Virus record (IMG/VR): IMGVR_UViG_2645727991_000006 | Source: a virus | Taxonomy: Duplodnaviria > Heunggongvirae > Uroviricota > Caudoviricetes | DNA length: 5,177 nucleotides | Strand: one strand, 5' to 3' | Shown: positions 1 to 5,177 of the stretch, in pieces | How the letters are laid out: each line of letters opens with the position of its first letter | Numbering within the stretch: position 1 is the stretch's first letter | The notes under the pieces: generated by a model | What the model saw: only the letters and a program-made list of their open reading frames with translations | What the model was told of the DNA's origin: nothing | Database searches by the model: none | Made by a program: the position numbers and the translations under genes

Positions 1-240
1 CAGCGAGCGCCTGCCGGGCTGAATGCCAACCTGAAAACGTACAGCGTGACGCTTTCTGTCCCCCGTGAGGAGGCCACGGTACTGGAGTCGTTTCTGGAAG
101 AGCACGGGGGCTGGAAATCCTTTCTGTGGACGCCGCCTTATGAGTGGCGGCAGATAAAGGTGACCTGCGCAAAATGGTCGTCGCGGGTCAGTATGCTGCG
201 TGTTGAGTTCAGCGCAGAGTTTGAACAGGTGGTGAACTGA
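1..240 (+). CDS. M: Tail tip protein M (gpM), C-terminal part only; the 5' end lies upstream of the window
   Basis: Frame 1 is open from base 1 (QRAPAGLNANLKTYSVTLSVPREEATVLESFLEEHGGWKSFLWTPPYEWRQIKVTCAKWSSRVSMLRVEFSAEFEQVVN) and ends at TGA 238-240. This matches my recollection of the C-terminus of the 109-aa lambda gpM. The track ORF 46..240 is the same frame begun at an internal GTG. The stop overlaps the L start (ATGA). Confidence 0.88.
   Translation, partial: QRAPAGLNANLKTYSVTLSVPREEATVLESFLEEHGGWKSFLWTPPYEWRQIKVTCAKWSSRVSMLRVEFSAEFEQVVN
227..232 (+). promoter_or_regulatory. Shine-Dalgarno (AGGTGG) for L
   Basis: AGGTGG sits 7 nt upstream of ATG 240, inside the 3' end of M. Confidence 0.6.
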
Positions 241-938
241 TGCAGGATATCCGGCAGGAAACACTGAATGAATGCACCCGTGCGGAGCAGTCGGCCAGCG
301 TGGTGCTCTGGGAAATCGACCTGACAGAGGTCGGTGGAGAACGTTATTTTTTCTGTAATGAGCAGAACGAAAAAGGTGAGCCGGTCACCTGGCAGGGGCG
401 ACAGTATCAGCCGTATCCCATTCAGGGGAGCGGTTTTGAACTGAATGGCAAAGGCACCAGTACGCGCCCCACGCTGACGGTTTCTAACCTGTACGGTATG
501 GTCACCGGGATGGCGGAAGATCTGCAGAGTCTGGTCGGCGGAACGGTGGTCCGGCGTAAGGTTTACGCCCGTTTTCTGGATGCGGTGAACTTCGTCAACG
601 GAAACAGTGACGCCGATCCGGAGCAGGAGGTGATCAGCCGCTGGCGCATCGAGCAGTGCAGCGAACTGAGCGCGGTGAGTGCCTCCTTTGTACTGTCCAC
701 GCCGACGGAAACGGATGGCGCTGTTTTTCCGGGACGTATCATGCTGGCCAACACCTGCACCTGGACCTATCGCGGTGACGAGTGCGGTTATAGCGGTCCG
801 GCTGTCGCGGATGAATATGACCAGCCGACGTCCGATATAACGAAGGATAAATGCAGCAAATGCCTGAGCGGCTGTAAGTTCCGCAATAACGTCGGCAACT
901 TTGGCGGTTTCCTTTCCATTAACAAACTTTCGCAGTAA
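240..938 (+). CDS. L: Tail tip protein L (gpL), 232 aa
   Basis: Track ORF 240..938, ATG 240-242 to TAA 936-938. AGGTGG Shine-Dalgarno at 227-232, 7 nt before the ATG. Length and sequence (MQDIRQETLNECTRAEQSAS...FGGFLSINKLSQ) match lambda gpL as I recall it. Cys-rich C-terminal region. Confidence 0.93.
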   Translation: MQDIRQETLNECTRAEQSASVVLWEIDLTEVGGERYFFCNEQNEKGEPVTWQGRQYQPYPIQGSGFELNGKGTSTRPTLTVSNLYGMVTGMAEDLQSLVGGTVVRRKVYARFLDAVNFVNGNSDADPEQEVISRWRIEQCSELSAVSASFVLSTPTETDGAVFPGRIMLANTCTWTYRGDECGYSGPAVADEYDQPTSDITKDKCSKCLSGCKFRNNVGNFGGFLSINKLSQ

Positions 939-942
939 TCCC

Positions 943-1686
943 ATGACAGAGACAGAATCAGCGATTCTGGCGCACGCCCGGCGATGTGCGCCAGCGGAGT
1001 CGTGCGGCTTCGTGGTGAGAACGCCGGAGGGGGAAAGCTATTTTCCCTGCGTGAATATTTCCGGTGAGCCGGAGGATTATTTCCGGATGGCTCCGGAGGA
1101 CTGGCTGCAGGCAGAAATGCAGGGTGAGATTGTGGCGCTGGTCCACAGCCACCCCAGTGGTCTGCCCTGGCTGAGTGAGGCTGACCGGCGGCTGCAGGTG
1201 CAGAGTGATTTGCCGTGGTGGCTGGTCTGCCGGGGGGCGATTCACAAGTTCCGCTGTGTGCCGCATCTTACCGGGCGGCGCTTTGAGCACGGGGTGACGG
1301 ACTGTTACACGCTGTTCCGGGACGCTTACCATCTGGCGGGGATTGAGATGCCGGATTTTCATCGTGAGGATGACTGGTGGCGTCACGGTCAGAATCTCTA
1401 TCTGGATAATCTGGAGGCCACAGGGCTGTATCAGGTGCCGTTGTCAGCGGCGCAGCCGGGCGATGTGCTGCTGTGCTGTTTTGGTTCATCGGTGCCGAAT
1501 CATGCCGCCATTTACTGTGGTGACGGCGAGCTGTTGCACCATATTCCTGAACAACTGAGCAAACGAGAGAGGTATACCGACAAATGGCAGCGACGCACAC
1601 ACTCCCTCTGGCGTCACCGGGCATGGCACGCATCTGCCTTTACGGGGATTTACAACGATTTGGCCGCCGCATCGACCTTCGTGTGA
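943..1686 (+). CDS. K: Tail assembly protein K (gpK), JAMM/MPN+ plus NlpC/P60-like domains; drawn from the first in-frame ATG (248 aa); canonical annotation starts at ATG 1087 (199 aa)
   Basis: Frame 1 is open from 901 (TTG) to TGA 1684-1686. First ATG at 943, 4 nt after the L stop; second ATG at 1087, preceded by GGAGGA at 1071-1076 (10 nt spacing). HSHPSGLPWLSEAD (1144-1185) fits the JAMM pattern HxHx7Sx2D; the candidate upstream Glu (AESCGFVV, GAG 997-999) lies before the canonical start. NlpC/P60-like Cys in GVTDCYTLF (TGT 1303-1305), with downstream His residues (NHAAIY, LLHH). The 3' end matches the canonical 199-aa K exactly. Confidence 0.85.
   Translation: MTETESAILAHARRCAPAESCGFVVRTPEGESYFPCVNISGEPEDYFRMAPEDWLQAEMQGEIVALVHSHPSGLPWLSEADRRLQVQSDLPWWLVCRGAIHKFRCVPHLTGRRFEHGVTDCYTLFRDAYHLAGIEMPDFHREDDWWRHGQNLYLDNLEATGLYQVPLSAAQPGDVLLCCFGSSVPNHAAIYCGDGELLHHIPEQLSKRERYTDKWQRRTHSLWRHRAWHASAFTGIYNDLAAASTFV
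1071..1076 (+). promoter_or_regulatory. Shine-Dalgarno-like GGAGGA upstream of the internal (canonical) K start ATG 1087
   Basis: GGAGGA sits 10 nt upstream of ATG 1087. It lies inside the open K frame, so it may drive an internal or alternative initiation, or be coincidental. Confidence 0.4.
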
Positions 1687-2324
1687 AAACGGGGGCTGAA
1701 GCCATCCGCGCACTGGCCACACAGCTCCCGGCGTTTCGTCAGAAACTGAGCGACGGCTGGTATCAGGTACGGATTGCCGGGCGGGACGTCAGCACGTCCG
1801 GGTTAACGGCGCAGTTACATGAGACTCTGCCTGATGGCGCTGTGATTCATATTGTTCCCAGAGTCGCCGGGGCCAAGTCAGGTGGCGTATTCCAGATTGT
1901 CCTGGGAGCAGCCGCCATTGCCGGATCATTCTTTACTGCCGGAGCCACCCTTGCAGCGTGGGGGGCAGCCATTGGGGCCGGTGGTATGACCGGCATCCTG
2001 TTTTCTCTCGGTGCCAGTATGGTGCTCGGTGGTGTGGCCCAGATGCTGGCACCGAAAGCCAGAACTCCCCGTACACAGACAACGGATAACGGCAAACAAA
2101 ACACCTATTTCTCCTCACTGGATAACATGGTTGCCCAGGGCAATGTTCTGCCCGTTCTGTACGGTGAAATGCGCGTGGGATCACGTGTGGTTTCTCAGGA
2201 GATCAGCACGGCAGACGAAGGGGACGGTGGTCAGGTTGTGGTGATTTGGTCGCTGATGCAAAATGTTTTATGTGAAACCGCCTGCGGGCGGTTTTGTCAT
2301 TTATGGAGCGTGAGGAATGGGTAA
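1584..2324 (+). CDS. I: Tail tip assembly protein I (gpI); reads as 246 aa here, 23 codons longer than the canonical 223 aa (see findings)
   Basis: Track ORF 1584..2324. ATG at 1584 is exactly 497 nt after ATG 1087, as in lambda. The first 221 residues match my recollection of lambda gpI ([74 protein letters not shown]...GGQVVVI). Overlaps the K 3' end by 103 nt in a different frame. The 3' end diverges after the T-run at 2245-2247. Confidence 0.85.
2275..2300 (+). other. GC-rich hairpin (8-bp stem AAACCGCC/GGCGGTTT, 4-nt loop TGCG) followed by a U-rich tract (TTTTGTCATTT); terminator-like or mRNA-structure element at the I-J junction
   Basis: Read directly: 2275-2282 AAACCGCC, loop 2283-2286 TGCG, 2287-2294 GGCGGTTT (perfect complement), then TGTCATTT. 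It lies about 20 nt before the J ribosome-binding site. In canonical lambda this would be intergenic (I-J); here it falls inside the extended I reading frame. Confidence 0.35.
2305..2308 (+). promoter_or_regulatory. Shine-Dalgarno (GGAG) for J
   Basis: GGAG sits 8 nt upstream of ATG 2317. Confidence 0.55.
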
Positions 2325-5177
2325 AGGAAGCAGTAAGGGGCATACCCCGCGCGAAGCGAAGGACAACCTGAAGTCCACGCAGTTGCTGAGTGTGATCGAT
2401 GCCATCAGCGAAGGGCCGGTTGAAGGTCCGGTGGATGGATTAAAAAGCGTGCTGCTGAACAGTACGCCGGTGCTGGACAGTGAGGGGAATACCAACATCT
2501 CCGGCGTCACGGTGGTGTTCCGGGCAGGTGAGCAGGAGCAGACACCGCCGGAGGGGTTTGAATCCTCCGGCTCCGAGACGGTGCTGGGTACGGAAGTGAA
2601 ATATGACACGCCGATAACCCGGACCATCACGTCGGCAAACATTGACCGTCTGCGCCTGACCTTCGGTGTGCAGGCACTGGTGGAAACCACCTCAAAGGGG
2701 GACCGGAATCCGTCGGAAGTCCGCCTGCTGGTTCAGATCCAGCGTAATGGTGGCTGGGTGACGGAAAAAGACATCACCATTAAGGGCAAAACCACCTCGC
2801 AGTATCTGGCCTCGGTGGTGGTGGGTAACCTGCCGCCGCGCCCGTTCAATATACGGATGCGCAGGATGACGCCGGACAGCACCACAGACCAGCTGCAGAA
2901 CAAAACGCTCTGGTCGTCATACACCGAAATCATCGATGTGAAACAGGGCTACCCGAACACGGCACTGGTCGGCGTACAGGTGGATTCGGAGCAGTTCGGC
3001 AGCCAGCAGGTGAGCCGTAATTATCATCTGCGCGGACGCATTCTGCAGGTGCCGTCGAATTACGACCCGGAAAAACGCACATACAGCGGTATCTGGGACG
3101 GAACGCTTAAACCGGCATACAGCAACAACATGGCCTGGTGTCTGTGGGATATGCTGACCCATCCGCGTTATGGCATGGGGAAACGTCTTGGTGCAGCGGA
3201 TGTGGATAAATGGGCGCTGTATGTCATCGGCCAGTACTGCGACCAGTCGGTGCCGGACGGCTCTGGTGGCACGGAGCCGCGCATCACCTGTAACGCTTAC
3301 CTGACCACACAGCGCAAGGCGTGGGATGTGCTCAGTGATTTCTGCTCGGCGATGCGCTGTATGCCGGTATGGAACGGGCAGACGCTGACGTTCGTGCAGG
3401 ACCGACAGTCAGATAAGGTGTGGACCTATAACCGCAGTAATGTGGTGATGCCGGATGATGGCGCGCCGTTCCGCTACAGCTTCAGCGCCCTGAAGGACCG
3501 CCATAATGCCGTTGAGGTGAACTGGACTGACCCGAACAACGGCTGGGAGACGGCGACAGAGCTTGTGGAAGATACGCAGGCCATTGCCCGTTACGGTCGT
3601 AACGTCACGAAGATGGATGCCTTTGGCTGTACCAGCCGGGGGCAGGCACACCGCGCCGGGCTGTGGCTGATTAAAACAGAACTGCTGGAAACGCAGACCG
3701 TGGACTTCAGCGTGGGCGCAGAAGGGCTTCGCCATGTGCCGGGCGATGTTATTGAAATCTGCGATGATGACTATGCCGGTATCAGCATCGGTGGTCGCGT
3801 GCTGGCGGTGAACAGCCAGACCCGGACGCTGACGCTCGACCGTGAAATCACGCTGCCATCCTCCGGTACCACGCTGATAAGCCTGGTTGACGGAAGTGGC
3901 AATCCGGTCAGCGTGGAGGTCCAGTCCGTCACCGACGGCGTGAAGGTGAAAGTGAGCCGTGTTCCTGACGGCGTTGCCGAATACAGCGTGTGGGGGCTGA
4001 AGCTACCGACGCTGCGCCAGCGCCTGTTCCGCTGCGTGAGTATCCGTGAGAATGACGACGGCACGTATGCCATCACCGCTGTGCAGCATGTGCCGGAGAA
4101 AGAGGCCATCGTGGATAACGGGGCGCACTTTGACGGCGACCAGAGCGGCACGGTGAATGGTGTCACGCCGCCAGCAGTGCAGCACCTGACTGCCGAAGTC
4201 ACCGCAGACAGCGGGGAATATCAGGTGCTGGCGCGCTGGGACACGCCGAAGGTGGTGAAGGGGGTGAGCTTTATGCTTCGCCTGACCGTGGCAGCGGACG
4301 ACGGCAGTGAGCGGCTGGTCAGCACGGCCCGGACGACAGAAACCACATACCGCTTCACGCAGCTGGCGCCGGGGAACTACAGGCTGACAGTCCGGGCGGT
4401 AAATGCGTGGGGGCAGCAGGGCGATCCGGCGTCGGTATCGTTCCGGATTGCCGCACCGGCAGCGCCGTCACAGATTGAGCTGACACCGGGCTATTTTCAG
4501 ATAACAGCGGTCCCGCGTCTTGCGGTGTATGACCCGACGGTACAGTTTGAGTTCTGGTTCTCGGAAACGCGGATTACCGATATCAGGCAGGTTGAAACCA
4601 CAGCCCGCTACCTTGGCACGGGGCTGTACTGGATAGCCGCCAGTATCAATATCAAACCGGGCCATGATTATTACTTTTATATCCGCAGTGTGAACACCGT
4701 TGGCAAATCGGCATTTGTGGAGGCTGTTGGCCAGCCGAGTGATGATGCATCCGGCTATCTGGATTTTTTCAAAGGAGAGATAGGGAAAACCCATCTGGCT
4801 CAGGAGTTGTGGACTCAGATTGATAACGGTCAGCTTGCGCCTGACCTGGCGGAAATCAGAACGTCCATCACGGATGTCAGTAATGAAATCACGCAGACCG
4901 TCAATAAGAAACTGGAAGACCAGAGTGCAGCGATCCAGCAGATACAGAAGGTTCAGGTTGATACAAATAATAATCTGAACAGCATGTGGGCTGTGAAGCT
5001 GCAACAGATGAAGGACGGACGCCTTTATATTGCGGGTATCGGTGCCGGTATTGAGAATACGCCAGCAGGAATGCAGAGTCAGGTGCTGCTGGCGGCAGAC
5101 AGGATTGCGATGATTAATCCTGCGAATGGCAACACAAAGCCGATGTTTGTTGGTCAGGGCGATCAGATATTCATGAA
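2317..5177 (+). CDS. J: Tail tip/central fibre protein J (gpJ, host specificity protein), N-terminal ~953 codons; the 3' end and receptor-binding C-terminus lie beyond the window
   Basis: ATG 2317-2319 preceded by GGAG at 2305-2308 (8 nt spacing). Frame 1 translation [41 protein letters not shown]... Spot-checks at 2341, 3781 and 5101 stay in frame (…[26 protein letters not shown] at the window end). No + strand ORF appears in the track after 2324 because this frame has no stop before the window ends. Matches lambda gpJ (1132 aa) as I recall it. Confidence 0.94.

Follow-up and report, generated by a model that had tools for sequence, protein, structure and literature searches.

The closest described relative of the protein considered here is gpK, the tail tip assembly protein of phage lambda. 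[quoted passage not shown] A 2025 conference summary reports cleavage of this domain off gpI by gpK during stepwise tail-tip assembly (PMC12908700). Furthermore, gpK is required for tail assembly (PMC12617516) and was undetected in virions by mass spectrometry (PMC10721106), and virion maps resolve gpI only from residue 101 (PMC11101478).

Lambda gpK exists in the databases in two lengths. The corrected protein (PV340536; DE3 WP_000194780.1, 247 aa) belongs to the TAPK family of Iyer, Burroughs & Aravind (2006), and its gene has 744 nt. The protein of the lambda reference genome (NP_040598.1, P03729-type; NC_001416 14276..14875) has 199 aa. It is this shorter form that a structural review quotes when it gives the length of K as ‘out of 199’ (PMC7291167), and NP_040598.1 is the accession of the corresponding clone in an expression library (PMC12236752).

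Outside the tail cluster, each domain has stand-alone counterparts. Pyrococcus furiosus JAMM1 (PfJAMM1; PDB 5LD9 and 5LDA, the enzyme alone and with ubiquitin-like SAMP2), Desulfitobacterium DSY2949 (2KKS) and the haloarchaeal desampylase (NF041370) have in common with gpK the JAB fold and the E...HSH-x7-S-x2-D motif, and such stand-alone JAMM enzymes act on ubiquitin-like beta-grasp proteins ending in Gly-Gly. In gpK, unlike these enzymes, JAB is fused to NlpC/P60, and the presumed target is not a conjugated modifier but the N-terminal domain of a structural tail protein. The papain-like fold and conserved Cys-His-His residues of the second domain recur in the NlpC/P60 (C40) proteins MepS/Spr of E. 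coli and the Acd autolysins of C. difficile; unlike these, gpK revealed no signal peptide or cell-wall-binding module on informal inspection.

Gene K examined here agrees with corrected lambda K in its position between L and I, its 744 nt, a start 4-5 nt past the L stop and the JAB plus NlpC/P60 content, and the two proteins are approximately 96% identical. They differ as alleles do (for example E3/Q3, R26/S26, D45/A45 and S72/G72, window/lambda), and K follows the L stop after 4 nt here but after 5 nt in lambda. The 199-aa reference protein corresponds, in the same reading frame, to the C-terminal 199 residues; in the reference DNA the K frame is broken by a missing G, whereas here it is continuous.

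Gene K and its neighbourhood

The window, by which we mean the whole 5177-nt stretch of DNA analysed, is the tail-tip region of a lambda-like siphovirus or prophage. The 3′ end of M is followed by L, K and I and then by J, of which the first half is included, and this M-L-K-I-J order of the siphovirus tail cluster is found both among the window ORFs and in the annotations of relatives. The window is distinct from lambda: no phage record is more than 96.4% identical to it over its full length, and the best E. coli prophage is 99.1% identical to it over positions 850-1700. The features relevant to gene K are collected in Table 1.

Table 1. Features of the L-K-I region, in window coordinates
Feature	Coordinates	Strand	Basis
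Gene L (minor tail / tail tip protein L, 232 aa)	240..938	+	ORF list; relatives all annotated minor tail protein L
Gene K, complete, 247 codons + TGA (744 nt); tail tip assembly protein K, predicted JAB/JAMM + NlpC/P60 two-domain peptidase	943..1686	+	Translation, Pfam; same CDS in relatives and by PGAP
48 N-terminal K codons omitted by the lambda-style 199-aa annotation	943..1086	+	Helix 3-15, strands 21-27 and 30-36 of the JAB fold (AF2 model)
Glu19 codon, context P-A-E-S-C-G; putative catalytic/water-activating Glu of the E-x(n)-H-S-H-x7-S-x2-D JAMM motif	997..999	+	Conservation; aligned with 2KKS
HSHPSGLPWLSEAD, metal-binding half of the JAMM motif (H68, S69, H70, S78, D81)	1144..1185	+	Translation; conserved in 95-102 of 105 distant relatives
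Internal SD-like GGAGGA (1071-1076) and in-frame ATG 1087-1089 (Met49)	1071..1089	+	Start carried over from the annotated lambda reference
NlpC/P60 (C40) papain-like peptidase domain, Pfam residues 111-224	1273..1614	+	Pfam, conservation, Foldseek
NlpC/P60 conserved residues Cys121, His187, His199	1303-1305, 1501-1503, 1537-1539	+	
Gene I start and N-terminal ubiquitin-like domain ending Gly100-Gly101, overlapping the end of K	1584..1886	+	ORF; fold per PMC1779556

An earlier note on this DNA had pointed out that the K frame is open upstream of ATG 1087, and the frame is indeed free of stops from 943 to the TGA at 1684-1686. Its other placements are likewise correct: ATG 943 lies 4 nt past the L stop TAA at 936-938 (the spacer reads TCCC), the interval to ATG 1087 amounts to exactly 48 codons, the internal ATG is in frame and preceded by GGAGGA, and both halves of the JAMM motif, including the Glu of AESCGFVV upstream of ATG 1087, are at the positions given. 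Its product of 248 aa counts the stop codon and should read 247. ATG 1087, with its Shine-Dalgarno (SD)-like element, counts as the ‘canonical’ start only because the annotation of the lambda reference has been transferred to DNA that is not lambda. The long protein begins MTETESAILAHAR... and has a predicted mass of 28.3 kDa, and the 199-aa form begins MAPEDW... and would have a mass of approximately 23.0 kDa.

The open frame by itself carries little weight. Shuffled 144-nt sequences are stop-free in 14% of cases, and in this G+C-rich window approximately 35% of stretches of 48 codons contain no stop. Because openness over 48 codons is so common by chance, the case for the extension rests on homology. 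No SD sequence was recognized at ATG 943, where the predicted pairing with the anti-SD is +0.7 kcal/mol. Since this codon both lacks an SD and lies 4 nt past the L stop, it is probably reached by ribosomes that terminate on L, and initiation there is most likely translationally coupled to L termination. The K frame is also open farther upstream, back to a TTG at 901 inside L (ORF 901..1686, 261 aa). The extent of this opening varies among relatives, and the aligned start is always an ATG directly 3′ of the L stop; the opening to 901 looks incidental.

Several observations concern gene I. Its annotated start varies by record across window positions 1584-1686 (L001, L002, L004 and L149): a lambda-style ATG gives an overlap with K of approximately 100 nt, another start lies approximately 37 nt inside K, and a third shares 4 nt with the K stop. 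The databases thus seem not to have settled where I truly begins, nor, in consequence, which residue is the first of the ubiquitin-like domain. Near the other end of the gene (window 2241-2324), the window has an extra T (GTGATTTGG) compared with lambda, an E. coli prophage and two viral contigs (GTGATTGG). This base converts the normal C-terminus (...VIGR-stop) into a 23-codon extension that crosses the hairpin between I and J and continues past the J start at 2317, and it could be a sequencing error or a true frameshift. Between I and J, at 2275-2295, a G+C-rich inverted repeat is followed by a T run (AAACCGCCTGCGGGCGGTTTT); this element is terminator-like by eye and is conserved in lambda and relatives.

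Domain content and predicted structure of the two forms

The 247-aa form matches Pfam Prok-JAB (PF14464) with 51.7 bits, and the match spans profile positions 4-103 of 114. With the 199-aa form the match is limited to profile positions 63-103, and its 21.6 bits fall below the gathering threshold of 25 bits. The second domain is unaffected by the choice of start: NLPC_P60 (PF00877; MEROPS C40) is matched with 49.2 bits over all 105 profile positions (1-105), against a threshold of 23 bits, and the match is retained in the 199-aa form. Moreover, the 48-aa N-terminal peptide is recognized as JAB sequence by itself, with a Prok-JAB match at E = 2.9e-5, and PHROG families cover it with E values down to 1e-30. 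The NCBIfam model for desampylase-type JAB proteins (NF041370) is matched by the long form only. This score is 29.6 against a cutoff of 130, so that gpK is no member of that equivalog.

Consistent with these matches, the complete JAMM motif (E19, H68, S69, H70, S78 and D81) is present in the 247-aa product, and the 199-aa form is without the Glu. PDB entry 2KKS, a stand-alone JAB protein, aligns from residue 7 and places E19 on its PNEACG glutamate. We found no solved structure of gpK itself, and a sequence search of solved structures returned only 2KKS. From sequence, we assign a predicted JAB peptidase domain to approximately residues 1-105 (E19, H68, H70, S78 and D81) and a predicted NlpC/P60 peptidase domain to the C-terminal portion, in which C121, H187 and H199, by their positions, probably form the catalytic triad.

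AlphaFold2 (AF2) models of the 247-aa and 199-aa forms were built from the same 18-sequence alignment. The long form was modelled with a mean pLDDT of 80.6, and its residues 1-48 reached 85-93 and formed a helix (3-15) and two strands (21-27 and 30-36). The model of the 199-aa form has a confident NlpC/P60 domain, preceded by 71 residues of JAB remnant with pLDDT values of 30-43 in which the strands are lost. The best Foldseek matches of the JAB portion in the PDB were PfJAMM1, followed by 2KKS, Rpn11 and CSN5; for the stand-alone JAMM enzymes the target-normalized TM-score was 0.59-0.67 with a probability of 1.00, at 21-25% identity. The second domain matched MepS, Acd33800 and other NlpC/P60 structures. 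The long form is therefore predicted to fold as a complete JAB domain and the short form is not, and the comparison of models that the earlier note had proposed yields a complete JAB plus NlpC/P60 protein only from the long form.

Conservation of the first 48 codons

Among the best 120 relatives, the full-length ones have 242-249 aa and carry both PF14464 and PF00877. In 18 relatives with 67-96% identity, residues I8, L9, A12, C15, P17, E19, S20, C21, G22, Y33, P35, N38 and F47 are invariant. A library-wide HMMER search yielded 2753 relatives, and 105 full-length representatives with less than 62% identity were analysed. The first 48 residues of K align throughout this set (median 48 of 48; at least 35 aligned in 102 of the 105). 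E19 is conserved in 100 of these representatives, C21 in 96, G22 in 103, N38 in 101 and F47 in 98. These rates are comparable to those of the metal-ligand set downstream (H68 102, H70 100, S78 95 and D81 102), and the NlpC/P60 residues are retained to a similar degree (C121 100, H187 102 and H199 101). The presumed catalytic Glu and its surrounding motif thus persist at 35-50% identity.

The DNA of the related loci gives the same result. By tblastn, the N-terminus lies in a single frame in the fetched loci whose best match reaches it, including all 80 viral contigs. In every such locus except the lambda reference (L003) and one reference-like record (L010), it is in frame and has a start codon beside the L stop. 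In most of the loci that allowed both positions to be assigned, the distance from the L stop to the start aligned with M1 is -1 to +11 nt, and in Burkholderiales relatives (42-45% identity) the K start and L stop form an ATGA overlap.

Selection on the extension was assessed by nucleotide diversity at each codon position over 93 distinct close alleles. This measure was used in place of Nei-Gojobori dN/dS between the window and each related locus, in which synonymous sites are saturated below approximately 85% identity and close pairs carry too few changes in 47 codons. For codons 2-48, diversity at positions 1, 2 and 3 is 0.020, 0.014 and 0.080, compared with 0.028, 0.014 and 0.077 for codons 50-105 and 0.016, 0.019 and 0.075 for codons 106-247. 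Diversity at third positions of codons 2-48 is four- to sixfold that at positions 1 and 2 and is indistinguishable from downstream K. This bias indicates that purifying selection in the K frame acts on the extension just as it does on the remainder of the gene. The alignment of homologues upstream of Met49 reveals conservation at the protein level through the 48 codons in both close and distant relatives. The loss of conservation, or the stops, that the earlier note named as grounds for rejecting the longer K were not seen in homologues of 943-1086, apart from the lambda reference and the reference-like record.

The lambda reference and the origin of the 199-aa annotation

The reference sequence NC_001416 is one base short just upstream of its K start, where it reads GGAGGC-TATTTCC and the window reads GGAGGCGTATTTCC. 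The homologue of the G missing after 14266 is window nt 1077, the third base of codon 45. In the reference, the frame opened by an ATG at 14133, five nt past the L stop, reads MTQTESAILAHARRCAPAESCGFVVSTPEGERYFPCVNISGEPE and is thereafter out of step with K. The K frame itself is blocked by a TGA located six codons upstream of ATG 14276. Without the G, the first 45 codons of K are placed in another frame. The first ATG past the break (14276, equivalent to window 1087) would then have been taken as the K start, and this call would have been copied to other records. When the G is restored, lambda K has 744 nt.

The short version of the site is rare. Over a 130-nt stretch, exact matches to the reference are found only in J02459, NC_001416, OR474059 and OR974322, and 28 other records match over this stretch at 99.2% with one extra base. 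All 20 independently assembled sequences that are otherwise identical to lambda (0-2 mismatches over up to 2016 nt of L-K-I) have the G after 14266, and among the compared sequences that cover the site, only NC_001416 and OR974322 are without it. Sequences with the G include lambda from an MG1655 lysogen, KT232076, lambda imm434, DE3, Lambda_AGU and contigs of contaminating lambda DNA. A programmed frameshift that would join the two frames of the lambda reference was considered and rejected, because independent lambda sequences contain the extra base. A supplier of commercial lambda DNA reportedly lists a G insertion at 14266; this was not used as evidence.

A side observation concerns the contaminant contigs. 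Lambda DNA was present in low-coverage contigs of unrelated bacterial assemblies (L092-L104, L113, L114, L116 and L117), including those of Neobacillus, Shewanella canadensis (48.5 kb), Pseudomonas spp., Bradyrhizobium, Paenibacillus, Enterococcus and Kitasatospora. These contigs are identical to NC_001416 over L-K-I except for the G after 14266, and presumably represent laboratory contamination or spike-in.

In the literature searched, we found no paper that says outright that the K start of lambda is misplaced. The one hit was the variant table of the MutaMouse genome paper, which records ‘14266 C>CG’ among the constitutional differences between the lambda-gt10 transgene and a J02459-based reference (PMC6760142). 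Table 5 of the same paper contains a second indel relative to the lambda reference (137 AG>A, near cos/nu1), and the reference may therefore hold another one-base discrepancy at that position.

The simplest reading of these data is that the 1982 lambda sequence (J02459/NC_001416) contains a one-base error. The 199-aa ‘canonical’ K is an annotation artefact. The earlier note was right that the 199-aa annotation truncates the JAMM domain; its cause, a single missing G in the lambda reference, had been overlooked.

Choice between the start sites

We conclude that K is very probably one 744-nt gene (943-1686) that encodes an intact 247-aa JAB/JAMM plus NlpC/P60 protein, and that the 199-aa product results from annotation. 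The use of ATG 943 is deduced from comparison of sequences, and the claim that the product from ATG 943 is an intact two-domain protein is favoured by Pfam, homologues and AF2 alike. The converse would be that only the 199-aa protein is made from ATG 1087, with the upstream 144 nt being untranslated or a decaying remnant of JAB. This reading has behind it the J02459/NC_001416 annotation and its copies in DE3, lambda imm434 and OR974322, the presence of an SD at ATG 1087 and its absence at ATG 943, and the frequency with which shuffled sequences remain open. We regard it as extremely improbable in view of the purifying selection on codons 2-48, the conservation of the Glu motif in distant relatives and the in-frame N-terminus with a nearby start in every other fetched locus covering it. 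The annotation on which it leans is explained by a single missing base, and the deubiquitinase-like activity reported for gpK would need the whole JAB domain. A related proposal is that in 1982 the sequence was read correctly and the G had truly been lost from the stock by mutation, in which case some viable lambda stocks would make only short K. OR974322 and OR474059 also are without the G, but both may be derived from the reference, and the exact copy of the RefSeq annotation in OR974322 would fit reference-guided assembly. The G is present in the 20 independent lambda-identical sequences and in the lambda-gt10 transgene, and the site (GGAGGCG) is a G/C-rich run; such runs readily cause band compression on older sequencing gels. 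A genuine mutation is thus very unlikely.

A second protein could also be made alongside the 247-aa form, with ribosomes entering at GGAGGA 1071-1076 to produce from ATG 1087 a 199-aa protein that would in effect be an NlpC/P60 peptidase attached to a JAB remnant unable to fold. In some prophages the protein consists of NlpC/P60 without JAB (PMC1779556). The SD-like element has a predicted anti-SD pairing of -9.5 kcal/mol, a value reached by only approximately 7% of 20-nt windows in the sequence, and the combination of SD and ATG is present in 89 of 95 close alleles. However, conservation of the peptide E-P-E-(D/A/E) already imposes the GGAGG, and in a few close alleles the internal ATG has become CTG or ATA or the SD has been lost (GAA). 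The 10-nt spacer is longer than the usual optimum, which also counts against internal initiation. None of 21 distant loci has both elements, and among the 105 distant representatives the residue aligned with Met49 is Met in 13 and Ile in 66. In addition, the short form is modelled with approximately 70 low-confidence N-terminal residues. We therefore consider the production of two proteins very unlikely, and about as improbable is a version confined to the close lambda group, in which a full enzyme and an NlpC/P60-only isoform have separate roles. Such an arrangement of two products from one gene would recall other late genes of lambda that occur as nested pairs. On the sequences compared, the internal start is not a conserved feature of the K family. 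The view that the start could not be resolved from sequence was too cautious, since comparison shows the long form to be conserved and Met49 and its SD to be limited to close relatives; it holds for an additional, minor short isoform.

A likely role in processing of gpI

With the single 247-aa product as the preferred reading, gene K has the characteristics of the TAPK family: a two-domain JAB plus NlpC/P60 protein of approximately 245 aa whose start abuts the L stop. The window also encodes the proposed substrate in gene I, which has Gly100-Gly101 at the end of the ubiquitin-like domain. By analogy with the published work on gpI cleavage, the intact JAB domain would most likely remove the N-terminal ubiquitin-like domain of the neighbouring gpI during tail-tip assembly, and the K and I proteins of the window may be related as enzyme and substrate in the same manner. 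A functional JAB domain needs E19 and, for this reason, needs the long form.

Current annotation and implications

The long K is correct but already known: it is standard in current annotations, and its domain architecture was published in 2003-2006. A 744-nt K is already called in relatives by PGAP, Pharokka-style and CPT annotations, and PGAP makes the same call in prophages of E. coli, lambda DE3 among them (WP_000194780.1). Nevertheless, the inherited 600-nt call persists in several records whose DNA is intact, and one record contains a compromise K of 636 nt. The useful remainder of our analysis is the explanation of this discrepancy by one missing G in the lambda reference.

NC_001416/J02459 is the most used phage reference genome, and one base is still missing from it, with the result that its annotation gives an essential tail-assembly enzyme in truncated form. 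A construct designed from the short annotation would be without the catalytic Glu and approximately one-third of the JAB fold and, according to the models, is predicted not to fold in that region. Negative or odd results obtained with such a ‘gpK’ could therefore be artefacts, and correction of the reference would ease study of the processing of the gpI ubiquitin-like domain by gpK. In biological terms, the 247-aa K is a complete and unexceptional member of an established protein family.

What the first reader, a model, noticed from the sequence alone, without database searches (positions are those of the whole stretch)
943..2060. K-I pair resembles a ubiquitin-like protein plus JAMM deubiquitinase-like peptidase module
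Seen in sequence: gpI has a ~100-residue N-terminal segment ending [10 protein letters not shown] (Gly-Gly at residues 100-101, codons 1881-1886), immediately followed by a ~55-residue Gly/Ala-rich hydrophobic stretch ([56 protein letters not shown], about 1887-2057). The adjacent, overlapping K gene carries JAMM/MPN+ and NlpC/P60-type motifs. From memory, comparative-genomics work has proposed that I-family proteins have a ubiquitin-like beta-grasp domain and that the K-family JAB domain may cleave after it; the citation should be verified. This is a known prediction, not a discovery. As far as I am aware the biochemical role, including whether gpI is cleaved after the GG, is not settled.
Basis: partly seen in the sequence, partly recalled or inferred. 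Interest (0 to 1): 0.5.

Follow-up and report, generated by a model that had tools for sequence, protein, structure and literature searches.

The report
Lambda tail proteins K and I
This is the well-known tail-tip gene pair K and I of a lambda-like phage, in which a ubiquitin-like tag on protein I is removed by the deubiquitinase-like protease K during tail assembly; the idea was predicted in 2006 and has recently been reported as shown by experiment, so it is real but not new.

Summary
The window is a lambdoid tail-tip module (M end, L, K, I, J start), about 96% identical to lambda-like phages. gpI matches lambda gpI except for one substitution and a C-terminal frameshift.

K (943-1686) has a canonical JAMM motif (E19, H68-x-H70, S78, D81) and an NlpC/P60 triad (C121, H187, H199/H200). 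All these residues are invariant or nearly so in 46 homologues down to 32% identity.

The remembered citation is Iyer, Burroughs and Aravind 2006. Cryo-EM papers see only the C-terminal part of gpI in virions and never gpK. A 2026 conference report says the Davidson laboratory showed that gpK cuts the ubiquitin-like domain off gpI.

One refinement. The family-wide conserved glycine is G96, in the motif PxxxG[A/S] (residues 92-97). This motif aligns with the C-termini of MoaD and ubiquitin. The G100-G101 pair is less conserved, so the cut may fall at A97|K98 rather than after G101. This is an inference.

Novelty: already known. Still open: the exact cleavage site and the role of the conserved NlpC/P60 domain.

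The parts
943..1686 (+). Gene K (tail tip assembly protein K, 247 aa, stop included), a two-peptidase protein
   Evidence: ORF. Pfam Prok-JAB and NLPC_P60. PHROG 30 minor tail protein. RefSeq calls the orthologue a 247-aa 'C40 family peptidase'.
952..1236 (+). JAB/MPN+ (JAMM) metallopeptidase domain of K, residues 4-98
   Evidence: Pfam PF14464, E 9.5e-14. Weak match to the NCBIfam desampylase model, below its cut-off. PDB 2kks by sequence. Foldseek hits to 2kks, Pyrococcus JAMM1 and Rpn11.
997..999 (+). Catalytic Glu E19 of the JAMM motif
   Evidence: Translation. E in 46 of 46 K homologues chosen by homology.
1144..1185 (+). JAMM zinc-site motif H68-S-H70-x7-S78-x2-D81 (HSHPSGLPWLSEAD)
   Evidence: Translation. 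H68, H70, S78 and D81 are each 46 of 46.
1273..1614 (+). NlpC/P60 (C40) papain-like peptidase domain of K, residues 111-224
   Evidence: Pfam PF00877, E 5.8e-13. TIGR02219 phage NlpC family, weak match.
1303..1305 (+). NlpC/P60 catalytic Cys C121
   Evidence: Translation. C in 46 of 46.
1501..1542 (+). Stretch holding the NlpC/P60 His residues H187 (1501-1503) and H199-H200 (1537-1542)
   Evidence: Sequence read directly. H187 is 45 of 46, H199 is 45 of 46, H200 is 46 of 46.
1584..1686 (+). 103-nt out-of-frame overlap of K (C-terminal 34 codons) and I (N-terminal 34 codons)
   Evidence: In distant homologues the K stop lies from 45 nt upstream to 66 nt downstream of the start of the I match.
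1584..2324 (+). Gene I (tail tip assembly / tail hub internal protein). 246-aa ORF here; 223 aa (ending at 2255) in relatives
   Evidence: ORF. Matches lambda gpI over residues 1-221 with one substitution, I163T. Pfam Lambda_tail_I.
1623..1874 (+). Ubiquitin-like (MoaD/ThiS-type) beta-grasp domain of gpI, residues 14-97
1857..1874 (+). Family-wide conserved tail motif P92-R-V-A-G96-A97 (PxxxG[A/S]); predicted end of the ubiquitin-like domain and candidate cleavage site A97|K98
   Evidence: In 65 distant homologues: P92 64, G96 61, A or S at 97 58. Aligns with MoaD PPVTGG and ubiquitin RLRGG. The cleavage site is an inference.
1875..1886 (+).
   Evidence: G100 is 39 of 65 and G101 is 52 of 65. 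Length and sequence vary among homologues. pLDDT is below 50 in both models.
1887..2054 (+). Gly/Ala-rich hydrophobic region, residues 102-157; the two predicted membrane helices H1 and H2 of gpI
   Evidence: Hydropathy and composition. H1/H2 are described in PMC11101478. G108 is 65 of 65.
2055..2246 (+). Plug and beta-strand C-terminal region of gpI, residues 158-221, which sits inside the tail tip in solved virions
   Evidence: PDB 8iyk, 8iyl, 8k35, 8xcg, 9e7m. Residues 134/135-222/223 are modelled in PMC10721106 and PMC12617516.
2245..2247 (+). TTT run with one extra T relative to relatives; shifts the frame of the last two codons of I
   Evidence: Alignment to E. coli CFSAN018748. The TTT version has 0 exact matches in viral contigs and the TT version has at least 120.

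Best explanation
gpI is made as a precursor with several parts. Residues about 14-97 form a MoaD/ThiS-type ubiquitin-like beta-grasp. A short flexible Gly-containing tail follows. Next come two hydrophobic helices (102-157), then a plug and beta-strand region (158-223).

The C-terminal part inserts into the gpJ/gpL tail-tip cone. There it forms the trimeric plug that holds the C-terminus of the tape-measure protein.

gpK is a non-structural assembly enzyme. Its N-terminal JAMM zinc peptidase recognises the beta-grasp and its extended tail, as deubiquitinases and archaeal desampylases do. It cuts the ubiquitin-like domain off once gpI is docked in the tip complex. The ubiquitin-like domain and gpK are then discarded, and assembly can go on.

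The ubiquitin-like domain therefore acts as a removable in-cis tag. It plausibly keeps the hydrophobic helices soluble and serves as an assembly checkpoint. There is no conjugation: no E1 or E2 is encoded here.

Shown here: domain identities, intact active sites, their conservation, and gene linkage.
From the literature: gpI's C-terminal part is in virions, gpK is absent, and K-dependent cleavage has been reported.
Inferred by me: the scissile bond is most likely at the MoaD/ubiquitin-equivalent terminus V94-A-G96-A97|K98, not after G100-G101; the solubilising role is also my inference.
For: - Pfam domains on K and I above curated cut-offs.
- Exact JAMM motif and Cys-His-His triad at the stated coordinates.
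- Conservation in 46 non-redundant K homologues chosen by phmmer, 32-100% identical: E19, H68, H70, S78, D81, C121 and H200 are 46 of 46; H187 and H199 are 45 of 46.
- Linkage: a K homologue lies upstream of I in 58 of 69 genome loci. Of the other 11, most are short or cut contigs and four are orphan I genes in other contexts, three of them satellite-like.
- The K JAB model matches Pyrococcus JAMM1, including its SAMP2 complex, and Rpn11.
- Iyer et al. 2006 predicted exactly this processing.
- gpI is modelled only from residue 134/135, or from 101 in one study. gpK is not seen by cryo-EM in two virion studies and was not detected by mass spectrometry in one of them.
- The single gpI peptide in virion mass spectrometry has 9.87% coverage, which is 22 residues. 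Only the C-terminal tryptic peptide 202-223 has that length.
- For the site: P92 is 64 of 65, G96 is 61 of 65, A/S97 is 58 of 65, against G100 at 39 of 65 and G101 at 52 of 65. hhalign places the last residue of both MoaD and ubiquitin on A97. One study reports residues from 101 onward as resolved in the closed tail.
Against: - The experimental demonstration is available to me only as a one-paragraph conference summary. It gives no data and no cleavage site.
- Absence of density for residues 1-100 is also what a flexible, uncleaved domain would give. Ge and Wang 2024 interpret it that way.
- The mass-spectrometry argument rests on one peptide.
- The beta-grasp model has only moderate confidence (pLDDT 74) and a shallow alignment of close homologues.
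- My attempt to model K and I together gave no confident docking: natural fusion P0305, pTM 0.39, NlpC/P60 part below pLDDT 50. So nothing here shows which bond sits at the zinc site.
- The A97|K98 proposal would put Ala or Ser at P1, where classical JAMM substrates have Gly.
Confidence: 0.85

Rival explanations
1. The cleavage happens, but at the diglycine the first reader flagged. On this view the JAMM domain cuts after G101, releasing ...AGAKSGG and leaving V102 as the new N-terminus.
For: Gly-Gly is the classical JAMM P2-P1 pair. In close relatives G101 is invariant and G100 is at least 90% conserved. G101 is still 52 of 65 in distant homologues. [quoted passage not shown]
Against: Many distant homologues have no Gly-Gly before the helix, for example GAGKFGQIIVG, GASKSPVVNIIVG and GSKDDVVGKIVLG, yet they keep PxxxG[A/S]. 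The linker between A97 and the helix varies in length. MoaD and ubiquitin termini align to A97. One cryo-EM study reports gpI resolved from residue 101, which could not be present after a G101|V102 cut.
Confidence: 0.3
2. The ubiquitin-like domain is not removed. It stays on gpI in the virion as a flexible, invisible domain with a role at infection, for example in the periplasm. On this view K acts on another substrate.
For: [quoted passage not shown] The F-pyocin preprint leaves open 'highly flexible or proteolytically cleaved'.
Against: The conference report describes K-dependent cleavage. The fold is a MoaD-type beta-grasp, not a hydrolase. Only a C-terminal gpI peptide was detected in virions, although the ubiquitin-like domain has several good tryptic peptides. 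The JAMM peptidase is strictly conserved next to the ubiquitin-like domain.
Confidence: 0.06
3. The NlpC/P60 cysteine peptidase domain of K, rather than the JAMM domain, cuts gpI. The JAB domain would then serve only as the binding module for the ubiquitin-like domain.
For: The Cys-His-His triad is as conserved as the JAMM site. Most eukaryotic deubiquitinases have a papain-like fold. Iyer et al. raise this possibility.
Against: The JAMM catalytic residues are all intact and invariant, which is not expected of a pure binding module (MPN- domains lose them). The conference report attributes the activity to the protein with 'a deubiquitinating domain'. The closest structural relatives are active desampylases and Rpn11.
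Confidence: 0.08
4. The beta-grasp is a ThiS/MoaD-like sulphur carrier, or a conjugated modifier that is activated at its C-terminal glycine.
For: The closest folds are MoaD, ThiS and SAMP. Iyer et al. mention possible thiolation.
Against: No E1-like adenylating enzyme, E2 or sulphurtransferase is in the window, which encodes only M, L, K, I and J. The domain is translationally fused upstream of a structural protein.
Confidence: 0.01

Closest known systems
Bacteriophage lambda gpK and gpI (TAPK/TAPI of Iyer, Burroughs and Aravind 2006; gpI is also called the tail hub internal protein, THIP)
   Same: Orthologues. gpI matches lambda gpI over residues 1-221 with one substitution, I163T. The DNA is about 96% identical to lambda-like phages, with the same gene order M-L-K-I-J. 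The domains, motifs and K/I overlap are the same.
   Different: An extra T at 2245-2247 replaces the last two residues (GR) with a 25-residue tail. There are a few substitutions in K.
Archaeal JAMM1/HvJAMM1 desampylases with SAMP1/SAMP2
   Same: A JAMM zinc peptidase paired with a MoaD-type beta-grasp whose flexible C-terminal tail ends in small residues. These are among the top structural matches for both partners. There is a weak hit to the NCBIfam desampylase model.
   Different: SAMPs are free modifiers conjugated through an E1. Here the beta-grasp is a linear N-terminal fusion that is cut once and there is no conjugation machinery. K also carries a second peptidase domain.
Bacterial JAMM enzymes that trim ThiS/MoaD-like proteins (QbsD with QbsE; Mec+ with CysO). 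Named from my own knowledge; not tested here.
   Same: Prokaryotic JAB peptidases encoded next to a ThiS/MoaD-like protein, which they cut at its C-terminal tail.
   Different: Those are sulphur-carrier pathways. Here the product that matters is the downstream structural protein, not the beta-grasp.
Eukaryotic ubiquitin-ribosomal protein fusions (Ub-L40, Ub-S27a). Analogy from my own knowledge.
   Same: A ubiquitin-fold domain is translated in front of a structural protein, helps its assembly, and is then removed by a deubiquitinase.
   Different: No evolutionary continuity is implied. Different peptidase classes act, and the cargo is a ribosomal protein rather than a membrane-active plug.
Phage T5 pb3 plug domain; F-type pyocin PA0640/PyoF9 with PA0639/PyoF8
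   Same: The C-terminal part of gpI occupies the same plug position as the T5 pb3 plug. In pyocins the gpI homologue is seen only from residue 127/128, and the gpK homologue is absent from particles.
   Different: In T5 the plug is part of the hub protein, and the papers read here describe no separate ubiquitin-like or JAB component.

Membership tests
Lambda_tail_I / TAPI (Pfam PF06805) | Profile match above the curated threshold | tested here: met
   99.6 bits against a cut-off of 23.8, residues 14-97.
Lambda_tail_I / TAPI (Pfam PF06805) | N-terminal ThiS/MoaD-like beta-grasp fold | tested here: met
Lambda_tail_I / TAPI (Pfam PF06805) | Conserved glycine at the C-terminus of the beta-grasp, then a Gly-rich linker and a C-terminal TAPI-C domain | tested here: met
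   G96 is 61 of 65. The linker and hydrophobic region are present. The C-terminal region matches lambda gpI in PDB 8iyk apart from the I163T substitution.
Lambda_tail_I / TAPI (Pfam PF06805) | Gene sits between a K-type peptidase gene and the central fibre gene J | tested here: met
   Order L-K-I-J in the window. A K homologue is upstream of I in 58 of 69 loci.
JAMM/MPN+ metallopeptidase (Prok-JAB, PF14464) | Motif E...HxHx7SxxD | tested here: met
   E19, H68, H70, S78 and D81 with exact spacing. All are 46 of 46 in homologues. A few homologues have an 8-9 residue loop instead of 7.
JAMM/MPN+ metallopeptidase (Prok-JAB, PF14464) | MPN fold | tested here: met
   In the fusion model residues 1-70 have pLDDT 78-93. 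Foldseek hits to 2kks, Pyrococcus JAMM1 (5ld9, 5lda) and Rpn11, all with probability 1.00.
JAMM/MPN+ metallopeptidase (Prok-JAB, PF14464) | Zinc-dependent cleavage after the tail of a ubiquitin-like domain | not testable with these tools
   Reported for gpK and gpI only in a conference summary.
NlpC/P60 (C40) peptidase (PF00877) | Profile match and a Cys-His-polar catalytic triad | tested here: met
   49.2 bits against a cut-off of 23. C121, H187 and H199/H200 are conserved in 45-46 of 46.
NlpC/P60 (C40) peptidase (PF00877) | Peptidoglycan or peptide hydrolase activity with a known substrate | not testable with these tools
   The substrate is unknown. gpK is absent from virions, which argues against a role in cell-wall digestion at infection.
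Ubiquitin-like conjugation system (modifier plus E1/E2, as in Bil or type II CBASS) | E1-like adenylating enzyme and E2 encoded with the ubiquitin-like protein and the JAB peptidase | tested here: not met
   The window encodes only M, L, K, I and J. It is a processing pair, not a conjugation system.

The most novel reading that the evidence does not exclude
The second peptidase domain of K (NlpC/P60, with a Cys-His-His triad as strictly conserved as the JAMM site) may have its own substrate in tail assembly. [quoted passage not shown] The Ur-lambda paper says it is 'unknown how cleavage is catalyzed'. K would then be a dual-specificity maturation protease for the lambda tail.
Probability: 0.1. 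Interest if true: 0.6.

Novelty: already known. Interest (0 to 1): 0.22.

Why it matters
The K-I pair is a clear case of a ubiquitin-fold domain and a JAMM deubiquitinase-type enzyme working together in a virus of bacteria. They act as a one-shot assembly checkpoint rather than as a signalling system. This bears on the prokaryotic origin of ubiquitin processing and on how siphophage and F-pyocin tail tips are built.

For this window nothing new follows. The genes are lambda orthologues, the idea dates from 2006, and experimental support has been reported.

Three practical points come out of the work:
- The usual short annotations (K 199 aa, I 190 aa) hide both domains.
- The conserved end of the ubiquitin-like domain is VAGA (residues 94-97), not the Gly-Gly. 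This matters when designing cleavage-site mutants.
- The NlpC/P60 domain still has no assigned substrate.

Tried and rejected
- Natural K-I fusion P0305 with a block alignment: the JAB and ubiquitin-like domains were confident, but pTM was 0.39 and the NlpC/P60 part fell below pLDDT 50. No inter-domain docking could be read, and coordinates are not returned.
The viral-contig scan returned only loci 81-100% identical to the query, which were useless for co-variation. The genome scan with A5 gave the diverse set I used.
- My first K selection used the motifs themselves and was circular. I redid it by phmmer homology.
- Programmed frameshift making a K-I fusion (I is in the -1 frame of K). I rejected this. 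The K-I fusion proteins in databases are mostly singletons or tiny clusters (1-2 sequences), and the ones I read have differing junctions and internal deletions. I saw no X XXY YYZ heptamer in 1584-1686 by eye.
- The primary paper for PDB 8IYK (Wang et al., Structure 2024) is not held. The statement that gpI is resolved 'from residue 101 onward' therefore rests on Ge and Wang's description alone.
- P0166, a 2783-aa protein with 23 matches to the ubiquitin-like region, gave only spurious Pfam hits and was dropped.
- No full paper or preprint on K-dependent cleavage of gpI turned up in four literature searches.
Full report
**What the window is.** The 5177-base window carries, on the + strand, five genes. 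They are the end of a minor tail protein M gene (46-240), L (240-938), K (943-1686), I (1584-2324) and the start of the central fibre gene J (from 2318). It is about 96% identical over its whole length to lambda-like Escherichia phages. It is up to 99.3% identical to E. coli prophages across the K-I-J junction. gpI matches lambda gpI over residues 1-221 with one substitution, I163T. The finding therefore concerns the lambda K and I genes themselves.

**Checking the observation.** Translation confirms every coordinate.
- G100-G101 of gpI are codons 1881-1886, within [10 protein letters not shown].
- Residues 102-157 (1887-2054) form a 56-residue stretch with 14 Ala and 11 Gly and sustained positive hydropathy.
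- K has E19 (997-999) and H68-S-H70 (1144-1152), followed by S78 and D81. This is the exact JAMM spacing E...HxHx7SxxD.
- C121 (1303-1305) lies in a typical NlpC/P60 DCY context. H187 and H199/H200 complete the triad.
- Pfam gives Prok-JAB (K 4-98), NLPC_P60 (K 111-224) and Lambda_tail_I (I 14-97), all above the curated thresholds.
- K and I overlap by 103 nt, out of frame.

**Are both K active sites real?** I collected 69 diverse genomic loci encoding gpI relatives, from Burkholderiales, Pseudomonas, Pantoea, Serratia, Haemophilus, Xanthomonadaceae and others. I picked K homologues by phmmer, not by motif. Fifty-eight loci have one. Among 46 non-redundant full-length proteins, 32-100% identical to this K:
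- E19, H68, H70, S78, D81, C121 and H200 are present in 46 of 46.
- H187 and H199 are present in 45 of 46.

Both peptidase sites are therefore under strong constraint. The JAB part of a model (pLDDT 78-93) matches a prokaryotic JAB protein (2kks), Pyrococcus furiosus JAMM1 (free and bound to SAMP2) and Rpn11. The ubiquitin-like part of the same model matches SAMP1 and MoaD. A weak NCBIfam hit to the haloarchaeal desampylase model points the same way.

**What the literature says.**
- The remembered paper is Iyer, Burroughs and Aravind, Genome Biol 2006 (PMC1779556). It identifies the ubiquitin-like domain in tail assembly protein I and the JAB plus NlpC/P60 domains in K. [quoted passage not shown] At that time gpI was thought to be absent from tails.
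- Cryo-EM has since placed three copies of the C-terminal part of gpI inside the tip as a plug under the tape-measure C-terminus. Residues 135-223 are modelled in PMC10721106 and 134-222 in PMC12617516. Ge and Wang (PMC11101478) describe the closed state as resolved 'from position 101 onward'.
- gpK is not resolved in these two virion cryo-EM studies, and the mass spectrometry of PMC10721106 did not detect it.
- The virion mass-spectrometry table lists one gpI peptide at 9.87% coverage. That is 22 residues, and the only tryptic peptide of that length is the C-terminal 202-223.
- F-type pyocins behave the same way.
- A report of the October 2025 bacteriophage conference (PMC12908700) summarises a talk by Alan Davidson. 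[quoted passage not shown] I found no full paper.

**A refinement: where does the ubiquitin-like domain end?** I aligned 65 full-length-like sequences from the 150 best representatives of 50%-identity clusters; most are distant relatives. Conserved positions around the junction are:

| Position | Conservation (of 65) |
|---|---|
| P92 | 64 |
| G96 | 61 |
| A or S at 97 | 58 |
| G100 | 39 |
| G101 | 52 |
| G108 | 65 |

The segment between 97 and the helix varies in length. Many homologues lack any Gly-Gly before the helix but keep PxxxG[A/S]. A profile of this region aligned to MoaD puts ...FFPPVTGG on ...HIVPRVAGA. Aligned to ubiquitin...LVLRLRGG lands on ...IVPRVAGA. The last residue of both falls on A97.

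The pattern hydrophobic-x-G-small (V94-A95-G96-A97) mirrors L73-R74-G75-G76 of ubiquitin. If gpI really is resolved from residue 101, a cut after G101 is also excluded. I therefore consider A97|K98 (or G96|A97) more likely than G101|V102, roughly 55% to 30%. This is inference only.

**Mechanism.** gpI is a precursor whose beta-grasp is a removable tag.
1. The C-terminal strands dock into gpJ and gpL.
2. The JAMM domain of K binds the beta-grasp and its tail and cuts it off.
3. The tag and K leave, and assembly continues with the tape measure and gpM.

A solubilising role for the tag, given the 56-residue hydrophobic segment behind it, is plausible but not tested. The system does not conjugate anything, because no E1 or E2 is present.

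The function of the equally conserved NlpC/P60 domain is open. gpK is absent from virions, which argues against a role in wall digestion at infection. A second processing event is possible: gpI trimming, or the unassigned gpH to gpH* cleavage.

**Annotation caveat.** RefSeq annotates the nearest orthologue of I as 190 aa, starting at a GTG that corresponds to window position 1683. A 2020 review worked with K as 199 aa and I as 190 aa. It therefore saw only 'a peptidase domain' and an 'alpha-beta-alpha-beta motif'. Most distant homologues begin at the equivalent of M14, so the true start of I could be 1623 rather than 1584.

**Verdict.** The feature is already known and has reportedly been validated by experiment. 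Interest is low. What remains open is the exact scissile bond and the role of the NlpC/P60 domain.

Noticed in passing
window 2245-2247: One extra T (TTT instead of TT) relative to the closest E. coli prophage. The TT version has at least 120 exact matches in viral contigs and the TTT version has none. It changes the gpI C-terminus from ...VVVIGR to ...[29 protein letters not shown] (246 aa). The new stop at 2322-2324 overlaps the J start at 2318. This is either a sequencing error or a private frameshift in a residue stretch that is ordered in virion structures.
   Followed up: yes
L099:2477-3145, L098:2495-3139, L100:2420-3100, L108:2270-3082: gpI homologues with an intact beta-grasp and the PxxxG[A/S] motif, but no K peptidase gene within 2.5 kb upstream. 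Three of the four sit in satellite-like contexts: integrase plus AlpA (Collimonas), a DUF927 primase-like gene (Pseudomonas), and a ClpP-capsid fusion (Yersinia). For the Glaciimonas locus (L098) the upstream ORF gave no Pfam hit. They may depend on a helper phage's K, or interfere with helper tail tips.
   Followed up: partly
window 1584, 1623 and 1683 (alternative I starts); 943 and 1087 (alternative K starts): Databases hold gpI as 223, 210 or 190 aa and gpK as 247 or 199 aa. The short forms cut off the catalytic Glu of the JAB domain and the first two strands of the beta-grasp. Most distant gpI homologues start at the equivalent of M14 (window 1623).
   Followed up: partly
window 2270-2300: A strong stem-loop (GAAACCGCC-UGCG-GGCGGUUU) followed by a T-rich run, between the canonical I stop (2255) and the J start. 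Folding energy is -16.5 kcal/mol, z-score -2.7 against shuffles. It looks like an intrinsic terminator or an RNA-stability element inside the late operon. The simple terminator scan did not list it.
   Followed up: partly
L112, L119, L120, L125-L132 and others: Lambda tail genes appear on contigs of about 1x coverage in genome assemblies of unrelated organisms (Streptomyces, Paenibacillus, Bradyrhizobium, Leeuwenhoekiella, Enterococcus and others). They give the same or nearly the same match statistics (37-39% identity to the A5 query). This looks like lambda control-DNA contamination rather than real prophages.
   Followed up: no
proteins P0009, P0013, P0014, P0017, P0286, P0305, P0362, P0382: Database proteins that fuse K (whole or part) to I, mostly singletons or tiny clusters (1-2 sequences). 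Each junction lies inside or near the K/I overlap but at a different place. They look like indel or assembly errors rather than a programmed frameshift product.
   Followed up: partly
L103:2058-2420, L106:2048-2410: In Pseudomonas tail clusters a gene of about 120 aa, encoding a predicted lipoprotein (signal-peptide-like N-terminus with a Cys), is inserted between K and I.
   Followed up: no

Follow-up and report, generated by a model that had tools for sequence, protein, structure and literature searches.

The window analysed here, that is, the whole stretch of 5,177 bp, is the entire draft contig JHSU01000082.1 of assembly GCA_001266125.1, as established by an exact look-up of the neighbouring K protein, and, as it is the whole deposited contig, the extra T described below is present in the deposited record. 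The contig carries tail genes on the + strand in the order M-L-K-I-J, which is shared with lambda and with all the relatives compared; it starts within M and ends within J. The 3' part of gene M (positions 1–240; distal tail protein), truncated by the contig end, has an open frame closed by a stop codon at 238–240, matches PF05939 and is syntenic with lambda M. Gene L (240–938; PF05100) is an intact ORF for a tail tip protein of 232 aa, the length of lambda L. Gene K (943–1686) is also intact and has the long form of 247 aa with JAB and NlpC/P60 peptidase domains (PF14464 and PF00877); the same gene, of 744 nt, is annotated in relatives. Gene I lies between K and J as an ORF of 246 codons (1584–2324), in which codons 1–221 correspond to canonical gpI and codons 222–246 to a frameshifted read-through. 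Finally, the first 2.86 kb of gene J (2317–5177; central tail fibre) gives 953 codons without any stop up to the contig end and is homologous to lambda J as far as position 4813.

The initial annotation had taken this DNA as lambda, with every other gene agreeing to the base with the canonical lambda lengths. This does not hold. The window showed 95.8% identity with lambda, the match ended after position 4813, and 1-nt indels were found at 936, in the L-K spacer, and at 1077, inside K. These differences and the identity of the contig ruled out lambda itself, and JHSU01000082.1 is DNA of a lambdoid E. coli prophage distinct from phage lambda. The suggestion of an engineered change or a laboratory construct is likewise without support, because the contig is a draft-genome piece of a natural lambdoid prophage. 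The highest identity over the whole window was 96.4% among phage records and 96.7% among complete E. coli genomes, and the protein-cluster neighbours of its proteins belonged to Escherichia or Shigella throughout. The prophage module is multi-copy: 4,645 of the 5,426 complete E. coli genomes contained it, and the median copy number per genome was 3. At fine scale the contig is a mosaic, its best-matching relative switching at intervals of a few hundred bases, and among the 500-nt tiles the worst, located in J, reached only 98.8–99.0% identity across the 5,426 complete genomes. Such fine-scale mosaicism is normal in lambdoid tail genes. The substitutions private to the contig were those at 839, 1038, 1156, 3063, 3168, 4005 and 4815.

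The I frame runs on the + strand from the ATG at 1584 to the TAA at 2322–2324 (246 aa). Near its end it reads GTG (2241–2243) ATT TGG TCG CTG ATG, with a TTT at 2245–2247, and the overlap with the start of J (ATG at 2317–2319) is 8 nt, so that both the length and the overlap previously given for this frame were reproduced from the sequence. The 25-residue tail also coincided exactly with the peptide reported before. In lambda, by comparison, gene I is annotated at 14773..15444 and J begins 60 nt further on. This annotation agrees with the 223 aa previously given for canonical gpI, and the lambda reference has TT at the site in question. When one T was deleted from the window, the frame ended as VVVIGR-TGA after 223 codons and the lambda haplotype was recovered exactly. 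The canonical TGA is still present in the window, at 2254–2256, where it aligns with the lambda I stop codon (15442–15444), and is out of frame. The window thus lacks the canonical C-terminus ending in VVVIGR with a stop about 60 nt before J; its stop lies 68 nt downstream of that of lambda I, with the 8-nt overlap with J in place of the 60-nt gap.

A six-way DNA alignment placed a single-T gap at 2245–2247 in lambda, in two E. coli prophages and in two phages. Position 2245 was the sole unbalanced coding indel common to all five comparisons with relatives; the remaining indels were the A at 936 in the L-K spacer, paired alignment shifts in J, and the one at 1077 in K, which concerned lambda only. 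The alignment, the indel list and the scans of sequence collections all gave TTT in the window and TT in all relatives. From the sequence, a single T inserted with respect to the canonical gene I shifts the frame beyond the normal stop, and this reading is supported by every one of these comparisons.

The product of the gene scored 99.6 bits at residues 14–97 on the PF06805 (Lambda_tail_I) profile, whose curated cut-off is 23.8, and 220 of its first 221 residues, up to I221, were identical to those of lambda gpI (NP_040599.1, 223 aa, PF06805; PDB 8IYK chain I, 223 aa), the two proteins being divergent beyond that point. In addition, residues 133–221 aligned without gaps and with one substitution to the gpI chains of 9E7M and 8IYK. 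This region corresponds to the hydrophobic helices and the C-terminal plug/beta-strand region that the tail-tip structures of lambda resolve in gpI; structures containing lambda gpI are PDB 8IYK, 8IYL, 8K35, 8XCG and 9E7M. By profile, near-identity and synteny (the M-L-K-I-J order), the gene is a member of the gpI family, in a damaged or misread copy, whose product has the final GR of lambda gpI replaced by 25 residues derived from the spacer.

The start of gene I is annotated in different ways. Besides the ATG at 1584 used in lambda (223 aa), public records use Met14, at 1623 (210 aa), and the GTG at 1683 (190 aa), and the source's own gene call for the window is 1683..2324. The call of 190 aa is the usual choice of PGAP and its GTG overlaps the stop codon of K. 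As the Lambda_tail_I domain spans residues 14–97, this call would lose about 20 residues of the domain.

The presence of the extra T in other sequences was studied with a 54-mer centred on the insertion, searched in the 5,426 complete E. coli genomes. None of the 4,642 places found there matched it exactly, the best reaching 53 of 54 positions, and the TTT allele was also absent from the 73 phage records. Exact scans with a TTT 26-mer and with a more permissive TTT 20-mer, AGGTTGTGGTGATTTGGTCG, gave no match in 185,579 GTDB species genomes, in IMG/VR or in the JGI metagenomes, whereas the TT control pattern matched at least 120 IMG/VR contigs. At protein level, the source's own product, with 213 aa counted from GTG 1683, is recorded for a single contig of a single sample, and this contig is the window itself. 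A direct look-up of the 246-aa product gave no record, since the source had placed the start of the gene at that GTG. The protein cluster of the 213-aa product has 5,268 members, and all the members listed end in VVVIGR. A search with the last 50 residues recovered only canonical C-termini besides two proteins (P0004 and P0018), the power of this search being limited by the fact that frameshifted copies sit in 90% clusters with canonical representatives. The first of them (P0004) has a separate frameshift further upstream and drifts into the same spacer frame, while the end of the second (P0018), an ENA protein, is a translated Nextera adapter (LSLIHI). The extended peptide, whose conservation among close relatives had been proposed, besides a TTT run in the lambda reference, as an observation that would speak against an insertion, was conserved in none of the relatives. 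All these results evidenced that the extra T is private to a single record.

The closest relative over the I region was E. coli CFSAN018748 (CP028192), from which the window differs by 3 substitutions and this T over 817 nt. The segment that joins the 3' end of I to the 5' end of J had 110 nt in 108 of the 110 loci compared and 111 nt in the window; once one T is subtracted, the window segment is the commonest haplotype among those 110 loci, which is also that of lambda. Other frameshifts in I were detected at different positions in 2 of the 64 other loci covering the gene (about 3%), both from IMG/VR, which cut the I ORF at 38 codons (L051) and at 134 codons (L102), respectively. Single-base lesions in I are commonplace in public data.

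We consider with high confidence that the best explanation of the 246-codon frame is a private and very recent insertion, TT to TTT, at 2245–2247 of an otherwise canonical gene I. The chances that it is a real and very recent mutation or an error of the consensus are roughly balanced. There is about an even chance that the T is in the DNA, where a single prophage copy would carry a variant or an incipient pseudogene, and a chance slightly below even that it exists only in the deposited consensus as a sequencing or assembly error. In favour of an error, the T is a singleton, absent from every independent sequence of the locus, and the contig is a short piece (5.2 kb) of a module that is multi-copy, a kind of repeat in which consensus problems are likelier. 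However, 2245 is the contig's only unbalanced coding indel. The initial annotation had described a homopolymer insertion: the insertion of a single T stood in every comparison, but to speak of a homopolymer goes too far, as the run is only TT in the relatives, and the 57 runs of at least 4 nt in the contig are all intact. The classic signature of a homopolymer error at 2245–2247 was consequently weak. The 7 private substitutions found in 5,177 bp also lie inside the range of 0–7 obtained when finished genomes and phages were treated alike. As to a possible consensus blended from several prophage copies, the observations pointed in both directions: the best relative changes along the window and the worst 500-nt tiles stay at 98.8–99.0%, but private alleles are no commoner than in finished genomes, and mosaicism of this kind is normal in lambdoid tail genes. 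On the other side, a real mutation has to be reconciled with the integrity of the neighbouring genes, no decay having been observed in M (partial), L, K or J (partial); as these neighbours are intact, the mutation, if real, would be very recent.

As read from the sequence, the inserted T shifts the frame after Ile221, so that the terminal Gly-Arg-TGA is lost and the TGA at 2254–2256 bypassed. Translation then carries on across the 60-nt I-J spacer, first through a hairpin that resembles a terminator and then over the ribosome-binding site of J, and ends at the TAA of 2322–2324, 5 nt beyond the start of J. A ribosome in the extended frame would unwind the hairpin and cross the J ribosome-binding site, and the expression of J could change as a result.

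The spacer (2257–2316) had 60 nt in 108 of the 110 loci, and the tail is its translation, hairpin and J ribosome-binding site included. The hairpin, a GC-rich structure followed by a T-run (2273–2297, + strand), was predicted by RNA folding, with the stem AAACCGCC / GGCGGTTT and the loop TGCG. The hairpin escaped a consensus terminator scan, but in the curated record of phage 21 (OL657228) the same 25 nt are annotated as terminator, and the GGAG equivalent to that at 2305–2308 of the window, which lies within the extended I frame, is annotated as the J ribosome-binding site. The stem was conserved among relatives, with changes falling in the loop (G/C at 2284) or preserving a G-U pair (C to T at 2278). 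No Rfam family was matched within the window and, in Pfam, the tail gave no match, the product matching at residues 14–97 only. When the variation of the spacer among relatives was read in the frame of the tail, 13 changes were non-synonymous and 2 synonymous; most of them affected the second position of a codon, and in one haplotype the frame would be closed by a stop. Relatives thus show no coding constraint there. On this sequence evidence the 25-residue tail is translated non-coding DNA and not an evolved extension.

In the lambda tail-tip structures, gpI is modelled up to residue 222 or 223 (PMC10721106, PMC12617516) and forms a trimeric plug in the lumen of the tip, bound to gpJ through three beta-sheet augmentations (PMC10721106, PMC12617516, PMC11101478). 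In the virion the final residues of gpI lie ordered against gpJ, so that an altered C-terminus would probably impair the assembly of the tail tip. If the T is real, the replacement of Gly-Arg by 25 residues would thus probably be more harmful than helpful to assembly. We judge it very unlikely that the T is real and that the prophage still builds working tails. If this were nevertheless the case, gpI would tolerate a 25-residue, Cys-containing tail in place of its ordered C-terminal Gly-Arg, and a translational coupling of I and J, in which the frame crosses the terminator hairpin and closes just behind the J start codon, would be compatible with a correct dosage of gpJ.

A related possibility is that the window contains an evolved functional variant, in which a longer gpI with a Cys-containing C-terminal tail is functional within the tip and the translation of I and J is coupled by their overlap. 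The new frame is open for exactly 25 codons, and an end so close to the J ATG could permit termination-reinitiation; moreover, hardly any relative would have this frame closed if it carried the T. However, the T was absent from every other sequence in the collections searched, the changes in the spacer look non-coding in the tail frame, and the features that the spacer does conserve are an RNA hairpin and a ribosome-binding site. The ordered position of the gpI C-terminus against gpJ makes harm the likelier outcome, as stated above. Nothing suggests selection for the insertion, and we regard a functional variant as very unlikely.

Still less credible is a programmed recoding, by which a +1 shift at AUU-UGG would yield canonical gpI, with its GR end, together with the long form. 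Programmed frameshifting is used in the lambda tail operon at G/GT, and both products can be read from the window sequence. However, the TTT site occurs in a single record and in none of the relatives, which encode the canonical protein in one frame. In addition, AUU UGG offers no known +1 shift-prone motif, stimulatory upstream Shine-Dalgarno or slow codon, and direct reading of positions 2235–2260 revealed neither a heptamer of the X XXY YYZ type nor a prfB-like CUU UGA with an upstream Shine-Dalgarno.

The last alternative takes the sequence of the window as normal and attributes a deletion to the lambda reference. It has next to no probability: lambda does differ by 1 nt from its relatives in K (window 1077), but TT was present at the I site in each of the 110 loci, in the 73 phage records and at all 4,642 E. 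coli places, and the VVVIGR end in all the cluster members listed.

A private single-base insertion in gene I has close parallels among known systems. Laboratory lambda (lambda PaPa) has lost its side tail fibres through a one-base frameshift in stf, as cited in PMC10721106. Like the lesion of the window, that of stf is a single-base frameshift in a lambdoid tail gene, and it shows that such lesions can be real and that their persistence is possible. The lesion of the window differs in that the protein encoded by the affected gene plugs the tail tip as a structural component (PMC11101478). Furthermore, the stf lesion is verified, fixed in its lineage and located in a dispensable gene, whereas that of the window comes from one draft contig and is unverified.

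The likeness to the G and GT genes, which lambda expresses by a programmed -1 ribosomal frameshift in its tail operon, is that, in the same operon, two frames meet close to the 3' end of a tail gene. G/GT has, however, a slippery heptamer and a downstream frame that are both conserved among relatives, while the site of the window has neither motif nor conservation and, unlike in G/GT, the relatives of the window have no need of a second frame. Frameshifted prophage genes and consensus indels of draft genomes are labelled by NCBI PGAP as 'frameshifted' pseudogenes. The gene of the window is of the same kind as these, namely a conserved gene that is otherwise intact and has a private, single-base frameshift, its sole peculiarity being that the new frame is open through the whole spacer. 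The insertion is an ordinary private lesion or a sequencing error, and no novel type of gene is involved. Frameshifts by a single base are familiar events in the tail genes of lambdoid phages; the observation was correct and its biology is ordinary.

The case matters above all for the keeping of records. Pending confirmation at read level, gene I of this contig is best annotated as frameshifted, and the 'tail assembly protein' of 246 aa (or 213 aa) predicted from it is to be regarded as gpI with a frameshift rather than as a novel variant, and is unsuitable as a seed for protein families or for the prediction of structures. Should the T prove real, the contig would offer a small natural experiment on the tolerance of the gpI C-terminus and on the coupling of I and J expression.

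Two differences were also observed around K. In the L-K spacer, at 936, there is a length polymorphism of one base, an extra A being present in lambda and in about two thirds of the loci and absent from the window, and the comparison of K-gene lengths across loci is confounded by this polymorphic A. In the window and in most relatives, K is a single ORF of 247 aa beginning 5 nt after L. The lambda locus used for comparison (from NC_001416), at its positions 1130–1290, is one base short with respect to window 943–1100, at 1077, and, as a result of this missing base, the first ~45 codons of K (MTQTESAILAH...) are out of frame with the annotated gene. The lambda reference itself thus has a one-base frame difference in a tail gene adjacent to I, and its annotated K, of 199 aa, begins at an internal ATG.
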